From: Escherichia phage vB_EcoM_KAW1E185
Sequence record: NC_054922.1
DNA: 64,000 nucleotides
Strand: one strand, 5' to 3'
Part shown: piece after piece, positions 1-64,000 of the stretch
How the letters are laid out: each line of letters starts with the position of its first letter
Numbering within the stretch: the stretch's first letter is position 1
Made by a program: the position numbers and the translations under genes
Notes under the pieces: generated by a model
Databases searched by the model: none
What the model was told of the DNA's origin: nothing
What the model saw: only the letters and a program-made list of their open reading frames with translations

Positions 1-1
1 A

Positions 2-223
2 GGTTATCATGACGATTTAGTAATGTCTTTAGTGATTTTTGGATGGTTATCAACGCAGTCAAAATTTATTGATTATGCGGATAAAGATGACATGCGATTA
101 GCATCTGAAGTATTTTCAAAAGAGCTTCAGGATATGAGCGACGACTACGCGCCAGTTATATTTGTGGATTCGGTTCATTCTGCTGAGTATGTTCCAGTAT
201 CTCATGGTATGTCAATGGTATAA
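2..223 (+). CDS. 17: terminase large subunit gp17, C-terminal fragment (5' partial, runs off window start)
   Basis: Open frame from window edge to TAA at 221-223, immediately upstream of gene 18 as in T4; identity rests on synteny. Confidence 0.6.
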   Translation, partial: GYHDDLVMSLVIFGWLSTQSKFIDYADKDDMRLASEVFSKELQDMSDDYAPVIFVDSVHSAEYVPVSHGMSMV

Positions 224-226
224 ATA
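219..226 (+). promoter_or_regulatory. T4-type late promoter TATAAATA for gene 18
   Basis: Exact TATAAATA about 30 nt upstream of gene 18 ATG, overlapping gene 17 stop. Confidence 0.6.
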
Positions 227-254
227 TATTAAAGCATATTAAAGAGGATTAAAA

Positions 255-2234
255 ATGACTTTATTATCTCCGGGCATTGAGCTCAAAGAAACTACGGTTC
301 AAAGCACCGTGGTTAATAACTCTACTGGTACAGCAGCTTTGGCCGGTAAATTCCAGTGGGGTCCTGCTTTTCAGATTAAACAGGTTACAAATGAAGTAGA
401 TTTAGTTAATACTTTTGGTCAACCAACCGCTGAAACTGCTGACTATTTTATGTCTGCGATGAATTTCTTACAGTACGGAAATGACTTACGAGTAGTTCGT
501 GCTGTTGATAGAGATACCGCTAAAAACTCATCTCCGATTGCTGGTAATATTGAATACACAATTTCTACCCCAGGTAGTAACTACGCGGTTGGAGATAAAA
601 TAACTGTCAAATATGTTTCAGATGATATTGAAACTGAAGGTAAAATTACCGAAGTAGACGCAGATGGAAAAATTAAGAAAATTAATATTCCTACTGCAAA
701 AATTATCGCTAAAGCGAAAGAAGTCGGTGAATATCCAGCACTAGGTTCTAACTGGACTGCAGAAATTTCTTCGTCTTCCTCTGGTTTAGCTGCAGTAATA
801 ACTCTTGGAAAAATTATTACTGATTCTGGTATTTTATTAGCTGAAATTGAAAATGCTGAAGCTGCTATGACAGCTGTTGACTTTCAAGCAAGTCTCGAAA
901 AATATGGAATTCCAGGAGTAGTAGCTCTTTATCCAGGCGAATTAGGCGATAAAATTGAAATTGAAATCGTATCTAAAGCTGACTACGCAAAAGGAGCTTC
1001 TGCATTACTCCCAATTTATCCGGGCGGTGGTACTCGTGCATCTACTGCTAAAGCAGTGTTTGGATATGGACCGCAAACTGATTCACAGTACGCTATTATA
1101 GTTCGTCGTAATGATGCTATTGTTCAAAGCGTTGTTCTTTCAACTAAGCGTGGTGAAAAAGATATTTACGATAGTAACATCTATATCGATGACTTTTTCG
1201 CAAAAGGCGGCTCAGAATATATTTTTGCAACTGCACAAAACTGGCCAGAAGGATTCTCTGGAATTTTAACTCTGTCTGGTGGATTATCATCAAATGCTGA
1301 AGTAACAGCAGGAGATTTGATGGAAGCTTGGGACTTCTTTGCTGACCGTGAATCTGTTGACGTTCAGCTGTTTATTGCGGGTTCTTGTGCCGGTGAATCT
1401 TTAGAAACAGCATCTACTGTCCAAAAACACGTCGTTTCAATTGGGGATGCTCGCCAAGATTGCTTAGTATTGTGCTCTCCTCCGCGTGAAACTGTAGTTG
1501 GAATTCCTGTAACTCGTGCTGTTGATAACTTAGTCAATTGGAGAACTGCAGCAGGTTCATACACTGATAATAACTTTAATATCAGTTCAACCTACGCAGC
1601 AATTGATGGCAACTACAAGTATCAGTATGACAAATATAATGATGTGAATCGTTGGGTTCCATTAGCAGCTGATATTGCTGGTTTATGCGCGAGAACTGAT
1701 AACGTTTCTCAGACTTGGATGTCTCCGGCTGGTTATAATCGTGGTCAGATTTTGAACGTTATTAAACTTGCTATTGAAACTCGCCAGGCGCAGCGCGACC
1801 GTTTATACCAAGAAGCTATCAACCCGGTAACCGGTACAGGTGGTGATGGTTACGTATTGTATGGTGATAAAACAGCTACTTCTGTTCCTTCTCCATTTGA
1901 TCGTATTAACGTTCGTCGTCTGTTTAATATGTTGAAAACGAATATCGGACGTAGTTCAAAATATCGTTTGTTCGAATTAAACAACGCGTTTACTCGTTCA
2001 TCGTTCCGCACAGAAACTTCCCAGTACTTGCAGGGAATTAAAGCTCTCGGTGGAATTTATGAATATCGTGTAGTTTGCGATACAACAAATAACACTCCGT
2101 CAGTAATTGATAGAAATGAGTTTGTTGCAACATTCTACATTCAACCGGCTAGAAGCATTAACTACATTACCTTAAACTTCGTAGCAACTGCTACTGGTGC
2201 AGATTTCGATGAGTTAACTGGTCTTGCGGGTTAA
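255..2234 (+). CDS. 18: tail sheath protein gp18
   Basis: 659 aa ORF, same length as T4 gp18; N-terminus MTLLSPGIELKETTVQST matches recalled T4 gp18; AGAGGA RBS. Confidence 0.95.
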   Translation: MTLLSPGIELKETTVQSTVVNNSTGTAALAGKFQWGPAFQIKQVTNEVDLVNTFGQPTAETADYFMSAMNFLQYGNDLRVVRAVDRDTAKNSSPIAGNIEYTISTPGSNYAVGDKITVKYVSDDIETEGKITEVDADGKIKKINIPTAKIIAKAKEVGEYPALGSNWTAEISSSSSGLAAVITLGKIITDSGILLAEIENAEAAMTAVDFQASLEKYGIPGVVALYPGELGDKIEIEIVSKADYAKGASALLPIYPGGGTRASTAKAVFGYGPQTDSQYAIIVRRNDAIVQSVVLSTKRGEKDIYDSNIYIDDFFAKGGSEYIFATAQNWPEGFSGILTLSGGLSSNAEVTAGDLMEAWDFFADRESVDVQLFIAGSCAGESLETASTVQKHVVSIGDARQDCLVLCSPPRETVVGIPVTRAVDNLVNWRTAAGSYTDNNFNISSTYAAIDGNYKYQYDKYNDVNRWVPLAADIAGLCARTDNVSQTWMSPAGYNRGQILNVIKLAIETRQAQRDRLYQEAINPVTGTGGDGYVLYGDKTATSVPSPFDRINVRRLFNMLKTNIGRSSKYRLFELNNAFTRSSFRTETSQYLQGIKALGGIYEYRVVCDTTNNTPSVIDRNEFVATFYIQPARSINYITLNFVATATGADFDELTGLAG

Positions 2235-2269
2235 TACGGTGCATTCTAAAGGCCTGTTTCGGCAGGCCA

Positions 2270-2277
2270 TATAAATA
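2270..2277 (+). promoter_or_regulatory. late promoter TATAAATA (distal, gene 19)
   Basis: Exact TATAAATA following hairpin GGCCTGTTTCGGCAGGCC (2251-2268). Confidence 0.5.
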
Positions 2278-2328
2278 CACTATATCCTTAATTCTTTAAT
2301 TCTATATGCCCTAGGTTAAACATAGGGA

Positions 2329-2336
2329 TATAAATA
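2329..2336 (+). promoter_or_regulatory. late promoter TATAAATA (proximal, gene 19)
   Basis: Exact TATAAATA 15 nt upstream of gene 19 ATG. Confidence 0.6.
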
Positions 2337-2350
2337 CTACAGAGGCTAAT

Positions 2351-2842
2351 ATGTTTGTAGATGATGTAACACGAGCGTTTGAATCTGGTGATTTTGCTCG
2401 ACCTAACTTATTCCAAGTAGAAATTTCTTATCTTGGACAAAATTTTACGTTCCAATGTAAAGCTACTGCTCTACCAGCTGGTATTGTAGAAAAAATTCCA
2501 GTCGGATTTATGAACCGTAAAATTAACGTAGCAGGTGATCGTACATTCGATGACTGGACTGTTACAGTAATGAACGATGAGGCACATGATGCTCGCCAGA
2601 AGTTCGTTGATTGGCAAAGCATTGCTGCGGGGCAAGGAAACGAAATTACTGGTGGAAAACCTGCAGAGTATAAAAAGAGCGCTATCGTTCGTCAATATGC
2701 TCGTGACGCTAAAACAGTAACAAAAGAAATTGAAATTAAAGGTCTATGGCCTACTAACGTGGGTGAACTTCAATTAGATTGGGATTCAAACAATGAAATC
2801 CAAACCTTTGAAGTAACTCTTGCTCTCGATTATTGGGAATAA
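2351..2842 (+). CDS. 19: tail tube protein gp19
   Basis: 163 aa ORF, T4 gp19 length; position after gene 18. Confidence 0.93.
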   Translation: MFVDDVTRAFESGDFARPNLFQVEISYLGQNFTFQCKATALPAGIVEKIPVGFMNRKINVAGDRTFDDWTVTVMNDEAHDARQKFVDWQSIAAGQGNEITGGKPAEYKKSAIVRQYARDAKTVTKEIEIKGLWPTNVGELQLDWDSNNEIQTFEVTLALDYWE

Positions 2843-2874
2843 AATGAATGGGGAGAAATCCCCATCCTGCTTAA

Positions 2875-4499
<1,625 letters not shown>

Positions 4500-4500
<1 letters not shown>

Positions 4501-4748
4501 TGGAAGGTTTAATTGAAGCTATTAAATCAAACGACCTCGTAGCCGCTCGTAAATTCTTTGCTGAAGCCATGGCTGCAAGAACGATTGATTTAATTAAAGA
4601 AGAAAAAATCGCTATCGCTCGTAATTTCTTAATCGAAGGTGAAGAACCCGATGATGAGGATGACGAAGACGAGGATGATGACGAAGATAGTGATGATAAA
4701 GACGACAAAAAAGACAAAGACTCTGACGAAGACGAGGATGATGAATAA
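4500..4748 (+). CDS. 67: prohead core protein gp67 (acidic C-terminal tail)
   Basis: 82 aa, start overlaps gp20 stop (TAATG); poly-Asp/Glu tail; T4 order 20-67-68-21. Confidence 0.85.
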
Positions 4749-5173
4749 TGCTTCTGATCCCTGAAACTCATGAATTAGTTCTCGAGAATGTCGAAGCACT
4801 TATTCCTGAAGCACAGGGTCGCTTTGACGAATTGTCTTCTGCTTTAAATAAAGACGATATAAATACAATTATCGAGAATATGCTTGATGATGAAACTGAT
4901 TTAGCAATTGCATTAGCTTCTATTAATGAAGATATGCCGCTAAATGAATTCATCGTTAAACATGTTTCTGCTCGTGGTGAAATTACACGTACTAAAGACC
5001 GCAAGACGCGTGAACGTAATGCATTTCAAACCACCGGGCTGTCTAAAGCAAAACGTAGACAAATTGCTCGCAAAGCTACCAAAACGAAGATTGCCAATCC
5101 AGCAGGTCAATCTCGTGCTCAGCGTAAGCGTAAAAAAGCTCTTAAACGCCGTAAAGCATTAGGATTAAGCTAA
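4748..5173 (+). CDS. 68: prohead core protein gp68
   Basis: 141 aa, translationally coupled between 67 and 21. Confidence 0.85.
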
Positions 5174-5811
5174 TGAATGAACCCCAATTACTAATTGAAA
5201 CTTGGGGTCAACCTGGCGAAATTATTGATGGTGTGCCAATGCTTGAATCCCACGATGGAAAAGACTTAGGTTTAAAACCTGGTTTATACATCGAAGGAAT
5301 ATTCATGCAAGCGGAAGTCGTCAATAGAAATAAACGTCTTTATCCAAAACGCATATTAGAAAAAGCGGTAAAAGACTATATCAATGAGCAAGTTTTAACT
5401 AAACAAGCTCTCGGAGAATTAAATCATCCTCCACGCGCTAATGTTGACCCGATGCAAGCCGCTATCATTATAGAAGATATGTGGTGGAAAGGAAATGACG
5501 TATACGGACGAGCTCGTGTTATTGAAGGTGACCATGGTCCTGGAGATAAATTAGCAGCTAATATTCGTGCCGGATGGATTCCAGGAGTTTCTTCTCGTGG
5601 ATTAGGTTCATTGACTGACACAAATAAAGGTTATCGTATCGTAAACGAAGGATTCAAATTAACTGTAGGTGTTGATGCAGTATGGGGTCCAAGTGCTCCA
5701 GATGCATGGGTAACTCCTAAGGAAATTACCGAATCACAGACGGCGGAAGCCGATACAAGTGCCGATGACGCCTATATGGCTCTCGCAGAGGCCATGAAAA
5801 AAGCGTTATAA
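5173..5811 (+). CDS. 21: prohead core scaffold protein and protease gp21
   Basis: 212 aa, T4 gp21 length and position. Confidence 0.92.
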   Translation: MNEPQLLIETWGQPGEIIDGVPMLESHDGKDLGLKPGLYIEGIFMQAEVVNRNKRLYPKRILEKAVKDYINEQVLTKQALGELNHPPRANVDPMQAAIIIEDMWWKGNDVYGRARVIEGDHGPGDKLAANIRAGWIPGVSSRGLGSLTDTNKGYRIVNEGFKLTVGVDAVWGPSAPDAWVTPKEITESQTAEADTSADDAYMALAEAMKKAL

Positions 5812-5814
5812 ATA
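5807..5814 (+). promoter_or_regulatory. late promoter TATAAATA for gene 22
   Basis: Exact TATAAATA overlapping gene 21 stop, about 28 nt upstream of gene 22 ATG. Confidence 0.55.
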
Positions 5815-5841
5815 TTATTATCTAAACAACAGGACTACAAA

Positions 5842-6651
5842 ATGCTTAAAGAACAACTGATTGCTGAAGCGCAAAAAATTGATGCTTCCGTTGCTCTTGA
5901 TAGTATTTTCGAATCAGTTAATATTTCTCCGGAAGCAAAAGAAACTTTCGGCACTGTATTCGAAGCTACCGTCAAGCAGCACGCCGTTAAATTAGCTGAA
6001 TCTCATATCGCTAAAATTGCTGAAAAAGCAGAAGAAGAAGTAGAAAAAAATAAAGAAGAAGCCGAAGAAAAAGCTGAGAAGAAAATCGCTGAGCAAGCTT
6101 CTAAATTCATCGACCATCTTGCGAAAGAATGGCTCGCTGAAAATAAATTAGCAGTTGATAAAGGCATCAAAGCCGAACTGTTTGAATCCATGCTTGGTGG
6201 ATTAAAAGAGCTCTTTGTTGAACACAACGTTGTTGTTCCAGAAGAATCAGTTGATGTTGTAGCTGAAATGGAAGAAGAGCTGCAAGAACATAAAGAAGAA
6301 TCAGCTCGTCTGTTCGAAGAACTCAATAAGCGTGACGCATATATCAATTATGTGCAGCGTGAAGTGGCATTGAGCGAAAGTACTAAAGATCTGACTGAGT
6401 CTCAAAAAGAAAAAGTCTCTGCTCTGGTCGAAGGTATGGATTATTCAGATGAATTCTCAAGTAAATTGAGTGCCATCGTAGAAATGGTGAAGAAGTCTAA
6501 TAAAGATGAAAGCACTATTACTGAGGGTATAAATACTCCTGATACTGAAGCAGCCGGACTGAATTTCGTCACTGAAGCTGTAGAAGATAAAGCTGCACCT
6601 GGTGCAGAAGATATTGTAAGTGTATATGCGAAAGTCGCATCTCGTTTCTAA
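5842..6651 (+). CDS. 22: prohead core scaffold protein gp22
   Basis: 269 aa, Glu/Lys-rich coiled-coil composition, T4 gp22 length and position. Confidence 0.9.
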   Translation: MLKEQLIAEAQKIDASVALDSIFESVNISPEAKETFGTVFEATVKQHAVKLAESHIAKIAEKAEEEVEKNKEEAEEKAEKKIAEQASKFIDHLAKEWLAENKLAVDKGIKAELFESMLGGLKELFVEHNVVVPEESVDVVAEMEEELQEHKEESARLFEELNKRDAYINYVQREVALSESTKDLTESQKEKVSALVEGMDYSDEFSSKLSAIVEMVKKSNKDESTITEGINTPDTEAAGLNFVTEAVEDKAAPGAEDIVSVYAKVASRF

Positions 6652-6669
6652 TTTTAAAGGTTAACACAA

Positions 6670-8235
6670 ATGACTATCAAAACTAAAGCTGAACTTTTGA
6701 ACAAATGGAAACCATTACTGGAAGGTGAAGGTTTACCGGAAATTGCTAATAGCAAACAAGCGATTATCGCTAAAATCTTTGAAAACCAGGAAAAAGATTT
6801 CCAGACAGCTCCAGAGTACAAAGACGAAAAAATCGCTCAGGCGTTCGGTTCTTTCTTAACAGAAGCTGAAATCGGTGGTGACCACGGTTACAACGCTACT
6901 AACATCGCTGCTGGTCAGACTTCTGGCGCAGTAACTCAGATTGGCCCAGCTGTTATGGGTATGGTACGTCGTGCTATTCCTAACCTGATTGCTTTCGATA
7001 TTTGCGGTGTTCAGCCGATGAACAGCCCGACTGGCCAGGTATTCGCACTGCGCGCAGTATATGGTAAAGACCCAATCGCTGCCGGTGCTAAAGAAGCATT
7101 CCACCCAATGTATGGTCCAGATGCAATGTTCTCTGGTCAGGGTGCTGCTAAGAAATTCACAGCTCTGGCTGCTAGCACACAAACCACAGTAGGTGATATC
7201 TATACTCACTTCTTCCAGGACACTGGTACTGTGTATCTGCAGGCTTCTGCTCAAGTAACAATTAGTTCTACTGCAGATGATGCAGCTAAATTAGATGCTG
7301 AAATTAAGAAACAAATGGAAGCTGGTGCACTGGTAGAAATCGCTGAAGGTATGGCTACTTCTATCGCTGAACTTCAGGAAAGTTTCAACGGTTCTACCGA
7401 TAACCCATGGAATGAAATGGGCTTCCGTATCGATAAACAAGTTATCGAAGCTAAATCTCGTCAGCTGAAAGCTGCTTACTCTATCGAATTAGCACAAGAC
7501 CTCCGCGCTGTTCACGGTATGGATGCTGATGCTGAACTGTCTGGTATTCTGGCTACCGAAATCATGCTGGAAATCAACCGCGAAGTTGTTGATTGGATTA
7601 ACTACTCAGCTCAGGTTGGTAAATCTGGTATGACCCTGACTCCGGGTTCTAAAGCTGGTGTATTTGACTTCCAGGATCCGATTGATATTCGTGGTGCTCG
7701 CTGGGCGGGTGAATCCTTTAAAGCTCTGTTGTTCCAGATTGACAAAGAAGCAGTTGAAATTGCTCGTCAGACCGGTCGCGGTGAAGGTAACTTCATTATC
7801 GCTTCCCGTAACGTAGTTAACGTTCTGGCTTCAGTTGATACTGGCATTTCTTATGCTGCACAGGGTCTGGCTACCGGCTTTAACACTGATACTACCAAGT
7901 CAGTATTTGCTGGTGTTCTGGGTGGTAAATACCGTGTATATATCGACCAGTATGCTAAACAGGATTATTTCACTGTAGGTTATAAAGGTCCGAACGAAAT
8001 GGATGCTGGTATTTACTATGCTCCATATGTAGCTCTGACTCCGCTGCGTGGTTCCGATCCGAAGAACTTCCAACCAGTAATGGGATTCAAAACTCGTTAC
8101 GGTATCGGTATCAACCCATTTGCAGAATCCGCTGCTCAGGCTCCGGCTTCTCGCATCCAGAGCGGTATGCCTTCTATTCTGAATAGCCTTGGTAAAAACG
8201 CTTACTTCCGCCGTGTATATGTTAAAGGTATCTAA
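6670..8235 (+). CDS. 23: major capsid protein gp23
   Basis: 521 aa, T4 gp23 length; N-terminus MTIKTKAELLNKWKPLLEGEG matches recalled gp23. Confidence 0.97.
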   Translation: MTIKTKAELLNKWKPLLEGEGLPEIANSKQAIIAKIFENQEKDFQTAPEYKDEKIAQAFGSFLTEAEIGGDHGYNATNIAAGQTSGAVTQIGPAVMGMVRRAIPNLIAFDICGVQPMNSPTGQVFALRAVYGKDPIAAGAKEAFHPMYGPDAMFSGQGAAKKFTALAASTQTTVGDIYTHFFQDTGTVYLQASAQVTISSTADDAAKLDAEIKKQMEAGALVEIAEGMATSIAELQESFNGSTDNPWNEMGFRIDKQVIEAKSRQLKAAYSIELAQDLRAVHGMDADAELSGILATEIMLEINREVVDWINYSAQVGKSGMTLTPGSKAGVFDFQDPIDIRGARWAGESFKALLFQIDKEAVEIARQTGRGEGNFIIASRNVVNVLASVDTGISYAAQGLATGFNTDTTKSVFAGVLGGKYRVYIDQYAKQDYFTVGYKGPNEMDAGIYYAPYVALTPLRGSDPKNFQPVMGFKTRYGIGINPFAESAAQAPASRIQSGMPSILNSLGKNAYFRRVYVKGI

Positions 8236-8250
8236 TCTTTGACGATTTAA

Positions 8251-8280
8251 GGGACCTTCGGGTCCCTTTAGTTGTTTTTA
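8251..8280 (+). terminator. rho-independent terminator after gene 23
   Basis: Hairpin GGGACCTTCGGGTCCC followed by T-rich tract. Confidence 0.7.
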
Positions 8281-8283
8281 TGG

Positions 8284-8291
8284 TATAAATA
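8284..8291 (+). promoter_or_regulatory. late promoter TATAAATA for gene 24
   Basis: Exact TATAAATA about 28 nt upstream of gene 24 ATG. Confidence 0.6.
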
Positions 8292-8318
8292 AATCATATA
8301 AACCAAAAGGAAAGCGCA

Positions 8319-9602
8319 ATGGCTAAAATCAACGAACTTCTGCGCGAATCAACCACAACGAATAGCAACTCAATCGGTCGCCCAAATCTCGTTGCTTTGA
8401 CTCGCGCTACCACTAAATTAATATATTCTGACATTGTAGCAACGCAAAGAACTAATCAACCTGTTGCTGCTTTTTATGGTATCAAATACCTTAATCCAGA
8501 TAACGAATTTACATTTAAAACTGGTGCTACTTACGCTGGCGAAGCTGGATACGTAGACCGAGAACAAATCACAGAATTAACAGAAGAGTCTAAATTAACT
8601 CTCAATAAAGGCGATTTATTCAAATATAATAATATCGTTTATAAAGTATTAGAAGATACACCATTTGCTGATATTGAAGAAAGCGATTTAGAATTAGCTC
8701 TTCAGATTGCAATTGTTCTTTTAAAGGTTCGTTTATTTTCTGATGCTGCAGTAACAAGCAAATTTGAAAGCTCTGATAGTGAAATTGCGGATGCTAGATT
8801 CCAGATTAATAAATGGCAAACCGCAGTTAAATCTCGTAAACTTAAAACTGGCATTACGGTTGAATTAGCACAAGATTTAGAAGCAAATGGATTCGATGCT
8901 CCTAATTTCTTGGAAGATTTGCTTGCAACTGAAATGGCAGATGAAATCAATAAAGATATTCTGCAATCTTTGATTACAGTATCAAAACGCTATAAAGTTA
9001 CAGGAATTACTGATACTGGATTCATTGATTTGAGTTATGCATCTGCACCTGAAGCTGGTCGTTCATTATACCGAATGGTATGTGAAATGGTTTCGCATAT
9101 CCAAAAAGAATCAACTTATACTGCAACGTTCTGTGTTGCTTCAGCTCGTGCCGCTGCGATTCTTGCTGCATCAGGTTGGTTAAAACATAAACCAGAAGAT
9201 GACAAATATCTTTCACAAAATGCCTATGGGTTCTTAGCTAATGGTTTACCGCTTTATTGCGATACTAACAGCCCATTAGATTATGTAATCGTTGGCGTAG
9301 TAGAAAATATTGGCGAAAAAGAAATTGTTGGATCAATTTTCTATGCTCCGTATACAGAAGGTCTTGACTTAGATGACCCTGAACATGTAGGTGCATTTAA
9401 AGTTGTAGTTGATCCAGAAAGTTTGCAGCCATCTATCGGTTTATTGGTTAGATATGCTTTATCTGCAAATCCTTACACTGTAGCAAAAGATGAAAAAGAA
9501 GCAAGAATAATTGATGGTGGAGACATGGATAAAATGGCGGGTCGTTCAGATTTGTCTGTTTTATTAGGTGTTAAATTACCAAAAATTATCGTTGATGAAT
9601 AA
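8319..9602 (+). CDS. 24: capsid vertex protein gp24
   Basis: 427 aa, T4 gp24 length; gp23-like fold expected; follows gene 23. Confidence 0.93.
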   Translation: MAKINELLRESTTTNSNSIGRPNLVALTRATTKLIYSDIVATQRTNQPVAAFYGIKYLNPDNEFTFKTGATYAGEAGYVDREQITELTEESKLTLNKGDLFKYNNIVYKVLEDTPFADIEESDLELALQIAIVLLKVRLFSDAAVTSKFESSDSEIADARFQINKWQTAVKSRKLKTGITVELAQDLEANGFDAPNFLEDLLATEMADEINKDILQSLITVSKRYKVTGITDTGFIDLSYASAPEAGRSLYRMVCEMVSHIQKESTYTATFCVASARAAAILAASGWLKHKPEDDKYLSQNAYGFLANGLPLYCDTNSPLDYVIVGVVENIGEKEIVGSIFYAPYTEGLDLDDPEHVGAFKVVVDPESLQPSIGLLVRYALSANPYTVAKDEKEARIIDGGDMDKMAGRSDLSVLLGVKLPKIIVDE

Positions 9603-9608
9603 AACAAA

Positions 9609-9632
9609 GGGACCGAAAGGTCCCTTTTTATT
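9609..9632. terminator. bidirectional terminator between convergent 24 and rnlB
   Basis: Hairpin GGGACCGAAAGGTCCC flanked by A-run and T-run. Confidence 0.7.
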
Positions 9633-10636
9633 TAACTTACCAGTTCAATCCAAGCCGGACGAAGTACATCTTGTACCATTTTAACTAATTCCTTTTTAAT
9701 CAAAGAAGGATTATCCGCTTGAGTTAAAGTAATACCTTCACGAGAAGTTTCTTCCAAAATATCTTGAACAGTTAGTCCCATCACCTTTCCAAAATCCTTT
9801 GGACCAATTTCGCCAATTTTAGAAATAACGTTATTTACTCGGTTCAGTGTAACGTAACAAGCTAAAATTCCAACCAATTTGTTATCAGCTTCTGACAGTT
9901 CAACTTTAGCTTTAATAGGCTTATCAGACTTTTTCTTTTCACTAAATTTAGAGTTCTTGCATTTGATGGCTACGCGATTGCCATTAGGCATCCAAGAAGG
10001 ATAACAAGGTTTCAATACATATCCTTCAGCAGTAAATACTTCGCCTTTTGCTTCAGCATTCCAAACGCATTTATTTGCATCGACTAATCCAGCATGGTCT
10101 ACTGTAAAATTATAATCTTGGACGACAGAATCTAAATCATTTGGCAATTTAATAAGCTCTTCAAATTTACCGCGACCTAAAAGTGGAGCCATTTTAAATT
10201 TAAATGTATTGCAGAATGATTCCATCATATAATCGTCGACATAAGTCACATCGCCACTTTCTGTAGTGACAATAATGTCAAATACATAAAAATCTTTATC
10301 ACCATAATCGACATTCTTCTGAATGCCAGGTCCAGCGAATTCGCCAAAGACTTGATAAGATACAACCGCTGAGGTTTCCATAATATCTTGTACTGCTTTA
10401 ATGGAATCAGCGTAATTCTTTAGAATAATTTCATACCCAAAGAAATCTTCAGCAGGAAGAATCGGTCCAGTACGTTTAGCGCAAGTTACTTTATCACGCT
10501 CAATAATCAATGAGAAATTTGTGCCGTGAATCTTTTCACGAGCTACCCATTCGCCGCCAGTCAATCCCAAGCTATAAAGTTTTTCAATAAATTTAGAGTT
10601 GTAATGATTTTCAAGACTGCTATACTTTTTAAACAT
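9632..10636 (-). CDS. rnlB: RNA ligase 2 (RnlB)
   Basis: 334 aa; [24 protein letters not shown] and KIHGTNFS ligase motif match recalled T4 Rnl2. Confidence 0.93.
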
Positions 10637-10645
10637 AATTAATCC

Positions 10646-10924
10646 TCAAAATGTAATTTCTAACCAATCACCATCACGCTGATCACTATTAACTTTAAAG
10701 CTGAATCCTTCTTTTCTCAGCCAATCACCAATTTCTTCAGTAATCAATTTATCACGAGCAATACAATAATAATTAAAATGTGTTTTACCCTGTTCAGCTG
10801 CTTTATTAGCAAGTTCCGAAAAATCTTTAATAAAACACTCTAGCTTAAACTGTTTACTTTTGAATGCTTTTTCGCGTAATTGATTAGCAAAAGATTCATT
10901 TTCATAAAGATCATACTGTTCCAT
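10646..10924 (-). CDS. hypothetical protein, T4 24.2-like
   Basis: 92 aa ORF downstream of rnlB-hoc block; assignment by position. Confidence 0.6.
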   Translation of the reverse strand: MEQYDLYENESFANQLREKAFKSKQFKLECFIKDFSELANKAAEQGKTHFNYYCIARDKLITEEIGDWLRKEGFSFKVNSDQRDGDWLEITF

Positions 10925-11126
10925 TTTTCACCTTTTTATTGATATGTCTTTTTCTATAGACAACTTTTTCTCGAGTTTCAAATTTATTCTTAGCAGTCAT
11001 AGCTCGAGCCCATAATACAGCCACTTCTTTTGCCTGTAAGTTTAATTCACGAGCAATTTCAATGAATGACTTTCCAGACTCATGAAGAGTAAACACCACA
11101 ACCTCAGTTCTCATAATCAATCTCAT
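10911..11126 (-). CDS. hypothetical protein, T4 24.3-like
   Basis: 71 aa ORF; assignment by position. Confidence 0.55.
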   Translation of the reverse strand: MRLIMRTEVVVFTLHESGKSFIEIARELNLQAKEVAVLWARAMTAKNKFETREKVVYRKRHINKKVKNGTV

Positions 11127-11179
11127 GTTATCGAGTTGGTGCCATTATATACATCATTTTCTGATTGTGTTTTGTGTGC

Positions 11180-11210
11180 TTTCAAAATGAAGAAAGGGGC
11201 CGAAGCCCCT
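11180..11210 (-). terminator. terminator after hoc
   Basis: Hairpin AGGGGCTTCGGCCCCT on minus strand followed by T-rich tract. Confidence 0.5.
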
Positions 11211-11215
11211 TATGA

Positions 11216-12346
11216 TTATGGATAGGTATAGATGATACCAGTTTCTAAAGCAGTTTTATGAATGATGTATCCATTACGCGATTCTTGGACATCAACTTCT
11301 GGATAGTCTTTCATCATCTTCTGAAGAGTGTAACGATGCAGGTAGTATTTACTATCTGGATCTTCAGTTTTCCAATCTTTACCTTCTTCAGTCATTTTTT
11401 GGATTTCATCCATAACCCACCAACCGCACCAGATGTAAGCTGAGCTACGGTGTGGAAGAGGATGAACATAAGGTAATTCACCTTCTGGTTCTGGAGCAAC
11501 TTTATCAGTTACCTGAACTTGACCTTCCGCCGTAATAGTTTTGCTATCATAATCAGCAGCAGTAACAGTTGCAGTAACTTCAATAGTTTGACTTCCAATA
11601 GATGAGGTATCAACTGTATATACATTAGTTGATCCTTCTACAGGAGAAGAATCTTTCTTCCATGAATACGCAATTTGCGCTTCTTCTGGAGCATCAGTGA
11701 CATTAGCAGTAAATGTAGCCGAAGCATCTTGTTGAACGTTAATAGAAGGAGGAGTCAATGTAACCTGTGGATTCATTGTCTTCTTATTAACTGTTAATGA
11801 TACTTCATTCGAAGTAACTTCCTTTTCATTGTAATTTTCAGCAGTTACTTGAGCTACGCATTTAATTCTTTTTACTCCACTTGTAGTTGGAGTATAGTTA
11901 AATGTAGAGTTAGTTTCTCCACCAACTTGTGAATCATCTACATACCACTGATACGTAGCAGATGCTCCATCAGGTTGAGAAGCTAAGGCAGCGGTAAATT
12001 CAACAGCTGTTCCAATCACTCCAGCAGCAGGACTATCAGGAGTTACTGCCAAGGTAGTTGTCTGTGTCTTATTTTGAACTGTGATAGTTGTTGTCGCTTC
12101 AGCCGTTTCCGGGCCTCCTTCAGAAAGTGTATTTGTTGCAACTACTTTAATAGTCTTTTGACCGGCAGGTCCTTTTAGTACATAACTAAAAGTTGCTTCA
12201 GCTCCATCTTGTGGAGCATCATCTACAGTCCAAGCATAGGTAATAGTTCCGCCTCCAGTTTCACCACTGGGTGTAGCAGTAAACTGCTGAGTCTGATCTA
12301 TAACTCCAGTAGGTGTTTTAGGAGTTATATCAACTGTAAAAGCCAT
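11216..12346 (-). CDS. hoc: highly immunogenic outer capsid protein Hoc (Ig-like domains)
   Basis: 376 aa, T4 Hoc length; Thr/Val-rich repeated Ig-like segments. Confidence 0.88.
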   Translation of the reverse strand: MAFTVDITPKTPTGVIDQTQQFTATPSGETGGGTITYAWTVDDAPQDGAEATFSYVLKGPAGQKTIKVVATNTLSEGGPETAEATTTITVQNKTQTTTLAVTPDSPAAGVIGTAVEFTAALASQPDGASATYQWYVDDSQVGGETNSTFNYTPTTSGVKRIKCVAQVTAENYNEKEVTSNEVSLTVNKKTMNPQVTLTPPSINVQQDASATFTANVTDAPEEAQIAYSWKKDSSPVEGSTNVYTVDTSSIGSQTIEVTATVTAADYDSKTITAEGQVQVTDKVAPEPEGELPYVHPLPHRSSAYIWCGWWVMDEIQKMTEEGKDWKTEDPDSKYYLHRYTLQKMMKDYPEVDVQESRNGYIIHKTALETGIIYTYP

Positions 12347-12355
12347 AAGTTATCC

Positions 12356-13036
12356 TTATTTTAATGTTACGAAAGAAGAATTGCGTGTTTCACGAATTAG
12401 AACTGATCCGTCGCGATTAATGTAATAAATTAAGCTAAATAAAGTTTGGTGTGCCGACGCATGTTCAAAACTAGTTGGGTGAGATTTCCAATCCGGAGTT
12501 TCAGCAATCCACTGATAAATCCACCAAGGAACAGTACAGAATCCTGGATTTTTTCCAATCAGCTGAAGATTCGGACTAAAGTTTTCCGGAAGAGTAAATA
12601 CAGACGGCTTTTCAGATTCAATAATCTCAGCTACAGCTTGCTCGAATTTTTCTTCAACAAAAGGAGTATCTTCAATCAAAACATCGGTATTTTCGGGAAT
12701 TTTATCCGTTTCGACTACTTCAATTTTAATGTCAGATTTAACCGGAGAATCAATCAGAAGTGCTGCCTCTGGATTGACTTCTTCATCGTCATATTTTAAT
12801 CCGTCTGCGGCATCAGCAGCATCAATTAAGTCTTTAATAGATAACCCATCAGTCTCTGGCATAGGTTCACTAGCGAGCTTCTGGAGGGCTTCTTCAATAT
12901 CATTAACGATATTATCAAAAGATTTATTCTTTTTGACCTTTATACCAAACTGTTCAGCATATTCAGCTAATTTAGCTTTAGCTTCTTTATTATCATCAAG
13001 AGCCTTCAGCTCTGCAATATAATCTTTATCTATCAT
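12356..13036 (-). CDS. inh: Inh, inhibitor of prohead protease gp21
   Basis: 226 aa, T4 Inh length and position between hoc and uvsW. Confidence 0.8.
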   Translation of the reverse strand: MIDKDYIAELKALDDNKEAKAKLAEYAEQFGIKVKKNKSFDNIVNDIEEALQKLASEPMPETDGLSIKDLIDAADAADGLKYDDEEVNPEAALLIDSPVKSDIKIEVVETDKIPENTDVLIEDTPFVEEKFEQAVAEIIESEKPSVFTLPENFSPNLQLIGKNPGFCTVPWWIYQWIAETPDWKSHPTSFEHASAHQTLFSLIYYINRDGSVLIRETRNSSFVTLK

Positions 13037-13049
13037 AATATTTCCTCAG

Positions 13050-13057
13050 TATAAATA
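13050..13057 (+). promoter_or_regulatory. late promoter TATAAATA for uvsW
   Basis: Exact TATAAATA about 30 nt upstream of uvsW ATG. Confidence 0.55.
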
Positions 13058-13086
13058 TAGATATATTTATTACATGGTATTTAGAC

Positions 13087-14598
13087 ATGACTGACATTAA
13101 AGTACATTTTTATGATTTTAGTCACGTGAGAATTGATTGTGAAGAAAGTACATTTCATGAACTCCGTGATTTCTTTAGCTTTGAAGCTGATGGGTATCGT
13201 TTTAATCCGAAGTACAAATATGGCCACTGGGATGGACGAATCCGTCTTTTAGATTATAATCGTCTTCTTCCATTCGGCTTAGTCGGGCAAATTAAAAAGT
13301 TCTGTGATAACTTTGGCTATAAAGCCTGGATTGACCCACAAATTAACGAAAAAGAAGAATTATCAAGAAAAGATTTTGATGAATGGCTTTCTAAATTAGA
13401 AATCTATTCAGGAAATAAAAGAATTGAACCACACTGGTATCAAAAAGATGCAGTGTTCGAAGGATTAGTTAATCGTCGTAGAATTCTTAATCTTCCAACA
13501 TCTGCAGGTAAATCTTTAATTCAAGCTTTGCTTGCGCGATATTATTTGGAAAATTATGAAGGTAAAATTCTTATCATTGTTCCAACAACTGCTCTGACAA
13601 CTCAGATGGCTGATGACTTCGTCGACTATCGTTTATTCAGTCATGCAATGATAAAGAAAATTGGCGGCGGAGCATCAAAAGATGATAAATATAAAAATGA
13701 TGCACCAGTCGTTGTTGGTACATGGCAAACTGTAGTTAAACAACCGAAAGAATGGTTCTCACAGTTTGGAATGATGATGAATGATGAATGTCATCTTGCT
13801 ACAGGAAAAAGTATTTCATCTATCATATCAGGTTTAAATAACTGCATGTTCAAATTCGGTTTGTCTGGTTCATTACGTGATGGCAAAGCCAATATCATGC
13901 AGTATGTTGGAATGTTTGGTGAAATATTTAAGCCAGTAACGACTTCTAAATTAATGGAAGATGGACAAGTAACTGAGCTAAAAATTAATAGTATTTTTCT
14001 TCGCTATCCCGATGAGTTCACTACTAAATTAAAGGGAAAAACTTATCAAGAAGAAATAAAAATTATTACTGGGCTTAGTAAAAGAAATAAATGGATTGCT
14101 AAATTAGCTATTAAGCTTGCGCAAAAAGATGAAAACACTTTTGTCATGTTTAAACATGTATCACATGGTAAAGCTATTTTCGATTTAATTAAAAATGAAT
14201 ACGATAAAGTTTATTACGTATCAGGGGAAGTTGATACCGAAACACGCAACGTAATGAAAACCTTAGCTGAAAACGGTAAAGGAATAATTATAGTAGCTAG
14301 TTATGGTGTATTTTCTACTGGTATTTCAGTTAAAAATCTGCATCACGTTGTTTTAGCGCACGGTGTTAAATCAAAAATCATTGTATTACAAACAATAGGT
14401 CGCGTATTACGTAAGCATGGTTCTAAAACAATCGCAACGGTCTGGGACCTCATTGATGATTGTGGTGTTAAGCCAAAATCTGCTAATACGAAAAAGAAAT
14501 ACGTTCATTTGAACTATCTTTTAAAACATGGCATTGATCGTATTCAGCGCTACGCAGATGAAAAATTTAATTACGTAATGAAAACAGTTAATTTATAA
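13087..14598 (+). CDS. uvsW: UvsW DNA/RNA helicase (SF2)
   Basis: 503 aa, T4 UvsW length; Walker A LPTSAGKS and DECH box present. Confidence 0.95.
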   Translation: MTDIKVHFYDFSHVRIDCEESTFHELRDFFSFEADGYRFNPKYKYGHWDGRIRLLDYNRLLPFGLVGQIKKFCDNFGYKAWIDPQINEKEELSRKDFDEWLSKLEIYSGNKRIEPHWYQKDAVFEGLVNRRRILNLPTSAGKSLIQALLARYYLENYEGKILIIVPTTALTTQMADDFVDYRLFSHAMIKKIGGGASKDDKYKNDAPVVVGTWQTVVKQPKEWFSQFGMMMNDECHLATGKSISSIISGLNNCMFKFGLSGSLRDGKANIMQYVGMFGEIFKPVTTSKLMEDGQVTELKINSIFLRYPDEFTTKLKGKTYQEEIKIITGLSKRNKWIAKLAIKLAQKDENTFVMFKHVSHGKAIFDLIKNEYDKVYYVSGEVDTETRNVMKTLAENGKGIIIVASYGVFSTGISVKNLHHVVLAHGVKSKIIVLQTIGRVLRKHGSKTIATVWDLIDDCGVKPKSANTKKKYVHLNYLLKHGIDRIQRYADEKFNYVMKTVNL

Positions 14599-14623
14599 GG
14601 GCTTCGGCCCTTTGGAGAAAAAG

Positions 14624-14854
14624 ATGTTACTAGAATTTAAACAATTTCTTTATGAAGCTTCTATTGATGAATTTATGGGTAAAATTGCCTCTTGTCAAAC
14701 ATTAGAAGGTCTAGAAGAACTTGAAGCTTATTATAAGAAAAGAGTTAAAGAAACTGAATTAAAAGATACTGATGACATCTCTGTGAGAGATGCTTTGGCA
14801 GGAAAAAGAGCTGAATTAGAAGATTCAGACGATGAAGTAGAAGAAAGCTTTTAA
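14624..14854 (+). CDS. uvsW.1: UvsW.1 small acidic protein
   Basis: 76 aa from ATG 14624 with GGAG RBS; ORF-track start 14612 is TTG. Confidence 0.7.
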   Translation: MLLEFKQFLYEASIDEFMGKIASCQTLEGLEELEAYYKKRVKETELKDTDDISVRDALAGKRAELEDSDDEVEESF

Positions 14855-14909
14855 ATTAAAAAAGGCCCAACCAAAAAGGAAGGGCCAAAACTATAGACTA
14901 AAGGTCACA

Positions 14910-15077
14910 CTATAGCAAAAGTTGTGTTTCATTTAATTGTTCTTCCGAACTTTCTGAAACTGGTAGTTCTTTAATGTAATTATAACAAGGCCCAGGATGT
15001 ACAGGACCTTTGTCTGTTTCAACAACCAATGCAGAATCGATTGGAGTTTTACAGACAACACAAATCTTATCTGACAT
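14910..15077 (-). CDS. small Cys-containing protein (T4 uvsY.-2-like), 55 aa
   Basis: Hand-translated MSDKICVVCKTPIDSALVVETDKGPVHPGPCYNY...; GGAG 6 nt upstream of ATG; below the 60-aa ORF-track cutoff. Confidence 0.5.
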   Translation of the reverse strand: MSDKICVVCKTPIDSALVVETDKGPVHPGPCYNYIKELPVSESSEEQLNETQLLL

Positions 15078-15105
15078 GATTGTCTCCTCTAAATTATATA
15101 TCTAT

Positions 15106-15330
15106 TTATATAACTCTCATATGCATATCAATGCCCATATCTTTAGAATAAAAATATTCATCAAGATATCCGGCAAATTTTCCTTTAATATAAAGTACAT
15201 CTTCACCGCATGGGTGGTCGGCCAGGATACGAATATCCTGACGCTTGAGATTATACTTTTTCATTAAGAATTGAATTTCCGTTTCAAATTCTTCTTCATA
15301 ATTAAAAGCATCATCAATGCTATATCTCAT
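15106..15330 (-). CDS. uvsY.-1: hypothetical protein uvsY.-1
   Basis: 74 aa, start overlaps uvsY stop. Confidence 0.7.
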   Translation of the reverse strand: MRYSIDDAFNYEEEFETEIQFLMKKYNLKRQDIRILADHPCGEDVLYIKGKFAGYLDEYFYSKDMGIDMHMRVI

Positions 15331-15743
15331 TATTTTCCAGCCTCAAATGCTCGCATGTCTTGAATATGCTTAATAGCAAATCCGCGTGATTTGATAGCAT
15401 CAAGAGCTCCGCTACAGAAATCTAATAAAATCCCCCAATACTGTAACGAGGTATCAACCTTTAAAACATCCTTATCAGCTGATAGAACTGTCTTCATTTC
15501 TGATTTCTCGTAACGATCCATACTAAATTCATCACCATCTCCTCGTCCCGAGTAGTAGTCTAATTTAGCTTTAAGAGCAACTTTTTTCTGCGCGTCAATT
15601 CTAAGCATTTCCTTTTTAATACTTGAATGCTTATTGAGCCATTTACTATATAACATCACATTATTAGCTGCTTCATACTGCAATTTAGTCGAATCTATAA
15701 ACACATCTTTCTTCAATTCTTCTTGAAGATCTTCTAATTTCAT
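15330..15743 (-). CDS. uvsY: UvsY recombination mediator protein
   Basis: 137 aa, T4 UvsY length; MKLEDLQEELKKDVFIDSTKLQYE matches recalled UvsY. Confidence 0.93.
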   Translation of the reverse strand: MKLEDLQEELKKDVFIDSTKLQYEAANNVMLYSKWLNKHSSIKKEMLRIDAQKKVALKAKLDYYSGRGDGDEFSMDRYEKSEMKTVLSADKDVLKVDTSLQYWGILLDFCSGALDAIKSRGFAIKHIQDMRAFEAGK

Positions 15744-15783
15744 ATTGTTCTCTATTCAATTGTTATTGGATGGACTTAGATTC

Positions 15784-15810
15784 ATTATACCACGTTTATA
15801 CGTGAAGCAT
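15784..15810 (-). promoter_or_regulatory. MotA-dependent middle promoter for uvsY
   Basis: Minus strand aTGCTTcA MotA box, 13-nt spacer, TATAAT -10. Confidence 0.55.
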
Positions 15811-16208
15811 TATACTCTGTTACTGGAAGCCAGTTGTAGTTTTATCTGCTCAATATCATCAGGGTTATCGATGACCGAAAAGCGTATTTCTACTATCAGA
15901 GTATAATCATCATAAACTGGTATTACATTAACTGCTAATTTATCAATACGTGGCTCGTAGTTTCTTACTGCGCTTTCAATGTTACGCTCAACAGTATCAG
16001 CAGTAAGAGGAGTCATATTCTCAAAAAGCTGATCAGATAAATCGCATCCAAATTCTGGGTCAAATGGCCTTGACCCTTTCCTGGTTGTAATAATTCCCAA
16101 AAGGCTATTTTTAATTGACCTTAATCCAAGAGATCTGGAAACGTCTTTGTCCCAATCCATTTTCATTTCTGGGTCAATGTCAGAATAAAGCTTATTAATA
16201 TTTGCCAT
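15810..16208 (-). CDS. 25: baseplate wedge protein gp25
   Basis: 132 aa, T4 gp25 length; [22 protein letters not shown] matches recalled gp25. Confidence 0.93.
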   Translation of the reverse strand: MANINKLYSDIDPEMKMDWDKDVSRSLGLRSIKNSLLGIITTRKGSRPFDPEFGCDLSDQLFENMTPLTADTVERNIESAVRNYEPRIDKLAVNVIPVYDDYTLIVEIRFSVIDNPDDIEQIKLQLASSNRV

Positions 16209-16834
16209 TACAATAGCTCAAAGAATTCTTTGAGTCCTCTTATTACATGAGCGTGAGATTTTCCACACTCTGGACACTTAATTGGAACAGCCAAATAAAC
16301 AGTAGGCTTTAAAAGCATATCTTTTATAGCTACAATATCTGACTCTGTGATGATAGAATATAAATCTTCCAACTCTTTTTCATTTAAGTCTTCAATTGGA
16401 ATGCTTTCACCGTTAGCATGAATCGTTTCTATACATGATACTATCATGTGGGCTATATTTTTATCATCAAAAATTTTAGGGTAATGGAACTTAATTTTAA
16501 TGTCACCCAGTGTATACCAGAGGTCTTCTGGTGCATCTATTTGTGTATGTAATAGATTTATATGGGTTGGTATTTCAGTTCCGCAGGTGCACTTCCAGGA
16601 GTTTTCGTGATTAACTTCTCCAAGAGAATGTGCCCATAAATGAATCAATAGTAGTTCTGATTCTTGGCGGTTTAAATCTTTTGCATTTGTGCATTCTTTG
16701 ATTAGCTTTTTAACGATCTCTTCTACTGAACCGTTCTTTTTAGCAGTAATAAGTTCTAGATATTCTTTAAGAGTAAATGCGCGACAGTTGATTATTTTAG
16801 AACCAACTCTCACATCAAATTTGTATTCATACAT
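16208..16834 (-). CDS. 26: baseplate hub protein gp26
   Basis: 208 aa, T4 gp26 length, divergent from gene 51. Confidence 0.88.
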
Positions 16835-16855
16835 ATTTAGCTCCTTTATTTATCA

Positions 16856-16863
16856 TATTTATA
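16856..16863 (-). promoter_or_regulatory. late promoter TATAAATA for gene 26 (divergent, overlapping)
   Basis: Palindrome TATTTATAAATA at 16856-16867 gives TATAAATA on both strands. Confidence 0.55.
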
Positions 16864-16867
16864 AATA
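16860..16867 (+). promoter_or_regulatory. late promoter TATAAATA for gene 51
   Basis: Same palindrome, plus-strand reading, about 18 nt upstream of gene 51 ATG. Confidence 0.55.
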
Positions 16868-16884
16868 GAATAAAAGGAGCATCT

Positions 16885-17634
16885 ATGGCAAACATTATTC
16901 GTTGTAAATTACCAGATGGTGTTCATCGTTTTAAACCATTTACGGTAGAAGATTATCGAGATTTTTTGTTAGTTCGAAACGATATAGAACATCGGTCACC
17001 ACAAGAACAAAAAGAAATAATTGCTGATTTAATTGCCGATTATTTTGGAGACTATCCGAAGACTTGGCAACCATTTATATTTTTGCAGGTATTTGTAGGG
17101 TCAATAGGTAAAACTAAAGTACCGGTCACATTTGTATGTCCAAAATGTAAAAAAGAAAAGACAGTTCCATTTGAAATATATCAAAAAGAATTAAAGGAAC
17201 CTGTTTTTGATGTAGCTAATGTTAAAATTAAATTAAAGTTTCCTTCTGAGTTTTATGAAAATAAAGCAAAGATGATTACTGAAAATATTCATTCCGTTCA
17301 AGTAGATGAAATGTGGTATGATTGGAATGAAATTAGCGAATCAAGTCAAATAGAACTTGTTGATGCCATCGAGATAGAAACATTAGAAAAAATTCTCGAT
17401 GCAATGAATCCTATTAATTTAACATTGCATATGTCATGTTGTAATAAGTATGTAAAAAAATACACTGATATAGTAGATGTGTTTAAGCTATTAGTTAACC
17501 CAGATGAAATATTTACTTTTTATCAAATCAATCACACGCTCGTAAAAAGTAATTATAGCTTAAATTCAATAATGAAAATGATTCCTGCTGAGCGCGGATT
17601 CGTATTAAAACTGATTGAGAAGGATAAACAATAA
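16885..17634 (+). CDS. 51: baseplate hub assembly catalyst gp51
   Basis: 249 aa, T4 gp51 length and position. Confidence 0.88.
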
Positions 17635-18809
17635 TGAGTATGTTGCAACGCCCAGGATATCCAAATCTCAGCGTTAAATTATTTGATAGCTACGACGCTT
17701 GGAGTAATAATAGATTTGTTGAATTAGCTGCTACTATTACCACATTAACTATGCGGGATTCTCTTTATGGCCGAAATGAAGGAATGCTGCAGTTTTATGA
17801 TTCTAAAAATATCCATACAAAAATGGATGGAAATGAAATAATTCAGATTTCTGTAGCTAATGCAAACGATATTAATAATGTTAAAACACGAATTTATGGA
17901 TGTAAGCATTTTTCCGTGTCAGTAGATTCAAAGGGTGATAACATCATTGCTATTGAATTGGGAACTATTCATTCTATAGAAAATCTTAAATTTGGCAGAC
18001 CGTTTTTCTCTGATGCAGGTGAATCTATAAAGGAAATGCTTGGTGTCATTTATCAGGATCGCACGTTATTAACTCCATCAATAAATGCTATAAATGCTTA
18101 TGTTCCTGATATTCCGTGGACTAGTACATTTGAAAACTATTTGTCATATGTTAGAGAAGTTGCTCTAGCTGTAGGAAGTGACAAATTTGTATTTGTGTGG
18201 CAAGACATCATGGGAGTTAACATGATGGACTATGATATGATGATAAATCAAGAACCATATCCAATGATTGTCGGTGAGCCATCTTTAATAGGTCAATTTG
18301 TCCAAGAATTAAAATACCCATTAGCATATGATTTTGTTTGGTTGACTAAATCGAATCCTCACAAACGTGACCCAATGAAAAATGCTACTATCTATGCTCA
18401 TTCATTTTTAGATTCTTCACTGCCAATGATTACTACAGGAAAGGGTGAAAACTCTATTGTAGTGTCAAGGTCAGGTGCTTATTCTGAAATGACTTATAGG
18501 AATGGATATGAAGAAGCTATTCGTCTTCAAACTATGGCACAATATGACGGCTATGCTAAATGTTCTACTGTCGGTAATTTTAACTTGACTCCTGGTGTTA
18601 AAATTATTTTTAATGATAGTAAAAACCAATTTAAAACAGAATTTTACGTTGATGAAGTTATCCATGAATTATCCAATAATAATTCAATAACTCATCTATA
18701 TATGTTCACTAATGCAACGAAACTGGAAACAATAGACCCAGTTAAGGTTAAAAATGAATTTAAATCTGATACTACCACTGAAGAAAGTAGTTCTTCCAAT
18801 AAGCAATAA
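17634..18809 (+). CDS. 27: baseplate hub protein gp27
   Basis: 391 aa, T4 gp27 length. Confidence 0.92.
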
Positions 18810-19287
18810 AGAAGTTTCTATTCCTAAAATGGGTCTTAAACATTATAACATTTTAAAAGATGTTAAAGGTCCTGATGAAAATTTAAAACTTCTTATTGAT
18901 TCTATTTGTCCGAATTTATCACCGGCAGAAGTTGATTTCGTTTCTATTCATTTATTGGAATTTAATGGAAAGATTAAATCTCGTAAAGAAATAGATGGCT
19001 ATACTTATGACATTAATGATGTTTATGTATGCCAAAGATTAGAATTTCAATACCAAGGAAATACATTTTATTTTAGACCTCCTGGAAAATTTGAACAATT
19101 TTTAACGGTGAGCGATATGTTATCTAAATGCTTGCTTAAGGTCAACGATGAAGTTAAAGAAATTAATTTTCTTGAGATGCCAGCATTCGTTTTAAAATGG
19201 GCAAATGATATTTTTACAACTTTAGCAATTCCTGGCCCTAATGGTCCAATAACTGGAATTGGCAATATTATTGGATTATTTGAATGA
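18754..19287 (+). CDS. 28: baseplate hub distal subunit gp28
   Basis: 177 aa, T4 gp28 length; overlaps 3' end of gene 27 by 56 nt. Confidence 0.82.
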
Positions 19288-21056
19288 AAAAGCCACAAGA
19301 AATGCAAACGATGCGTAGAAAAGTTATTTCAGATAATAAACCAACACAGGAAGCGGCTAAATCCGCTTCCAACACTTTATCTGGACTTAATGACATATCT
19401 ACGAAATTGGATGATGCTCAAGCTGCTTCTGAATTAATTGCTCAAACTGTCGAAGAAAAATCGAATGAAATAATTGGAGCAATTGACAATGTAGAAAGCG
19501 CAGTGAGTGATACTACTGCCGGTTCTGAGTTAATTGCTGAAACTGTCGAAATTGGCAACAATATTAATAAAGAAATCGGTGAATCGCTCGGAAGCAAATT
19601 AGATAAATTAACAAGTTTACTAGAGCAAAAAATCCAGACAGCCGGAATTCAACAAACAGGAACTAGTTTAGCTACGGTTGAAAGCGCTATTCCTGTTAAA
19701 GTTGTTGAGGACGATACAGCTGAATCTGTGGGTCCTTTATTACCGGCTCCTGAAGCAGTTAATAATGATCCTGATGCTGATTTTTTCCCTACCCCTCAGC
19801 CAGTTGAACCTAAACAAGAATCGCCAGAAGAAAAACAGAAAAAAGACGCATTTAACTTAAAATTATCTCAAGCTTTAGATAAATTAACAAAGACTGTTGA
19901 TTTCGGATTTAAGAAATCTATTTCAATTACTGATAAAATATCAAGCATGCTATTTAAGTATACCGTCAGTGCTGCTATTGAAGCTGCTAAAATGACTGCA
20001 ATGATATTGGCTGTTGTTGTTGGAATAGATCTGCTGATGGTTCATTTCAAATATTGGTCAGATAAATTTTCACAGGCTTGGGATTTGTTTAGTTCAAACT
20101 TTACTAAATTCTCTAGCGAAACCGGAACATGGGGTCCTTTATTACAGAGCATCTTTAGTTCTATTGATGAAATTAAAAAATTCTGGGAAGAGGGAGATTG
20201 GGGCGGTTTGACGGTAGCTATTGTAGAAGGGCTTGGAAAGGTTCTTTATAATTTAGGAGAACTTATTCAGCTTGGAATGGCTAAATTATCTGCTGCAATT
20301 CTTCGAGTCATTCCTGGCATGAAGGATACCGCTGATGAAGTAGAAGGAAGAGCACTAGAAAATTTCCAAAATTCTACTGGAGCATCTCTCAATAAAGAAG
20401 ACCAGGAAAAAGTTGCAAATTATCAAGATAAACGAATGAACGGAGACCTTGGTCCGATAGCAAAAGGATTAGATAAAATTGCTAATTGGAAAACTCGTGC
20501 ATCTAACTGGATTCGTGGCGTTGATAATAAAGAAGCACTAACTACCGACGAAGAACGTGCAGCAGAAGAAGAAAAATTAAAGCAACTTTCACCAGAAGAA
20601 AGAAAAAATGCTTTAATGAAGGCTAATGAAGCCCGTGCCGCGATGATTCGTTTTGAAAAATACGCTGATTCGGCTGATATGAGTAAAGACTCAACGGTTA
20701 AATCAGTTGAAGCTGCCTATGAAGACCTTAAAAAACGGATGGATGACCCGGATTTAAATAATTCACCGGCAGTTAAAAAAGAACTTGCTGCTAGATTTTC
20801 TAAAATTGATGCTACTTATCAAGAGCTCAAGAAAAATCAGCCTAATGCCAAACCTGAAACTTCTGCTAAATCGCCAGAAGCAAAACAAGTCCAGGTAATA
20901 GAAAAGAACAAAGCACAGCAAGCTCCTGTTCAACAAGCATCTCCTTCAATCAATAATACTAATAATGTTATTAAGAAAAATACTGTCGTTCATAATATGA
21001 CACCCGTAACGAGCACGACTGCTCCTGGTGTATTTGATGCGACCGGAGTTAATTAA
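19284..21056 (+). CDS. 29: tail tube length tape-measure protein gp29
   Basis: 590 aa, T4 gp29 length; predicted hydrophobic central segment. Confidence 0.9.
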   Translation: MKKPQEMQTMRRKVISDNKPTQEAAKSASNTLSGLNDISTKLDDAQAASELIAQTVEEKSNEIIGAIDNVESAVSDTTAGSELIAETVEIGNNINKEIGESLGSKLDKLTSLLEQKIQTAGIQQTGTSLATVESAIPVKVVEDDTAESVGPLLPAPEAVNNDPDADFFPTPQPVEPKQESPEEKQKKDAFNLKLSQALDKLTKTVDFGFKKSISITDKISSMLFKYTVSAAIEAAKMTAMILAVVVGIDLLMVHFKYWSDKFSQAWDLFSSNFTKFSSETGTWGPLLQSIFSSIDEIKKFWEEGDWGGLTVAIVEGLGKVLYNLGELIQLGMAKLSAAILRVIPGMKDTADEVEGRALENFQNSTGASLNKEDQEKVANYQDKRMNGDLGPIAKGLDKIANWKTRASNWIRGVDNKEALTTDEERAAEEEKLKQLSPEERKNALMKANEARAAMIRFEKYADSADMSKDSTVKSVEAAYEDLKKRMDDPDLNNSPAVKKELAARFSKIDATYQELKKNQPNAKPETSAKSPEAKQVQVIEKNKAQQAPVQQASPSINNTNNVIKKNTVVHNMTPVTSTTAPGVFDATGVN

Positions 21057-21064
21057 GGAATAAT

Positions 21065-22159
21065 ATGGCAATTGTTAAAGAAATAACTGCTGATTTAATT
21101 AAAAAGTCCGGTGAGAAAATTTCAGCCGGACAGAGTACTAAATCAGAAGTAGCAACTAAAACATACACTGCCCAGTTTCCAACTGGGCGTGCTAGTGGTA
21201 ATGACACTACAGGGGACTTCCAGGTAACAGATCTATATAAGAATGGATTATTATTTACTGCATACAATATGTCATCTAGGGATTCTGGAAGTCTTAGATC
21301 GATGAGATCTAACTACTCTTCTTCATCTTCGAGTATTTTAAGTACAGCTAGAAACACTATTAGTAGTACAGTATCAAAACTATCAAATGGATTAATATCA
21401 AACAATAATTCAGGAACAATAAGTAAAGCTCCTGTCGCAAACATTCTTTTACCGAGATCTAAATCTGACGTTGATACGTCATCACACAGATTTAATGATG
21501 TTCAAGAAAGTCTTATCAGCAGAGGCGGAGGTACTGCTACTGGCGTGTTAAGTAATATTGCTTCAACTGCAGTATTTGGGGCACTGGAAAGTATAACACA
21601 AGGTATAATGGCTGATAATAATGAACAGATTTATACGACAGCCAGAAGTATGTATGGCGGTGCTGAGAATAGAACTAAAGTGTTTACATGGGATTTGACA
21701 CCACGTTCAACAGAAGATTTGATGGCTATTATTAATATCTATCAGTATTTTAACTATTTTTCTTATGGTGAAACGGGCAAATCTCAATATGCTGCTGAAA
21801 TAAAGGGGTATTTAGATGATTGGTATCGTTCTACATTAATTGAACCTTTATCTCCGGAAGACGCGGCTAAAAATAAAACACTATTTGAGAAAATGACATC
21901 GAGTTTAACTAACGTTCTAGTAGTTTCAAACCCGACAATTTGGATGGTGAAAAACTTTGGCGCAACATCTAAGTTTGATGGAAAAACGGAAATATTTGGC
22001 CCATGCCAAATACAGAGCATCAGATTTGATAAAACACCTAATGGTAACTTTAACGGATTAGCTATTGCTCCAAACCTCCCTAGTACATTTACTCTTGAGA
22101 TTACTATGAGAGAAATTATCACGTTAAACCGTGCTTCTTTATATGCGGGGACTTTTTAA
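21065..22159 (+). CDS. 48: baseplate-tail tube junction protein gp48
   Basis: 364 aa, T4 gp48 length. Confidence 0.9.
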   Translation: MAIVKEITADLIKKSGEKISAGQSTKSEVATKTYTAQFPTGRASGNDTTGDFQVTDLYKNGLLFTAYNMSSRDSGSLRSMRSNYSSSSSSILSTARNTISSTVSKLSNGLISNNNSGTISKAPVANILLPRSKSDVDTSSHRFNDVQESLISRGGGTATGVLSNIASTAVFGALESITQGIMADNNEQIYTTARSMYGGAENRTKVFTWDLTPRSTEDLMAIINIYQYFNYFSYGETGKSQYAAEIKGYLDDWYRSTLIEPLSPEDAAKNKTLFEKMTSSLTNVLVVSNPTIWMVKNFGATSKFDGKTEIFGPCQIQSIRFDKTPNGNFNGLAIAPNLPSTFTLEITMREIITLNRASLYAGTF

Positions 22160-23124
22160 TGTATTCTTTAGAGGAATTTAATAATCAAGCAATAAACGCA
22201 GATTTTCAACGTAATAATATGTTTAGCTGCGTTTTTGCGACAACTCCATCAACTAAAAGCTCTTCGTTGATAAGTTCAATTAGTAACTTTTCTTATAATA
22301 ACTTGGGTCTAAATTCAGATTGGTTAGGATTGACTCAAGGCGATATTAATCAGGGAATTACCACGCTAATTACTGCTGGCACACAAAAACTGATAAGAAA
22401 ATCAGGGGTTAGTAAATATCTTATTGGTGCCATGAGTCAACGTACAGTTCAAAGTTTATTGGGCTCATTTACAGTTGGTACATATTTAATTGACTTCTTT
22501 AACATGGCATATAACTCATCTGGATTGATGATATATTCTGTAAAAATGCCAGAGAATAGATTATCCTATGAAACTGACTGGAACTATAATTCTCCTAATA
22601 TTCGTATAACTGGGAGAGAATTAGACCCTTTGGTTATTTCATTTAGGATGGATTCAGAAGCTTGTAACTATCGTGCGATGCAAGACTGGGTTAACGCTGT
22701 TCAAGACCCAGTAACTGGATTGCGTGCTTTGCCACAAGATGTCGAGGCAGATATTCAGGTTAATCTTCATGCTCGTAATGGATTACCTCATACTGCGGTG
22801 ATGTTCACTGGATGCATTCCAGTGTCAGTGAGCGCTCCTGAGTTATCATATGATGGAGATAACCAAATAACTACATTTGATGTTACTTTTGCGTATAGAG
22901 TCATGCAGGCTGGGTCGGTTGATAGACAAGCTGCGCTTGAGTGGCTTGAATCTGCTGCTATAAATGGCATTCAAAGCGTTCTCGGAAATAGTGGAGGTGT
23001 TACTGGATTATCTAATTCGCTTTCACGACTTAGTAGATTAGGGGGAACTGCTGGAAGCATTTCAAACATTAATACTATGACAGGAATTGTCAATTCGCAA
23101 AGTAAAATATTAGGAGCAATATAA
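22159..23124 (+). CDS. 54: baseplate-tail tube initiator gp54
   Basis: 321 aa, T4 gp54 length and position. Confidence 0.9.
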   Translation: MYSLEEFNNQAINADFQRNNMFSCVFATTPSTKSSSLISSISNFSYNNLGLNSDWLGLTQGDINQGITTLITAGTQKLIRKSGVSKYLIGAMSQRTVQSLLGSFTVGTYLIDFFNMAYNSSGLMIYSVKMPENRLSYETDWNYNSPNIRITGRELDPLVISFRMDSEACNYRAMQDWVNAVQDPVTGLRALPQDVEADIQVNLHARNGLPHTAVMFTGCIPVSVSAPELSYDGDNQITTFDVTFAYRVMQAGSVDRQAALEWLESAAINGIQSVLGNSGGVTGLSNSLSRLSRLGGTAGSISNINTMTGIVNSQSKILGAI

Positions 23125-23128
23125 CAAT

Positions 23129-23160
23129 GGGGACCGAAAGGTCCCCATATTTTTATTTAC
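23129..23160. terminator. bidirectional terminator between convergent gene 54 and alt-proximal ORF
   Basis: Hairpin GGGGACCGAAAGGTCCCC plus T-run; same stem-loop core as at 9609-9624. Confidence 0.65.
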
Positions 23161-23443
23161 GGAATGAAATAAAAGCAGCAACTGAAGCAACTAAACTGTC
23201 TTCAATATAAACTTCAATTTTTACCGGAGCTTCTGACTCAAATTTACCTGTTACTACACCTTGGAAAATGCTTTCAGTCTGCTCTGGCTTTGAAAAATTT
23301 TCAGAAGGAAAAATTCCGAACTTTTTATCTGTTCCAAAAATTTTGATAAATTCATCATAAACTGCTTCATTAAAAGCATTATCAGCAGGAATAACGCCTT
23401 CAACTACAAGTTCTTGACCTAAAAAGCGCAAAGAAGATTTCAT
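23153..23443 (-). CDS. hypothetical protein (T4 alt.-3-like)
   Basis: 96 aa ORF with GAGGA RBS and own early promoter; assignment by position. Confidence 0.6.
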   Translation of the reverse strand: MKSSLRFLGQELVVEGVIPADNAFNEAVYDEFIKIFGTDKKFGIFPSENFSKPEQTESIFQGVVTGKFESEAPVKIEVYIEDSLVASVAAFISFRK

Positions 23444-23474
23444 TTTGTGTTCCTCATGTTATGTAAGTAAAATT

Positions 23475-23504
23475 ATTATAACACAACACGAGGGACTTGT
23501 AAAC
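23475..23504 (-). promoter_or_regulatory. T4-type early promoter
   Basis: Minus strand GTTTAC, 17-nt spacer aagtccctcgtgttgtg, TTATAAT. Confidence 0.6.
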
Positions 23505-25564
23505 TACATCTTAAACTTTTTAGACATTCCGTCGATGTTAACCAAAGAAGCTAAGATTTGAGAAACTTCGTTTTCCTCTTCTTTTGATTCTTCTACAAGG
23601 AATTGATTAAATCCAGTCATTGGACGAACTTCACCAGTTTCCATCAGATGGTCGCCATCATATACCGATTCTTCTAATTGTTCAGAAGGAGGAACGATTG
23701 TGCCTTCGATTAAATACTTGTTATAAGCAGTTTCTTTCATCATGTACGTGCTCACTTTATTAATCTTCAGCAAAATTCCACGCGGTAGAATAACTTCAGC
23801 TTCTGTTGCTATTCCGAGACTTCCTGGATATACAACATTAACTTTATGAGCTCCATCAATTGCCCATCCTATTTGAACTTTAACGTATTCAGGATTTTCT
23901 TTATACGCTCTTATTTCGTTTGGATTAATAGTTATTCCTTCTTCATTTTTATCAACCGTTAATTCGTTACGAGCTTCTGGTTCTAAAAGACCAATACCAG
24001 CATGTGTAATTCCAAAACGCCCAAAAATGATAGGAGTTAAAGAAGTAGATACAAAATTTCTGAAATAGAACACTTTATTTTTAACTAGCGCTTCGTATAT
24101 AGGAGCAGTCATACTTTGAGCACGATAAACTGTAATGCCTTCCGGTATGCGGTCACCATTTTCAAAAGCTGAATCTAAATTATTTATAGCAGATTCAATT
24201 TCTTTTTCACTCATTACATCATATCGTTCTGGATTGTAACGACCTAAAAGAAGATTATTGATGTCAGTATATCCTGAACCACAATACTCTCTAATGCCGC
24301 GCTTTTGTGATGGAGTATATTTAGAACCATCACGGGCAATAGTAATATCAATCATTGGACCTGCACCAATTCCAGAAAAACTATAAATCATTCTTTTGAG
24401 GAATTTAGTTTTTGCTGCGTTCCAGGAATTTTTAGTCATTTCTTCCCAGACTTCATCTGGCTGCCCTTTACGAGTTTTATTATGTTTATCAAGCCAATTA
24501 TCTTTATATTCTTCAAAGAGTTGATTAACAGCTGCTGCGTATTTCTCTAAACATTTTATTGAAGTAGTTGGTTCATTTTTAATCGCATTAAGAATTACAT
24601 CTTTAATTTTTTCAGAAACTTCATTAACCTCACTTTTTGAAAAGAATTTATAGTCATAATGAAGTTCATTCGCAGTTCCTTCGGCAATAATTTTTGCTGC
24701 CTTAGTTTTAGAAGCTAATGAATTAATTCCAAGCTTCATTTCTTCTGCTTCGGGAATTAAAGGAGCGGTAGCAGGTTTATTGAAATTAGCTGCGGTAGAT
24801 TCATACTTCTGGAATAATTCACTTTCAAATCTAGAAGATTCCAATGATTGACTTTGCGCAATTGCTCTACGGGAAATTTTAACTTTAACGATTACAGCTT
24901 GGTCAGAACGTTTATCATTTTCTTGTGCAATAGATGCTGCAATTGCCTCATTTTTAGTTACTTGAGCTCCAGTATCTTTATTGATATAAACATCGCCGAC
25001 TTTCGATTCAACTTTAGTAAAGAGCTCGGTACTAATTTCCGGAACTCCTGGAATGTCTTCTAGTGATACATTTTTGCGATGTATAAGAATATATGCATAC
25101 TTTTTATCATAATCCCAGAGTTCCTTAAGAAGGACGTATCTGCCACCTGAACGACTACGGATAAGTCTATCAGCAATAACTTGAATTTGTCGAGCTTGAC
25201 CAGCGGTTTTAGACTTAAGAATACGAAGCATACAAGCATCAATTTTATACTGACGCATTGTTTGCATTGCAACAGTAAAAACTGAATTGATATAATTAAT
25301 TGGGCTTGGACCGAGACCTTTTAATTTAGCAATTGAACCTTTGGCAGTTAATGTAAAAGGAACAATATGCATCATTTTATCGCCCATCTTTAAATCGCGA
25401 TTAGTATCACCTCCAGATGTATAGGTGCATAAACGAAAGCCTGGTTGTTCAATTGCATCATCAACACGAACTGAAAAAATTTGTGGTATTTTCTTCTTTG
25501 GATTTAAGTTTGTAATCGGAAGAGTAGTATCTTCGTCAAATAATTCTGTAATGAGTTCCATCAT
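23504..25564 (-). CDS. alt: Alt ADP-ribosyltransferase (packaged, modifies host RNA polymerase)
   Basis: 686 aa vs T4 Alt about 682; MMELITELFDEDTTLPITNL matches recalled Alt; true start may be the second Met. Confidence 0.9.
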   Translation of the reverse strand: MMELITELFDEDTTLPITNLNPKKKIPQIFSVRVDDAIEQPGFRLCTYTSGGDTNRDLKMGDKMMHIVPFTLTAKGSIAKLKGLGPSPINYINSVFTVAMQTMRQYKIDACMLRILKSKTAGQARQIQVIADRLIRSRSGGRYVLLKELWDYDKKYAYILIHRKNVSLEDIPGVPEISTELFTKVESKVGDVYINKDTGAQVTKNEAIAASIAQENDKRSDQAVIVKVKISRRAIAQSQSLESSRFESELFQKYESTAANFNKPATAPLIPEAEEMKLGINSLASKTKAAKIIAEGTANELHYDYKFFSKSEVNEVSEKIKDVILNAIKNEPTTSIKCLEKYAAAVNQLFEEYKDNWLDKHNKTRKGQPDEVWEEMTKNSWNAAKTKFLKRMIYSFSGIGAGPMIDITIARDGSKYTPSQKRGIREYCGSGYTDINNLLLGRYNPERYDVMSEKEIESAINNLDSAFENGDRIPEGITVYRAQSMTAPIYEALVKNKVFYFRNFVSTSLTPIIFGRFGITHAGIGLLEPEARNELTVDKNEEGITINPNEIRAYKENPEYVKVQIGWAIDGAHKVNVVYPGSLGIATEAEVILPRGILLKINKVSTYMMKETAYNKYLIEGTIVPPSEQLEESVYDGDHLMETGEVRPMTGFNQFLVEESKEEENEVSQILASLVNIDGMSKKFKM

Positions 25565-25584
25565 ATCCTCTCTAGTGTTTATTC

Positions 25585-25592
25585 TATTTATA
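25585..25592 (-). promoter_or_regulatory. late promoter TATAAATA upstream of alt
   Basis: Minus-strand TATAAATA about 20 nt upstream of alt ATG, preceded by hairpin 25598-25615. Confidence 0.5.
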
Positions 25593-25613
25593 AAATTAAA
25601 GGCCCGAAGGCCT

Positions 25614-25802
25614 TTAATAATCTATTGGTAAGAGAGTACGATATATTTCAAACTTTGGACCTTTTTCATAGGCATCAAATGTTTCTGTGAATTTATTATA
25701 AGCATATGCATCTATAAATTCAATCATAATTTGTGATACAGAAGTAGAAACATCTCCACCTTCTTTTTGAGCAACGACAATTGTTTCTAAGTAAGCTTTC
25801 AT
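25614..25802 (-). CDS. hypothetical protein between gene 30 and alt
   Basis: 62 aa ORF, start overlaps gene 30 stop. Confidence 0.5.
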   Translation of the reverse strand: MKAYLETIVVAQKEGGDVSTSVSQIMIEFIDAYAYNKFTETFDAYEKGPKFEIYRTLLPIDY

Positions 25803-27262
25803 AGACCAGTTACCTCATGAAAATCACCAAATACATCCTCGAATGTATTAGCTTTAGTTTTATCTTCACGTAAACGAATCGCAATCGGAAGAAATAATTT
25901 AACGTAATCAGTGCGGCCATCAGATTTTAGCCAACCGTTGCATTCGCACTCTAGAATTTTTCCAATATAATAATTTTGGTTTTCCATAATGCGAGTACGG
26001 TCAAGTTCATGTGATTTTACACCGGCTTTATCTTTTAAGCCTGAACCAGCATTTACTTTAATTTTTCCACACTCTGATTCAAGAATAAATCCACCTGCTT
26101 TAGTAGGGTCTTTACGGTGAGGATAAATTCCTACAATTTTTAAATCAACATCAATTACTTCTTTAAATTTATAGAGATTTTTTGAACGAGCATTTTCCCA
26201 CAATCCATCGGTATTTTTGAGAATAATACCTTCAAGACCTTGGTCAATATACTTTTTATAAATTACCTTAGCTTCATCTAGGTTATTTACTACCTGGTTT
26301 TCAATTAAAATTACTTTATCATATCCTGATGTCATTTGTTCTAGTTTAGAAAAACGTACATCATATTTTAAACGAAACGCCGGAAGACCGTATATTTCTA
26401 CCAACGGAACATAATCCCAGACCTGAAACTTCATGCATTGAGCTTCTTTTTCTGAAATAGTTCCCTTTAAAGATTTATTAGCGATTCCATTAGAAGCAGT
26501 ACGAGATTCCGCTACTTCGGCGAATTCTTTAGCTTTACTAATTTCAGGATAATCATCAAAAAGAAAATCTAGGCCTTCTGGTTCCTTTTTAACTTGCTCA
26601 TGGTATACCAATTCGCCATCAATTAACACACCTTCTGGATGAATCTGGCGGGCTTCAGCAGTCATTTTGATTAATTCTTCCTTAAGAAGATCTAATCCTA
26701 GATATTCATTACCAGCTCGTGATAAAAGACGAACATCATCTAATTCATCGCCTCGGACTTCAGCAAAACACCTGGCTCCATCTGCTTTTAACTGTGCAAA
26801 GGCTGGAAATTTGATATTCTTACTAATGCCCTTTTCATCATAAGAACTTGCCAGCATTTGAGGTTGTTCAGGAATTAAACCTGGCCAAACTTTGTTTGCA
26901 ATAGATACTGAAGCACCGCATTCAAGGTCTCGCATCATCACTCGACGCAAAACTTCAACATCATCCTTTTTACCATCGGTGATATATCCAGTCAATTCCT
27001 CAATTGCAGCATTTCCGGTCAATTTCCGAGTAGCTAACGTGAATTCAATGAAGTCAAGCATATCGGTAATGGTCAGCATTCCAAAACTCTGGGTAGCAAT
27101 ACCAGGTTTAGGCCATTTCTTGATATAATACTGTAACCCACGAGAATAAGTTAGACGATATACTCGTTTAAGCAATTCATTATCTTTATTCTTTTCAAGA
27201 ATTGCTTGCTTCTGCTTAGTTGATCCAATAGATGCTATTTCATTCAGAATTTTAAGAATCAT
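25799..27262 (-). CDS. 30: ATP-dependent DNA ligase gp30
   Basis: 487 aa, T4 ligase length; KADGAR adenylation motif; MILKILNEIASIGSTKQKQAIL matches recalled gp30. Confidence 0.95.
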   Translation of the reverse strand: MILKILNEIASIGSTKQKQAILEKNKDNELLKRVYRLTYSRGLQYYIKKWPKPGIATQSFGMLTITDMLDFIEFTLATRKLTGNAAIEELTGYITDGKKDDVEVLRRVMMRDLECGASVSIANKVWPGLIPEQPQMLASSYDEKGISKNIKFPAFAQLKADGARCFAEVRGDELDDVRLLSRAGNEYLGLDLLKEELIKMTAEARQIHPEGVLIDGELVYHEQVKKEPEGLDFLFDDYPEISKAKEFAEVAESRTASNGIANKSLKGTISEKEAQCMKFQVWDYVPLVEIYGLPAFRLKYDVRFSKLEQMTSGYDKVILIENQVVNNLDEAKVIYKKYIDQGLEGIILKNTDGLWENARSKNLYKFKEVIDVDLKIVGIYPHRKDPTKAGGFILESECGKIKVNAGSGLKDKAGVKSHELDRTRIMENQNYYIGKILECECNGWLKSDGRTDYVKLFLPIAIRLREDKTKANTFEDVFGDFHEVTGL

Positions 27263-27528
27263 TGTTCATCCTTCAGAGTTTGATTTACAGCTCTATTATA
27301 AATCAATTCATCATTAAGCTCAGTCAAAGACCTATGATATGTAGTTCTAACTTTATTTCCTTGCATCCAGTGCTTGACGTAAATGAAACCTTGCTCTACA
27401 CATTTTTTAAAAATTCGTTCGTCTTTTTGAGCTCGGAATTCTGGATTGCATCTAAAAAATTGATTTACGTGACCGTAATCACGTGTAGTATTACCTTCAT
27501 TTTCATAAATAGTGTGAACGACAAACAT
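27259..27528 (-). CDS. hypothetical protein (T4 30.1-like)
   Basis: 89 aa ORF; by position. Confidence 0.55.
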   Translation of the reverse strand: MFVVHTIYENEGNTTRDYGHVNQFFRCNPEFRAQKDERIFKKCVEQGFIYVKHWMQGNKVRTTYHRSLTELNDELIYNRAVNQTLKDEQ

Positions 27529-28367
27529 TAGAATGCTCCTTGGAAAATATTATCACCACTAGTAGGTCTATTATACAAATACTCTATGCCACCAGGTTTA
27601 ATATAGTTCCATGTCTGAAACGGATGTGTCTGATATGGATGATATAGATGATTATAAGGATTAAATCCAGGAGTTCTCCAGGTAGTATTCCAACGAAAAG
27701 AATCGTTTTTAATCATCTTTTCAATTGCATCTTTTATAGCTTTTTCACTATCAAAACTTTCTTTATTTTCCTTCGGTGAAAAAAGCTTATTTTCTACATC
27801 ATTCCATGTATAAACTCGCTGTGCAGTTTTTGGAATACTGTCACGCTCTCCTCGAGCCATCCAATAAACAGGAACATTTAATATTTCACTCGCGTGATCG
27901 CAGTGGTGAGCGAGATCGTCAATATAACAAATTACGTTATATTTTTCTTTTGCCTTTTTGAACAGCTCTTCTTTTGAAGAATCATGACCACACATCATTA
28001 CTTCTGAGAAGGCACCAGGAAAAAGAGCATTCAAATTAAATTGACGATTCAGCAGAGCGTCAATAGAATCACCCAATGCTGTAACAGCTACAAAATTATA
28101 ATCTTCTTTTAATTTGTTAATTACACACAGAGCATCTTTATATGGAGACAAGTAACGAATAAAATCTGAACGATTGTATTTTTCAATTAACTTGACACCA
28201 AGTTCTTCATCACAATTAAAGAGTTTACCTGGAGAAATAAATTTCTCATCCTGGATCATTTTTAAAATATGTTCTAACGGAAGATTATATTTCTGAGCAA
28301 AATAAGGAAGGCCTGATTGCCAGCTTAAACATACTCCATCAATATCAGTTAAAATAGTAGGCTTCAT
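27528..28367 (-). CDS. HAD-like hydrolase candidate (T4 30.2-like)
   Basis: 279 aa; N-terminal DIDGV resembles HAD motif I. Confidence 0.6.
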   Translation of the reverse strand: MKPTILTDIDGVCLSWQSGLPYFAQKYNLPLEHILKMIQDEKFISPGKLFNCDEELGVKLIEKYNRSDFIRYLSPYKDALCVINKLKEDYNFVAVTALGDSIDALLNRQFNLNALFPGAFSEVMMCGHDSSKEELFKKAKEKYNVICYIDDLAHHCDHASEILNVPVYWMARGERDSIPKTAQRVYTWNDVENKLFSPKENKESFDSEKAIKDAIEKMIKNDSFRWNTTWRTPGFNPYNHLYHPYQTHPFQTWNYIKPGGIEYLYNRPTSGDNIFQGAF

Positions 28368-28828
28368 AGAGAGTCTCTTAATAGGTTTAACACATCAATA
28401 AATTCAGCTTCGGTTAGTATTGTATCATCTTTTGTTAGACCACTAGCCATGCTGTGCTTCAAAACTTTTCCTTTCGAGGCTTGTAATGCATCGCGAAAGC
28501 CCTTGTTTTGGATCGCTGCTTCAAAATATGCATTTGTGTATAATTCTTTCCACGCTGGAGAGTATCTTGAAAACGGAACTCCAAGCCAGAAGAGGGTCCC
28601 ACGGTCCTGAGCTCTAGCATAAGCTCGTCCAGCTTGTTGGGCGGCAAGCCCGGATAACCCAAATATACGTCTTTGATGTTCAACATTTTTCACCTTACAC
28701 CCTTGGAGGAATCCTTCGAGACCTCCAAATTGGATACCATCCATAACAAAAGGCCATTGGGCGAAATTACTTAATGCGCATGATGGCCATCTAAAATTGC
28801 TTCTTATCTCTAGCTCAGACATTTTCAA
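28364..28828 (-). CDS. NADAR/DUF1768-family protein candidate (T4 30.3-like)
   Basis: 154 aa; resemblance to YbiA/NADAR from memory, unverified. Confidence 0.55.
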   Translation of the reverse strand: MKMSELEIRSNFRWPSCALSNFAQWPFVMDGIQFGGLEGFLQGCKVKNVEHQRRIFGLSGLAAQQAGRAYARAQDRGTLFWLGVPFSRYSPAWKELYTNAYFEAAIQNKGFRDALQASKGKVLKHSMASGLTKDDTILTEAEFIDVLNLLRDSL

Positions 28829-29021
28829 TACTTATAATTTCAACATCAGCCCAATGACCATAGCAAGGAAGACGAAATTCAACTGGCCAGTTAGGGTCCT
28901 TTTCTAATATAATAGACTCAACTTGTGGTTCTTCGTGTTCATCAGTATATGGATTTTTATCTGTTACTTTATATGTGACCTTAATGTACTGAATTCCAAA
29001 AATCTTATTAATTATATTCAT
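28815..29021 (-). CDS. hypothetical protein
   Basis: 68 aa ORF in 30.x cluster. Confidence 0.5.
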   Translation of the reverse strand: MNIINKIFGIQYIKVTYKVTDKNPYTDEHEEPQVESIILEKDPNWPVEFRLPCYGHWADVEIISIENV

Positions 29022-29215
29022 ACTAATTCCTTTAATCCGTAAATAGGAGATAATTCATCGCCCATACGAAGGTCTTCATTTCCATCTACCCAGGAAACAA
29101 TATAAGCCTCTTTTATTTGAATACCACTCCATTTAAATGGAGGTAGAACCTTAGAAATTAATCCAGGTATACCAACTCCCTTTAATTCAACAGTTTGACC
29201 TAAAAAGAATTTCAT
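29018..29215 (-). CDS. hypothetical protein
   Basis: 65 aa ORF in 30.x cluster. Confidence 0.5.
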   Translation of the reverse strand: MKFFLGQTVELKGVGIPGLISKVLPPFKWSGIQIKEAYIVSWVDGNEDLRMGDELSPIYGLKELV

Positions 29216-29502
29216 TAGAACCTCATCTGAAAGCCATGCGATTTAACATTACCGCCGCCAATATCAGAAATATTAATTTCACGCGCAATTGAAGGGTCAA
29301 TGTCAATTTCACGATTGAGTTTAGTGATAGCTAAAGTATCGCGCCCATTTACAGTACGGAACTTTAAAGGACATACTACATTAACGTAGTTTTTAATCGA
29401 TTCACTAGTAGGTTGCAAATGAGCAGGAAGGTCTTTAGGCGCCTTAGAGAAAACTACTTCGCAGAAGTTTTTACGAGTATCAAAATAAGTAGTCATAAAC
29501 AT
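29215..29502 (-). CDS. hypothetical protein
   Basis: 95 aa from ATG 29502 with GAGGA RBS; ORF-track start 29526 is non-ATG. Confidence 0.55.
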   Translation of the reverse strand: MFMTTYFDTRKNFCEVVFSKAPKDLPAHLQPTSESIKNYVNVVCPLKFRTVNGRDTLAITKLNREIDIDPSIAREINISDIGGGNVKSHGFQMRF

Positions 29503-29542
29503 AGTATTTTCCTCAGTAAGGGCCAAAGCCCCTCATTTTATT

Positions 29543-29908
29543 TTAAATATCAAATTCGTTAAGAACTACATCAAAGATTGCTTCAAGATGCTCAGGTTTA
29601 GCTCTGTTACTCAGAATATGACGAATCCAAGTTTTAACAAGAAGCTTACGATTAACGCCATTCCAGCAAGGATGAGTCCCTAAATCGCGTTGACGAAAAT
29701 CATCATCCAAAGCGATTTTGAAGTTGGAACCTTCCATTGTAATTGAAACCGTGATGCCATTTTCAAATCGCATATAAACGTAGTTAGGAGTCATATACTG
29801 TTCAATTTCGCATACTGATCCATTTTGATGTTTCCAAAGGCAAATAGTATCAATAGAACCTGCAATACCATTAGAAACATATTTACGTTCAAAGTTGATG
29901 TAGTTCAT
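29543..29908 (-). CDS. hypothetical protein
   Basis: 121 aa ORF in 30.x cluster. Confidence 0.55.
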   Translation of the reverse strand: MNYINFERKYVSNGIAGSIDTICLWKHQNGSVCEIEQYMTPNYVYMRFENGITVSITMEGSNFKIALDDDFRQRDLGTHPCWNGVNRKLLVKTWIRHILSNRAKPEHLEAIFDVVLNEFDI

Positions 29909-29984
29909 TTTTATTCTCCGAGATGTTTAATTGCGGTACAGGTATATAATATCATATCCTGTACCAAAGTAAACAATTATTTTA

Positions 29985-30308
29985 CTACTTTCCAGTGCTG
30001 CATGTCAAGTTTACCAACTTTTTCATCTTCTCAATTAAGCGTTCGGCACGTTGGCGAGCTGTAACATAATACCATTCACCTAATTCATTTTGTTCAATTT
30101 TTCCAACGATTACTGTATTCAATTCATAAATCCAACCAGTAAAGAAATTATGAACTTGAATTGTAAAGGTGAAATCTGTTCCCATACCTTCTGTTGTTTC
30201 TACTTCAATAATATCACCTTCAACTGCCATTAAGAACCACATAGTTTCATCATATTTACCATTGAAGCATTTAGTTTTAACTGCAGCGTTCAGATTAATC
30301 GTTTTCAT
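29985..30308 (-). CDS. hypothetical protein
   Basis: 107 aa ORF with AGGAG RBS and early promoter upstream. Confidence 0.6.
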   Translation of the reverse strand: MKTINLNAAVKTKCFNGKYDETMWFLMAVEGDIIEVETTEGMGTDFTFTIQVHNFFTGWIYELNTVIVGKIEQNELGEWYYVTARQRAERLIEKMKKLVNLTCSTGK

Positions 30309-30334
30309 TTTATTCTCCTTTGTTTGTGTAAGAT

Positions 30335-30366
30335 AATACTATCACAAAGGAACTATACTGTAAACA
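30335..30366 (-). promoter_or_regulatory. T4-type early promoter
   Basis: Minus strand GTTTAC, 17-nt spacer, TAGTAT/TATTAT. Confidence 0.55.
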
Positions 30367-30384
30367 ACTTTGTGCAATCTTTGG

Positions 30385-30414
30385 AAAATAAAAAAGGACT
30401 CCCGAAGGAGTCCT
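30385..30414 (-). terminator. rho-independent terminator
   Basis: Minus strand hairpin AGGACTCCTTCGGGAGTCCT followed by TTTTTTATTTT. Confidence 0.7.
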
Positions 30415-30418
30415 CAAC

Positions 30419-30595
30419 TTATGCTTTCTGCTTACCAAAACGAGAAGCATCATCTCGAAGAACCGCGCGTGCTCGGCGCATGATCTTCTCAACAGTTTGA
30501 TTGATACGAGAGTTCGACCCACGCTTGTAGCCAGCGCGTTTAGAATCACCAACTTTCTTTTCAACTGCTTTCTTTGCTTTAGCTTGTTTTGCCAT
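30419..30595 (-). CDS. small Lys/Arg-rich protein, 58 aa (frame open upstream to ATG 30727)
   Basis: MAKQAKAKKAVEKKVGDSKRAGYKRGS...; weak AGAGA RBS; own terminator; start uncertain. Confidence 0.45.
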   Translation of the reverse strand: MAKQAKAKKAVEKKVGDSKRAGYKRGSNSRINQTVEKIMRRARAVLRDDASRFGKQKA

Positions 30596-30832
30596 TATAA
30601 ATTCTCTTTTAAATGAAAATGCAGGACTTATTGGCATTGCCGCGAAAGCCCTCAAGGGGTACTTAGGTTTTGAATATTTACCGACAGGATAACCATAAAC
30701 CTCGTCAACATTCAAGAGGTACACCATAAAACTGCCGGGGTCTTAAAACTATAATGATTCGCAAATCATTAATCAGACAGTTCGATGGCTCCTCGATTTT
30801 AGCTCACACTAAGGCAGTGAATCTCCAATAAA

Positions 30833-31081
30833 TTACTTCAGTGTTACCACAAAGTGACGAACTGCTTTTCGTGCAGCAGAAGCCAGAGGCTTAGCATACT
30901 TAAGTTCATCTTTTTCCTGAAGCTCAGCAGCTAATGCAGTTTGAGCAGGATTCAGATGTTTGAAATAACGCAGGATTTCAAGAGCTTCGGCTTCAACATC
31001 AATAGATGCGCCATAGTTTTCGTGACCATTATTCCATGCGTTTCGTTGCAGTTCAAGAGCGTGTTGTAATTGTTTAATCAT
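30833..31081 (-). CDS. rIII: RIII lysis-inhibition accessory protein (probable)
   Basis: 82 aa ORF, T4 RIII size, position between 30.x cluster and gene 31. Confidence 0.6.
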   Translation of the reverse strand: MIKQLQHALELQRNAWNNGHENYGASIDVEAEALEILRYFKHLNPAQTALAAELQEKDELKYAKPLASAARKAVRHFVVTLK

Positions 31082-31220
31082 TTAAAAATTCTCGTTAGAG
31101 ATTAAAACTCGGTAGTCACGTTCTTCTGAATTTCATCTTCTTTCGACAGATCTCTCAGTTGTAGACTACCACATAGAATTGTTCGGTTAACTTATTATTC
31201 CGACACCCAATTCATATTAT

Positions 31221-31228
31221 TATTTATA
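31221..31228 (-). promoter_or_regulatory. late promoter TATAAATA downstream of gene 31
   Basis: Minus-strand TATAAATA just after gene 31 stop. Confidence 0.4.
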
Positions 31229-31564
31229 TCACTTATAAAGACACGGAATAGCTTTATAGTGACAGGTAACGAATTTTTGTTTAATTTCTTTTGGCTGCTT
31301 AAGACCCAGAGCTACAAAAGGATGCGGAACGTTTCGAATTTGACCAACTGGAAGAGAAGTCAAATCACCAACTTCGCAGAAACCTTCAGGAACATCAGGA
31401 CCAACAGAGTGAATTACACACAGTTCAGGAACTTCACCTTGAACACGTTTACCGATAATGAGTCCTGATTCTGTGACTTCTTCATCACCGGCTTGTGCAG
31501 GTTCAGAAACTAAAATAACATATTCACCGACAGCACGAATTGGTAGCTGTTGTACTTCAGACAT
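31229..31564 (-). CDS. 31: head assembly co-chaperonin gp31 (GroES analogue)
   Basis: 111 aa, T4 gp31 length; [26 protein letters not shown] matches recalled gp31. Confidence 0.92.
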
Positions 31565-31620
31565 CGTTTTTCCTTTTTGTTAACAGATGAATTAATAATA
31601 ACAAATAATTCTTAAAGCAT

Positions 31621-31929
31621 TTATTTACCAATAAATTGAAGCAAATGCTCAACTTTCATACCATTAACGGAAATCAATTTGTCAATAGAAAAACCTCGCC
31701 ACTCGCCAAGCTCAACATCAAATACTGGAATCATATCAGTAGATTCTTTCCGAGCAGATTCAGTCAATTTACCAGTTTGCATGGTTGGCATAAAGTCAGC
31801 ATCGCGAGTACCTTTCATAGTACGAATAGTACCATCAGACTTTTCAAAAACTACGTTTGAAATACCCATGGACAATTTAGTTTTCAAAATTTCACGAATT
31901 GCTACTTTCTGTTCAGTTGTCAGTTTCAT
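31621..31929 (-). CDS. hypothetical protein (T4 31.1-like)
   Basis: 102 aa ORF. Confidence 0.6.
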   Translation of the reverse strand: MKLTTEQKVAIREILKTKLSMGISNVVFEKSDGTIRTMKGTRDADFMPTMQTGKLTESARKESTDMIPVFDVELGEWRGFSIDKLISVNGMKVEHLLQFIGK

Positions 31930-32166
31930 TTATTTACCTATTACAGTTTTAATATGAGTTGTTCCACGTTCTTTAAGGGTGGAAAGTAATTTTTGGCATT
32001 TTTCTAAATCAGATTTCCAACTATATGGTCTATCAATACTAGTCCAATCAGTTTTATAATACTGTTTCCATTTAGAGAAAAAATATTTCTTATACTCTAC
32101 AGCAAACGAGATGTTCTCGTTAGAATAAGAACTAATTGCTGTAAGCTTTACCAAACGAAATTTCAT
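31930..32166 (-). CDS. hypothetical protein (T4 31.2-like)
   Basis: 78 aa ORF. Confidence 0.5.
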   Translation of the reverse strand: MKFRLVKLTAISSYSNENISFAVEYKKYFFSKWKQYYKTDWTSIDRPYSWKSDLEKCQKLLSTLKERGTTHIKTVIGK

Positions 32167-32747
32167 TATTCACCACAGAATTCGTTGATATTTTCCCAGT
32201 TTAACTTATTCAAGTTTTTCTTAGGAACATTAAACACTTCAATACCTGCATTTCGCAGAATATCATCCCAGCCAGGTTTATTTTTATCGTATGTTTCACA
32301 ATAAACCAACTTTTTAATTCCAGATTGAGCTATTGCTTTTGCACAATCTGGACAAGGAGAAAGTGTTACATACATAGTAGCACCTTCAATAGAAGAACCA
32401 TTTCGTGCAGCAAACAAAATTGCATTTAGTTCAGCATGAATTTCATTTTTAGACGACCATTCAGAGTGAGCGCTGCGGTGTTCTTTCGCCAAGACAAAAC
32501 GATCAGTTGAACCAAATGATACACATTCGGGCTTATGACCTTGAATGATAGTATGTTTAGGCTTATTCAACAACCAACCTTGCTCAGCAGCATAATCACA
32601 GCAATTTACTCCACCTGCCGGAGAACCATTATACCCAGTAGAAATAATACGTCCATTCTTTTCAATTACTGCTCCTACCTTCCAGGAGCAACATTTTGAT
32701 TCCTGTGATACTAAATATGCAATTTGAAGTACTGTACTCGCTTTCAT
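32166..32747 (-). CDS. cd: dCMP deaminase
   Basis: 193 aa, T4 Cd length; zinc-binding HAELNA and PCPDC motifs. Confidence 0.93.
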   Translation of the reverse strand: MKASTVLQIAYLVSQESKCCSWKVGAVIEKNGRIISTGYNGSPAGGVNCCDYAAEQGWLLNKPKHTIIQGHKPECVSFGSTDRFVLAKEHRSAHSEWSSKNEIHAELNAILFAARNGSSIEGATMYVTLSPCPDCAKAIAQSGIKKLVYCETYDKNKPGWDDILRNAGIEVFNVPKKNLNKLNWENINEFCGE

Positions 32748-33082
32748 TTCATAATCACCAGATAAGCAGATTTAGCAGTTTCAACACGATAAATTTCGTG
32801 ACGAAGTTTAGTTATACTTTTAATAACAGAACTAATTATATTCTGCCCATCTTTAAAGCGGTTTTTCTTATCAATAAAAATTGCACCAGCCATCTTTTTG
32901 TGAAGCTCAACTGGATATTTCGTCACAATAATAGCATCATACACAGAAGGATGAATACTATTCACTAGAGTATCATTCATTAAAGTTATTCTAATGAACT
33001 GTGCTGTTTCAGAATCAAGCGCTCTATGATCGCCAGTATCATTTTCAAGACAATTATCAATTATATCAGTTAAATTCATCAT
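32744..33082 (-). CDS. hypothetical protein (cd.1-like)
   Basis: 112 aa ORF. Confidence 0.55.
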   Translation of the reverse strand: MMNLTDIIDNCLENDTGDHRALDSETAQFIRITLMNDTLVNSIHPSVYDAIIVTKYPVELHKKMAGAIFIDKKNRFKDGQNIISSVIKSITKLRHEIYRVETAKSAYLVIMK

Positions 33083-33315
33083 AGTACGCCATACACCCTT
33101 TGTGCTTCAACTAATCCATCAAAATCCAGTTTAAGATGTGTTATTTGGTCACCATCACCTGGATTCACAATTACTAATACTGAACGAGGAGTTTCGGTAA
33201 TAACACGAACCGATGTTTCTGGAAATCGTACAGAAACTTTATTTACCAATTCCTGAGCAAATAGTTTAACTTTTTCTTGGAATTCTTTAACAGTAATTGG
33301 TTTTTCACTTAGCAT
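33079..33315 (-). CDS. hypothetical protein (cd.2-like)
   Basis: 78 aa ORF. Confidence 0.55.
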   Translation of the reverse strand: MLSEKPITVKEFQEKVKLFAQELVNKVSVRFPETSVRVITETPRSVLVIVNPGDGDQITHLKLDFDGLVEAQRVYGVL

Positions 33316-33836
33316 GTTGATCCCAGCTCCTTACTTTCAACGTTTTTAACTAATTTGACAGAAACTAATTCGGCATCTTGGGTAATCATTACCGGGCCTT
33401 CTTCATACTCTTCAAGATATTCTAGAGCTTTCTTTTTAGCTTCTTCCTTCGTATCAGTTTGAGCATAGATATAAAACATACAACCAGTAATACCTACTAC
33501 TTTCCACTTAATTTCTTTATCAGTTTTAATTTCAAATTTACTGATAGAGTCATCTTTTTGAACTTCTTCGAAAAAATAATATTCTGACATATAAGTAATT
33601 GAAAATAGCGGGCTATCTTTATAAGATTCGCCCATTACATCAACAGCTTTATACCAGCAATCGTCAATTTCGCGTTTAATGCTAATAACATTTTTCGCAG
33701 GATCTATTTTTACTTTAAATGAATTTTCCCCAATAAACTGAGAAATTCGTTTATTAGCCCCGCAAGTTTCATTAAAAATATCTTTATATCCAGCTTTAAA
33801 GTGATAAACCTTATCTTCTTCAAACCATTTGCTCAT
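33309..33836 (-). CDS. hypothetical protein (cd.3-like)
   Basis: 175 aa ORF with early promoter upstream. Confidence 0.6.
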   Translation of the reverse strand: MSKWFEEDKVYHFKAGYKDIFNETCGANKRISQFIGENSFKVKIDPAKNVISIKREIDDCWYKAVDVMGESYKDSPLFSITYMSEYYFFEEVQKDDSISKFEIKTDKEIKWKVVGITGCMFYIYAQTDTKEEAKKKALEYLEEYEEGPVMITQDAELVSVKLVKNVESKELGSTC

Positions 33837-33866
33837 TTCAATTTCCTCATTTGTTTTGGTAGAGCT

Positions 33867-33896
33867 ATAATATCACAACTCTACCGTAAAGTAAAC
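33867..33896 (-). promoter_or_regulatory. T4-type early promoter
   Basis: Minus strand GTTTAC, spacer, TATTAT. Confidence 0.5.
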
Positions 33897-33898
33897 TG

Positions 33899-34174
33899 TT
33901 AAATTGCCTTGAATTCTGATGTCTGTGATTCAAAGCGAATATCGCCTTTGATGACTAGCTCAGCATCAAGACCAAATACGACAATGATATGCGCAGAACC
34001 TGGATACAGCGTAATGGCAATAGAATCCACCTGGTCTGGAAGCAAAGTGTTCAATACATGAGTCACTTGAGCATGAATTCGAAGCTCAGCTGCGTTATCA
34101 AGCTTTTCAAACATATTATTAGCAATAATTTGACTAAACACTACTTCTACGATTTTAGAATAAGTCGGAAACAT
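33899..34174 (-). CDS. hypothetical protein (cd.4-like)
   Basis: 91 aa ORF. Confidence 0.55.
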   Translation of the reverse strand: MFPTYSKIVEVVFSQIIANNMFEKLDNAAELRIHAQVTHVLNTLLPDQVDSIAITLYPGSAHIIVVFGLDAELVIKGDIRFESQTSEFKAI

Positions 34175-34176
34175 AT

Positions 34177-34369
34177 TTACCTCACATAATTTTCTTCAAG
34201 CCAATCAATAACATCCAACGCATTATCAAAAGTTGAACCATCTACTTTGTCTTCTGTTTCATAATCAAGAACATCTAAGCCTACTCTTCCATCAACAATA
34301 GGCCATAAACAAAATAGATATTTCTTTTCTTTTTCAATTTTATCACAAAGACGATAAATCTTTTCTATA

Positions 34370-34377
<8 letters not shown>
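34177..34377 (-). CDS. hypothetical protein (cd.5-like)
   Basis: 66 aa ORF. Confidence 0.5.
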
Positions 34378-35792
<1,415 letters not shown>

Positions 35793-35795
35793 TTA

Positions 35796-36026
35796 TTATT
35801 TCTCAACCAATGATTGAATATAATCATGCAAGTCTTTAGATGCTTTACCCCACTTATTTTGGTATTCATTTTTAAGATTAGCCCGAGATTGAGCTAATAA
35901 AACATCATTAGTTGGAGGTAAAGATTCTAACCGTTGAATCTGGCGTCCATAAATCATTGCAGCCATCTCGGATTCATAAATCAATCCTTTGAGATGTTCA
36001 AATTGATGCCATGAAATCATTTGCAT
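35796..36026 (-). CDS. hypothetical protein
   Basis: 76 aa ORF. Confidence 0.45.
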   Translation of the reverse strand: MQMISWHQFEHLKGLIYESEMAAMIYGRQIQRLESLPPTNDVLLAQSRANLKNEYQNKWGKASKDLHDYIQSLVEK

Positions 36027-36316
36027 TTATCCTCTTTTAACTCTTGACGATAATAACATATCATAGTTTTCTGATCATGTACATATCGTTTTACATCATT
36101 AAGCCAAATGCGAAATTCCTGGGAATCTTCAAATGGCATACCGACCCAAGCTTTACCATCAATAACTTTAACTTGCCAAGATAGTTTAGCTTCATCATAT
36201 GACTTTATTTGTACAGGCCAATTAGGATGAACTGTTTCTTTCTTTACTTCTAGAGGCTTTGTCGAACAACCAACTAGAAGACCAATAGATAATATTACTG
36301 TTGATAGTTTAATCAT
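36017..36316 (-). CDS. o-spanin lipoprotein (T4 PseT.2-like, Rz1 equivalent)
   Basis: 99 aa; signal peptide with lipobox LVGCS; adjacent to i-spanin. Confidence 0.7.
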   Translation of the reverse strand: MIKLSTVILSIGLLVGCSTKPLEVKKETVHPNWPVQIKSYDEAKLSWQVKVIDGKAWVGMPFEDSQEFRIWLNDVKRYVHDQKTMICYYRQELKEDKCK

Positions 36317-36666
36317 TTAGAAAGGTCCTGGATGTCTTCTGCGAACTTGTTGAAGGAGTTGTTGATTTGTTTTTCAACCAATCCTGGCTTATGAGCCACC
36401 ACATCCGCCTTCTTTGCGTCTTTGCGCAGTTTTTCATTTTCACGCTCAATAGCAGCAATTGCCTCACGATTTTTATTATTCATCGCATCAATATAATTAT
36501 ACTGAATTCGCAAATTATTTAATGCTAAAGCGTTTTCATTGGCCGTTTTTGTAATTTCTACAACAGACGTTTCTAATCTTTCAATTTTATTTTTTAAAAT
36601 TAAAGAAGTTCCGCCCAATGCAATTACAATTAATAGCAAGCCTGCTGTCGTATTACTTAATTGCAT
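36313..36666 (-). CDS. i-spanin (T4 PseT.3-like, Rz equivalent)
   Basis: 117 aa; N-terminal TM helix then predicted coiled coil. Confidence 0.7.
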   Translation of the reverse strand: MQLSNTTAGLLLIVIALGGTSLILKNKIERLETSVVEITKTANENALALNNLRIQYNYIDAMNNKNREAIAAIERENEKLRKDAKKADVVAHKPGLVEKQINNSFNKFAEDIQDLSK

Positions 36667-37163
36667 AAAGTTTTAATAACCTCTATAATATCGTCTTGAG
36701 AAAGACCGTTAATTAAAATATGATGTTCAGCAGGAGATTTAGAAATTTTAAAGCATGCCTCAACATCTTCTGCCATATCTGATGCGCTACGATTTGGATT
36801 ACTAATTCCAAGACGATGTTTTCCCGTCAAAGGATTAACGATGATATAGCATTTACAGTTGTTAATATGAACATTAGGTTGAGTCTGATTAATGAACACA
36901 TCACAATCATATTTCGCAAGCTGATTTTCTAAAAAGACTTTCATCTCCTCAACTGCATCAGGAAGCATATCACGGGCTTGCTCAAGACGACGATTTCGAT
37001 ATTCTTTAATGGTCGTTTTCCGCTTGACTTGCTTAGCTAAATCTTTCTTAAGATCGGTGATATATCCAACTCGACGATTTCCTTTAAATACAGAAATCCC
37101 ATCTGTAGTATCACCGTATGCTTCAACGACCATTTCAGTAGTAATAAGCTGTAAATCCATCAT
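36657..37163 (-). CDS. alc: Alc, inhibitor of host transcription on cytosine DNA
   Basis: 168 aa (T4 Alc about 167), position between spanins and rnlA. Confidence 0.8.
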   Translation of the reverse strand: MMDLQLITTEMVVEAYGDTTDGISVFKGNRRVGYITDLKKDLAKQVKRKTTIKEYRNRRLEQARDMLPDAVEEMKVFLENQLAKYDCDVFINQTQPNVHINNCKCYIIVNPLTGKHRLGISNPNRSASDMAEDVEACFKISKSPAEHHILINGLSQDDIIEVIKTLCN

Positions 37164-37191
37164 AAAGTCCTCATGTTATGTCAGTAAGACT

Positions 37192-37221
37192 ACTGTAACA
37201 CAACACGAGGGACTTGTAAAC
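37192..37221 (-). promoter_or_regulatory. T4-type early promoter for alc
   Basis: Minus strand GTTTAC, spacer aagtccctcgtgttgtg (identical to promoter at 23475-23504), TTACAGT. Confidence 0.55.
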
Positions 37222-37224
37222 AGC

Positions 37225-38812
<1,588 letters not shown>

Positions 38813-38839
38813 AATAAAATGGGCCTTGCGGCCCACTCC

Positions 38840-40009
38840 TTAAAAATATTTTTTAAAACTCATCATAACTTTATCATCAACGTCATTATCAATCTGTGCT
38901 ACAAGATAAGATGACAGTTCTACTTCTTGCGGTGCAGATTGAACATTATCAGAATTAAGATATTCACGAATCCAAGGATACGGATGTTTAACCGGAGCAT
39001 CAGTAATTGGGCATGGAAGACCACACTGTTTCATACGAGATACAGTTAAGTAATCAATAAAGCTCCACATGCTATTTGTATTTAATCCAGGAACATCGCC
39101 ATCTTTAAATAAATGAACTGCCCAGTCTTTTTCTTGACGGTTAACTTCCATGAAAATATCAACTGCTTCTTGTTCACACTCTTGAGCAATTTTAACCCAT
39201 TCATCACCATCAGTGCCAAGTTGAAGTTGACGAATAATATATTGGGTGCCTTTAAGGTGAAGCTGCTCATCACGTGCAATGAACTTCATAATCTTGGCAT
39301 TACCTTCCATGATTTCCATGTTCTTATGGAAGTTAAAGGTACATGCGAAAGATACATAAAAACGAATAGCTTCCAATGCGTTGATTACGTGCAGGCAGAG
39401 GTAAAGAGATTTCATTAGTGCTCGTTTAGTACATTCAACAACTTTGCCTAGCTCTTCTTTACGAAATCCTTCTGATAAAATTCCTTCATAATCTTCAACC
39501 GCATTCTGATATTCACGAGTCTTAACTAGAACGTCATCATAATAACGACCAATAGATTCAGCACGTTTCATGATAGCTTTATCTAATACAATCTCATCAA
39601 ATACCTTTGATGGATCAGTATAAAGATTTCGCATGATATGAGTATATGAACGACTGTGAATAGTTTCGCTAAAAGTCCATGTAGCAACCCATGTATCAAG
39701 ACTTGGGTCTGAAATTAACGACATAAGTACAGCAGACGGCGCACGACCCTGAATGCTATCCAAAAGTGATTGATACTTCAGGTTATTAGTAAAAATATCT
39801 TGCTGATATTGAGGAAGCTTGTTAAATTGTGCAGCATCCATCATCAAGTTTACTTCTTCAGGACGCCAGAAAAATGATAAAGATTTCTCAATAAGTTCTT
39901 CAAATACTCTATGCCGTTGAATATCATATCGAGCTAAACCCAATCCAGAACCAAAAAACATCGGCTCAGTCAAAATATTAACAGGGGATGTATTAAAAAC
40001 TGTACTCAT
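38840..40009 (-). CDS. nrdB: ribonucleotide reductase small subunit NrdB (uninterrupted)
   Basis: 389 aa single ORF, T4 NrdB about 388 aa. Confidence 0.93.
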   Translation of the reverse strand: MSTVFNTSPVNILTEPMFFGSGLGLARYDIQRHRVFEELIEKSLSFFWRPEEVNLMMDAAQFNKLPQYQQDIFTNNLKYQSLLDSIQGRAPSAVLMSLISDPSLDTWVATWTFSETIHSRSYTHIMRNLYTDPSKVFDEIVLDKAIMKRAESIGRYYDDVLVKTREYQNAVEDYEGILSEGFRKEELGKVVECTKRALMKSLYLCLHVINALEAIRFYVSFACTFNFHKNMEIMEGNAKIMKFIARDEQLHLKGTQYIIRQLQLGTDGDEWVKIAQECEQEAVDIFMEVNRQEKDWAVHLFKDGDVPGLNTNSMWSFIDYLTVSRMKQCGLPCPITDAPVKHPYPWIREYLNSDNVQSAPQEVELSSYLVAQIDNDVDDKVMMSFKKYF

Positions 40010-40647
40010 TTAGAATCCTTAAATTTACATTTATCATAATGCCATCTTAGAGCATTGCCTTTATTAACCTTCTTGCCACAATGCGGACAAGGCGGATACT
40101 CTATACTTTGCTTAGTTCTCAAAGAAATCAAATCACGAGTTTCTTTAGTATGAGGAACATCTCTTGTTGGAGAGATTGTACCATACATCGGATTAAGCAC
40201 GCCGACTTTAGCAGCAGCTATATTCTTTTTAGCTTCTTCGGTTTTAGGTTTTCTCATGCGAGCTAAATGCTCTTTGGTAAATTTCCTTCCTTTAAGAGCT
40301 CTACTTATCTTTTCCCTGGTTTCTATAGAAACTTCACGTCCTATAGCAGCTTCAGATAAACGTCGTCTACCTAATTCGTATAGTTGAGAAGAAATTTTAT
40401 ATGAGCGATTTTTACCAGTCAAGCACATTAAACCAAAAGCTTTCTTTAATCCTGGGGTGTCATATATTTTGCATAAAAGCCAATGAGCTATAAAATGCTC
40501 TCTACCTGTTAATTCAACTAAATTTTCTTTATCATCAGAACCTCCCATACATCTAGGGATTATATGATGAGTCTCTTTATATTCAGATAAAGGTTCCCGA
40601 GCCTGAGCTCGGGAAATTAGGTCATTATAGATTTTTTGATAATTCAT
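40006..40647 (-). CDS. free-standing HNH homing endonuclease (MobE-like) with NUMOD3-like repeats
   Basis: 213 aa; HNH core ETHHIIPRCMGGSDDKENLVELTGREHFIAHWLL; ETREKISRALKG and ETRDLISLRTK repeats; C-terminal CPHCG...H...C. Confidence 0.8.
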   Translation of the reverse strand: MNYQKIYNDLISRAQAREPLSEYKETHHIIPRCMGGSDDKENLVELTGREHFIAHWLLCKIYDTPGLKKAFGLMCLTGKNRSYKISSQLYELGRRRLSEAAIGREVSIETREKISRALKGRKFTKEHLARMRKPKTEEAKKNIAAAKVGVLNPMYGTISPTRDVPHTKETRDLISLRTKQSIEYPPCPHCGKKVNKGNALRWHYDKCKFKDSK

Positions 40648-42911
40648 TACAATTTACACGCTGCACAATCTTCAGCTTTTGGAGTTTCTATTTCATAATC
40701 ATCAGTACCAGAACCATCGCGGGTATTATGATAATAGAAATTTTTTCCGCCAAAATACCAAAAATACAAAAGGTCATCAATCATTATTGACATTGGAACC
40801 TTGCCTTTAGGGAAGATTTGGGGGTCATAGTATGTATTCGCCGAAGCTGATTGACAAACCCATTTCAGCATAATAGCTACCTGCGTAAGATAAGGTTTAT
40901 TACCTTTCTTAGCTAATTTCCATGTATAGTCGTAAAGGTCTATGTTATGCTCAATATTGGGCACGACCTGATTAAAGGAGCCCTCTTTTGATTCTTTAAC
41001 AGAGACTGGTCCACGTGGAGGCTCGATACCGTTTGTACTGTTAGAAACTTGGGAAGATGACTCACATGGCATAAGTGCTGATAATGTGCTATTACGGATG
41101 CCAAAGAGCTTAAGGTCTTCCCGCAGCGACGACCAGTCACAAACGTATTTTGGAGCTGCGATTTGGTCAATCTTTTTATTGTACCAGTCGATAGGTAATT
41201 CGCCTCGAGACCAACGAGTGTCTGAATAATATTCGCAAGGTCCTTTTTCTTTGGCGAGCTTAATGGATGCTTTAATGAGTCCATACTGCAATCTCTCAAA
41301 TAGTTCATGTGTTAAATCGTTAGCATCTTCATAAGAAGCAAAATTACTTGCCAGCCAAGCTGCATAGTTAGTAACACCTACGCCGAGGTTTCGACGCTTT
41401 TTAGCTTTTTCTGCTTCAGGAACTGGATATCCTTGGTAGTCCAAAAGATTATCAAGAGCACGAACTTGAACTTCTGCCAATTCATTAATTTTATCTTGGT
41501 CTTGCCAATCAAAGTTATCTAACACAAATGCAGATAACGTACACAATCCAATTTCAGCATCAGGACTATTCACGTCATTTGTTGGAATAGCAATTTCACA
41601 ACACAAGTTGCTCTGACGAATAGGTGCCTTTTCACGAATAAATGGAGTATAGTTATTCGTATTATCAATGAACTGTACATAAATCCTTGCTGTTCCTGAG
41701 CGTTCAGTCATTAGCAATTCAAACAGCTCACGGGCTTTAATACGCTTTTTACGAATATTAGGGTCTTTTTCTGCGGCTTCATATAATTCACGGAAACGGT
41801 CTTGGTCTTTAAAATAAGAATAATAAAGCTCACCACCCATTTCATGTGGACTGAACAAAGTAATGTAATCGTTCTTTCCGAATCGTTCCATCATCAAATC
41901 ATTCAGCTGAACACCATAATCCATATGACGAATTCGGTTTTCTTCTACGCCTTTGTTATTTTTCAAAACGAGAAGATTTTCAACTTCCAAATGCCAAATA
42001 GGATAATAAGCAGTAGCAGCGCCGCCACGAATTCCACCCTGTGAGCATGATTTAACAGCAGTCTGAAAATGTTTCCAAAAAGGAATAACACCAGTATGAC
42101 GTACTTCACCTGTACCAATCTTAGAACCTTCGGCACGAATCATACCAACGTTAATACCAATTCCAGCGCGTTTGGAGATATATTCAACAATTGAAGCGGA
42201 AGCCTTATTGATAGACTTCAGCGAATCACCTGCCTCAATAACAACACATGAACTAAACTGTCGAGTCGGAGTACGACAACCAGCCATAATAGGAGTTGGC
42301 AGTGAAATCTGTCGAGTAGATACTGCTTCATAAAAACGGATAACATGTTTTAATCTATCAACAGGTTCATCTTGATGCAGTGCCATTCCAATAGCCATAA
42401 ATGCAAACTGTGGAGTTTCATAAATTTGACCAGTGGTTTTATCTTTAACTAGATATTTTTCTTTTAATTGCATCGCCCCGGAATAAGTAAATTCCATATC
42501 CCGCTCGTGCTTAATTTTTGATTCTAAAAATGTAATTTCTTCCGCAGAATATTTTGACAATAATTCAGGGTCATATTTACCTGCATTTACGCAATAAGAA
42601 ATATGGTCAATAAATGAACGCGGTTCATACTGCCCGTAAACATGCTTACGAAGAGCAAACATTAAACAGCGTGCAGCTACATATTGATAATCAGGCTCTT
42701 CAACCGAAATAGAATTCGCAGCAGCCTTAATGACAATAGTCTGAATATCATCAGTTGTCATTCCATCACGGAGATAAGATTTAATATTTTCATATAATTC
42801 ATAAGGATCTACTGATGTTCCCTCAGCTGCCCAAGATAAAACTTTAATAATTTTTTGTGGATCAAAGCTCTGAGAAACACCACTACTTTTGATAACATTA
42901 ATTAATTGCAT
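40647..42911 (-). CDS. nrdA: ribonucleotide reductase large subunit NrdA
   Basis: 754 aa, T4 NrdA length; N-terminal ATP-cone. Confidence 0.95.
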   Translation of the reverse strand: MQLINVIKSSGVSQSFDPQKIIKVLSWAAEGTSVDPYELYENIKSYLRDGMTTDDIQTIVIKAAANSISVEEPDYQYVAARCLMFALRKHVYGQYEPRSFIDHISYCVNAGKYDPELLSKYSAEEITFLESKIKHERDMEFTYSGAMQLKEKYLVKDKTTGQIYETPQFAFMAIGMALHQDEPVDRLKHVIRFYEAVSTRQISLPTPIMAGCRTPTRQFSSCVVIEAGDSLKSINKASASIVEYISKRAGIGINVGMIRAEGSKIGTGEVRHTGVIPFWKHFQTAVKSCSQGGIRGGAATAYYPIWHLEVENLLVLKNNKGVEENRIRHMDYGVQLNDLMMERFGKNDYITLFSPHEMGGELYYSYFKDQDRFRELYEAAEKDPNIRKKRIKARELFELLMTERSGTARIYVQFIDNTNNYTPFIREKAPIRQSNLCCEIAIPTNDVNSPDAEIGLCTLSAFVLDNFDWQDQDKINELAEVQVRALDNLLDYQGYPVPEAEKAKKRRNLGVGVTNYAAWLASNFASYEDANDLTHELFERLQYGLIKASIKLAKEKGPCEYYSDTRWSRGELPIDWYNKKIDQIAAPKYVCDWSSLREDLKLFGIRNSTLSALMPCESSSQVSNSTNGIEPPRGPVSVKESKEGSFNQVVPNIEHNIDLYDYTWKLAKKGNKPYLTQVAIMLKWVCQSASANTYYDPQIFPKGKVPMSIMIDDLLYFWYFGGKNFYYHNTRDGSGTDDYEIETPKAEDCAACKL

Positions 42912-43228
42912 AAGTCCTCAACTTGAAAATCGTCTTTAAACAATCGGTTAACTATATGAGCTATTATATCACCATGACACGGCTTTGGTTTACATGTGCA
43001 TCCTAGCCTCATTCCACGTAAAGGCTCTAAATGTGCTTTAGTTATTTCTCCGGATTTAATTCGACGTATAAAATCTTTTTTGAATAATTCAATGGCAGCC
43101 TCCCGGCTGCCAGCATCTTTACCGACGTAATTTCCCCAAAATGTACCGCGGTGAATATTAACATCAAAGTCGGATTTGTATTTATTCACTACCCGGCATA
43201 GACGGCCCACGCTGGAATAATTCGTCAT
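42902..43228 (-). CDS. hypothetical protein (nrdA.1-like)
   Basis: 108 aa ORF. Confidence 0.55.
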
Positions 43229-43445
43229 ATTGTTTTTCCGTTAAAACAGTAATATCGTAGTAACAGTCAGAAGAAGTTTTAACTGTGGAAATTTTATTAT
43301 CAAAATACTCACGAGTCATTTTATGAGTATAGTATTTTTTACCATAAATGGTAATAGGCTGTTCTGGTCCTGGAACTTCTAACTCGCTTGGGTTAGGAAG
43401 TGTAAAAAGAACAACGCCAGAAGTATCTTTAAATCGTAAAATCAT
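43182..43445 (-). CDS. hypothetical protein (nrdA.2-like)
   Basis: 87 aa ORF. Confidence 0.5.
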
Positions 43446-44302
43446 ATTGCCATTTTCCCTTTAATTGCTGGATGCGATTCATAATTTTCAAGGATAAAAT
43501 CTTTCGGTTTCATGTATTCAGTTAACCAGTAAAGCTGTGTTTCGGTGTCACAATTTCCAAACTCTATAGGCCAATCAATTTTAAGTTCACATAGTTCTTT
43601 AGGCTCACGACGTAAAATTTCTTTACATTGCTCAGTATGATTCATATAGATGTGAGTATTACCACCAGAAAATATCAAATCTCCTGGGATAAGATTACAC
43701 ATCTTAGCCACAATATGCGTCAAGGCAGCGTACGAGGCAATGTTGAATGGCAAGCCCAAGAAAACATCTACACTTCTTTGGTACCATTGTAAATCAAGAT
43801 AACCATTACGCACATTAAACTGATAGAACATATGACAGGGCGGTAATGCCATTTGATTGATTTCAGCTGGATTCCATGCTGAAACGATTTGACGTCGATC
43901 AGTTGGTAATTTTTTAATACGATCAATAGTTTCAACTAATTGATCCACACCACCGAAATCACGCCATTGTTTACCGTATATAGGACCAAGTTCACCACTA
44001 TGATATCCTAGGTCTTTAGCCTGGTTTTCATAGTTATCGTCCCAAATAGTTTTACCTTGAATAAGACTACCATGAGTGCGAAGACGTAAATCATTAACAT
44101 TGGTAGAACCGGAAATAAACCATAGAAGCTCAGCAATGCATGCATTCCAGGCGAGCTTCTTAGTCGTTACTGCAGGAAAACCTTTAGTTAAATCCCAGCG
44201 TAATTTAGTACCGAACAAAGCAATTGTTCCTGTGCCTGTTCGGTCATCGGTTTCATAACCATTTTCAAAAATGTCTTTAATTAAATCTTGGTATTGTTTC
44301 AT
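43442..44302 (-). CDS. td: thymidylate synthase (uninterrupted, no intron)
   Basis: 286 aa single ORF, T4 TS length; catalytic ALPPCH motif. Confidence 0.95.
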
Positions 44303-44346
44303 TTAGTACCTTATATAAATTATAATACATTTTATGAAGCTAATAA

Positions 44347-44694
44347 TTAATACGGTTTAGCATCAAATTTTCTCTCAATTTCAGGCGTGAAATATAATTC
44401 TTTACCGCGTTTGGAAAAGCGACCAATAATATGATAATTATTCTCATCAAACGTGATATTACCAATATCCATAGCTTTCAACCAAATATCGATATTTCTA
44501 TCCAGCTTTATGTCAAAATTCCAATACGGAGAACTATTACCGAAAATACTGCAAGCGGATTCAGTGAAACAACTGCTATAAATCTTGTCTTTAGGAACTA
44601 CTAATTGATAGACACCTTTAATAAACTGAGGACCCTGCCACTTTGGCTGTTTCGCGTCTTTTTCTAATAGAATAGGGTAATAATTAAAATTCAT
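44347..44694 (-). CDS. hypothetical protein between frd and td
   Basis: 115 aa from ATG 44694; no recognised family. Confidence 0.55.
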   Translation of the reverse strand: MNFNYYPILLEKDAKQPKWQGPQFIKGVYQLVVPKDKIYSSCFTESACSIFGNSSPYWNFDIKLDRNIDIWLKAMDIGNITFDENNYHIIGRFSKRGKELYFTPEIERKFDAKPY

Positions 44695-44714
44695 ATTTTC
44701 CGCCACGCGTTATT

Positions 44715-45544
<830 letters not shown>

Positions 45545-45555
45545 ATTATCTCCTA

Positions 45556-45888
45556 TTAAAAAGGATCAGGAACATATCCACTAGCTTTAATCATTTTAAC
45601 TAATGTTACCATTCCTTTGTTAACTGCTTGTGAGATTTCATCAAAAACTTCATCATTAAAAAGTTCTAGCACACCCTTCTGAACTTTTAATTTACAGCCA
45701 ACAATTTCGTCATCGCCTATAGTAAATTCATTACCGCCAATTCCACCGAAAAACTTAATTACCCCAGTTAACTGTCTTCCACGAGAATATGGGTCATGTG
45801 ATAAAGTAATATGAGTCACCCCAGGTACAGTTTTAAATTGACAGCGAATGTTTACTTGAGAAATTCCAGTTACATGAATGTCAGACAT
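45556..45888 (-). CDS. hypothetical protein (frd.2-like)
   Basis: 110 aa ORF. Confidence 0.55.
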   Translation of the reverse strand: MSDIHVTGISQVNIRCQFKTVPGVTHITLSHDPYSRGRQLTGVIKFFGGIGGNEFTIGDDEIVGCKLKVQKGVLELFNDEVFDEISQAVNKGMVTLVKMIKASGYVPDPF

Positions 45889-45898
45889 AATATTTTCC

Positions 45899-46141
45899 TC
45901 AAACAGACTTTTTCACAGTTTTCCAATCAGCTTTAAACTGATCAACATCAGAATGGTAAATCCAGAATCCTGCGCTTTCTCCATCCTCATAAAGAGGGCA
46001 TCCATCGCATTCATCTTCCCATCCCATATCACGCAAAAGACGTTCAGCTTTTTCAACGAGTTCAGAATCTTTACCGATGATATTAAAATACCATTTACCT
46101 CTAACTTCTGAATCTTTGATGCTCTGGCGTTGTAATCTCAT
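45899..46141 (-). CDS. hypothetical protein (frd.3-like)
   Basis: 80 aa ORF with GGAG RBS and early promoter. Confidence 0.55.
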   Translation of the reverse strand: MRLQRQSIKDSEVRGKWYFNIIGKDSELVEKAERLLRDMGWEDECDGCPLYEDGESAGFWIYHSDVDQFKADWKTVKKSV

Positions 46142-46165
46142 TTTATTCTCCTTAGTTGATAGGGT

Positions 46166-46196
46166 AATAGTATCACACTACTACCCTTCTGTAAAC
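46166..46196 (-). promoter_or_regulatory. T4-type early promoter
   Basis: Minus strand GTTTAC, spacer, ATACTAT. Confidence 0.5.
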
Positions 46197-46561
46197 TACT
46201 TTTTGAAAGTTTTTCGCAAAAGTTCAATGATTTCATCTACATTGTTTTCGTCAACAATGCAGTGAATTTTTGTTACGCCATAAACCTCGTCTTTGACTTC
46301 ATCTTCTTCAGAAGTCGGTTCTTTATACTCACGAAAACAATGAAATTCATCTTCGCAGACGTTGAAGTAAAAATGCTTTCCATTGGCGCATTCTACGTGT
46401 TTTACTACTTTAAATCCATCAGCAAAGAAAACTTCTTTAACTTCAAACCATCCGCCATTTTCTTGAATAGCTTTAACTATTAATGAATTAGAACGCGGGC
46501 GATAATTAATAAATGTATCAATAAGTCTTGGAACAAGTTCGTACTTTTTATCAATATACAT
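46196..46561 (-). CDS. hypothetical Cys/His-containing protein
   Basis: 121 aa ORF, GAGGA RBS. Confidence 0.55.
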   Translation of the reverse strand: MYIDKKYELVPRLIDTFINYRPRSNSLIVKAIQENGGWFEVKEVFFADGFKVVKHVECANGKHFYFNVCEDEFHCFREYKEPTSEEDEVKDEVYGVTKIHCIVDENNVDEIIELLRKTFKK

Positions 46562-46605
46562 TGTGTTTTCCTCATTTTAATAGGGGCTTGATAGCCCCTC
46601 GATAA

Positions 46606-46836
46606 TTACTGTTCAATCAATCCCATGTAAAATTCTGCATCTTCAGCATCCATACCATCACAGTATTCATTAGCCATAAATCGTTCAAGAACTTCTAAAG
46701 GACCTTCAATAACAATAGAAAAATTGCAATAATTGGGATCATCATGAATACTTGTGATACTAAGTTCAGGATAACGATTACGAATAATTTCTTCAATATA
46801 TTCAAAATCAACGATGTCAATATCAACTTTAGCCAT
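46606..46836 (-). CDS. hypothetical acidic protein
   Basis: 76 aa from ATG 46836 with AGAGGA RBS. Confidence 0.55.
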
Positions 46837-46879
46837 ATTGTTTTCCTCTTTAATCATCAGCAGTATTGCCGATAGTTGT

Positions 46880-46909
46880 ATAGTACCACAGTATGCTTTG
46901 GTTGTAAAC
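46880..46909 (-). promoter_or_regulatory. T4-type early promoter (copy of the motA promoter cassette)
   Basis: Minus strand GTTTAC, spacer aaccaaagcatactgtg, gTACTAT; about 65 nt near-identical to 63454-63520. Confidence 0.6.
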
Positions 46910-46924
46910 CGTTCTGTGAAAAAA

Positions 46925-46962
46925 AAATTTTTGAAATAAAAAAGGGGACCTCTAGGGTCCCC
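46925..46962 (-). terminator. rho-independent terminator after gene 32
   Basis: Minus strand hairpin GGGGACCCTAGAGGTCCCC followed by T-run. Confidence 0.75.
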
Positions 46963-46984
46963 AATTAATTAGTAATATAATCTA

Positions 46985-47893
46985 TTAAAGGTCATTCAAA
47001 AGGTCATCCAGGTCCGTGTCATCAGCACTAGATGAACTGCCAGAGCTTGAGCTCATAAAATCATCTTCAGTTTTTGTTTTGAAGTCATCAACATTGAATG
47101 CATCCAAATCATCAGCAACTTTATCGGCTTTCTTAGCAGCAGTTGCTGCGGCACCACCCATAGCAGCAGTTCCCATAACTTGACTGAACTTAGTGCTCAG
47201 TTCTTCAAACGATTTGAATTTATCTTTAGAAGTCATTTCAGAAAGGTCAACCATTTGTTCGAACAGTTCTTTCTGGAAAGATTCATCATCAATGTTTGGA
47301 ATCGCAGATTGATTCAGGAATTTAGATTCGTCGTAGTTACTAAATCCAGAAACTTGTTTAACTTTCAGTACAAAGTTAGCACCTTCCCACGGACAAGTTA
47401 CATCAACTGGAGTTTCACCCATTTCAACATCAACCGCAATCATTGCATTGATTTTATCCCAGATTTTCTTACCGAAACGGTATTTAAATACTTTACCTTC
47501 GTTTTCTGGAGCAGCTGGGTCTTTTACTACAAGAATGTTAGCCCAGTAAGAAGTTTTACGTTTAACAAGACTGTACTCTTTATTGTCAGTGTTGTACAGA
47601 TCATTTTTACTAATGTATTGACATACTGGGCAAGAATCGTAATCACCGTGGGTAGATGAACAGTTTTCAATATACCATTTACCATTTTTCTTGAAACCGT
47701 GATTTACAAGAATTGCGAATGGTGCTTGTTCATCATTTTTAGACGGAAGAAAACGAATTACTGCTTGACCGTTACCCGCATTGTCGAGTTTCAGTTTCCA
47801 CTCGCCTTTATCTTCAGAAGAAAAACCACCTTTATTTCCAGCCAGTTTAGCCATTTGTGCAGCGAGTTCAGCAGTAGATTTACGTTTAAACAT
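46985..47893 (-). CDS. 32: single-stranded DNA-binding protein gp32
   Basis: 302 aa; [37 protein letters not shown] matches recalled gp32; zinc ligand region; acidic C-tail. Confidence 0.97.
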
Positions 47894-47976
47894 TTTTATT
47901 TCCTTTTTAATTTAATTAACAGTTGGTGCTATGACGATGTATGACCTCATAGCTGGTCAGTGAGATAATTATAATC
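47894..47976 (-). promoter_or_regulatory. gene 32 mRNA leader / translational operator
   Basis: Minus strand leader ends UUAAUUAAAUUAAAAAGGAAAUAAAAAUG, matching the known T4 autoregulatory operator. Confidence 0.55.
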
Positions 47977-47984
47977 TATTTATA
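47977..47984 (-). promoter_or_regulatory. late promoter TATAAATA for gene 32
   Basis: Minus-strand TATAAATA about 85 nt upstream of gene 32 ATG. Confidence 0.5.
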
Positions 47985-47992
47985 ATAAGCAA

Positions 47993-48646
47993 TTAATACT
48001 TACAAGATTTCACAGTTTCAATGAAAACACTTTTAGCTTTCTGTGAATCAATATTTAAAATTTTTCTATAAGCCTTTAACTTTATAGAATAATTATTCCA
48101 GACTAAATTATCAGTCTGTTCATCATGTTTATCAATTATATTTAAAAATGAATCAAGCAAGATAAACGTCTCAAACGAAATTATGTTCGACTGAAGCAGT
48201 TTAAAAATATAACTTGATTGAACTTTTGGATTATATTCAAAAATTTCTTTAAAAGCAGAAACTTCAACTTTTTTACTAAAATAATAAATGTTGCGAATAT
48301 CTTCTTCAAACTTAAATTTAATTTGCTTTAAGCGTCCGATATATTCACGATAAAACACAAGTGCATCAGCGTCAGAGATGTCACCAATCCAAGCATCTTG
48401 GTTAGCAACCAAATTACTTATAAAGATTAAAGCAAGTTCCTTTAATTTATATTTTTCTGATAACTTCTGGAAAAAATACTTATCCCTTCGCTTTTGATAA
48501 GCGGCATCAGACACCCGCATGCACCAATTATACTTAATTACATCATACTTTCCATTCATATGTTGTTTTATCATTAAGTATAATTTATAAACTGATTTAC
48601 CATCAATGTATCTTTCACCACCAGCAGGCATGCGGAGTTTAATCAT
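47993..48646 (-). CDS. 59: helicase loader gp59
   Basis: 217 aa, T4 gp59 length, upstream of gene 32. Confidence 0.9.
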   Translation of the reverse strand: MIKLRMPAGGERYIDGKSVYKLYLMIKQHMNGKYDVIKYNWCMRVSDAAYQKRRDKYFFQKLSEKYKLKELALIFISNLVANQDAWIGDISDADALVFYREYIGRLKQIKFKFEEDIRNIYYFSKKVEVSAFKEIFEYNPKVQSSYIFKLLQSNIISFETFILLDSFLNIIDKHDEQTDNLVWNNYSIKLKAYRKILNIDSQKAKSVFIETVKSCKY

Positions 48647-48981
48647 AGTAGAAAATCTAATGTATTAGTTTTTTCACAACGAACAACAGAAGGACGTAAA
48701 AGATTTTCGTCAATAGCTTCTGACTGAATTTTTTCAATTATACCCGAAGGAATAAATTTAGCAAATTGAGTTTCAGGAATAGAATTTTCTTCCAAGAATG
48801 CTGTCGTAGCTTCAAGATAACTCATTCCAAACTCTTCTACCATTTTTTCAATAATAAATCCATTTTCTTGACGATCAAGAAGCTTTGCTATTTCATCCTT
48901 TTCTTTCTTAATTGAAAGTTCTTTTTCTGAAAGACCGGTCTCATCGACCGGACGAATATCATTTAGAGAAAACTGTGTCAT
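48643..48981 (-). CDS. 33: late transcription co-activator gp33
   Basis: 112 aa from MTQFSLNDIRPV (ORF track gives 3 extra residues). Confidence 0.8.
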   Translation of the reverse strand: MTQFSLNDIRPVDETGLSEKELSIKKEKDEIAKLLDRQENGFIIEKMVEEFGMSYLEATTAFLEENSIPETQFAKFIPSGIIEKIQSEAIDENLLRPSVVRCEKTNTLDFLL

Positions 48982-49228
48982 AAAGTTCAACTACCTCTTC
49001 AGTTTCAGCTTCAAACACATCACGGTTATCTTTATGATACAAAGCTAATAGACGATTAAACATCTTACCATCAACGCCAAGTTCATCTTTGGCACGAATT
49101 CGAATATCTTTAATCAGTTCATTATAACCGGAAATTTTCAGTTTATGATCAGATGCTTCTTTAATAAATTTAGCCAAGTCTTCGCCATGGATAGCTTCAT
49201 CAAATTCAACCATTTCTTTTTTAGCCAT
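48959..49228 (-). CDS. dsbA: DsbA double-stranded DNA-binding protein
   Basis: 89 aa, T4 DsbA size and position between rnh and 33. Confidence 0.8.
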   Translation of the reverse strand: MAKKEMVEFDEAIHGEDLAKFIKEASDHKLKISGYNELIKDIRIRAKDELGVDGKMFNRLLALYHKDNRDVFEAETEEVVELYDTVFSK

Positions 49229-49236
49229 TATTCACC

Positions 49237-50154
49237 TCAAAATTCATTAATGCTATTAGTTAATTTAGAAAGACCCGCTTTTACAAAATATGAATAAATT
49301 TTGCCACGCGGTGGTAATTTATATGAATTATAGTAATTCACAATGTTTGAAGCAATATTATCAGGAATATAATCAAAATCAATTAGAACTAAATTTTCTT
49401 TATAACGATTATATTCAGATTCTGTGAGAAGCACCTTAGCTTGCTCACGGTCATTAGCAATAGCTTCAACGATTGAAGTTTTCATTGAAGGAGTTCGTTC
49501 ACCTTCAACTCTGGTAAACCAAAAGTCAGATCGTACTTTAACTGAAGCAACGTTATCTTTTTTGTCGCCTTTAAGGATTTTAGTCATACAGTCAATTTCA
49601 GCAGAACCGCTTTTAATTTTAACCCACTTCTTGTGCATCGGTGACCATTGCTTAACATTTGGATATTTGTGAAGTTGTGTAAAGTCACCATCCGATGAAA
49701 TGATTAAAATCTTATGTCCTTCTAAAGAGAACTTTTTAACAAGAACAGCAATGTGGTCATCTGCTTCATACTTATCAATATCCATAACAATGTATGGCAT
49801 ATAAGCTTTCAATTCATCTATAACTTTATGGCTGGATTCAAAATAACCTTCCCAGTCCCAAGTAGATTCTTCTCGTGCTTTTCCACGGTTTTTCTTATAA
49901 TAATAAGCAAAATCACGACGCCAGTATCCAGATTTCGCGTTATCAATACACAGTACAATTTTAGTGTATCCAAGAGCTTTTGCTTTTTTGACATTAAACT
50001 TAATTGAGTTCAATATCAAATGACGAACCATTGATAAATTAATTTTTTCTTTATCTGGGAAGTTTACCAAAGCAGTTGAAAGCGCAATTTGACTAAAGTC
50101 AATTAAGCAGATTCCTTCTTTGTAATCTTCATCCAGCATCATTTCTAAATCCAT
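49237..50154 (-). CDS. rnh: RNase H (5'-3' exonuclease/flap endonuclease)
   Basis: 305 aa from ATG 50154; MDLEMMLDEDYKEGICLIDFSQIAL matches recalled T4 RNase H. Confidence 0.93.
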   Translation of the reverse strand: MDLEMMLDEDYKEGICLIDFSQIALSTALVNFPDKEKINLSMVRHLILNSIKFNVKKAKALGYTKIVLCIDNAKSGYWRRDFAYYYKKNRGKAREESTWDWEGYFESSHKVIDELKAYMPYIVMDIDKYEADDHIAVLVKKFSLEGHKILIISSDGDFTQLHKYPNVKQWSPMHKKWVKIKSGSAEIDCMTKILKGDKKDNVASVKVRSDFWFTRVEGERTPSMKTSIVEAIANDREQAKVLLTESEYNRYKENLVLIDFDYIPDNIASNIVNYYNSYKLPPRGKIYSYFVKAGLSKLTNSINEF

Positions 50155-50183
50155 ATGAACCTCGTTCAATTAGTGAGATTTCT

Positions 50184-50213
50184 ATTATATACCATCCGAA
50201 TCTTAAAGTAAAC
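50184..50213 (-). promoter_or_regulatory. T4-type early promoter for rnh
   Basis: Minus strand GTTTAC, 16-nt spacer, TATATAAT. Confidence 0.55.
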
Positions 50214-50234
50214 AAGTATAAATACTTATTATTG

Positions 50235-50360
<126 letters not shown>

Positions 50361-50415
50361 ATTATATACCATCCGAATCTTAAAGTAAACAAGTATAAAT
50401 ACTTATTATTGAAAA
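50361..50415. repeat. exact 55-bp direct duplicate of 50184-50238 flanking the adapter (assembly join artifact)
   Basis: attatataccatccgaatcttaaagtaaacaagtataaatacttattattgaaaa occurs identically on both sides of the adapter. Confidence 0.9.
50394..50401 (+). promoter_or_regulatory. late promoter TATAAATA for gene 34 (second copy at 50217-50224 within the duplicated block)
   Basis: Exact TATAAATA about 35 nt upstream of gene 34 ATG. Confidence 0.55.
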
Positions 50416-50435
50416 CACAATAGGAGCCCGGGAGA

Positions 50436-53400
50436 ATGGCCGAGATTAAAAGAAAGTTCAGAGCAGAAGATGGTCTGGACGCAGGTGGCGATAAAATAAT
50501 CAACGTAGCTTTAGCTGATCGTGCCGTAGGAACTGACGGTGTTAACGTTGATTACCTAATTCAAGAAAACACAGTTCAACAATACGATCCAACTCGTGGA
50601 TATTTAAAAGATTTTGTAATCATTTATGATAACCGCTTTTGGGCTGCTATAAATGATATTCCAAAACCGGCAGGAGCTTTTAATAGCGGACGCTGGAGAG
50701 CATTACGTACCGATGCTAACTGGATTACAGTCTCATCTGGTTCATATCAATTAAAATCCGGTGAAGCTATTTCGGTTAACACTGCAGCTGGTAATGATAT
50801 TACATTTACTTTACCATCTACCCCAATTGGCGGTGATACTATCGTTCTCCAAGATATTGGAGGAAAACCTGGAGTTAACCAAGTTTTAATTGTAGCTCCA
50901 GTGCAAAGTATTGTAAACTTTAGAGGCGAACAAGTACGTTCAGTACTAATGACTCATCCAAAGTCGCAGTTAGTTTTAATTTTTAGTAATCGTCTGTGGC
51001 AAATGTATGTAGCTGATTATAGTAGAGAAGCTGTAGTTGTAACACCAGCGAATACTTATCAAGCGCAATCTAATGATTTTATCGTACGTAGATTTACTTC
51101 TGCTGCACCGATAAATATTAAACTTCCGAGATTTGCTAATCACGGCGATATTATTAATTTCGTCGATTTAGATAAACTAAATCCGCTTTATCATACAATT
51201 GTTACTACATACGATGAAACGACATCAGTACAAGAAGATGGAACTCATTCCATTGAAGGCCGTACATCTATTGATGGTTTCTTGATGTATGATGATAATG
51301 AGAAATTATGGAGATTATTTGACGGGGATAGTAAAGCACGTTTACGCATTATAACAACCAATTCTAATATTCGTCCAAATGAAGAAGTTATGGTATTTGG
51401 TGCGAATAATGGAACAACCCAAACAATTGAACTTCAGCTTCCAACTAATATTTCTGTTGGTGATACTGTCAAAATTTCCATGAATTACATGCGAAAAGGA
51501 CAAACAGTTAAAATCAAAGCTGCCGGTGAAGATAAAATTGCTTCTTCAGTTCAATTGCTGCAGTTCCCAAAACGTTCAGAGTATCCACCTGAAGCTGAAT
51601 GGGTAACTGTTCAAGAATTAGTTTTTAACGGTGAAACTAATTATGTTCCAGTTTTACAACTTGCTTATATAGAAGATTCTGATGGAAAATACTGGGTTGT
51701 ACAACAAAACGTTCCAACCGTAGAAAGAGTAGACTCTTTGAATGATTCTACTAGAGCAAGATTAGGCGTAATTGCTTTAGCTACACAAGCTCAAGCTAAT
51801 GCCGATTTAGAAAATTCTCCACAAAAAGAATTAGCAATTACTCCAGAAACATTAGCTAACCGTACTGCTACAGAAACTCGTAGAGGTATCGCAAGAATAG
51901 CAACTACTGCTCAAGTAAACCAGGATACTACATTCTCTTTTGCTGACGATATTATCATCACTCCTAAAAAGCTGAATGAAAGAACTGCTACAGAAACTCG
52001 CAGAGGTGTTGCTGAAATTGCTACGCAACAGGAAACTAATGCAGGTACTGATGATACTACAATCATCACTCCTAAAAAGCTTCAAGCTCGTCAGGGTTCT
52101 GAATCATTATCTGGTATTGTAACCTTTGTATCTACCGCAGGAGCTACTCCAGCTTCTAGTCGTGAATTAAATGGTACAAACGTTTATAATAAAAACACTA
52201 ATAATTTAGTTGTTTCGCCTAAAGCTCTGGATCAGTATAAAGCTACTCCAACACAACAAGGTGCAGTAATTTTAGCAGTTGAAAGCGAAGTAATTGCTGG
52301 ACAAAGCCAAGAAGGATGGGCAAATGCGGTTGTAACGCCAGAAACGTTACATAAAAAGACATCAACTGATGGAAGAATTGGTTTAATTGAAATTGCTACA
52401 CAAAGTGAAGTTAATACAGGAACTGATTATACTCGTGCAGTCACTCCTAAAACTTTAAATGACCGTAAAGCAACTGAAAGTTTAAGTGGTATAGCTGAAA
52501 TTGCTACACAAGTTGAATTCGACGCAGGCGTCGACGATACTCGTATCTCTACACCATTAAAAATTAAAACTAGATTTAATAGTACTGATCGTACTTCTGT
52601 TGTTGCTCTATCTGGATTAGTTGAATCAGGAACTCTCTGGGACCATTATACCCTTAATATTCTTGAAGCAAATGAGACACAGCGTGGTACACTTCGTGTA
52701 GCTACACAAGTTGAAGCTGCTGCAGGAACATTAGATAATGTTTTAATAACTCCTAAAAAGCTTTTAGGTACTAAATCTACTGAAGCACAGGAAGGTGTTA
52801 TTAAAGTTGCAACCCAGTCTGAAACTGTGACTGGAACGTCAGCAAATACTGCTGTATCTCCAAAAAATTTAAAATGGATTGTGCAGAGTGAACCTACTTG
52901 GGCAGCTACTACTGCGATAAGAGGCTTTGTTAAAACTTCATCTGGTTCAATTACATTCGTTGGTAATGATACAGTTGGTTCAACACAGTCGTTAGAATTA
53001 TACGAGAAAAATAGCTATGCAGTATCACCATATGAATTAAACCGTGTATTAGCAAATTATTTGCCATTAAAAGCAAAGGCTGCTGATACAAATTTATTGG
53101 ATGGTCTAGATTCATCCCAGTTCATTCGTAGGGATATTGCACAGACAGTTAATGGTTCACTAACCTTAACCCAACAAACGAATCTGAGTGCCCCTCTTGT
53201 ATCATCTAGTACTGCTACGTTTGGCGGATCAGTTTCGGCAAACAGCACATTAACTATTTCTAATACTGGAACGGCAACTCGTCTGATTTTTGAGAAAGGA
53301 CCTCAAACTGGAACTAACCCAGTGCAGACGATGACTATCAGAGTTTGGGGAAATCAGTTCGGTGGCGGTTCAGATACAACACGTTCTACGGTATTTGAAG

Positions 53401-54305
53401 TTGGTGATGAAACGTCTAATCACTTTTATTCTCAACGTAATAAAGCTGGGAATATAACGTTTAGTATCAATGGTACTGTAATGCCAATAAATGTTAATGC
53501 TTCGGGTTCTTTGAACGCGGGCGGCGTTGCAACATTTGGTAGTTCAGTTACAGCCAATGGTGAATTCATCAGCAAGTCTGCAAATGCTTTCAGAGCAATA
53601 AATGGCGACTATGGATTCTTTATTCGCAATGATGCTGCTAACACCTATTTTATGCTTACTGCATCGGGTGATCAGACTGGTGGATTTAATGGATTACGTC
53701 CTTTAGCTATTAATAATGCATCTGGTCAAGTAACGATTGGTGAAAGCTTAATCATTGCCAAAGGTGCTACTATAAATTCAGGTGGTTTAACTGTTAACTC
53801 GAGAATTCGTTCTCAGGGTACTAAAACCGCTGATTTATACACCCGTGCACCGACATCTGATACTGTAGGATTCTGGTCAATTGACATTAATGATTCAGCC
53901 ACTTATAATCAGTTCCCAGGTTATTTTAAAATGGTTGAAAAAACTAATGAAGTGACTGGACTTCCATACTTAGAACGCGGTGAAGAAGTTAAATCTCCTG
54001 GTACATTGACTCAGTTTGGTAACACACTTGACTCGCTTTACCAAGATTGGATTACTTATCCAACAACTCCAGAAGCGCGTACCACTCGCTGGACACGTAC
54101 ATGGCAGAAAACCAAAAACTCTTGGTCAAGTTTTGTTCAGGTATTTGACGGAGGTAACCCTCCTCAACCATCTGACATCGGTGCTTTACCATCTGATAAT
54201 GCTACAATGGGCAATCTTACTATTCGTGATTTCTTACGAATTGGTAATGTTCGCATTATTCCTGACCCAGTGAATAAAACTGTTAAATTTGAATGGGTTG
54301 AATAA
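50436..54305 (+). CDS. 34: long tail fibre proximal subunit gp34
   Basis: 1289 aa, T4 gp34 length; GGAG RBS. Confidence 0.95.
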   Translation: MAEIKRKFRAEDGLDAGGDKIINVALADRAVGTDGVNVDYLIQENTVQQYDPTRGYLKDFVIIYDNRFWAAINDIPKPAGAFNSGRWRALRTDANWITVSSGSYQLKSGEAISVNTAAGNDITFTLPSTPIGGDTIVLQDIGGKPGVNQVLIVAPVQSIVNFRGEQVRSVLMTHPKSQLVLIFSNRLWQMYVADYSREAVVVTPANTYQAQSNDFIVRRFTSAAPINIKLPRFANHGDIINFVDLDKLNPLYHTIVTTYDETTSVQEDGTHSIEGRTSIDGFLMYDDNEKLWRLFDGDSKARLRIITTNSNIRPNEEVMVFGANNGTTQTIELQLPTNISVGDTVKISMNYMRKGQTVKIKAAGEDKIASSVQLLQFPKRSEYPPEAEWVTVQELVFNGETNYVPVLQLAYIEDSDGKYWVVQQNVPTVERVDSLNDSTRARLGVIALATQAQANADLENSPQKELAITPETLANRTATETRRGIARIATTAQVNQDTTFSFADDIIITPKKLNERTATETRRGVAEIATQQETNAGTDDTTIITPKKLQARQGSESLSGIVTFVSTAGATPASSRELNGTNVYNKNTNNLVVSPKALDQYKATPTQQGAVILAVESEVIAGQSQEGWANAVVTPETLHKKTSTDGRIGLIEIATQSEVNTGTDYTRAVTPKTLNDRKATESLSGIAEIATQVEFDAGVDDTRISTPLKIKTRFNSTDRTSVVALSGLVESGTLWDHYTLNILEANETQRGTLRVATQVEAAAGTLDNVLITPKKLLGTKSTEAQEGVIKVATQSETVTGTSANTAVSPKNLKWIVQSEPTWAATTAIRGFVKTSSGSITFVGNDTVGSTQSLELYEKNSYAVSPYELNRVLANYLPLKAKAADTNLLDGLDSSQFIRRDIAQTVNGSLTLTQQTNLSAPLVSSSTATFGGSVSANSTLTISNTGTATRLIFEKGPQTGTNPVQTMTIRVWGNQFGGGSDTTRSTVFEVGDETSNHFYSQRNKAGNITFSINGTVMPINVNASGSLNAGGVATFGSSVTANGEFISKSANAFRAINGDYGFFIRNDAANTYFMLTASGDQTGGFNGLRPLAINNASGQVTIGESLIIAKGATINSGGLTVNSRIRSQGTKTADLYTRAPTSDTVGFWSIDINDSATYNQFPGYFKMVEKTNEVTGLPYLERGEEVKSPGTLTQFGNTLDSLYQDWITYPTTPEARTTRWTRTWQKTKNSWSSFVQVFDGGNPPQPSDIGALPSDNATMGNLTIRDFLRIGNVRIIPDPVNKTVKFEWVE

Positions 54306-54313
54306 GAGGTATT

Positions 54314-55429
54314 ATGGAAAAATTTATGGCAGAGTTTGGACAAGGATATGTCCAAACGCCATTTTTATCGGAAAGCAATTCAGTAAGATATAAAATAAGT
54401 ATAGCGGGTTCTTGCCCGCTTTCTACAGCAGGACCATACGTTAAATTTCAGGATAATCCTGTAGGAAGTCAAACATTTAGCGCAGGCCTTCATTTAAGAG
54501 TTTTTGACCCTTCTACAGGAGCATTAGTTGATAGTAAGTCATATGCTTTTTCGACTTCAAATGATACTACATCAGCTGCTTTTGTTAGTTTCATGAATTC
54601 TTTGACGAATAATAGAATTGTTGCTATATTAACTAGCGGAAAGGTTAATTTTCCTCCTGAAGTAGTATCTTGGTTAAGAACCGCAGGAACGTCTGCTTTT
54701 CCATCTGACTCTATATTGTCAAGATTCGACGTATCATATGCTGCTTTTTATACTTCTTCTAAAAGAGCTATCGCATTAGAGCATGTTAAACTGAGTAATA
54801 GAAAAAGCACAGATGATTATCAAACTATTTTAGATGTTGTATTTGACAGTTTAGAAGACGTCGGAGCTACCGGGTTTCCAAGAAGAACGTATGAAAGCGT
54901 TGAGCAATTCATGTCAGCGGTTGGTGGAACTAATAACGAAATTGCGCGTCTACCAACTTCAGCTACTATAAGTAAATTATCTGATTATAATTTAATTCCT
55001 GGCGATGTTCTTTATCTTAAAGCTCAGTTATATGCTGATGCCGATTTACTTGCTCTTGGAACTACAAATATATCTATCCGTTTTTATAATGCATCAAATG
55101 GATATATTTCCTCGACACAAGCTGAATTTACCGGGCAAGCTGGATCTTGGGAATTAAAGGAAGATTATGTAGTTGTTCCAGAAAACGCGGTAGGATTTAC
55201 GATATACGCACAAAGAACTGCACAAGCAGGTCAAGGTGGCATGAGAAATTTAAGCTTTTCTGAAGTATCAAGAAACGGCGGTATTTCAAAACCCGCTGAA
55301 TTTGGCGTCAATGGTATTCGTGTTAATTATATCTGTGAATCTGCTTCACCTCCGGATATAATGGTACTTCCTACACAAGCATCGTCTAAAACTGGTAAAG
55401 TGTTTGGGCAAGAATTTAGAGAAGTATAA
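54314..55429 (+). CDS. 35: long tail fibre hinge connector gp35
   Basis: 371 aa (T4 gp35 372 aa). Confidence 0.9.
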   Translation: MEKFMAEFGQGYVQTPFLSESNSVRYKISIAGSCPLSTAGPYVKFQDNPVGSQTFSAGLHLRVFDPSTGALVDSKSYAFSTSNDTTSAAFVSFMNSLTNNRIVAILTSGKVNFPPEVVSWLRTAGTSAFPSDSILSRFDVSYAAFYTSSKRAIALEHVKLSNRKSTDDYQTILDVVFDSLEDVGATGFPRRTYESVEQFMSAVGGTNNEIARLPTSATISKLSDYNLIPGDVLYLKAQLYADADLLALGTTNISIRFYNASNGYISSTQAEFTGQAGSWELKEDYVVVPENAVGFTIYAQRTAQAGQGGMRNLSFSEVSRNGGISKPAEFGVNGIRVNYICESASPPDIMVLPTQASSKTGKVFGQEFREV

Positions 55430-55434
55430 ATTGA

Positions 55435-55461
55435 GGGAGCCTTCGGGTTCCCTTTTTCTTT
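55435..55461 (+). terminator. terminator after gene 35
   Basis: Hairpin GGGAGCCTTCGGGTTCCC followed by TTTTTCTTT. Confidence 0.65.
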
Positions 55462-55468
55462 ATAAATA
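55461..55468 (+). promoter_or_regulatory. late promoter TATAAATA for gene 36
   Basis: Exact TATAAATA about 25 nt upstream of gene 36 ATG. Confidence 0.6.
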
Positions 55469-55491
55469 CTATTAAAATAAAGGGGCATACA

Positions 55492-56157
55492 ATGGCTGAT
55501 TTAAAAGTAGGTTCAACAACCGGAGGCTCTGTCATTTGGCATCAAGGAAATTTTCCATTGAATCCAGCCGGTGACGATGTACTCTATAAATCATTTAAAA
55601 TATATTCAGAATATAATAAACCACAAGCTGCTGATAACGATTTCGTTTCTAAAGCTAATGGTGGTACTTATGCATCAAAGGTAACATTTAACGGTGGAGT
55701 TCAAGTTCCGTATGCTGTAAACAACACAAACCCATGCGGTGTTTATCCAGGTAACGGTGATAATGCTACTTTTGCTGTAGCAAATATCGATATTGTTTCG
55801 TGGAATGGTATTGGTTTTAAATCATCACAAGGTTCAGCAGCTCGAACTGTTGTAATTAATGCACGTAATGGTGATATTAGTACAAAAGGCGTTGTGTCGG
55901 CAGCAGGTCAAGTAAGAAGTGATGCGGCTGCTCCTATAGCAGCGAATGACCTTACTAGAAAGGACTATGTTGATGGAGCAATAAATACTGTTACGGCAAA
56001 TGCAAACTCTAGGGTGCTACGGTCTGGTGACACCATGATAGGTAATTTAACAGCGCCAAACTTTTTCTCGCAGAATCCTGCATCTCAACCTTCACACGTT
56101 CCACGATTTGACCAAATCGTAATTAAGGATTCTGTTCAAGATTTCGGCTATTATTAA
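55492..56157 (+). CDS. 36: long tail fibre distal connector gp36
   Basis: 221 aa, T4 gp36 length. Confidence 0.9.
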
Positions 56158-56165
56158 GAGGACTT

Positions 56166-59100
56166 ATGGCTACTTTAAAACAAATACAATTTAAAAGAAG
56201 CAAAACCGCAGGTGCACGTCCTGCTGCTTCAGTATTAGCCGAAGGTGAATTGGCTATAAACTTAAAAGATAGAACAATTTTTACTAAAGATGACACAGGA
56301 AATATCATCGATTTAAGCATTTCTACTGGCGGTAATATCAGTGGTAATATCACTCAAACTGGTGATTATACACAGACTGGAAAATTTAATTTAATTGGTC
56401 CGCAAATTGTAGCAAGCGGTGGATATATTGAGTTTAATTATCGTACTACTGGAAGTGGGGCTTGGTCCGGTCAACATACTGCGAAAGCTCCAATTTTTGT
56501 AGATTTAAGCTCAGCTACTTCCACATCTGAATATAATCCTATAATTAAACAGCGCTTTAAAGATGGAACTTTTTCATTAGGTACTTTAGTTTCTGAAGGT
56601 TCGTTGAAGATTCATTATATCAATGAATCTGGCGATTCGAAATATTGGACGTTTCGACGTGACGGCGGATTTACTGTTGACGGTGGAGGTTTAGCAGTAT
56701 CAGGAGGTAGTATAACTACATCTGGAAATATCGCAGCTATTGGAAATATTACTTCGCCTCAGATTAATACTAAAAATATTATTTTAGATACAAAAGCATT
56801 TGGACAATACGATTCGCAATCATTAGTTCAATATGTTTATCCTGGAACAGGCGAAGAAAATGGTATAAACTATCTTCGTAAAGTTCGAGCTAAATCAGGC
56901 GGTACAATTTATCATGAATTAGCTTCTGCGCAAACCGGAAAAAGTGATGAACTTTCTTGGTGGACTGGTAATACAGCCGTTAATAAACAAATGGGTCTTC
57001 GTAATGATGGGGCTTTAGTATTACGACGCTCACTCGCAATTGGTACAATTACAACAGATGAAAACATTAATAACTACGGCTCCGCTGGAGCAATGGGCGA
57101 ATGTTATATAGTTATCGGTGATGCATCAACAGGCTTATCATACAAAAAAACTGGAGTATATGATTTAGTTGCTAGTGGTCTTTCTTTAGCATCTATTACT
57201 CCTGATAGTTTCCGTAGTACCCGTAAAGCGATTTTTGGTCGTTCCGAGGACCAAGGTACAACATGGATTATGCCTGGAACCAACGCCGCGTTTTTATCGG
57301 TTCAAACACAAGCTGATGAAAACACTGCTGGAGACGGCCAGACGCATATTGGCTATAACTCAGGCGGAAAAATGAACCACTATTTCCGTGGTAAAGGCAA
57401 AACTAATATTAATACTCAAGAAGGCATGGAAGTTAACCCGGGTATTTTGAAATTGGTAACTGGCTCTAATAATGTAATGTTTTATGCTGATGGCGGTATT
57501 ACATCTGTTAAGCAGCTTTCAATATATAATGGCATATATTTAGCAGCTAATAATTCTACTGCTGGGCTAACATTCGCTCCAACTACTACAATTGATGGTA
57601 CTAAGCAAATTTTGTGGGAAGGCGGTACTCGTGCTGGGCAGAATAAAAGCTATGTAACTGTTAAAGCATGGGGTAATTCATTTAACGCATCTGGCGATCG
57701 TAATCGTGAAACGGTTTTTGAAGTAGCTGATGGACAAGGATATTATTTTTATTCACAGCGTGTGGCTCCAAGTGGCTCTGAAACTACTGGGCCTGTTGTA
57801 ACCCAGTTCAATGGACAAGTTAATGCTAGAGGAAGTATTATTACTGACGGAAGTTTTAAAGTTAATGGATTAAGCACTTTAGTCGGTAATGTTACCATGT
57901 CTAATGGTTTGTTTGTCCAAGGTGGTTCTTCTATTACTGGACAAGTAAAAATTGGTGGAACTGTTGATGCATTAAGAATTTGGAATGCCGAATACGGTGC
58001 TATTTTCCGTCGCTCAGAAACAGCATTACATATTATCCCGACTCCTAAAGATGCCGGTGAAAGTGGTGGAATAAGTAATCTCCGCCCACTTAGTATTAGC
58101 CTTAATAATGGTATGGTGCAAATGCGTCATTCCGTTACATTAGGTGATGATGGTGCAGGCGGTAATATGGTGACGGTTGATAATGATTCTAAAGTTATGG
58201 TAATGACGACTAATAGCCGTATTAGTCCTAACTTCCGTATGCAAATTGGACGGTCGTCTTATATTGATGTGGAATGTACTGATGCTGTGAGACCTGCTGG
58301 AGCCGGTTCTTTTGCTTCACAGAATAACGAAAACGTTCGCGCTCCGTTCTATATGAATATTGATAGAACAGATACAAGCACTTATGTTCCTATTGTGAAA
58401 CAAAGATACGTTCAAAATAATAGTTGCTATTCTATTGGTACTTTAATTAATGGTGGTAACTTTAGAGTTCATTATCATGAAGGCGGAGACGGCGTTTCTA
58501 CTGGTGCTATTATAAAGGATCTTGGATGGGAATTTAATAAAAACGGTGATTTTTATTCTCCTGGTAAATTAGGCGCTGGAAATATTAGAATAGGTACTGA
58601 TGGTAATATTACTGGCGGAACTGGTAACTTTGCTAACTTGAACACAACTATCGAATCATTAAAAACCGATATTGTATCGAGTTACCCAATCGGTGCTCCT
58701 ATTCCATGGCCAACGGATACTCCTCCTGACGGTTACGCTATTATGGAAGGCCAGACTTTTGATAAGTCTGCATACCCAAAATTGGCTATGGCTTACCCAT
58801 CTGGCGTAATTCCAGATATGCGCGGGCAAACTATTAAAGGTAAACCAAGTGGTCGAGCTGTATTAAGCGCAGAAGCCGATGGTGTTAAGGCTCATAGCCA
58901 TAGTGCATCGGCTTCAAGTACTGACTTGGGTACTAAAACTACGTCGAGTTTTGATTATGGTACTAAGACGACAAGTAGCTTTGACTATGGCACTAAGACT
59001 AGCAATACCACAGGTAACCACTCTCATACTGTAAGCGGTACTACGAGTTCTGCTGGTGCACACCAACATGCGCGCTCAGGTCCTCAGATACAAGCCGGCA

Positions 59101-59438
59101 TACCCAATAACATATTCTATGACGGATATAATAGTGTAGGTGCAAACGCCAACGCTAAATTCACTGGAACCGTGAACGGTGCTACTGTAGGGTCGAATAT
59201 AGCCAAAACTTCTTCAGACGGTGCTCATACTCATACTTGGTCTGGTACTACAAGCACTACAGGTAACCATGCTCACACAGTAGGTATTGGTGCTCATACC
59301 CATACTGTAGGTATCGGTGCTCATACCCACACGGTAGCAATTGGCTCGCATGGTCATACTATCACTGTAAATAGTACAGGTAATACAGAAAACACGGTTA
59401 AAAACATTGCTTTTAACTATATCGTTCGTTTAGCATAA
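56166..59438 (+). CDS. 37: long tail fibre distal subunit gp37 (receptor-binding tip)
   Basis: 1090 aa (T4 gp37 about 1026); C-terminal His-box repeats; ends [11 protein letters not shown] as recalled for T4. Confidence 0.93.
58929..59003 (+). repeat. tandem 30-bp coding repeat in gene 37 ([10 protein letters not shown] x2.5)
   Basis: Two 30-bp units encode identical peptides but differ at about 9 synonymous positions. Confidence 0.85.
59280..59360 (+). repeat. tandem 27-bp His-box repeats in gene 37 (VGIGAHTHT x3)
   Basis: Three consecutive 27-bp units; further HxH motifs upstream. Confidence 0.85.
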
Positions 59439-59465
59439 GGAGAGGGGCTTCGGCCCCTTCTGAAT
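59437..59465 (+). promoter_or_regulatory. gene 38 translation initiation region with hairpin between SD and AUG
   Basis: AAGGAG at 59437-59442, hairpin GGGGCTTCGGCCCC at 59444-59457, ATG at 59466. Confidence 0.55.
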
Positions 59466-60017
59466 ATGAAAATATATCATTATTATTTTGACACTAAAGA
59501 ATTTTACAAAGAAGAAAATTACAAACCGGTTAAAGGACTCGGTCTTCCTGCTCATTCAACAATTAAAAAACCTTTAGAACCTAAAGAAGGATACGCAGTT
59601 GTATTTGATGAACGTACTCAAGATTGGATTTATGAAGAAGACCATCGCGGCAAACGAGCATGGACTTTTAATAAAGAAGAAATTTTTATAAGTGACATTG
59701 GAAGCCCGGTTGGTATAACCTTTGATGAGCCCGGCGAATTTGATATATGGACTGATGACGGTTGGAAAGAAGACGAAACATATAAACGCGTTTTAATTCG
59801 CAATAGAAAAATTGAAGAATTATACAAAGAATTCCAAGTTTTAAATAATATGATTGAAGCTTCTGTCGCGAATAAAAAGGAAAAATTCTATTATAAAAAC
59901 CTTAAGCGGTTCTTTGCTCTTTTAGAAAAGCATGAGCATTTAGGTGGTGAATTCCCTTCATGGCCTGAAAAAGAACGGAAACCTTGGTATAAGCGTTTAT
60001 TCAAGCATTACGTATAA
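59466..60017 (+). CDS. 38: tail fibre assembly chaperone gp38 (T4-type)
   Basis: 183 aa, T4-type gp38 length; MKIYHYYFDTKEFYKEENYKP matches recalled T4 gp38. Confidence 0.9.
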   Translation: MKIYHYYFDTKEFYKEENYKPVKGLGLPAHSTIKKPLEPKEGYAVVFDERTQDWIYEEDHRGKRAWTFNKEEIFISDIGSPVGITFDEPGEFDIWTDDGWKEDETYKRVLIRNRKIEELYKEFQVLNNMIEASVANKKEKFYYKNLKRFFALLEKHEHLGGEFPSWPEKERKPWYKRLFKHYV

Positions 60018-60037
60018 ATATCTTAAAAGGAGGGTCT

Positions 60038-60694
60038 ATGGCAGCACCTAGAATATCATTTTCGCCCTCTGATATTCTATTTGGTGTTCTAGATCGCTTG
60101 TTCAAAGATAACGCTACCGGGAAAGTTCTTGCTTCCCGGGTAGCTGTCGTAATTCTTTTATTTATGATGGCGATTGTTTGGTATAGGGGAGATAGTTTCT
60201 TTGAGTACTATAAGCAATCAAAGTATGAAACATACAGTGAAATTATTGAAAAGGAAAGAAATGCACGCTTTGAATCTGTCGCCCTGGAACAACTCCAGAT
60301 AGTTCATATATCATCTGAGGCAGACTTTAGTGTGGTGTATTCTTTCCGCCCTAAAAACTTAAACTATTTTGTTGATATTATAGCATATGAAGGAAAATTA
60401 CCTTCAACAATAAGTGAAAAATCACTTGGAGGATATCCTGTTGATAAAACTATGGATGAATATGCAGTTCATTTAAATGGACGTCATTATTATTCTGACT
60501 CAAAATTTGCTTTTTTACCAACTAAAAAGCCTACTCCCGAAATAAACTACATGTATAGTTGTCCATATTTTAATTTGGATAATATCTATGCTGGAACAAT
60601 AACAATGTACTGGTATAGAAATGATCATATAAGTAATGACCGCCTTGAATCAATATGTGCTCAGGCGGCCAGAATATTAGGAAGGGCTAAATAA
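60038..60694 (+). CDS. t: holin T
   Basis: 218 aa, T4 holin length; single N-proximal TM segment; AAGGAGGG RBS. Confidence 0.93.
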   Translation: MAAPRISFSPSDILFGVLDRLFKDNATGKVLASRVAVVILLFMMAIVWYRGDSFFEYYKQSKYETYSEIIEKERNARFESVALEQLQIVHISSEADFSVVYSFRPKNLNYFVDIIAYEGKLPSTISEKSLGGYPVDKTMDEYAVHLNGRHYYSDSKFAFLPTKKPTPEINYMYSCPYFNLDNIYAGTITMYWYRNDHISNDRLESICAQAARILGRAK

Positions 60695-60967
60695 TTATTT
60701 GTTTGTATACATCTCTAGATATCGATATACACCCTCAAAACCCTCGTTGAATTCGTCGATGAGGGTTTTCTTATCTTCTTGAGTTAATTCAGAAACAATT
60801 TTACGGAATGAATTCTGATTTAACTTTCTACCTTCATGCGTTACTCCAATCTCATTCAGAAATGCAATAAAATTAGCACGATTCTCAACAATATCTTCTC
60901 TGGAAAATTTAATCAAAATAGACGCAACAGTAATAATTTCACGAACTGTATCAATGTTTTTATTCAT
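60695..60967 (-). CDS. asiA: anti-sigma70 factor AsiA
   Basis: 90 aa; MNKNIDTVREIITVASILIKFSREDIVENRANFIAFLNEIG matches recalled AsiA. Confidence 0.93.
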   Translation of the reverse strand: MNKNIDTVREIITVASILIKFSREDIVENRANFIAFLNEIGVTHEGRKLNQNSFRKIVSELTQEDKKTLIDEFNEGFEGVYRYLEMYTNK

Positions 60968-60979
60968 TAACTATACCAC

Positions 60980-61132
60980 TCAATTAGTTGACTTTGTTAT
61001 AATATCATCAGACGCTTGATTTGTAAACTGGTCTGTGTTATTTTCTTCAAAAATTTTTTCTACGAATTCTTTGAACGACTCACGTTCCTGAGCTACATTA
61101 TGCTCGATTACCTTTTCAAGATTATGACTCAT
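60980..61132 (-). CDS. small hypothetical protein, 50 aa
   Basis: Hand-translated MSHNLEKVIEHNVAQERESFKEFVEKIFEENNTDQFTNQASDDIITKSTN; ATG overlaps arn stop; below ORF-track cutoff. Confidence 0.35.
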   Translation of the reverse strand: MSHNLEKVIEHNVAQERESFKEFVEKIFEENNTDQFTNQASDDIITKSTN

Positions 61133-61407
61133 TCGAAATAATCTTCAATTTCATAATCATGGACATAAATCATTATAGTTTTTAATACATCATCAATACT
61201 TTTTCCTGGAGCTGGAATTACGTAGAAATATCCGGCTTTTGAGAGGTCTTTATAAGTTCCAATCAAGAAATCATTATTCTCAAGATGCAGTTCTTCAACT
61301 AATTCATTAACAATTGAAGGGTATAAATTTGGTAAAAACTTATATAGCTTTTCTAGAATATCAATTTTGATTGTGTATTGAACCACGGACTGAGAATCAA
61401 TAATCAT
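61129..61407 (-). CDS. arn: Arn anti-restriction protein (McrBC inhibitor)
   Basis: 92 aa, T4 Arn length, position between asiA and motA. Confidence 0.8.
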   Translation of the reverse strand: MIIDSQSVVQYTIKIDILEKLYKFLPNLYPSIVNELVEELHLENNDFLIGTYKDLSKAGYFYVIPAPGKSIDDVLKTIMIYVHDYEIEDYFE

Positions 61408-61490
61408 AGACCTTCCCCTTATGTTTCTGTTTGCGATTAGATTCTTTAAACGCTTTCTTCTTATCTTTATGAACAGAAGCTTTATTAAAA

Positions 61491-61709
61491 TTATGTTTTG
61501 CGACTAAATTGTTCATAGTGCTGAATTACCTCTCTCAAACATTTGCATGTGAATGAAAACTTTTTAGCTACACCACATTCAAATATATGTTCTCTTAAAT
61601 CGCGTGTATCAGTATATCCCATCTCAACAATAAAATGCCGTATTAGATTTTTATCTTTATCATTGAGAGAATTAAAATAGCCAGATTTTGAATTAATTTC
61701 CCTGGCCAA
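61491..61709 (-). CDS. hypothetical protein
   Basis: 72 aa ORF with Cys residues. Confidence 0.5.
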   Translation of the reverse strand: MAREINSKSGYFNSLNDKDKNLIRHFIVEMGYTDTRDLREHIFECGVAKKFSFTCKCLREVIQHYEQFSRKT

Positions 61710-61989
61710 ATTGAATCACCTTCAGTTGACGTTTTAACTCTTTTATCATTTCTTCGTTCATCGCAATATAAAGATCGCGTAAAGCAGGTTTTAGCATGTC
61801 ATTTATTATAGAACTAAATGGGCATACATAATCTTTTCCTACAAGCTTTTTGGTGAATTCCATATCACAGAACTTAAATCCCGGCTCATTGGTATAAATT
61901 CCCCAATTAGTTGACATCATTTTATTAGCATATTCCAGTGCCTGGATTTGATTCATAATTCCATCAATTTGAAACTTTTTAATATTCAT
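61693..61989 (-). CDS. hypothetical protein
   Basis: 98 aa ORF. Confidence 0.5.
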   Translation of the reverse strand: MNIKKFQIDGIMNQIQALEYANKMMSTNWGIYTNEPGFKFCDMEFTKKLVGKDYVCPFSSIINDMLKPALRDLYIAMNEEMIKELKRQLKVIQFGQGN

Positions 61990-62450
61990 TAGTAAAGGTC
62001 CTCAGAGTAAAGTTCTTTTTCACTACCACCACGTTCAATACGTACTTGTCCAGCGTAAGTTGCAATAATCATTGCTTCTTCACGTGTCCAATAATTACTA
62101 TATTGGTCAATAAACCCTTGGTCATCATCACAAACTTGCTGAGTAACTAATTGAGGTTTAACTACATCTAAAACTTCTGCCATATCTTTAGAATAATGAC
62201 GAGCACCTGGAATAACAAGAGTTCGTCCATCTTTTAATTTAAAACGGTTGGCTGCACAGACAATTCGTCGTTGATACTTTTGGTTTTCATCCCAGTACGC
62301 AGTCTGCCAACAGATTTCAGGAACTTCTTTCAGAATATCTTCTTCTGTGCATTTATAACCATGCGCTTTAAATTTTTCAACAAGACTTTCTGGAGTTTCA
62401 CGAGATAAAGGAACATTCAGCATTTTTAAACGATTAATAAATGGGTTCAT
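61989..62450 (-). CDS. hypothetical protein
   Basis: 153 aa ORF, start overlaps upstream stop. Confidence 0.55.
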
Positions 62451-62776
62451 TTAAACCATCCTTTAATACGTTGCCACAAAGTTTTCTGCTGAGCTTTGTT
62501 AACACCAATTGAACGAATAACCGGTTGAGATTCCTGGAATTCTTTATAATCGGCAAGGTAAATTTCGTAAGCTGCATCCGTAAATGAACTTATCGCTGCC
62601 ATAAAATTATTGCGAATACCTACTGGAGCATCTTTACTTTCACGAATAATCATGTATTTACCAGTCTTAATCTTTACGATAGTTCCAAGATAAGCTCCAT
62701 GGTACCAAATATCCCAACCCTCTTGAGTAGGTTCTGCACAACGACGAAGTTCATTGACAGTTTCTAACTTGTTCAT
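62447..62776 (-). CDS. hypothetical protein
   Basis: 109 aa ORF immediately downstream of motA. Confidence 0.55.
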
Positions 62777-62786
62777 TATTTATTCC

Positions 62787-63422
62787 TCACAGTTCAGATG
62801 CTACAGTGATTACTGCTTCAATGTTTTCTGCCGAGCGTTTAATGTCAAGATACACATTACCGTTTTTAGCGATTTTACATGACATTCCGATGTCAGTAAA
62901 TTTCTGAATATGATGTTCCATCATTTTATATCCAAAAATTCGCATATTTCCATTGTTGTTAATTTCAAAATTACGAATTCCGTGAGTGCGTTTTTCTAAA
63001 ATAGCGAGATAGTTACTGCGGTAAGTTTCAACCTTTTTAAGAACAAATCCATTTTCATCTAAAAGTTTTAACATGAGGTCTTTATCTTCTTCCATATCAG
63101 AAGTAATCTCGCGAGCTTTACGAGTTGCTCGTTTTTTCAGCAGTTCCGGAGCATTTTCCTGTGCGTATAAAGTTGCTGCGTTTGAAATAATATCCTGAGC
63201 TTCACCTGTAATGATTAATCCATCACCAGATTTCTCCACCAGGCCTTTTTTAATCAATACCCCAATATTACTATTAACTACTGCGTTACCTAAATCTGGA
63301 TGCACCTCACGAACTTCTGCAGCTGTAATGAAATCTTTCTTAGCAATAGTAATTAAAATCGCAGCAGTTTTTTCATTCAGAACATCGTTAGAAGCTTTGA
63401 TGATGTAAGTTACTTTAGACAT
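62787..63422 (-). CDS. motA: MotA middle-transcription activator
   Basis: 211 aa, T4 MotA length; MSKVTYIIKASNDVLNEKTAAILITIAKKDF matches recalled MotA; GGAG RBS. Confidence 0.93.
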   Translation of the reverse strand: MSKVTYIIKASNDVLNEKTAAILITIAKKDFITAAEVREVHPDLGNAVVNSNIGVLIKKGLVEKSGDGLIITGEAQDIISNAATLYAQENAPELLKKRATRKAREITSDMEEDKDLMLKLLDENGFVLKKVETYRSNYLAILEKRTHGIRNFEINNNGNMRIFGYKMMEHHIQKFTDIGMSCKIAKNGNVYLDIKRSAENIEAVITVASEL

Positions 63423-63463
63423 TTTCTAATCTCCGTAATTCTGTATCAGTAGTTGATAGTTGT

Positions 63464-63493
63464 ATAGTACCACAGTATGCTTTGGTTGTAAAC
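63464..63493 (-). promoter_or_regulatory. T4-type early promoter for motA
   Basis: Minus strand GTTTAC, spacer aaccaaagcatactgtg, gTACTAT. Confidence 0.6.
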
Positions 63494-63505
63494 CGTTTTA
63501 TGAAA

Positions 63506-63544
63506 AAATTTTTGAAATAAAAAAGGGAGAGCCGAGGCTCTCCC
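63506..63544 (-). terminator. rho-independent terminator upstream of motA promoter
   Basis: Minus strand hairpin GGGAGAGCCTCGGCTCTCCC followed by TTTTTTATTT. Confidence 0.7.
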
Positions 63545-63549
63545 TAAAA

Positions 63550-63699
63550 TTACTGCATGACTGTGATAACTGTCATGATAACACGTTGAATGCCGAACGC
63601 AAGAAGACCTCCTGCTACGGCTGGAACAACACCTACCCCCGCTAGTAAAATGCCGCCAGATACTAATGCAGCGCTTGTAATACCAATGAATGGACTCAT
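63550..63699 (-). CDS. small hydrophobic membrane peptide, 49 aa
   Basis: Hand-translated MSPFIGITSAALVSGGILLAGVGVVPAVAGGLLAFGIQRVIMTVITVMQ; ATG overlaps stop of upstream gene. Confidence 0.4.
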   Translation of the reverse strand: MSPFIGITSAALVSGGILLAGVGVVPAVAGGLLAFGIQRVIMTVITVMQ

Positions 63700-64000
63700 T
63701 TGATTTCCTCTAAATCTTTAGTGTATTCTGTAACTACATCAGTAGTTTTCCAATATTCGTTTTCTTCTTTTTTAGCTTTAGCTTCTTCAGCAAGTTTCTT
63801 TGCTTCATCAGAAGTCATATGAAAAATATTCATTCCAACTAGTTTATCAACATAAGAAGAATACATCTCAATTTTAGAAAGTTCTTCGGTCAGTTCTTTA
63901 CGAGTTTTACCCTGTACAACAATTTCACCTGAAATTACTTTCTTAATGAAATGCGCCTTGGCAAAGGCTAAACGAAATGCTGATTCAGTTTCTTTGATTT
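63696..64000 (-). CDS. 52: DNA topoisomerase II subunit gp52, C-terminal fragment (5' partial, runs off window end)
   Basis: Minus-strand frame open to window edge ending ...TEYTKDLEEIK; identity by T4 synteny. Confidence 0.55.
   Translation of the reverse strand, partial: IKETESAFRLAFAKAHFIKKVISGEIVVQGKTRKELTEELSKIEMYSSYVDKLVGMNIFHMTSDEAKKLAEEAKAKKEENEYWKTTDVVTEYTKDLEEIK

Follow-up and report, generated by a model that had tools for sequence, protein, structure and literature searches.

The best described relative of the locus analysed here is gene 30.3 of phage T4. Johannesman et al. 2025 mapped the resistance of T-even phages to DarTG1 to this gene, renamed it adfN and identified the T4 protein as a guanine-ADP-ribose DNA glycohydrolase that neutralises DarTG1 (PMC11825919). 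Purified AdfN strips ADP-ribose from DarT1-modified DNA in vitro, the substitutions E36A and K43A weaken it, and the frameshift allele of RB69, whose product is 15 residues shorter and misses the C-terminal helix, is defective (PMC11825919). AdfN(T4) rescues neither the toxicity of DarT1 in uninfected cells nor T5 or Bas25, and the authors propose that it needs another T-even protein (PMC11825919). In an independent T4 transposon screen (HIDEN-SEQ), as far as the rows of its data set considered here go, insertions in 30.3 were lost only under DarTG1 (log2FC -7.25, q=0). The NADAR antitoxins of the DarG1/BC4488 type (8bat) and YbiA (2b3w) have in common with gp30.3 the NADAR fold and a conserved catalytic Glu/Lys pair, which contacts ADP-ribose in this superfamily; DarG1 detoxifies DarT1 in uninfected cells, whereas AdfN(T4) does not. 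Schuller et al. 2023 report that the third residue, diagnostic of the subfamily, is His in phage NADARs, as opposed to Glu in YbiA and Asp in DarG1, and propose that an N-terminal extension serves as the ssDNA-binding groove of DarT1-associated NADARs (PMC11543638).

For the adjacent gene 30.2, our literature search found neither biochemical data nor a citable function, and the closest described enzymes are the 5'(3')-deoxyribonucleotidases of NT5C (cdN 2jao/2i7d, mdN 1mh9, S. epidermidis 3bwv; PF06941), which gave both the best profile match and the best Foldseek match. The 3'-phosphatase domain of T4 Pnkp (HAD, 1ltq/5uj0) shares with gp30.2 its superfamily, a DxDG[TV] nucleophile motif and the genome.

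The window, by which we mean the whole stretch of 64,000 nucleotides analysed from Escherichia phage vB_EcoM_KAW1E185 (NC_054922.1), is a Tequatrovirus (T4-like) genome: a megablast search with positions 27200-28900 returned 695 phage records, nearly all of them Tequatrovirus, the best at 97.6% identity. Its ORF list gives, on the minus strand, alt (686 aa), alt.1, the gene 30 ligase (487 aa), ORFs of 89, 279 and 154 aa, and small ORFs, beyond which lie a GroES-like gene and a dCMP deaminase. The T4 reference annotation has the same order, namely alt, alt.1, 30, 30.1, 30.2, 30.3 (with the internal 30.3') and then 30.4 onward. The virion-packaged ADP-ribosyltransferase gene alt occupies 23504..25564 (PF03496, E=6.9e-35; T4 annotation), gene 30 for the ATP-dependent DNA ligase 25799..27262 (PF01068, E=3.5e-32; T4 annotation), gene 30.1 for an 89-aa DUF3045 protein 27259..27528 (PF11243, E=2.9e-64; 925 phage records), and gene 30.4, a 68-aa ORF known from the ORF list and the T4 annotation, 28815..29021, all on the minus strand.

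The 279-aa and 154-aa ORFs, on which an earlier sequence-only reading had commented, were both found on the minus strand at the coordinates it gave. That reading placed them downstream of gene 30. They do lie at higher plus-strand coordinates, yet transcription reaches them before gene 30, and they are thus upstream of it; the order is 30.4 > 30.3 > 30.2 > 30.1 > 30 > alt.1 > alt. Stop and start codons overlap at every junction from 30.4 through gene 30 (ATGTCTGA, ATGA, TAATG and ATGA), the stop of 30.3 overlapping the start of 30.2 as ATGA and the stop of 30.2 that of 30.1 as TAATG; the genes therefore form a single, tightly packed early gene string. Since tblastn found homologs of 30.2 in 1,438 phage records and of 30.3 in 1,509, both are conserved genes, and chance does not account for either ORF. 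Scanning the region for promoters and terminators gave site counts no higher than in shuffled sequence. Within that background we observed, on the minus strand, a strong terminator-like hairpin (9 bp, 5 GC, T-run; 30394-30415) and then a near-consensus sigma-70 promoter (TTGACA-18-TAAAAT, 11/12 matches; 29979-30008) upstream of the 30.7-to-30 gene string.

Gene 30.3 of the window (28364..28822, minus strand) is adfN by homology and would encode a 152-aa NADAR-fold DNA ADP-ribosylglycohydrolase active against DarTG1. Its product is 98% identical to T4 gp30.3 across all 152 residues and differs from it by Q49H, S67A and I126M alone (T4 to window), none of which falls on a reported catalytic residue. 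The residues E36 (28715-28717), K43 (28694-28696) and the phage-type His123 (28454-28456), all encoded on the minus strand, are present and invariant across the family alignment. The protein is full length, with the same C-terminus (NLLRDSL) as T4 and an intact C-terminal helix, and it is thus like T4 AdfN in genomic position, length, E36, K43 and the helix that RB69 is without.

The length of 154 aa given for this ORF in the sequence-only reading holds when counted from a TTG at 28828, but the start annotated in T4 is the ATG at 28822, two codons after the TTG, which yields 152 aa. Alignment to T4 begins at residue 3 of the longer version, most close relatives measure 150-153 aa, and E36 and K43 bear their published numbers when counting begins at the ATG at 28822. 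The two extra codons TTG AAA (28823..28828, minus strand), included by a mechanical ORF call, probably do not belong to the translated gp30.3. Upstream, the last 8 nt of 30.4 overlap the adfN start. Inside adfN lies the out-of-frame 75-aa ORF 30.3' (28459..28686, minus strand), present in the ORF list and entered in the T4 annotation as a product of internal translation; its reading frame, as judged by translation, is open in the window as it is in T4.

At the profile level, gp30.3 matched Pfam PF08010 (Phage_30_3) at E=1.3e-69 and did not match PF08719 (NADAR) at E<=1. The latter family was reached only via relatives: 20 of 45 diverse PF08010 proteins also matched PF08719 (best E=2.8e-7), and a PDB search with the gp30.3 family profile picked up YbiA of E. 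coli at E=0.0046. Profile searching returned more than 4,100 clusters, some from large cellular contigs, with several members carrying both PF08010 and PF08719, and among 1.84 billion representatives, searched exhaustively, there were 1,450 gp30.3-type clusters at E<=0.001, many with several domains. As far as these profiles tell, the gp30.3 family is a sister of PF08719 and not a direct member of it. The AlphaFold (AF2) model of gp30.3 (pLDDT 96.7, pTM 0.91) is predicted to have the alpha-helical core flanked by small beta sheets that characterises the YbiA-like fold. In a Foldseek search of the PDB its only matches at probability 1.00 were three solved NADARs, namely YbiA (2b3w) and the G. 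lovleyi NADAR (DarG1, 8bat), at query TM 0.56-0.68, and the P. nicotianae NADAR (8bau). The tentative assignment to NADAR made from the letters alone is therefore upheld by PF08010, by the PF08719 matches among relatives and by the predicted structure.

Judged by its sequence, gp30.3 of the window is AdfN, an already-published anti-defence enzyme, and the guess of a counter-defence function was right for this gene, given what has been published on its T4 ortholog (PMC11825919). From the near-identity to T4, the conserved catalytic residues and the full length, we infer that the window copy removes DarT1-ADP-ribose and confers resistance to DarTG1. The host DarT1 toxin would put ADP-ribose on guanine in the phage DNA; AdfN would then hydrolyse the N-glycosidic bond between ADP-ribose and the DNA guanine, as has been shown for the T4 protein, and with the ADP-ribose removed replication could proceed in DarTG1-carrying hosts. 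What sets gp30.3 apart from DarG1 and YbiA is its own Pfam family (PF08010) and a His in place of the Glu of YbiA or the Asp of DarG1; it counts 152 aa against the 219 aa of DarG1 (8bat) and has no adjacent DarT toxin gene. Because it is so much shorter than DarG1, it presumably lacks most of the N-terminal extension proposed for ssDNA binding, and the missing extension might be tied to the dependence of AdfN(T4) on T-even infection for full activity. The GC content of adfN (42.7%, 28364-28822) stands beside 33.6% in the adjacent 30.2 and 36.2% in the whole window; it would fit horizontal transfer of the gene from a bacterial NADAR, and in the published view, too, the gene was acquired horizontally.

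Gene 30.2 (whole ORF, 279 aa, 27528-28367, minus strand) encodes a protein 97% identical to T4 gp30.2. Since single-sequence scans against Pfam, NCBIfam and PADLOC gave nothing significant, family alignments and structure prediction were needed. In PHROGs the protein is phrog_420, listed as 'unknown function' with weak matches to HAD-containing families, and a homolog search returned solely T4-like phage or metagenome proteins. Pfam thus has nothing significant for the protein alone, but its relatives do match HAD families: among 99 members scanned, 22 matched Hydrolase, 18 NT5C and 10 HAD_2, with every other family at four or fewer. In the alignment of 99 representatives, D8, D10, W16, S18, Y64, S67, L73, D78, N84, R108, N111, L112, F116, P117, F120, K132 and R172 are invariant, while conservation is 90% or more at G11, T96, D150 and D151, with Ser for T96 in a few members.

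The predicted structure of gp30.2 has pLDDT >90 over residues 1-200, falling to 39-54 past residue 220, and its modelled core is a Rossmann-like alpha/beta fold with the standard HAD strand order. The DIDGV near the N-terminus that had first suggested a HAD motif is indeed present (residues 8-12, 28332-28346, minus strand), and the model places it as motif I (D8-x-D10-G-V, here D8-I-D10-G-V12), directly after strand 4-7. Motif II is T96 (28080-28082), which ends strand 91-96 and aligns to T102 of 2jao; motif III, assigned by topology, is K132 (27972-27974), located at the N-terminal end of helix 133-142; and strand 145-150, which follows this helix, ends in motif IV, D150-D151 (27915-27920), all on the minus strand. 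Because the strand ends at D8, T96 and D150/D151, together with K132, match the standard placement of motifs I-IV, we read gp30.2 as a HAD phosphatase. On its conserved residues and predicted fold it is a divergent member of the superfamily, as the sequence-only reading had guessed. Residues 1-200 (27768..28367, minus strand) make up the putative phosphatase core, in which a helical insertion of ~55 residues after motif I (~residues 16-72) is modelled as a C1-type cap; residues 201-279 plus stop (27528..27767, minus strand) form a variable tail predicted to be disordered. The HAD assignment is not new, since some GenBank records already label a gp30.2-type protein HAD-like hydrolase or putative phosphatase; the T4 RefSeq record has 'hypothetical protein'. 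Motif conservation and fold suggest that gp30.2 would act as a Mg2+-dependent phosphomonoesterase by the standard HAD mechanism, with Asp8 forming the aspartyl-phosphate intermediate, Asp10 as general acid/base, Thr96 and Lys132 holding the phosphate and Asp150/Asp151 binding the metal.

As to its substrate, the sole near-significant match of the gp30.2 family profile in the PDB was cdN (E=0.045-0.11), and a deeper profile of 99 sequences brought no better cdN match (E=0.11 vs 0.045). The window protein itself did not match PF06941 and reached no Pfam threshold, and among its 99 relatives the best PF06941 match had E=1.2e-4, with 18 at E<=0.1. Because the family-profile match is not significant, we class gp30.2 as NT5C-like and not as a member of NT5C. 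Both have the HAD core and a motif IV of the DD type, and the cap modelled in gp30.2 is helical and of the C1 type, as in NT5C. Across the first 100 residues the two align collinearly, with the nucleophile, motif II and three aromatics of the cap all matched: D8 falls on the nucleophile mutated in 2jao (D12N), D10 on D14, T96 on T102, and W16/F43/Y64 on F20/F46/Y67. Aromatics of the F20/F46/Y67 type presumably line the nucleobase pocket in cdN and mdN, a role for which our literature search yielded no citable source. At 14-21%, however, identity is low; gp30.2 has in addition a predicted disordered tail of 80 residues that carries a conserved motif of its own, and its family, unlike NT5C, appears confined to T4-like phages. 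The helical cap inserted after motif I argues for a small-molecule substrate and against a macromolecule. Because the closest profile relatives are 5'(3')-deoxyribonucleotidases and the aligned aromatics are conserved, a nucleoside or deoxynucleoside monophosphate would be the most likely one.

The tail (residues 201-279, 27531-27767) is rich in aromatics, Pro and Asn, and family members range in length from <180 to >340 aa. Close to its end, ~15-20 residues before the C-terminus, 14 of the 99 cluster representatives carry a motif G[IV]E[YF][LW] (G-[TG]-G-I-E-Y-L-x-x-Q-P-T), which in the window reads GGIEYLYNRPT (residues 259-269) and which may be a docking peptide. These features bear on a wider reading of the protein, which we think unlikely, namely that a HAD phosphatase family specific to Straboviridae begins with gp30.2 and has a substrate of its own, and that the GIEYLxxQPT tail of gp30.2 docks a phage or host partner. 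The invariance of the non-catalytic residues W16, S18, Y64, S67, D78, N84, R108, N111, F116, P117, F120 and R172 argues for one specific, conserved substrate, and 30.2 is kept in >1,400 phage genomes though it is dispensable in the laboratory. The substrate of such a family could be a nucleotide-derived metabolite or an immune signal, relevant in hosts or conditions yet unscreened.

The main rival makes gp30.2 a 3'-phosphatase that heals nucleic-acid ends in the manner of the Pnkp HAD domain of T4 and so readies nicks for the ligase encoded next to it. We consider it improbable. Gene order in T4-like core regions is generally conserved, so that the adjacency of 30.2 to the ligase gene is weak evidence. 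Pnkp, which works on the ends of nucleic acids, has no cap, whereas the ~55-residue helical cap follows motif I in gp30.2; Burroughs et al. 2006 reportedly described capped members of the HAD superfamily as taking small substrates and the macromolecule-acting ones, such as Pnkp, as capless. In structural comparison Pnkp aligns to gp30.2 over only 125-129 residues, as against 161-164 for capped HADs, while the hhalign comparison of the 30.2 family with Pnkp, in which just 24 residues about motif I aligned (probability 12.6%), is uninformative. T4, moreover, already has Pnkp. We retain for gp30.2 the NT5C-like reading, with a (d)NMP as the probable substrate.

Separately, we observed in one metagenomic protein (P0014, contig L006 234-1142) a 30.2-type HAD core, with DIDDV for DIDGV, fused in frame to a 30.1-like DUF3045; this could be a real fusion or the result of a lost stop codon. 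As Rosetta-stone evidence for a link between 30.2 and 30.1 it is weak, coming from a single contig of 1,378 nt, and the link is further weakened by Karamvirus CkP1, where the ORF between 30.2 and the ligase gene is no 30.1 homolog.

The proposal that AdfN needs another T-even protein raises the question of whether its neighbours supply it. If gp30.2 were that factor in vivo, the two genes would form a translationally coupled, two-component anti-DarTG1 module, in which, for example, the gp30.2 phosphatase processes the released ADP-ribose or recruits AdfN. The failure of AdfN(T4) in uninfected cells, T5 and Bas25 speaks for such a module, as do the ATGA overlap of the 30.3 stop with the 30.2 start and the presence of both genes in about 1,400-1,500 Straboviridae records, but we give it very little credence. 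In the DarTG1 screen of T4, within the rows considered, 30.2 insertions were neutral (log2FC -0.12, p=0.61, 71 sites) where 30.3 insertions were lost, and those in 30.1 (log2FC -0.01) and alt (-0.01) were neutral too. In Karamvirus CkP1 gene 30.3 lies among tRNA genes, 58 kb from 30.2; the latter keeps its place directly upstream of the ligase gene in Karamvirus, as it does in Cinqassovirus and Lazarusvirus. Supplying adfN alone is enough to rescue RB69, whose own allele is defective, but this tells us no more than that any partner is already there in RB69. A cofactor role of 30.2 is largely refuted by these transposon data and the broken synteny. The published T4 transposon data also have 30.2 as non-essential, with insertions tolerated at 72/72 TA sites, and as neutral in M9 vs LB (log2FC -0.10); gp30.2 is dispensable in the laboratory and has no part in DarTG1 evasion.

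On the other side of adfN, 30.4 was depleted under DarTG1 (log2FC -1.79, q=0.014) and, besides adfN, was the sole significantly depleted gene among the screen rows examined; the paper does not discuss it. We rejected 30.4 as a conserved AdfN partner: its last 8 nt run into the adfN start, its occurrence is restricted to 718 records of the Tequatrovirus type, and it is absent beside 30.3 in CkP1 and Aeh1, where the ORFs upstream of 30.3 showed no similarity to it. Its depletion is most likely a polar effect on adfN, and it may alternatively have a Tequatrovirus-specific helper role.

That 30.2 and 30.3 are separate in Karamvirus and that 30.2 is neutral under DarTG1 means that they are not a functional pair. 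We read them as independent early accessory genes that are neighbours through inherited gene order and not through joint work. The sequence-only reading had also remarked that both genes sit near alt; the DarTG1 screen data and synteny gave no link to alt. That gp30.3 instead acts on protein ADP-ribosylation of the Alt/ModA/ModB type or on soluble ADP-ribose derivatives, hence its place near alt, is suggested by the short distance (only 30.2, 30.1, 30 and alt.1 intervene) and by the comparative-genomics report that T4-like NADARs are expressed early with ARTs, with soluble ADP-ribose derivatives favoured as substrates (PMC9503650), but is highly improbable as a substitute for DNA given the direct biochemical and genetic evidence for removal of guanine-ADP-ribose from DNA and for DarTG1 counter-defence, the neutrality of alt insertions under DarTG1 in the screen rows considered, and the Karamvirus 30.3, which sits far from alt. 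A second substrate, additional to DNA, may nevertheless exist. In Lazarusvirus (Acinetobacter phage Lazarus, L004 1-373), the cd/31/30.3/30.2/30 block adjoins a gene for a nudE-like ADP-ribose pyrophosphatase, another ADP-ribose-handling enzyme within the same early region.

Collectively, we hold it very likely that 30.3 is adfN, that 30.2 encodes a HAD phosphatase probably acting on a (d)NMP, and that the two genes work independently. For the field this adds little that is new, as the genes are known and correctly annotated and AdfN, the product of the NADAR gene, has been published. For gp30.2, the HAD assignment is firmer here than in the T4 RefSeq record and adds a candidate enzyme to the uncharacterised gene set of T4, and gp30.2 can be struck from the candidates for the T-even factor required by AdfN in vivo. 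The phage in the window appears to carry an intact, presumably active anti-DarTG1 allele, and the presence of such an adfN allele may help to predict host range against DarTG1-carrying strains.

What the first reader, a model, noticed from the sequence alone, without database searches (positions are those of the whole stretch)
30419..30832. Small Lys/Arg-rich ORF with unusually long leader and an 8-bp perfect inverted repeat
Between rIII and a strong terminator lies a 58-aa basic ORF (MAKQAKAKKAVEKKVGDSKRAGYKRGSNSRINQ...) whose frame is open for a further 44 codons upstream to ATG 30727. The 236-bp region upstream of ATG 30595 contains the inverted repeat TAATGATT-cgca-AATCATTA (30753-30772). 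It may be a nucleic-acid-binding or ribosome-associated peptide with structured-leader control, or a longer 102-aa protein.
Basis: partly seen in the sequence, partly recalled or inferred. Interest (0 to 1): 0.4.

Follow-up and report, generated by a model that had tools for sequence, protein, structure and literature searches.

The report
T4 gene 30.9 and its structured leader
The small basic ORF is the already catalogued phage T4 gene 30.9 with a fixed 58-codon start, but the 237-base spacer in front of it is a conserved, folded, non-coding RNA built from several modules, apparently undescribed, and the reported palindrome is one of its hairpins.

Summary
The window is a T4-like (Tequatrovirus) genome. 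The 58-aa ORF (30419-30595, minus strand) is T4 gene 30.9, a conserved hypothetical protein (PHROG 1427). Its MAKQ start is conserved in all relatives examined.

The 102-aa frame is an accident of this phage. A 1-nt deletion opens it. T4 has ACG where this phage has ATG 30727, and close relatives carry seven 1-2-nt indels in the spacer.

The 237-nt rIII-30.9 spacer has no promoter-like site and no Rfam match. It is a chain of sense-strand RNA structures backed by compensatory changes:
- a small hairpin (D1);
- a 79-nt arm whose tip is the palindrome (30752-30771);
- a pseudoknot-like element (B) found in all 50 distinct related spacers and once in the window;
- hairpins C and F;
- a hairpin that occludes the Shine-Dalgarno sequence.

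Across genera the spacer is more conserved than either flanking gene. Its modules are shuffled, gained and lost. The whole cassette, without gene 30.9, also sits in the tRNA operon of phi92-like phages.

Most likely it acts in cis on 30.9 translation or mRNA stability. An independent RNA function is a serious rival. The function of gp30.9 remains unknown.

The parts
30419..30595 (-). Gene 30.9: 58-aa Lys/Arg-rich protein (stop codon included), true start ATG 30595-30593
   Evidence: PHROG 1427, E 2e-31. Identical to T4 NP_049823 at 130364-130540. The MAKQ start is conserved in all loci.
30384..30415 (-). Intrinsic terminator ending the 31-rIII-30.9 transcription unit
   Evidence: 9-bp stem with 5 GC pairs, loop UUCG, then a U-run. 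Annotated as a terminator in phage wV7. Conserved even in the distant locus L124.
30596..30832 (-). 237-nt untranslated rIII-30.9 spacer, a modular structured RNA leader
   Evidence: No sigma-70-like promoter. No Rfam hit. Seven 1-2-nt indels among phages more than 95% identical. 90-95% identical to other genera, against 85% for rIII and 76-80% (three genera; 94.5% in Mosigvirus) for 30.9.
30804..30826 (-). Module D1: SD-like GGAGAU (GGUGAU in other genera) followed by a small hairpin UCAC-UGCCUUAGU-GUGA
   Evidence: 13 variants: 92% paired, 7 cells changed on both sides against 2.3 in shuffles, 0/500. Lies upstream or downstream of module B depending on the lineage.
30716..30794 (-). Module D arm: 79-nt irregular hairpin with helices P1 GAGG/CCUC, P2 GCCAU/AUGGU, P3 GAACUGUC/GGCAGUUU and P4, the palindrome
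   Evidence: MFE fold. 13 distinct variants: 99.1% of cells paired, 7 pairs changed on both sides, 0/500 shuffles, slid controls at most 1. Invariant G-U pairs point to sense-strand RNA.
30752..30771 (-). The reported palindrome: apical helix P4, UAAUGAUU-UGCG-AAUCAUUA
   Evidence: Exact position. L085 has UAUCGAUU-UACG-AAUCGGUA, with one compensatory pair and one U-G wobble. The loop varies: UGCG, UACG, UGUG, UGAG. The apical part is missing in Ozark, ime09 and L024.
30725..30727 (-). ATG that starts the spurious 102-aa frame; it lies in the 3' strand of helix P2
   Evidence: ACG in T4 and P922. The A13-U78 / G13-C78 pair covaries.
30662..30712 (-). Module B: universal pseudoknot-like core. 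S1 30707-30700 with 30688-30682; S2 30699-30693 with 30667-30662; conserved loops UUAU and GUAAAUAUUCAAAA
   Evidence: Covariance model R1: 68 bits, E 5e-15, the only credible hit in 64 kb, and one hit in each of 50 related spacers. S1 covaries, 0/500. S2: 79% paired against 68% in shuffles, 0/1000, but it needs a bulged U in this phage.
30649..30659 (-). Module C: small hairpin CCCC-UUGA-GGG followed by CUU(G/U)CG
   Evidence: Variants CCC/GGG, CCUC/GAGG and GCC/GGC across lineages.
30621..30643 (-). Module F: stem-loop GC-GG...CCUGC with loop CAAUGCCAAUAAGU. This phage lacks one A between 30642 and 30641
   Evidence: The stem sequence differs completely between lineages while pairing is kept: GCAGG/CCUGC, GGGAGC/GCUCCC, AACUGG/CCAGUU, GGCGA/UCGCC. 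The deletion is seen against T4, wV7, P922 and BF15.
30601..30620 (-). Hairpin AUUUUC-AUUUAAAA-GAGAAU that occludes the Shine-Dalgarno sequence (AAGAG, 30608-30604)
   Evidence: Predicted in the MFE folds. The pyrimidine tract changes with the SD in other lineages: UCUCCA/UGGAAGA, CCUC/GAGG, AUUCU/AGAAU.
30833..31081 (-). rIII, the upstream cistron of the same transcription unit
   Evidence: PHROG 1457, E 5e-44. 100% identical to T4 RIII.
30336..30364 (-). Early-type promoter for gene 30.8, just after the terminator. Not part of the leader; shown for context
   Evidence: TTTACA-17-TAGTAT with an upstream TG.

Best explanation
The ORF is phage T4 gene 30.9. It encodes a 58-aa basic protein translated from ATG 30595. 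It is the last cistron of the 31-rIII-30.9 transcription unit, which ends at the terminator at 30415-30394.

The 237 nt between rIII and 30.9 are not translated and carry no promoter-like site. They are transcribed with rIII and fold into a string of separate RNA domains on the sense strand:
- D1, a small hairpin;
- a 79-nt arm tipped by the palindrome;
- the pseudoknot-like module B;
- hairpin C and stem F;
- a weak hairpin that covers the Shine-Dalgarno sequence.

Shown: the domains exist and are kept by selection on base pairing.

Inferred: they act in cis. The proximal hairpins would limit ribosome access to the 30.9 start, and the compact folds would protect a long untranslated stretch from Rho and RNases. 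The conserved single-stranded loops of module B would then be the docking site of a factor not yet identified, possibly gp30.9 itself.
For: Identity of the ORF.

Non-coding nature of the spacer: frame-breaking indels and ATG/ACG; unrelated N-terminal extensions.

No promoter-like site inside the spacer, and a terminator only after 30.9. The T4 30.9 transcript is classed as early, like the transcript from the proximal early promoter of rIII (PMC9697503 supplement, PMC9409239).

RNA structure:
- D arm: 99% paired, 7 pairs changed on both sides, 0/500 shuffles;
- module B S1: 0/500;
- module B S2: 0/1000;
- D1: 0/500;
- stems C and F keep pairing with unrelated sequences across lineages.

Strand: the invariant G-U pairs would be A-C mismatches on the other strand.

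SD occlusion with matching changes on both sides.

The spacer is more conserved than both flanking genes between genera. Module B is single-copy in the window and present in every related spacer.
Against: The free energy of the whole spacer is not unusual: z = -0.98 against shuffles.

Gene 30.9 does without the leader in distant T4-like phages. L124 has a 10-nt gap after rIII, and L089 has its own promoter.

Module order differs between lineages, and modules come and go. That fits independent domains better than one integrated switch.

The cassette persists in phi92-like phages that have no gene 30.9.

S2 of the pseudoknot is weak in this phage: 4 of 7 pairs in register, or 6 with a bulge.

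Many sequences are closely related, so shuffle statistics overstate independence.

There is no experimental evidence of regulation. gp30.9 was not classed in the T4 proteome data, although its Lys/Arg-rich sequence probably yields few usable tryptic peptides (my inference), so that says little.
Confidence: 0.5

Rival explanations
1. The spacer encodes one or more non-coding RNAs of their own. These would be independent, processed or trans-acting domains, for example decoys or sponges for RNA-binding proteins or RNases. They are merely parked in a transcribed slot between two small genes, much as the stable RNAs C and D sit in the T4 tRNA cluster.
For: The tight rIII-30.9 arrangement without any spacer in a distant T4-like phage marks the spacer as an add-on.

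Modules are shuffled in order and are individually present or absent.

The 136-nt module A inserts at the D/B junction. It is single-copy in 407 phage records and has 18 compensatory pairs.

The complete spacer, without gene 30.9, lies between tRNA-Gly and tRNA-Gln on the tRNA strand in 17 Justusliebigvirus records. The chimeric ORF that came with it is frameshifted in one subgroup while the RNA modules are intact.

Module B has strongly conserved unpaired loops.

The spacer is more conserved than the flanking genes.
Against: There is no promoter-like site or terminator of its own and no evidence of a discrete RNA species.

The phi92-type copies are 97-100% identical to T4-type spacers. They may be recent and neutral.

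The proximal modules C, F and the SD hairpin always abut the 30.9 start, as expected of a leader.
Confidence: 0.3
2. The spacer is largely neutral debris. It would be made of remnants of mobile or recombined sequence, such as tRNA-like or intron-like fragments, spread by recombination among co-infecting phages. Its helices would be inherited rather than selected.
For: Presence/absence polymorphism and mosaicism. A 13-bp identity with a tRNA-Gln 5' junction mediated a transfer. High identity between genera could reflect recent exchange. The overall folding energy is ordinary.
Against: Compensatory double changes occur in many helices across divergent lineages. Stem F keeps pairing with entirely different sequences. 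Module B is retained in all 50 distinct spacers.
Confidence: 0.1
3. The palindrome is a DNA-level site: an operator for a dimeric DNA-binding protein, or a recombination or homing target.
For: 8-bp arms with a 4-bp spacer are typical of operators. The sequence is invariant in most carriers.
Against: In L085 the arms are TATCGATT/AATCGGTA. These no longer form a DNA palindrome but still pair as RNA through a U-G wobble and a compensatory C-G. The repeat is embedded in a longer covarying arm. It is dispensable in Ozark, ime09 and L024. Two exact copies in unrelated contigs lie inside unrelated coding sequence.
Confidence: 0.05
4. The real product is the 102-aa protein starting at ATG 30727. RefSeq annotates it this way for phage vB_EcoM_KAW1E185, and old T4 entries list a 97-aa '11.1 kDa protein'.
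For: The frame is open in this window. Public records carry 97-aa and 102-aa versions (P0002, P0003).
Against: The frame is closed 1-49 codons upstream in relatives. The extensions are not homologous to each other. T4 has ACG. The frame exists here only because of a 1-nt deletion in stem F. The current T4 reference annotates 58 aa.
Confidence: 0.02

Closest known systems
Phage T4 gene 30.9 (NP_049823, UniProt P17310; PHROG 1427)
   Same: Identical protein. Same position between rIII and the terminator that precedes 30.8.
   Different: Nothing for the ORF. In this phage a 1-nt deletion upstream makes the frame look 44 codons longer. The function of gp30.9 is unknown.
Autoregulatory leader of T4 gene 32 (a 5' pseudoknot that nucleates gp32 binding; from my knowledge of the literature: McPheeters et al. 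1988; Shamoo et al. 1993)
   Same: A T4 mRNA leader with a conserved pseudoknot upstream of the ribosome-binding site of a small nucleic-acid-binding-type protein. Works-like hypothesis: the product binds its own leader.
   Different: No sequence or model similarity (Rfam search empty). Between module B and the start lie folded hairpins (C, F), not an unstructured A/U tract. RNA binding by gp30.9 is untested.
Ribosomal-protein operon leaders with pseudoknots (E. coli rpsO/S15, alpha operon/S4; from my knowledge)
   Same: A small basic protein gene preceded by a structured leader. The Shine-Dalgarno sequence is partly occluded.
   Different: In those leaders the pseudoknot contains the SD and start codon. 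Here module B ends 66 nt upstream of the start. gp30.9 has no homology to any ribosomal protein.
PeSL cassettes of T4-type phages (promoter-early plus stem-loop; PMC2839356, PMC4122927)
   Same: Short conserved non-coding modules that accompany modular shuffling in T4-type genomes. The terminator plus early promoter just downstream of 30.9 (30415-30336) has that composite form.
   Different: The rIII-30.9 spacer itself has no promoter-like site. Its modules are single-copy, not dispersed repeats.
T4 stable RNAs C and D in the tRNA cluster (annotated in NC_000866)
   Same: Structured non-coding RNAs of unknown function, embedded in a polycistronic phage transcript. The phi92-type copy of the spacer even sits in a tRNA operon.
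   Different: No sequence similarity was noticed. No evidence yet that the spacer yields discrete stable RNAs.

Membership tests
T4 gp30.9 family (PHROG 1427) | Significant sequence match over the whole protein | tested here: met
   E 2.3e-31 over residues 1-58. 100% identity to T4 gp30.9. Motif SKRAGYKRxSNxRI is invariant.
T4 gp30.9 family (PHROG 1427) | Synteny: downstream of rIII, followed by an intrinsic terminator and gene 30.8 | tested here: met
T4 gp30.9 family (PHROG 1427) | Start at the conserved M-A/S-K N-terminus (58-aa form) | tested here: met
   The 102-aa form is not conserved.
Gene-32-type autoregulatory leader | Conserved pseudoknot in the leader | tested here: inconclusive
   S1 is well supported. 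S2 is supported across lineages but weak in this phage. No structural probing.
Gene-32-type autoregulatory leader | Unstructured A/U-rich tract from the pseudoknot to the RBS, for cooperative coating | tested here: not met
   Hairpins C, F and the SD hairpin fill the interval.
Gene-32-type autoregulatory leader | The encoded protein binds its own leader | not testable with these tools
   The AF2 model gives only a basic disordered half plus one helix.
Ribosomal-protein-type leader (S15/S4 pseudoknots) | The pseudoknot includes the SD and start codon | tested here: not met
   Module B spans 30712-30662; the start is at 30595.
Ribosomal-protein-type leader (S15/S4 pseudoknots) | The product is a ribosomal protein homologue | tested here: not met
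   No Pfam, NCBIfam or PDB hit. Only 18 clusters, all from the same small family, plus one spurious repetitive hit.
PeSL cassette | An early promoter joined to a terminator-like stem-loop | tested here: not met
   No promoter-like site in 30596-30832. The feature is met only by the neighbouring 30415-30336 segment.
PeSL cassette | Dispersed in several copies per genome | tested here: not met
   Model R1 finds one copy in 64 kb. Module A occurs at one place per record.
Any Rfam 15 family | Covariance-model match | tested here: not met
   The only hits are to the terminator hairpin, below gathering score. None at gathering score in the whole window.
Intrinsic terminator (for the palindrome) | GC-rich stem followed by a U-run | tested here: not met
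   The stem has one G-C pair. It was not called by the scan.

The most novel reading that the evidence does not exclude
The rIII-30.9 junction of enterobacterial T4-like phages is a dock for independently folding, horizontally exchanged non-coding RNA modules that act in trans. The modules are the universal pseudoknot B, the D arm with the palindrome, D1, and the optional 136-nt module A and roughly 50-nt module E. They might act as decoys for host or phage RNA-binding proteins or nucleases such as S1, RegB or RNase E, or as anti-defence RNAs. On this reading they are valuable enough to have been captured, without gene 30.9, into the tRNA operon of phi92-like phages of a different subfamily.
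Probability: 0.25. Interest if true: 0.8.

Novelty: new member of a known kind. Interest (0 to 1): 0.5.

Why it matters
T4 is the reference phage, yet this spacer carries no annotated feature in the T4 reference record and matches no Rfam family. I found no mention of it in the searchable literature.

If the folds regulate 30.9, they give a handle on a conserved gene of unknown function. That gene sits next to rIII, whose product binds ribosomal protein S1 and restrains the RegB RNase (PMC9409239).

If the modules work on their own, they would be new phage RNA families, including a 136-nt RNA present in more than 400 sequenced phages.

There is also a practical point. Public annotations of this locus disagree (58, 72, 97 and 102 aa, or the label 'glycogen branching enzyme') and should be set to the 58-aa form.

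Tried and rejected
**Rfam.** E-value searches on the region and on three related loci, and a gathering-score search on the whole window, hit only the terminator hairpin below threshold.

**Promoters.** The sigma-70 scan found none in the spacer. By eye I found no late (TATAAATA) or MotA-box promoter; this was not tested formally.

**Folding energy of the whole spacer.** Not different from shuffles on either strand, so thermodynamics alone would have missed the structure.

**Protein searches.** Pfam, NCBIfam, PADLOC, and PDB by sequence and by profile gave nothing. The SlmA helix match at E 0.14 was dismissed. The exhaustive HMM search found only the same small phage family plus one spurious repetitive protein.

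**Structure.** The AF2 model is a single helix with pLDDT 66. I did not run a fold search because the result would be meaningless.

**Palindrome in IMG/VR.** 13 of 15 hits are this locus (11) or its phi92-type copy (2). The other two are chance matches inside unrelated coding sequence.

**Other copies of module B.** None in the window.

**Alternative registers.**
- AGGUUU/AAACCU for S2: rejected as unsupported by covariation, and it clashes with S1.
- CACUG/UAGUG for D1: rejected because L008 breaks it.

**Alignment limits.** The covariance-model alignment did not fix 1-nt shifts in the 3' strand of S2, so S2 was scored with my own parser.

**Literature.** Searches for gp30.9, T4 small RNAs and the sequences themselves found nothing specific. 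The Miller 2003 T4 review and Driukas & Nivinskas 2003 are not held.

Full report
**What is there**

The window is a Tequatrovirus genome with its genes on the minus strand around the finding:
- gene 31: 31229-31564;
- rIII: 30833-31081;
- the 58-aa ORF: 30419-30595;
- a strong intrinsic terminator: 30415-30394;
- an early-type promoter: 30364-30336;
- gene 30.8: 29985-30308.

The ORF matches PHROG 1427 (E 2e-31). It is identical to T4 gp30.9, annotated at 130364-130540 as a 58-aa conserved hypothetical protein. The inverted repeat is at 30752-30771, one base off.

An 8-bp perfect inverted repeat is not remarkable here. The window has 31 of them against about 11 expected.

**The 102-aa reading fails**

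- In 29 related loci the protein always begins MAKQ or MSK. The frame upstream of that start stays open for anything from 1 to 49 codons.
- In an alignment of 25 homologues, conservation begins at that methionine. The N-terminal extensions called in various databases are unrelated to each other. They include the old 97-aa '11.1 kDa protein' of T4 and the 102-aa RefSeq protein of phage KAW1E185, which equals this window's long ORF.
- T4 and P922 have ACG where this phage has ATG 30727.
- Phages more than 95% identical differ by seven 1-2-nt indels within the 237 nt, while rIII and 30.9 have none.
- The long frame exists here because one A is missing between 30642 and 30641.

**The spacer is conserved, modular and folded**

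I collected 50 distinct rIII-30.9 spacers, 120-416 nt long, from GenBank phages and IMG/VR. They are mosaics of short recurring modules. In window order these are D1, the D arm, B, C, F and a hairpin over the Shine-Dalgarno sequence (coordinates).

*D arm (30794-30716).* It folds into helices P1 to P4, with the palindrome as the apical P4. On 13 distinct variants, 99.1% of cells pair. Seven pairs show changes on both sides (0 of 500 shuffles reach this; slid controls give at most 1). Several G-U pairs are invariant.

The palindrome itself has a compensatory U-A to C-G change and an A-U to U-G change in L085. Its loop varies (UGCG, UACG, UGUG, UGAG). The wobble and the G-U pairs place the structure on the transcribed strand and argue against a DNA operator.

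ATG 30727 lies in the 3' strand of P2, and its middle base changes together with its partner (AU 4, GC 7, GU 1). The apical part, including the palindrome, is absent in Ozark, ime09 and L024, where a short loop caps the basal stem.

*Module B (30712-30662).* This is the one element present in every spacer. A covariance model built from it scores 68 bits in the window with no other credible hit in 64 kb. It finds one copy in each related locus.

Helix S1 covaries: AU 20 / UA 18 / GC 1 at one pair, and CG 27 / GC 8 / UA 4 at the next. There are 40 cells changed on both sides against 14.6 in shuffles, 0/500.

The seven bases inside the S1 loop pair with seven bases after a conserved A-run. That gives an H-type pseudoknot topology. 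Across 20 distinct combinations, 79% of positions pair against 68% in shuffles (0/1000), with perfect 7-bp helices of different sequence in several lineages. In this phage S2 needs a bulged U.

The unpaired stretches UAUGAUG, UUAUCC and CGUUAAAUAUCCAAAAC are strongly conserved.

*D1 (30826-30804).* An SD-like GGAGAU or GGUGAU followed by a small hairpin with modest covariation support. It lies upstream of B here but downstream of B in other lineages.

*Proximal modules.* Hairpin C and stem F keep their pairing with entirely different sequences across lineages. The last hairpin pairs a pyrimidine tract with the SD, and both sides change together: UUUUC/GAGAA here, UCUCCA/UGGAAGA and CCUC/GAGG elsewhere.

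*Whole-spacer measures.* There is no Rfam family and no sigma-70 promoter-like site. The folding energy is ordinary, z = -0.98.

Between genera the alignable spacer is 90-95% identical to the window, against about 85% for rIII. Gene 30.9 is 76-80% identical in Gaprivervirus and Dhakavirus and 94.5% in Mosigvirus, where the spacer is 94.8%.

**Evolutionary context**

In more distant T4-like phages there is no such spacer. L124 has rIII, 10 nt, a 44-aa 30.9 homologue and the terminator. L089 has gene 31, a promoter and a 92-aa homologue. Six loci with rIII but different downstream genes (five of them; L124 has the 30.9 homologue) have no module B. The spacer is therefore an addition within enterobacterial Tevenvirinae.

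Relatives carry further modules at the D/B junction, which is the window's 30712/30711:
- a roughly 50-nt module E (wV7, T6);
- a 136-nt module A (BF15 and 407 phage records, always single-copy), with 40 predicted pairs, 18 of them showing compensatory changes, and no Rfam match.

The entire spacer also occurs outside its home family. With the 30.9 ATG fused to the last 27 codons of rIII, it lies between tRNA-Gly and tRNA-Gln on the tRNA strand in 17 records of Justusliebigvirus (phi92, muut, PD06 and others). It is flanked by a 13-bp direct repeat, TTTATTGGAGATT, which also forms the natural tRNA-Gln 5' junction at empty sites. Those phages have no gene 30.9. The chimeric ORF is frameshifted in one subgroup, while the RNA modules, including the presence or absence of module E, are intact.

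**The protein**

gp30.9 belongs to a small family: 68 clusters at 90% identity and about 18 at 50%. All are 41-92 aa and all come from T4-like phages, with the invariant motif SKRAGYKRxSNxRI followed by an amphipathic helix. No library or PDB search gave a relative.

AlphaFold gives a disordered basic N-terminal half and one helix at residues 29-53. In a T4 time course the 30.9 transcript is classed as early and the protein is unclassed. RIII, the upstream neighbour, binds ribosomal protein S1 and blocks S1-dependent activation of RegB (PMC9409239). A link to the spacer is only a thought.

**How it most likely works**

Shown:
- a 58-aa gene with a fixed start;
- an untranslated spacer with no promoter-like site, transcribed with rIII and closed by one terminator;
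- at least four helices or helix sets maintained by compensatory evolution on the sense strand;
- SD occlusion that co-varies with the SD.

Inferred: the spacer acts in cis, setting how much gp30.9 is made and shielding a long untranslated stretch from Rho and RNases. Module B would be the docking site for an unknown factor. I put this at about 0.5.

The main rival is that the modules are RNAs in their own right that only lodge here, at about 0.3. It draws on the spacer's absence in distant relatives, the shuffling of modules, module A, and the capture into a tRNA operon without 30.9. Neutral debris, a DNA operator and the 102-aa protein are unlikely, for the reasons listed under the rivals.

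**Verdict**

The ORF is ordinary and already catalogued. The 102-aa idea is wrong. The 'long leader with a palindrome' is a real, conserved and apparently undescribed structured RNA region, of moderate interest, whose function remains to be tested.

Noticed in passing
L003 about 1003-1138 (phage BF15); insertion point corresponds to window 30712/30711: A 136-nt structured RNA ('module A', CGGCAAGUGCAUGC...GCUAACGGUGUGCAACAGAUAAGAG) sits between the D arm and module B in many relatives. It is single-copy in 407 phage records. RNAalifold predicts 40 pairs, 18 with compensatory changes, including a covarying GNRA-type tetraloop hairpin. No Rfam match. Absent from this window and from T4.
   Followed up: partly
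L135 701-1040, L134 701-1082 (Justusliebigvirus: PD211, 'Campylobacter phage C3', phi92, muut and others); empty site L136 about 175-275: The complete T4-type rIII-30.9 spacer, plus ATGG fused to the last 27 codons of rIII, is inserted between tRNA-Gly and tRNA-Gln in 17 records of a different phage subfamily. It is flanked by the 13-bp repeat TTTATTGGAGATT. Other members of the genus have the empty site. The permuted order (spacer first, then the rIII 3' end) implies a circular or tandem intermediate.
   Followed up: partly
window 30642/30641: This phage lacks one A in stem F (GCGC-GGC against GCGCAGGC in T4, wV7, P922 and BF15). This weakens the stem and creates the apparent 102-aa ORF. RefSeq annotates that ORF in phage vB_EcoM_KAW1E185.
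   Followed up: yes
L001 about 992-1040 (wV7), also T6 (L037), L012, L026: A roughly 50-nt optional module E (UACUAUCAUGCGUCAGAAAAGUGUUAUCUGUGUAAGUCUUGGUGGUAUG) with an apparent CAGA...UCUG hairpin. It occurs at the same junction and, in other lineages, elsewhere in the spacer. wV7 annotates a 66-aa 'hypothetical protein' across this non-coding region.
   Followed up: no
public records under hits H6, H10, H17, H43, L032: gp30.9 (58-60 aa) is labelled '1,4-alpha-glucan (glycogen) branching enzyme, GH-13-type' in many GenBank and UniRef records. This is an annotation error that has propagated. Others call it 'putative 11.1 kDa protein' after the obsolete 97-aa T4 ORF.
   Followed up: partly
window 30336-30415: The terminator hairpin is followed directly by an early-type promoter for gene 30.8. 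This has the composite promoter-plus-stem-loop form described as PeSL cassettes in T4-type phages.
   Followed up: no
L089 895-1173; L124 1235-1369: Distant homologues of gp30.9 differ in length. One is 92 aa with a Lys/Ala-rich tail, directly after gene 31 with its own promoter. The other is 44 aa, 10 nt after rIII. The motif SKRAGYKRKSNxRI is kept in L089 and reads ARKGYKRKTNKRI in L124.
   Followed up: partly
window 8249, 9606, 23127, 25595, 40594, 63524 and others: The window has about three times more perfect inverted repeats of at least 8 bp with short loops than expected (31 against about 11). Several share GC-rich arms such as AAGGGACC or UGGGGACC and are presumably intrinsic terminators.
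   Followed up: no
window 30821-30826 and 30789-30792: Two GGAG motifs, the RegB cleavage motif, lie in the spacer: 7 nt after the rIII stop, and in P1 of the D arm. The first is GGUG in other genera. Given that RIII inhibits S1-activated RegB, cleavage here could separate the rIII and 30.9 parts of the mRNA. Not testable here.
   Followed up: no

Follow-up and report, generated by a model that had tools for sequence, protein, structure and literature searches.

An uninterrupted td gene with an empty intron insertion site in Escherichia phage vB_EcoM_KAW1E185

The thymidylate synthase gene (td) of Escherichia phage vB_EcoM_KAW1E185 lies in a window of 64,000 nt of record NC_054922.1, which is the whole stretch of DNA analysed here, and runs without a break across the point at which the td gene of phage T4 is split by a group I intron. 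Based on sequence comparison, we propose with a probability of about 0.85 that this is an ordinary, functional intron-less td of an RB14-like phage, and that its insertion site is empty, carries no trace of an intron and is most likely still a usable target for the intron-encoded endonuclease I-TevI. Such a gene would be translated directly into a thymidylate synthase of 286 aa, with no RNA splicing step. Upon co-infection with an intron-bearing relative, I-TevI would be expected to bind around the insertion site and to cut 23/25 nt upstream of it, at CAAAG; once the break was repaired from the donor, the recipient td would contain the intron and, along with it, about 30 nt or more of donor exon 1. 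An intron-homing picture of this kind is textbook material, having been described for T-even phages two decades ago.

The td gene and its alignment to T4

The earlier note had described td as a single 286-aa ORF, and the ORF listing gives exactly the same limits, to which we add the strand (minus) that the note had left out (Table 1). Two plus-strand ORFs inside the td interval, of 54 and 60 aa, are mechanical by-products. The product matches the Pfam profile Thymidylat_synt (PF00303) over its full length (profile positions 1–266 of 266; E = 7e-96; 320.8 bits, with a cut-off of 24.3), and its top match among solved structures is T4 thymidylate synthase, 1TIS, aligned from residues 1–286 to residues 1–286 with E = 2e-171. 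Cys156 and its PCH motif are identical between the td product and T4 Td/1TIS, as is the substrate-binding block (YQRS...D.FLG.PFN). Cys156 is the catalytic cysteine of thymidylate synthases, and the part played by the residues of the substrate-binding block is likewise well established for these enzymes. A chance match is of no concern here, td being a full-length conserved enzyme gene.

Table 1. Features of the td gene in the window, and T4-type tracts in four intron-bearing relatives (tract positions are relative to the intron insertion site)
Feature	Position	Strand	Remarks
td, uninterrupted thymidylate synthase	43442..44302	minus	ATG start, 286 aa plus stop; ORF listing, Pfam PF00303, spliced T4 td, 1TIS
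Catalytic Cys156 codon (TGT) in PCH motif	43835..43837	minus	T4 Td alignment
I-TevI cleavage motif position (-27..-23)	43776..43780	minus	CAAAG here vs CAACG in T4
Approximate primary binding region of the I-TevI DNA-binding domain (-10..+10)	43744..43763	minus	Extent from PMC2988022
Empty intron insertion site	43753..43754	minus	td nt 549 (43754) / nt 550 (43753), codons Gly183 / Leu184; T4 has a 1017-nt intron with I-TevI
T4-type tract, U5	-28 to +1		
T4-type tract, G8	about -45 to +3		
T4-type tract, e11/2	about -24 to +9		
T4-type tract, Pu-Krd-SF4			Reaches much further into exon 1

The reference for comparison was T4 NC_000866, in which td is annotated as a two-piece join of 1878 nt with I-TevI inside; the annotation bears out the earlier note in that T4 td is split by a group I intron carrying I-TevI. 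The T4 gene was cut at the known junction, with exon 1 ending in ...TTCTTGGGT, the intron running from TAATTGAGGCC... to ...AACATAATG and exon 2 opening with CTACCGTTT. Explicit splicing assigns 549 nt to exon 1, 1017 nt to the intron and 312 nt to exon 2, the exons together encoding 286 aa. Against this spliced T4 td, the window td (861 nt in both cases) aligns with zero gaps, and 665 of 861 nt (77%) and 238 of 286 aa (83%) are identical. The gene thus has the full length of T4 Td, as had been claimed, and because the alignment is gap-free, the ORF is neither truncated nor fused with respect to the T4 exons. It is likewise continuous across the T4 insertion point between nt 549 and nt 550, which upholds its description as an intron-minus allele. 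Given the equal length, the gap-free alignment, the full Pfam match and the conserved active site, we reject the idea of a truncated, fused or otherwise defective td and give it virtually no credence. Rather, identity at this level to the crystallised T4 enzyme suggests that the Td of vB_EcoM_KAW1E185 is active in converting dUMP to dTMP. For annotation, the consequence is that td in this phage requires no exon joining.

The two genes share their length and active-site motifs, and in both the same codons hold the cleavage motif and the insertion site. They differ in that T4 has the intron and I-TevI, whereas the window has neither, and in one block, aa 241–265, which is unrelated in sequence but of equal length in both and is the sole strongly divergent block of the product. 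A tblastn search with T4 I-TevI at E ≤ 0.01 found no homologue in the 64-kb window, which is part of the genome; to our knowledge, I-TevI is known solely as the td-intron ORF. A search of the window with Rfam likewise gave no group I intron, and we discard this result as uninformative because the control scan missed genuine introns, those of T4 td, T4 nrdB and G8 td; the absence of an intron rests instead on the gap-free alignment. At the gathering threshold, Rfam is blind to these three introns, presumably on account of their large ORF inserts, and negative Rfam scans are unreliable for ORF-containing phage introns.

The I-TevI target site and its invaded counterparts

The recognition sequence of I-TevI is about 38 bp long; the enzyme binds 20 bp with the insertion site at their centre, cleaves at a 5'-CNNNG-3' motif, 23/25 nt upstream of that site, and is generally tolerant of substitutions in its homing site (PMC2988022). 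Within CNNNG, C1 and G5 are critical, and many central triplets make for poor or uncleaved substrates (PMC5009752). In the window, both of these bases, C-27 and G-23, are kept at the T4 distance, and the stretch from the motif to the insertion site has no indel. Both are also fixed by the protein sequence, since C-27 opens the Gln175 codon and G-23 is the middle base of the Arg176 codon. The central triplet is AAA in the window versus AAC in T4, and the codons at the cleavage site read CAA-AGA-AGT versus CAA-CGC-TCA. Across -30..+20, 13 of the 50 bases differ from T4 (-28, -24, -22 to -19, -1, +1, +3, +6, +9, +12 and +18), all of them synonymously; four of these differences make up the spacer at -22..-19, and five (-1, +1, +3, +6 and +9) lie in the 20-bp binding region, where the remaining 15 bases are those of T4.

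The I-TevI target is hence recognisable, with its critical C and G and their spacing kept, and the site itself is empty. It is also unmarked. Window bases are non-T4 at -28, within -24 to -19, and at -1, +1 and +3, so that no co-conversion footprint is present; with no T4-type tract, there is therefore no sign of past intron occupation. The earlier note had called this a naive homing site. The preserved C-27, G-23 and spacing, together with the intron-bearing counterparts of this allele type described below, lend that phrase indirect support and make it a reasonable reading of the window td, although the word "naive" itself stands as an inference.

What an invaded allele of this type looks like can be seen in relatives, for which the queries were chimeras of T4 intron ends joined to window exons. 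In about 59 records the 3' end of the intron is joined to a window-type exon 2, the distinctive 3' block included, and in U5 (AY262155), G8, e11/2 and Pu-Krd-SF4 the intron sits within exons that are 94–98% identical to those of the window. Scoring of all 196 sites at which T4 and the window differ showed the exons of these four phages to be window-type almost throughout, again with the divergent 3' block, except for a T4-type tract adjoining the intron (Table 1). What sets the four apart from the window is the intron (1016 nt; 445 nt in e11/2, with I-TevI largely deleted) and the T4-type tracts, neither of which the window has. In all four, the tract includes the cleavage site at -23/-25 and extends further into exon 1 than into exon 2; such an exon 1 bias of co-conversion has been ascribed to persistent binding of I-TevI to the exon II side (PMC2988022). 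These tracts have the appearance expected of I-TevI-driven homing with exon co-conversion. Mosaic intron-plus alleles could in principle come from ordinary recombination rather than from cleavage, but the repeated placement of the tracts around the cleavage site makes this less likely.

Some td introns in the group lack most or all of I-TevI, measuring 445 nt in e11/2, 320 nt in Shinka and 262 nt in PD112. All three retain intact intron ends and exons that join in frame to give a 286-aa ORF, and in several records with an I-TevI-deleted td intron the gene is annotated as a pair of separate "thymidylate synthase" genes. Across the relatives, then, one meets the empty site, the invaded site with its co-conversion tracts and the intron that has lost its endonuclease.

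Frequency of the intron-less allele and alternative explanations

The window td, used as a query, matched 661 phage records, 449 of them with td as one contiguous piece, and the T4 intron was found at ≥80% coverage in 197 records. An 80-mer across the empty site of the window is contiguous in 214 records, in 44 of them at ≥99% identity. All of these figures are rough, because GenBank/RefSeq duplicates and laboratory T4 variants are among the records counted. For the corresponding 80-mer of the T4 type, megablast, which needs a 28-nt exact word, was too insensitive, and the search was rerun in distant mode. The nearest contiguous empty sites to the T4 flanks are 91–92.5% identical over the 80-mer, and intron-less alleles closer to T4 occur in vB_SsoM_113 and pSs-1 (about 91–92%). 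Near-exact T4-type flanks were found solely alongside the intron, bar the T4 record AH001329.2, whose 100% full-length match is joined from two pieces that lie 220 nt apart in the record.

By td DNA, the closest relatives are vB_EcoM_R5505, teqsoen, Ozark and RB14 (99.3–99.8%), in which the gene is annotated simply as thymidylate synthase. In these members of Tequatrovirus, td is an uninterrupted 861 nt as in the window, and it has the same neighbours: frd, a small inserted ORF (RB32ORF229c-like), td, nrdA.2, nrdA.1 and nrdA. The differences from the window come down to a few point changes in td, such as the Gly183 codon at position -1, which is GGA in RB14 and GGC in the window. The 10-kb neighbourhood as a whole is 100% covered at about 96% identity by deposited genomes, for example slur02/04. 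Intron-encoded endonucleases are patchily distributed, a review having tabulated them in T4, T6, RB3 and LZ2 only, while RB14, RB15, RB18, RB26, RB32, RB51/70 and T2 are listed with none (Petrov et al., 2010, Table 5, PMC2993671). Because an intron-minus td is both the majority state and long documented, the noteworthiness that had been implied for it is not borne out: the intron-less td of an RB14-like Tequatrovirus is ordinary and already known.

The abundance of empty sites of this type, which persist in the 214 records counted above, might also be read as a sign that the allele is immune, with synonymous changes at the cleavage and binding sites lowering I-TevI cutting so that the site stays empty. 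We consider this unlikely. The differences in the homing site do reach the central triplet, the spacer and the binding region, and many CNNNG substrates go uncleaved (PMC5009752); for the CAAAG triplet of the window, no published cleavage data were found in the literature (PMC5009752 without its supplements). There is a mild synonymous excess at the site as well, with 10 of 17 codons changed there and 73 of 221 in the rest of td (Fisher p = 0.04), but it is unexceptional, since 41 of 235 sliding windows along td are equally or more diverged and Ser, Arg and Leu codon-family switches are also found elsewhere in the gene. Being marginal by the Fisher test and unremarkable by sliding window, synonymous divergence is unconvincing as a signature of escape. 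Resistance is further at odds with the general tolerance of I-TevI for homing-site changes (PMC2988022), with the two critical bases being held in place by Gln and Arg codons and with relatives in which the same allele type is found with the intron and with tracts that span the cleavage site. That the window/RB14-type site is partly resistant to I-TevI, with its synonymous codon choices kept by selection against intron invasion, we regard as quite improbable from the sequences compared; if it were true, selected partial resistance would help to explain why sites are empty in hundreds of phages despite a circulating mobile intron.

A precise secondary loss, in which this lineage would have had the intron at an earlier time and then shed it, appears very improbable. 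Loss is plausible as a process, given that the decay stage of the homing-endonuclease cycle is seen within the group in the td introns of e11/2, Shinka and PD112. However, no T4-type co-conversion footprint stands beside the insertion site of the window, although recombination with an intron-less allele would erase one, and the same empty site (≥99% over 80 nt) is common to 44 records. We favor an ordinary intron-less td that would still be open to homing, and vB_EcoM_KAW1E185 falls among the majority of T4 relatives that have neither the td nor the nrdB intron.

nrdB and the DNA around td

The nrdB gene is also uninterrupted (38840..40009, minus). A stretch of 600 nt that in T4 contains the nrdB group I intron and the I-TevIII relic is missing from the window, whose positions 39342 and 39345 the alignment places side by side. 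With td and nrdB both uninterrupted, the window thus lacks both of the introns known from this part of T4. Beside nrdB, a single ORF of 213 aa (40006..40647, minus) encodes, in the same frame, a MobE-like HNH homing endonuclease and NrdB.1. Identity to T4 MobE aa 1–127 is 61% for the MobE-like part, which also matches PHROG 655 (E = 1e-54), and identity to T4 NrdB.1 is 98% for the NrdB.1 part. In T4, mobE and nrdB.1 are two separate genes, whereas the window has the one ORF, which may be a fusion or may hint that T4 mobE and nrdB.1 stem from one longer endonuclease gene.

There is a sharp mosaic boundary between the 3' end of td (43442..43582) and nrdA.2 (43182..43445). Codons 241–265 of td are essentially unrelated to T4 DNA, with 7–9 of 30 nt identical per bin, and the nrdA.2 and nrdA.1 proteins next to td are 100% identical to those of T4. 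In the window the stop codon of td and the start codon of nrdA.2 share bases (ATGA), whereas in T4 the two genes are 20 nt apart.

On the other side of td, about 404 bp (44306..44709) are extra relative to T4 between frd and td, two genes that overlap in T4. This DNA contains an ORF of 115–119 aa (44347..44706, minus) that matches PHROG 1928 and has no Pfam match. It is the counterpart of RB14 RB32ORF229c, whose annotation in that phage reads "flanked by 9 bp repeat"; G8 and Pu-Krd-SF4 have an ORF of this kind, and T4 and e11/2 do not. About 516 bp more than in T4 (45316..45831) lie between frd.1 and frd, with two ORFs on the minus strand, one of 81 aa (45299..45544; PHROG 3183) and one of 110 aa (45556..45888; DUF7247/PHROG 3566). 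The small extra ORFs flanking td and frd were considered as free-standing endonucleases and rejected as such, in that they match families of unknown function.

Follow-up and report, generated by a model that had tools for sequence, protein, structure and literature searches.

In bacteriophage T4 (KJ477684) and in RB69, the genes for dihydrofolate reductase (frd) and thymidylate synthase (td) meet directly, with the frd stop TGA and the td start ATG overlapping as ATGA (...GTATATAAATGAAACAATACC...). The td genes of T4 and T6 carry a group I intron, with I-TevI in the case of T4, and the td of T2 has no intron. For T6, the partial record AY262134.2 names a gene td.1 (hypothetical protein ABI48938.1) between frd and td. 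The T2 equivalent was left unannotated in the old record AY310907.2, and across AY310907.2 and PV648363.1 it is unannotated or 'hypothetical'. Wilson & Edgell (2009) draw on the T6 record without mention of td.1, and no paper discussing td.1 was found in the literature. In the BASEL phages WilhelmHis, FriedrichMiescher, and FriedrichZschokke, as well as in Klebsiella phage ValerieMcCarty04, the product is labelled 'putative homing endonuclease'. The BASEL paper relied on comparative annotation and cites no domain in support of this label, and the homing-endonuclease paper on KP15/KP27 deals with other genes.

The DNA analyzed in this study (the window) comprises 64,000 nt of NC_054922.1 from Escherichia phage vB_EcoM_KAW1E185, a T2-like Tequatrovirus. 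An earlier note on this sequence had described a 115-aa ORF, starting MNFNYYPILLEKDAKQPKWQGPQF, wedged between frd and td, and it was found on the minus strand exactly so. The frame given in the ORF list (44347–44706) opens at a GTG and contains an internal ATG at 44694, from which a 115-aa protein is read. Since the homologues begin at this ATG, the CDS was assigned as listed in Table 1. The statement in the earlier note that frd and td abut in T4 was correct, as both T4 and RB69 read ...TATAAATGAAACAATACC with the frd TGA overlapping the td ATG, and no homologue occupies this position in T4. The ORF is accordingly an extra gene relative to T4, but not an unusual one among T-even phages, given that T2 and T6 encode the identical protein.

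We conclude, with a probability above 0.9, that this minus-strand CDS is the td.1 of T6, unchanged in T2, and that purifying selection acts strongly on it as a genuine coding accessory gene. The family to which it belongs, PHROG 1928, is small and restricted to enterobacterial T4-like phages (Tevenvirinae). Its members are always found immediately after frd and before td, in many cases as a tandem pair of paralogues, whereas T4 and RB69 lack the gene. The ORF itself is already known, having been deposited hundreds of times as "hypothetical protein" besides being named in the T6 record.

Table 1. Coordinates of td.1, its neighbours and junction elements in the window, and of related features at comparison loci (labels beginning with L).
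Feature	Position	Strand	Remarks
td.1 CDS	44347..44694	(-)	115 aa + stop (TAA, 44349-44347); PHROG 1928 member
frd (dihydrofolate reductase)	44715..45299	(-)	5' neighbour and probable co-transcript; Pfam DHFR_1, E 1.7e-18; stop TGA 44717-44715
td (thymidylate synthase), intronless	43442..44302	(-)	3' neighbour; Pfam Thymidylat_synt, E 7e-96 over 2-286
frd-td.1 spacer, 20 nt	44695..44714	(-)	weak Shine-Dalgarno-like GGCGG 44704-44700, 5 nt before ATG
td.1-td spacer, 44 nt	44303..44346	(-)	MotA-box-like TTAGCTTCA 44343-44335; TATAAT 44324-44319; td Shine-Dalgarno AAGG 44312-44309
Left direct-repeat copy TAAATGAAATAA	44710..44721	(-)	holds frd stop and vestigial td start (ATG AAA TAA)
Right direct-repeat copy TAAATGAAACAA	44294..44305	(-)	holds functional td start ATG 44302-44300
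81-aa ORF upstream of frd	45299-45544		
110-aa DUF7247 ORF	45556-45888	(-)	E 1e-44
68-aa gene, L015 (Shigella phage ESh26)	2405-2611	(-)	
68-aa gene, L016	2405-2611	(-)	
68-aa gene, L005	2173-2379		
68-aa gene, L007	2148-2354		
68-aa gene, L013	3670-3879		
Erwinia phage Cronus gp170, L006	1059-1493		144-aa PHROG 1928 paralogue
Enterobacter phage Entb_45 frd, L005	1002-1516		annotated as two pseudogene fragments

Along the minus strand of the window, the gene order is frd, td.1, td (286 aa, uninterrupted), nrdA.2, nrdA.1, and nrdA. In the mechanical ORF list, frd extends to an ATG at 45326 (203 aa). The homologues of T2 and KMB23 start at 45299 (MIELVF..., 194 aa), which, judged by this homology, is probably the true start. 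Immediately upstream lies an 81-aa ORF without a Pfam match, the stop of which adjoins or overlaps this start. Both the window and KMB23 carry the DUF7247 ORF beyond it, which is missing from the corresponding region of T2, T4, and WilhelmHis. It represents a further presence/absence accessory gene of this block and has relatives in 485 phage records.

The region around td.1 is 95–98% identical to many Tequatrovirus genomes. By tblastn, the ORF was recovered from 361 phage records at ≥90% amino acid identity and from 264 at ≥99%, and the exact protein is present on 341 public contigs, always labelled "hypothetical protein". Between the window and either T2 or T6 the protein is 100% identical, and in both phages the gene is likewise placed between frd and td, with matching spacers on either side. 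T6 differs in that its td.1 lies beside an intron-containing td, whereas the td of the window is intronless, like that of T2. With td.1 in roughly 55–70% of Tequatrovirus records, T4 and its empty junction represent the minority state.

Conservation and coding signal were both strong. All 13 of the 13 nucleotide differences between the td.1 genes of the window and T2 are synonymous (dN 0, dS 0.24), and dN/dS values of 0.05–0.13 were obtained against two metagenomic relatives at 63–66% identity. The weak ribosome binding site and a td spacer with promoter-like elements would fit a chance reading frame or a decaying remnant, in which case the real feature would be non-coding, either an RNA element or a promoter-bearing td spacer. 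This explanation, to which we assign a negligible probability, is ruled out by the substitution pattern. It is also at odds with protein conservation down to 26% identity between genera, with invariant residues, and with the confident predicted fold described below. RNA-level explanations were likewise rejected, as Rfam gave no match near threshold and neither spacer folded better than shuffled sequence (z +1.67 for the 20-nt frd-td.1 spacer).

Although no family could be assigned by eye in the earlier note, an assignment is possible. The protein matches PHROG 1928, labelled unknown function, with an E-value of 8.4e-36 (residues 4–111 against profile positions 2–125 of 126), and our own profile of 39 representatives scored the window ORF at E 7.7e-32. 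PHROG 1928 was matched by all 39/39 family representatives, including the long paralogues and gp170 of phage Cronus. The motif set that defines the family (Q-x-x-W, G-x-Y, G-N, and G-R-F-x-K-x-G...F-x-P) is present in the window protein as Q16, W19, G27, Y29, G79-N80, G91-R-F-S-K-R-G97, and F102-T-P104. There is neither a Pfam or NCBIfam model for PHROG 1928 nor a solved structure or described function. When 1.84 billion cluster representatives were searched exhaustively with a profile, only 42 members emerged (clusters at 50% identity), all of 37–139 aa, including three fragments of 37–49 aa.

Family members are also recognized by their location directly after frd and before td in a Tevenvirinae genome, which is where td.1 of the window lies. 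At least seven further genera of Tevenvirinae have relatives at 26–47% identity immediately behind frd, and tandem paralogues are frequent among them. Such genes occur in Jiaodavirus, Kanagawavirus, Roskildevirus, Winklervirus, and Gelderlandvirus, and furthermore in an unclassified Klebsiella phage, phage Moon, and two metagenomic T4-like contigs. The td.1 ATG of the relatives in other genera usually overlaps the frd stop. A long subfamily is distinguished by the insertion PTIxEYxxNP after the conserved Trp. Its members form the tandem paralogue right after td.1, and in Serratia 92A1, Providencia, Morganella, and Proteus phages the long paralogue directly follows frd. No second family copy was found in the window, where td.1 is single. 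Between genera, the td.1 family has diverged to 27–33% identity, compared to 73–80% for Td.

Two genomes showed peculiarities at this locus. The PHROG 1928 paralogue gp170 of Erwinia phage Cronus is located upstream of the td.1-like gene of that phage. In Enterobacter phage Entb_45, the td.1 homologue, the long paralogue, td, and the 68-aa gene described below are all intact next to the fragmented frd. Either the sequence of the latter contains an error, or frd was genuinely lost and td.1 retained.

The td.1 segment is flanked by a 12-nt direct repeat, the copies of which are spaced by 416 bp and identical at 11/12 positions, nine of them in a perfect run (Table 1). Collapsing both copies yields the exact T4/RB69 junction, and the 416-bp segment corresponds to what T4 lacks. 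Overlapping the frd stop, the left copy represents a vestigial td start. Because of this vestigial start, and because other genera have plain frd/td.1 overlaps without a scar, the sequences favour insertion of a td.1 cassette into a T4-like junction, which we consider the more probable direction of change. The T2-type arrangement in Tequatrovirus would have arisen when the 416-bp cassette entered an overlapping frd/td junction, with the left join falling 9–12 nt inside td and leaving the vestigial td start behind frd. The repeat created in this way would also permit precise loss of the cassette.

A single scar is all that indicates which way the indel went, and deletion between the 9-nt perfect repeats gives the same T4 sequence. 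It is conceivable, if rather unlikely, that td.1 was ancestral in Tequatrovirus and that the abutting frd and td of T4 were produced by such a precise deletion between the repeats TAAATGAAA. The occurrence of the family at the same locus in many Tevenvirinae genera implies that its presence there is ancient, td.1 is the majority allele, and the repeat-to-repeat deletion reproduces the T4 sequence exactly. However, a td start matching at 11 of 12 nt within the frd-td.1 spacer is explained by insertion and not by an ancestral arrangement, and RB69, which belongs to another genus, shares the collapsed junction of T4.

Judging from the sequences compared, the junction appears to be a cassette site at which three or more alleles segregate, namely empty, td.1, and an unrelated 68-aa gene. 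The last of these (MSNKLKVKDVP..., PHROG 9550) was found in ESh26, PM108, pSs-1, fPS-65, and others, as well as in Dhakavirus JS98. It is highly conserved, with about 135 records at ≥90% identity, and gave no Pfam match. Like td.1, it occupies the frd-td junction, is conserved across genera, and is missing from T4. Unlike td.1, to which it is unrelated in sequence, it shares nucleotides with the frd stop at one end and with the td start at the other, and has no spacer or duplication scar. In Kanagawavirus, in the unclassified Klebsiella phage Biddle_MM4, and in contig L013, frd is followed by td.1, the long paralogue, the 68-aa gene, and td, in this order.

The Frd of Shigella phage ESh26 is 100% identical to that of the window, yet its junction holds the 68-aa allele; the cassettes therefore shuffle by recombination at gene borders. 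Between the window and T2, Td.1 is 100% identical, although Frd and Td are each only 86% identical. In this comparison td is unusually diverged (86% at the amino acid level, dS 1.17), although the adjacent td.1 protein is identical. This suggests mosaic recombination, possibly tied to intron homing and co-conversion.

The signals for expression pointed out in the earlier note were recovered. The ribosome binding site of td.1 is indeed weak, consisting of GGCGG followed by AAAAT and the ATG, and the element upstream of td, described as TATAAT-like, is a perfect TATAAT inside the 44-nt spacer. This spacer is identical in T6, and that of T2 differs by one extra T. No promoter was called in it by a sigma-70 scan, the TATAAT being passed over because there is no −35 match. 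A search for terminator-like sites between frd, td.1, and td found none; a single weak match on the opposite strand inside td was within chance expectation. We propose that td.1 is transcribed together with frd and td and that translation from its weak site 20 nt past the frd stop is either low or dependent on reinitiation or coupling. From the spacer that arrived with the cassette, td would obtain a good Shine-Dalgarno sequence and a putative TATAAT/MotA-box-like promoter, and the sequence of this spacer suggests that the element at 44343–44319 may be active as such.

Over the 39 representatives, only W19, G91, K95, and G97 are invariant and Q16, G27, Y29, F93, and F102 nearly invariant. A conserved Asp, Glu, His, Asn, or Cys is missing from the alignment, and in the HG(I/V)Y motif the His is replaced by Lys in the window protein. 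The median pI of the family is 8.7. Structure prediction with AlphaFold2, using the 39-sequence alignment, resulted in a confident model (pLDDT 90.5, pTM 0.83) with the element order b(6-12), b(27-34), b(62-64), helix(68-76), b(80-82), b(86-96), and b(99-104). The conserved W19 is positioned in the b1-b2 loop, and the conserved R92 and K95 are found in the b4-b5 hairpin. Together with the median pI, these residues give no more than indirect hints of the ligand binding (ssDNA, RNA, or oligosaccharide) for which OB-fold domains use the b2-b3/L12/L45 face. In its order of strands and helix, the model resembles the OB fold, which is defined by a closed barrel of five beta-strands in which a helix separates strand 3 from strand 4; the nucleic-acid-binding domains used for comparison were HIN, Teb1, Cdc13, S1, and SSB/PriB. 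As far as the model can tell, the fold is either new or a very divergent OB-like barrel.

Sequence searches gave little further guidance. Scans of the window protein against Pfam, NCBIfam, and PADLOC were negative, as were NCBIfam and PADLOC scans of two distant homologues, and Pfam produced only scattered single matches at E >0.01 over all 39 representatives. Nothing below E 0.2 was found in the PDB by single-sequence or profile search. Uncharacterised proteins of 157–161 aa from the Aeromonas phages Ah1 and phiAS5 were weak structural matches in BFVD (Foldseek E 0.01–0.03), which hints that the predicted fold may extend to more distant T4-like phages. Td.1 is almost certainly not an enzyme.

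These data bear directly on the annotated function. As a free-standing homing endonuclease gene, td.1 would spread through cleavage, close to the frd/td junction, of genomes that lack it. Such an element would be expected to appear as an ORF intervening between two conserved genes, polymorphic in presence and with recombination breakpoints at its borders, and homing elements are abundant nearby (I-TevI in the td of T4, segG, mobE). Nevertheless, we regard this assignment as highly improbable and rejected it. No nuclease domain of the GIY-YIG, HNH, LAGLIDADG, His-Cys box, PD-(D/E)xK, or EDxHD type was recognizable in Td.1, and a match to any nuclease family was absent from Pfam, NCBIfam, and PDB sequences. 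The invariant columns of the 39-sequence alignment (W, G, K, and G) include none of the catalytic or metal-binding residues expected (Asp, Glu, His, Asn, Cys; Tyr, Arg, and Glu for GIY-YIG). With 115 aa, the protein has about half the size of Seg and Mob proteins (213 aa for MobE). As regards mobility, presence/absence and mosaic flanks were observed, but the gene is found once per genome and always at the same locus in many genera. The label in the BASEL phages has no domain evidence to set against this.

The best overall explanation, for which we see about an even chance, is an accessory, non-catalytic binding protein that is made together with Frd and Td and originated as a cassette. On this explanation, Td.1 would be a compact, mildly basic, beta-rich domain of 13 kDa that probably acts by stoichiometric binding, with the conserved Q-x-x-W loop and the GRFxKxG hairpin contacting its partner. 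This partner is most likely to be sought in the phage machinery for DNA precursors and DNA metabolism, that is, Frd/Td, the dNTP-synthetase complex, or nucleic acid. A dispensable, modulatory role of the protein in that machinery is our tentative proposal. It is based on the strict synteny and coupling with frd and td over many genera. Synteny, however, is weaker evidence of functional linkage here than in bacteria, because phage gene order is inherited and maintained by homologous recombination. Furthermore, T4 and RB69 manage without the gene despite having Frd, Td, and the dNTP-synthetase complex.

A host-interaction gene would account equally well for the polymorphism within a genus, the unrelated gene that can take the place of td.1, the tandem paralogues, and the rapid divergence from genus to genus. 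Td.1 could thus be an early or middle counter-defence or host-takeover protein that neutralises a host factor and is useful only on some hosts, with the junction merely tolerating cassettes. This is somewhat doubtful, yet the two explanations are nearly tied. Three alleles are shuffled at one site within a genus independently of their flanks, T4 and RB69 dispense with the gene, tandem paralogues have diverged quickly between genera, and enzymatic motifs are missing. Small ORFs nearby (DUF7247, DUF5417, FRD2) are similarly polymorphic. A role in counter-defence accords less well with the fixed position and the stop/start overlaps with frd and td over many genera, or with a protein that is near-invariant within Tequatrovirus. 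In addition, no similarity to a characterised anti-defence protein or defence component was found in searches that were run without a dedicated anti-defence library.

A more far-reaching and speculative proposal covers both possibilities. PHROG 1928, comprising Td.1 and the tandem long paralogue, might be a previously unseen fold specific to Tevenvirinae that partners with Frd/Td or nucleic acid at the interface of replication and dNTP synthetase, tuning the supply of DNA precursors on particular hosts. Alternatively, it might counteract a defence by which the host senses this pathway or starves it.

The finding that td.1 is a real gene absent from T4 is accurate but ordinary. Our analysis adds the rejection of a 'putative homing endonuclease' label that is now propagating in GenBank, and a description of the frd/td junction as a putative three-allele cassette site with a 12-nt scar, probably of insertion, in the T2-type allele. 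It also adds the characterization of the family as narrow, strictly syntenic, strongly constrained, and structurally unmatched. Classical T4 genetics could never have seen td.1, because T4 does not have the gene; that the model phage happens to lack it would explain why Td.1 was never studied. T4 is thereby a natural knockout of a tightly constrained, uncharacterised family, and td.1 is a reasonable candidate for a simple knock-out/knock-in experiment.

The free-standing homing endonuclease genes seg and mob of T-even phages share some genomic behaviour with td.1. Similar to td.1, they are small, lie between conserved genes, are present or absent in close relatives, and have mosaic borders. 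In contrast to these genes, td.1 encodes neither a nuclease domain nor catalytic residues, has half their size, and keeps one fixed locus across genera.

Follow-up and report, generated by a model that had tools for sequence, protein, structure and literature searches.

How do two intergenic regions 16.6 kb apart in a phage genome come to carry nearly the same sequence, and what is that sequence? The window (the whole 64-kb stretch of DNA analysed here) is a piece of a Tequatrovirus (T4-like) genome, collinear with the T4 map and with its early genes on the minus strand. Alignment of positions 46800-47000 with 63384-63584, together with a repeat finder (families D5 and D10), places copy A at 46871-46946 (76 nt) and copy B at 63455-63527 (73 nt). 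The two copies match at 43 of 43 positions in one block (46871-46913 versus 63455-63497) and at 19 of 19 in a second (46928-46946 versus 63509-63527). Between these blocks lie two substitutions (46914, C versus T; 46916, G versus A) and an A-run of nine residues in copy A versus six in copy B, a length difference that could be a homopolymer sequencing error. The preliminary description had proposed a near-identical repeat with 2-3 differences. The pairwise alignment confirms the repeat, with coordinates shifted by 1-3 nt, and the number of differences holds when the 3-nt homopolymer indel is counted as one. Allowing up to three mismatches, the 43-mer occurs at two sites in the window, copies A and B only, and it finds a match in 0 of 100 dinucleotide-preserving shuffles.

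Copy A occupies the intergenic region between the stop codon of gene 32 (46985) and the ATG of frd.3 (46836), and copy B the region between the stop codon of motA.1 (63550) and the ATG of motA (63422). The interval from A to B contains genes 32, 59 and 33, dsbA, rnh, the tail-fibre genes 34-38, t, asiA and the arn genes. Identity to phage teqskov is 98.7% over the 2 kb surrounding copy A, and identity to phage teqhal is likewise 98.7% over the 1.1 kb surrounding copy B; copy B itself is 100% identical in teqhal. The features of the two loci are as follows.

46985-47893, minus strand: gene 32 (ssDNA-binding protein), upstream of copy A; Pfam gp32 PF08804, 226 bits.
46944-46962, minus strand: gene 32 intrinsic terminator hairpin GGGGACCCTAGAGGTCCCC, then TTTTTTATTT; its last 3 nt lie within the repeat; predicted fold -14.3 kcal/mol.
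46871-46946, minus strand: copy A, comprising the terminator T-tract, UP-like tract, -35, spacer and -10 of the frd.3 early promoter, to about +3; defined from the sequence, nhmmer 62.4 bits.
46903-46909, minus strand: copy A -35 region, GTTTACA; sigma-70 hexamer TTTACA at 46908-46903.
46886-46902, minus strand: copy A 17-nt spacer ACCAAAGCATACTGTGG, in the TTTACA register; a motA-type allele, unlike the T4/Lutter allele at frd.3.
46880-46888, minus strand: copy A extended -10, TGG plus TACTAT; hexamer at 46885-46880, preceded by TG.
46606-46836, minus strand: frd.3, downstream of copy A; Shine-Dalgarno sequence AAAGAGGAAAA, ATG at 46836; Pfam Phage_FRD3 PF05798, 128.8 bits, and T4 annotation.
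63550-63699, minus strand: motA.1 (49-aa hydrophobic protein), upstream of copy B; T4 annotation.
63524-63545, minus strand: motA.1 intrinsic terminator hairpin AGGGAGAGCCTCGGCTCTCCCT, then TTTTTATTTC; predicted fold -18.6 kcal/mol, z = -5.1.
63455-63527, minus strand: copy B, the motA early promoter and the preceding terminator T-tract; nhmmer 66.0 bits.
63487-63493, minus strand: copy B -35 region, GTTTACA.
63464-63472, minus strand: copy B extended -10, TGG plus TACTAT.
62787-63422, minus strand: motA (activator of middle transcription), downstream of copy B; Pfam MotA_activ and MotCF, PF09114 and PF09158.

Read on the minus strand, both loci have the same order: a GC-rich hairpin, a T-tract, an A/T-rich tract (ATTTCAAAAATTTTTT), GTTTACA, the 17-nt spacer, TGG, TACTAT and ACAACTATC. 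The repeat runs from the last three bases of the hairpin to about 9 nt past the -10 element. Directly upstream of the -35 region both copies read TTTTTTATTTCAAAAATTTTTT(TTT)CA.., with the variant cacaGaac in copy A, as in copy A of teqskov, and caTaaaac in copy B. The leaders differ between the copies and are 30-40 nt long, each ending in a Shine-Dalgarno sequence and an ATG (AAAGAGGAAAACAATATG for frd.3 and ACGGAGATTAGAAAATG for motA). The Shine-Dalgarno sequence of motA contains GGAG at 63434-63431, and in T4 RegB cleaves the motA mRNA at the GGAG motif at this place (PMC2988021).

The hairpins are predicted terminators. Their stems, of 7 bp for gene 32 (GGGGACC...GGTCCCC) and 9 bp for motA.1 (GGGAGAGCC...GGCTCTCCC), are unlike each other, and each is followed by a T-tract; the repeat has in common only their last three bases and the T-tract. 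The first description of this repeat had a hairpin following each copy, which is correct in plus-strand coordinates; on the transcribed minus strand, the hairpin lies upstream of the promoter. It would therefore end the transcript of the gene before it, gene 32 or motA.1, rather than the one that starts at the promoter. A search of Rfam at a relaxed threshold around copy A returned no structured RNA family, only a chance snoRNA match (E = 0.67).

A MotA box (TGCTT) on the plus strand within the spacer is judged a chance occurrence, as it has no suitably spaced -10 element and would direct transcription antisense into motA.1 or gene 32. Two plus-strand open reading frames over the repeat (41 aa, 46814-46939; 61 aa, 63460-63645) are considered spurious, being antisense to the gene array and overlapping the terminator. 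In phage PinkRuby (PP925839.1, positions 17522-17626 of our extract L032), a 35-codon 'hypothetical protein' CDS has been deposited across the frd.3 promoter/terminator cassette (copy A); this CDS is probably spurious.

The T4 early promoters, which form the Pe class, are reportedly listed by Liebig and Rueger in 1989 and by Miller et al. in 2003. They have been described as 'uber' UP/-35/TGn/-10 promoters with additional consensus regions (Hinton 2010, PMC2988021). All four sequence elements (UP, -35, TGn and -10) are present in copies A and B. The string GTTTAC-N17-G-TACTAT noted earlier on the minus strand occurs in both and corresponds, in the sigma-70 register, to TTTACA-17-TACTAT with a TGn. 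The assignment to early promoters is supported by position as well: both copies are intergenic, directly follow an intrinsic terminator on the early (minus) strand, and precede a Shine-Dalgarno sequence and ATG by 35-50 nt. The orthologous positions in T4 are 146,837-146,912 (frd.3 copy) and 163,635-163,707 (motA copy), with the same UP/-35/TGn/-10 architecture, and copy B differs from the T4 motA cassette at 2 positions over 73 nt. In accordance with this homology and with the sequence elements, copies A and B are probably active promoters in KAW1E185. The predicted transcript starts are an A at about 46873-46877 for copy A and an A at about 63457-63461 for copy B, both on the minus strand.

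What is known of the T4 genes fits this assignment. MotA is an early product in T4 (PMC2988021), and frd.3 RNA ranks with the most abundant of the NAD-capped RNAs in T4 (bioRxiv 10.1101/2024.04.04.588121); we infer that the capped species is the primary transcript from the frd.3 promoter. A cassette subfamily tied to the NAD-capped RNAs as a group (dda.1, srd, 56, 55.6 and frd.3) was considered and rejected: T4 8.5-18.5 kb, the region that holds dda.1, srd and 56, is without a member (best nhmmer score, 8.3 bits).

The combination of terminator and promoter places the repeat in a published class. PeSLs (promoter-early stem-loops) are composite terminator/early-promoter cassettes, described first in RB49/phi1 (Arbiol 2010, PMC2839356) and then in T4/PST (Comeau 2014, PMC4122927). 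The RB49/phi1 work includes promoter and terminator reporter assays, mini-circles and cassette-bounded insertions (PMC2839356). The T4/PST form is TTTACW-N17-TAYWAT, with a stem-loop just upstream, an AT-rich tract, and a Shine-Dalgarno sequence plus ATG at the 3' end (PMC4122927). Both copies agree with every sequence feature of this form: they are intergenic, carry a predicted stem-loop terminator before the AT-rich tract, match the T4/PST consensus promoter with TTTACA-17-TACTAT plus TGn, and have the ribosome-binding and start signals at their 3' end. As with PeSLs, the cassette is repeated in the genome, with indels, replacements and allele swaps between close relatives, namely the insertion at motA and the mosaic alleles given below. 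Unlike typical PeSLs, which tend to lie in hyperplastic regions, copies A and B adjoin conserved core genes (32 and motA), within a replication and tail-fibre block and around essential genes. A minority of PeSLs lie in core modules (PMC2839356), and the hyperplastic location is a tendency rather than a strict criterion. The element is thus one already known, a T4 Pe promoter or PeSL orthologous to T4's own cassettes.

Copies A and B are the only members of their family in the window. A profile built from 35 distinct cassettes of the family scores 66 bits for B and 62 bits for A with nhmmer, and 10.9 bits for the next best site. Outside the window the family is large. Searched by BLASTN, copy B matches at 2727 places spread over 539 phage records, or some five per genome, and a single IMG/VR T4-like contig holds the 18-mer TGGTACTATACAACTATC (TGn, -10 and first transcribed bases) at as many as eight loci. 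The other loci of the 18-mer precede small early genes, whose PHROG families are all of unknown function. The looser pattern GTTTAC-N16-18-TAnnnT occurs 12 times in the window versus 2.6 expected. The ten occurrences besides A and B are all on the minus strand, and their anchored pairwise identities are mostly 0.6-0.67 versus 0.91 for A and B. Two other near-identical pairs are among these ten sites.

A second pair of near-identical early-promoter cassettes, on the minus strand at 23451-23504 and 37168-37221, is 91% identical over 54 nt, through the leader to the Shine-Dalgarno sequence, and reads GTTTACAAGTCCCTCGTGTTGTGTTA(T/C)A(A/G)T...ACATAACATGAGGA. Its first member precedes a 96-aa open reading frame (ATG 23443) and its second a 168-aa open reading frame (ATG 37163), which appears to be alc; a published alc qPCR primer nearly matches it. 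A further early-promoter-like site, GTTTACAGAAGGGTAGTAGTGTGATACTATTACCCTATC, lies on the minus strand at 46167-46196, just downstream of frd.2 and upstream of an 80-aa open reading frame (start 46141). It belongs to a different cassette subtype, TACTATTACCCTATC, which is also repeated in relatives.

Copies A and B could in principle have converged on one sequence as strong sigma-70 early promoters subject to like selection, without any exchange between them. An extended consensus is indeed common to all T4 early promoters (PMC2988021), and many loci conserve the UP/-35 and -10 blocks. Scored with the family profile, however, the other early promoters in the window stay at or below 11 bits, where A and B reach 62-66 bits, and the 17-nt spacer is part of no consensus. 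Between GTTTAC and TACTAT, A and B match at 18 of 18 nt, yet the family spacer has at least six very different forms, and in close relatives with 98-100% identical flanks the frd.3 spacer matches at just 9 of 18. Convergence is therefore a very improbable explanation of the likeness.

The spacer is where the two loci usually part. In T4 and in phage Lutter, the frd.3 spacer is AAGCATAAAGCTTTATG and the motA spacer AACCAAAGCATACTGTG, and the UP/-35 and -10 blocks are common to both loci. IMG/VR relatives carry ATCCCTGTTCTTCCATG-like spacers at frd.3. The motA locus has a nearly invariant spacer across about 500 genomes, and at frd.3 there are at least four spacer alleles; most of the evidence for such statements on the population comes from BLAST summaries of the INPHARED phage set, IMG/VR contributing 4-5 Tequatrovirus contigs with both loci. 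A motA-type spacer at frd.3 is found in the window and in teqskov, PinkRuby and bov9_1. A 65-nt query spanning the spacer, the -10 element and the frd.3 leader has a 100% match in 11 records and a match of at least 96.9% in about 28 of 494 phage records; at frd.3 the motA type is thus the spacer of a minority, roughly 30 of the 494. The 11 exact matches represent 10 distinct phages (teqskov, PinkRuby, bov9_1, bov10K1, R5505, Lv5cm, SH-2, EH2, T-01 and vb_GEC_SH_GT).

These records bear on the possibility that the likeness arose in assembly, with reads of one copy collapsed or mis-assigned onto the other. The window does contain a clear adapter artefact elsewhere, at 50184-50415. The exact motA-type frd.3 junction, however, is present in all these independently sequenced phages, and unique flanks anchor the 43-nt identical core, since a sequencing read is longer than that core. 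We give almost no credence to an assembly origin of the repeat. The artefact itself lies in the rnh/gene 34 intergenic region and consists of a 57-nt poly-T (50239-50295) followed by an adapter stretch (50296-50360) with an Illumina P7 adapter CAAGCAGAAGACGGCATACGAGAT, an index CGATCGGT and a Nextera read-2 adapter GTCTCGTGGGCTCGGAGATGTGTATAAGAGACAG. The insert (50239-50360) is flanked by an exact 55-nt duplication (50184-50238 is the same as 50361-50415), which contains a GTTTAC..TATAAT promoter-like site. The whole looks like an assembly or library artefact.

Likeness in the flanks does not predict the frd.3 spacer allele. Over the two 450-nt flanks Lutter has identities of 97.8% and 99.8% with the window, and its spacer matches at only 9 of 18 positions; bov9_1 is 97.1% and 90.5% identical over the same flanks, and its spacer matches at 18 of 18. 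The cassettes are mosaic in a wider sense as well. Spacer and leader (5'-UTR) alleles occur in many combinations across the collected cassettes: the motA-type spacer is paired with three different leaders, and the leader AACTACTGATACAGAA with at least four spacers. The PinkRuby motA promoter, GTTTACAACCAAAGCATTCCATGGTACTATTACCCTATC, is a chimera that joins a motA-type spacer to the -10 region of another early promoter type; its 3' half has its source in the TACTATTACCCTATC subtype. These mosaic spacer and UTR alleles point to short-patch gene conversion between cassettes.

Whole cassettes might instead have moved, with a PeSL mini-circle or a copy of the motA-locus cassette integrating at the gene 32/frd.3 junction. 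Both mini-circles and insertions bounded by cassettes have been described for PeSLs (PMC2839356), and the motA locus supplies a case of its own. An extra 75-aa open reading frame (MKFKIENEIVKAK..., PHROG 10955, function unknown) lies between the motA.1 terminator/B cassette and motA in the IMG/VR loci L039, L040 and L043. Insertions of the same reading frame in phages ELT1 (MZ892903.1) and ECML-123-2 (OL631480.1) were judged from an alignment gap of about 340 nt. It is bounded downstream by a second early promoter, with the leader CTATCAAATAAATGAACTGAAAC common to both cassettes; this two-cassette bracket, found in L040 and L043 and in ELT1 and ECML-123-2, is the cassette-bounded insertion that the PeSL model predicts. 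However, every genome examined has a cassette between gene 32 and frd.3, and its terminator, T-tract and 5' UTR are the same throughout; the spacer alone differs, no extra DNA accompanies it, and copy A retains its locus-specific cacaGaac upstream of the -35 region, unlike the caTaaaac of copy B. Two hybrid-junction searches found no flank of the motA locus (its UTR, AACTACTG..., or the motA.1 hairpin) at frd.3. Integration of a whole cassette thus seems improbable here.

Deletions cut into three cassettes in one IMG/VR genome, IMGVR_UViG_2974787500_000001 (loci L038, L017/L039 and L030). The frd.3 deletion takes away the final codons of gene 32 together with its terminator, so that gp32 has a new C-terminus (...DDTDLFQKIFS*). 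The motA.1 deletion removes the UP tract and the -35 region and joins the terminator straight to the promoter spacer; the third locus has a similar fusion. This genome could represent a laboratory variant, real cassette-mediated deletions or an assembly problem.

A reciprocal crossover between A and B would join the gene 32 terminator through a cassette to motA, or the motA.1 terminator through a cassette to frd.3. Such hybrids are found in 0 of 50,697 phage records. This is expected, because the interval holds essential genes and a 16.6-kb duplication would exceed the headful. The proposal that long identical promoter modules serve as substrates for recombination and modular exchange, which is exactly the published PeSL hypothesis, is supported by the spacer swapping, the mosaic alleles and the cassette-bounded insertion at motA. 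Between A and B themselves the exchange seen is limited to short non-reciprocal patches, with no reciprocal event.

Taken together, the evidence argues strongly for one explanation, which we regard as very probably correct: copies A and B are early cassettes of the PeSL/T4 type, and the spacer of the frd.3 copy has been replaced by a short patch from a motA-type cassette. The mechanism would be as follows. At each locus the intrinsic terminator would end the upstream transcription unit (gene 32, or 52-motA.1), and host RNA polymerase with sigma-70, unmodified or Alt-modified, would use the cassette immediately after infection, so that the transcripts of frd.3-frd and of motA would begin at an A some 7 nt past the -10 element. 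Members of the family have invariant UP/-35 and -10/initial-transcribed blocks in common, and their spacer and 5'-UTR segments exist as discrete alleles. In the lineage of the window, the frd.3 spacer would have been exchanged for one otherwise specific to the motA locus. Such a replacement would be a short, non-reciprocal patch made by gene conversion or template switching, with the conserved blocks providing the homology. The replaced patch is estimated at no less than 13 nt and no more than about 49 nt, the upper bound following from the fact that copy A keeps its own cacaGaac variant and its own leader from +9.

Replacement of the frd.3 spacer in this lineage would explain why the two copies are near-identical here but diverge in the spacer in T4. 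The window copies share a 43-nt block that includes the spacer, unlike the two T4 copies, which share blocks of 41 nt and 20 nt. Elsewhere in the sampled genomes the motA-type spacer occurs at the motA locus alone, which makes this locus the likely donor and transfer from motA to frd.3 the likely direction. The motA-type allele at frd.3 may have had a single origin and then spread between phages by ordinary homologous recombination.

T4 itself offers a parallel in another block. Its frd.3 and motA cassettes (NC_000866; extracts L003, 2338-2412, and L004, 2636-2708) carry the same variant of the UP-like tract, tttttAaaataaaa on the plus strand; the corresponding sequence is tttttGaaataaaa in both copies of the window and in most other genomes. 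A T4-specific T is present in both T4 copies (attttAaaaa, plus strand), and C/G in both window copies. This common variant within one genome hints that the UP-tract block also evolves in concert, although it is a single case.

The closest precedents differ from the present case in what is exchanged. Unlike the events in the PeSL reports, no excision or insertion is seen between A and B; the pattern suggests short-patch, non-reciprocal exchange instead. Arbiol 2010 (PMC2839356) does not use the term 'gene conversion' in its main text. In the flanks of the T-even ip genes, as far as Repoila et al. 1994 is represented by its citation in PMC2839356 and PMC4122927, repeated early promoter and regulatory blocks provide the homology for swaps, as they would here. 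Within the same limits of that source, whole genes are swapped between the ip cassettes, whereas at A and B it would be the promoter spacer alone.

In itself the finding is of little importance: the two copies are orthologues of T4 early promoters, and the class of recombinogenic promoter-terminator cassettes to which they belong has already been published. The value of the finding is modest and lies in the clean natural example: in a context that is 98-100% identical, a spacer appears to have been overwritten from a copy 16.6 kb away, across essential genes. The comparison of sequences thus provides evidence for short-patch concerted evolution between two core-region cassettes, a modest addition to what is known: such cassettes would evolve in concert by short conversion patches, besides the excision and insertion events stressed in the PeSL papers. 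For annotation pipelines, repeats of this kind in T4-like genomes are to be read as regulatory cassettes and not as mobile-element ends or small genes. A bolder idea, which we consider rather unlikely, is that the spacers are regulatory alleles that set firing kinetics, shut-off timing or sensitivity to Alt/ModA, and that short-patch gene conversion moves them between loci. If this were true, the motA locus would be a protected donor and frd.3 a promiscuous recipient, and the frd.3-frd-td nucleotide-metabolism operon in the lineage of the window would have come under motA-like immediate-early control.
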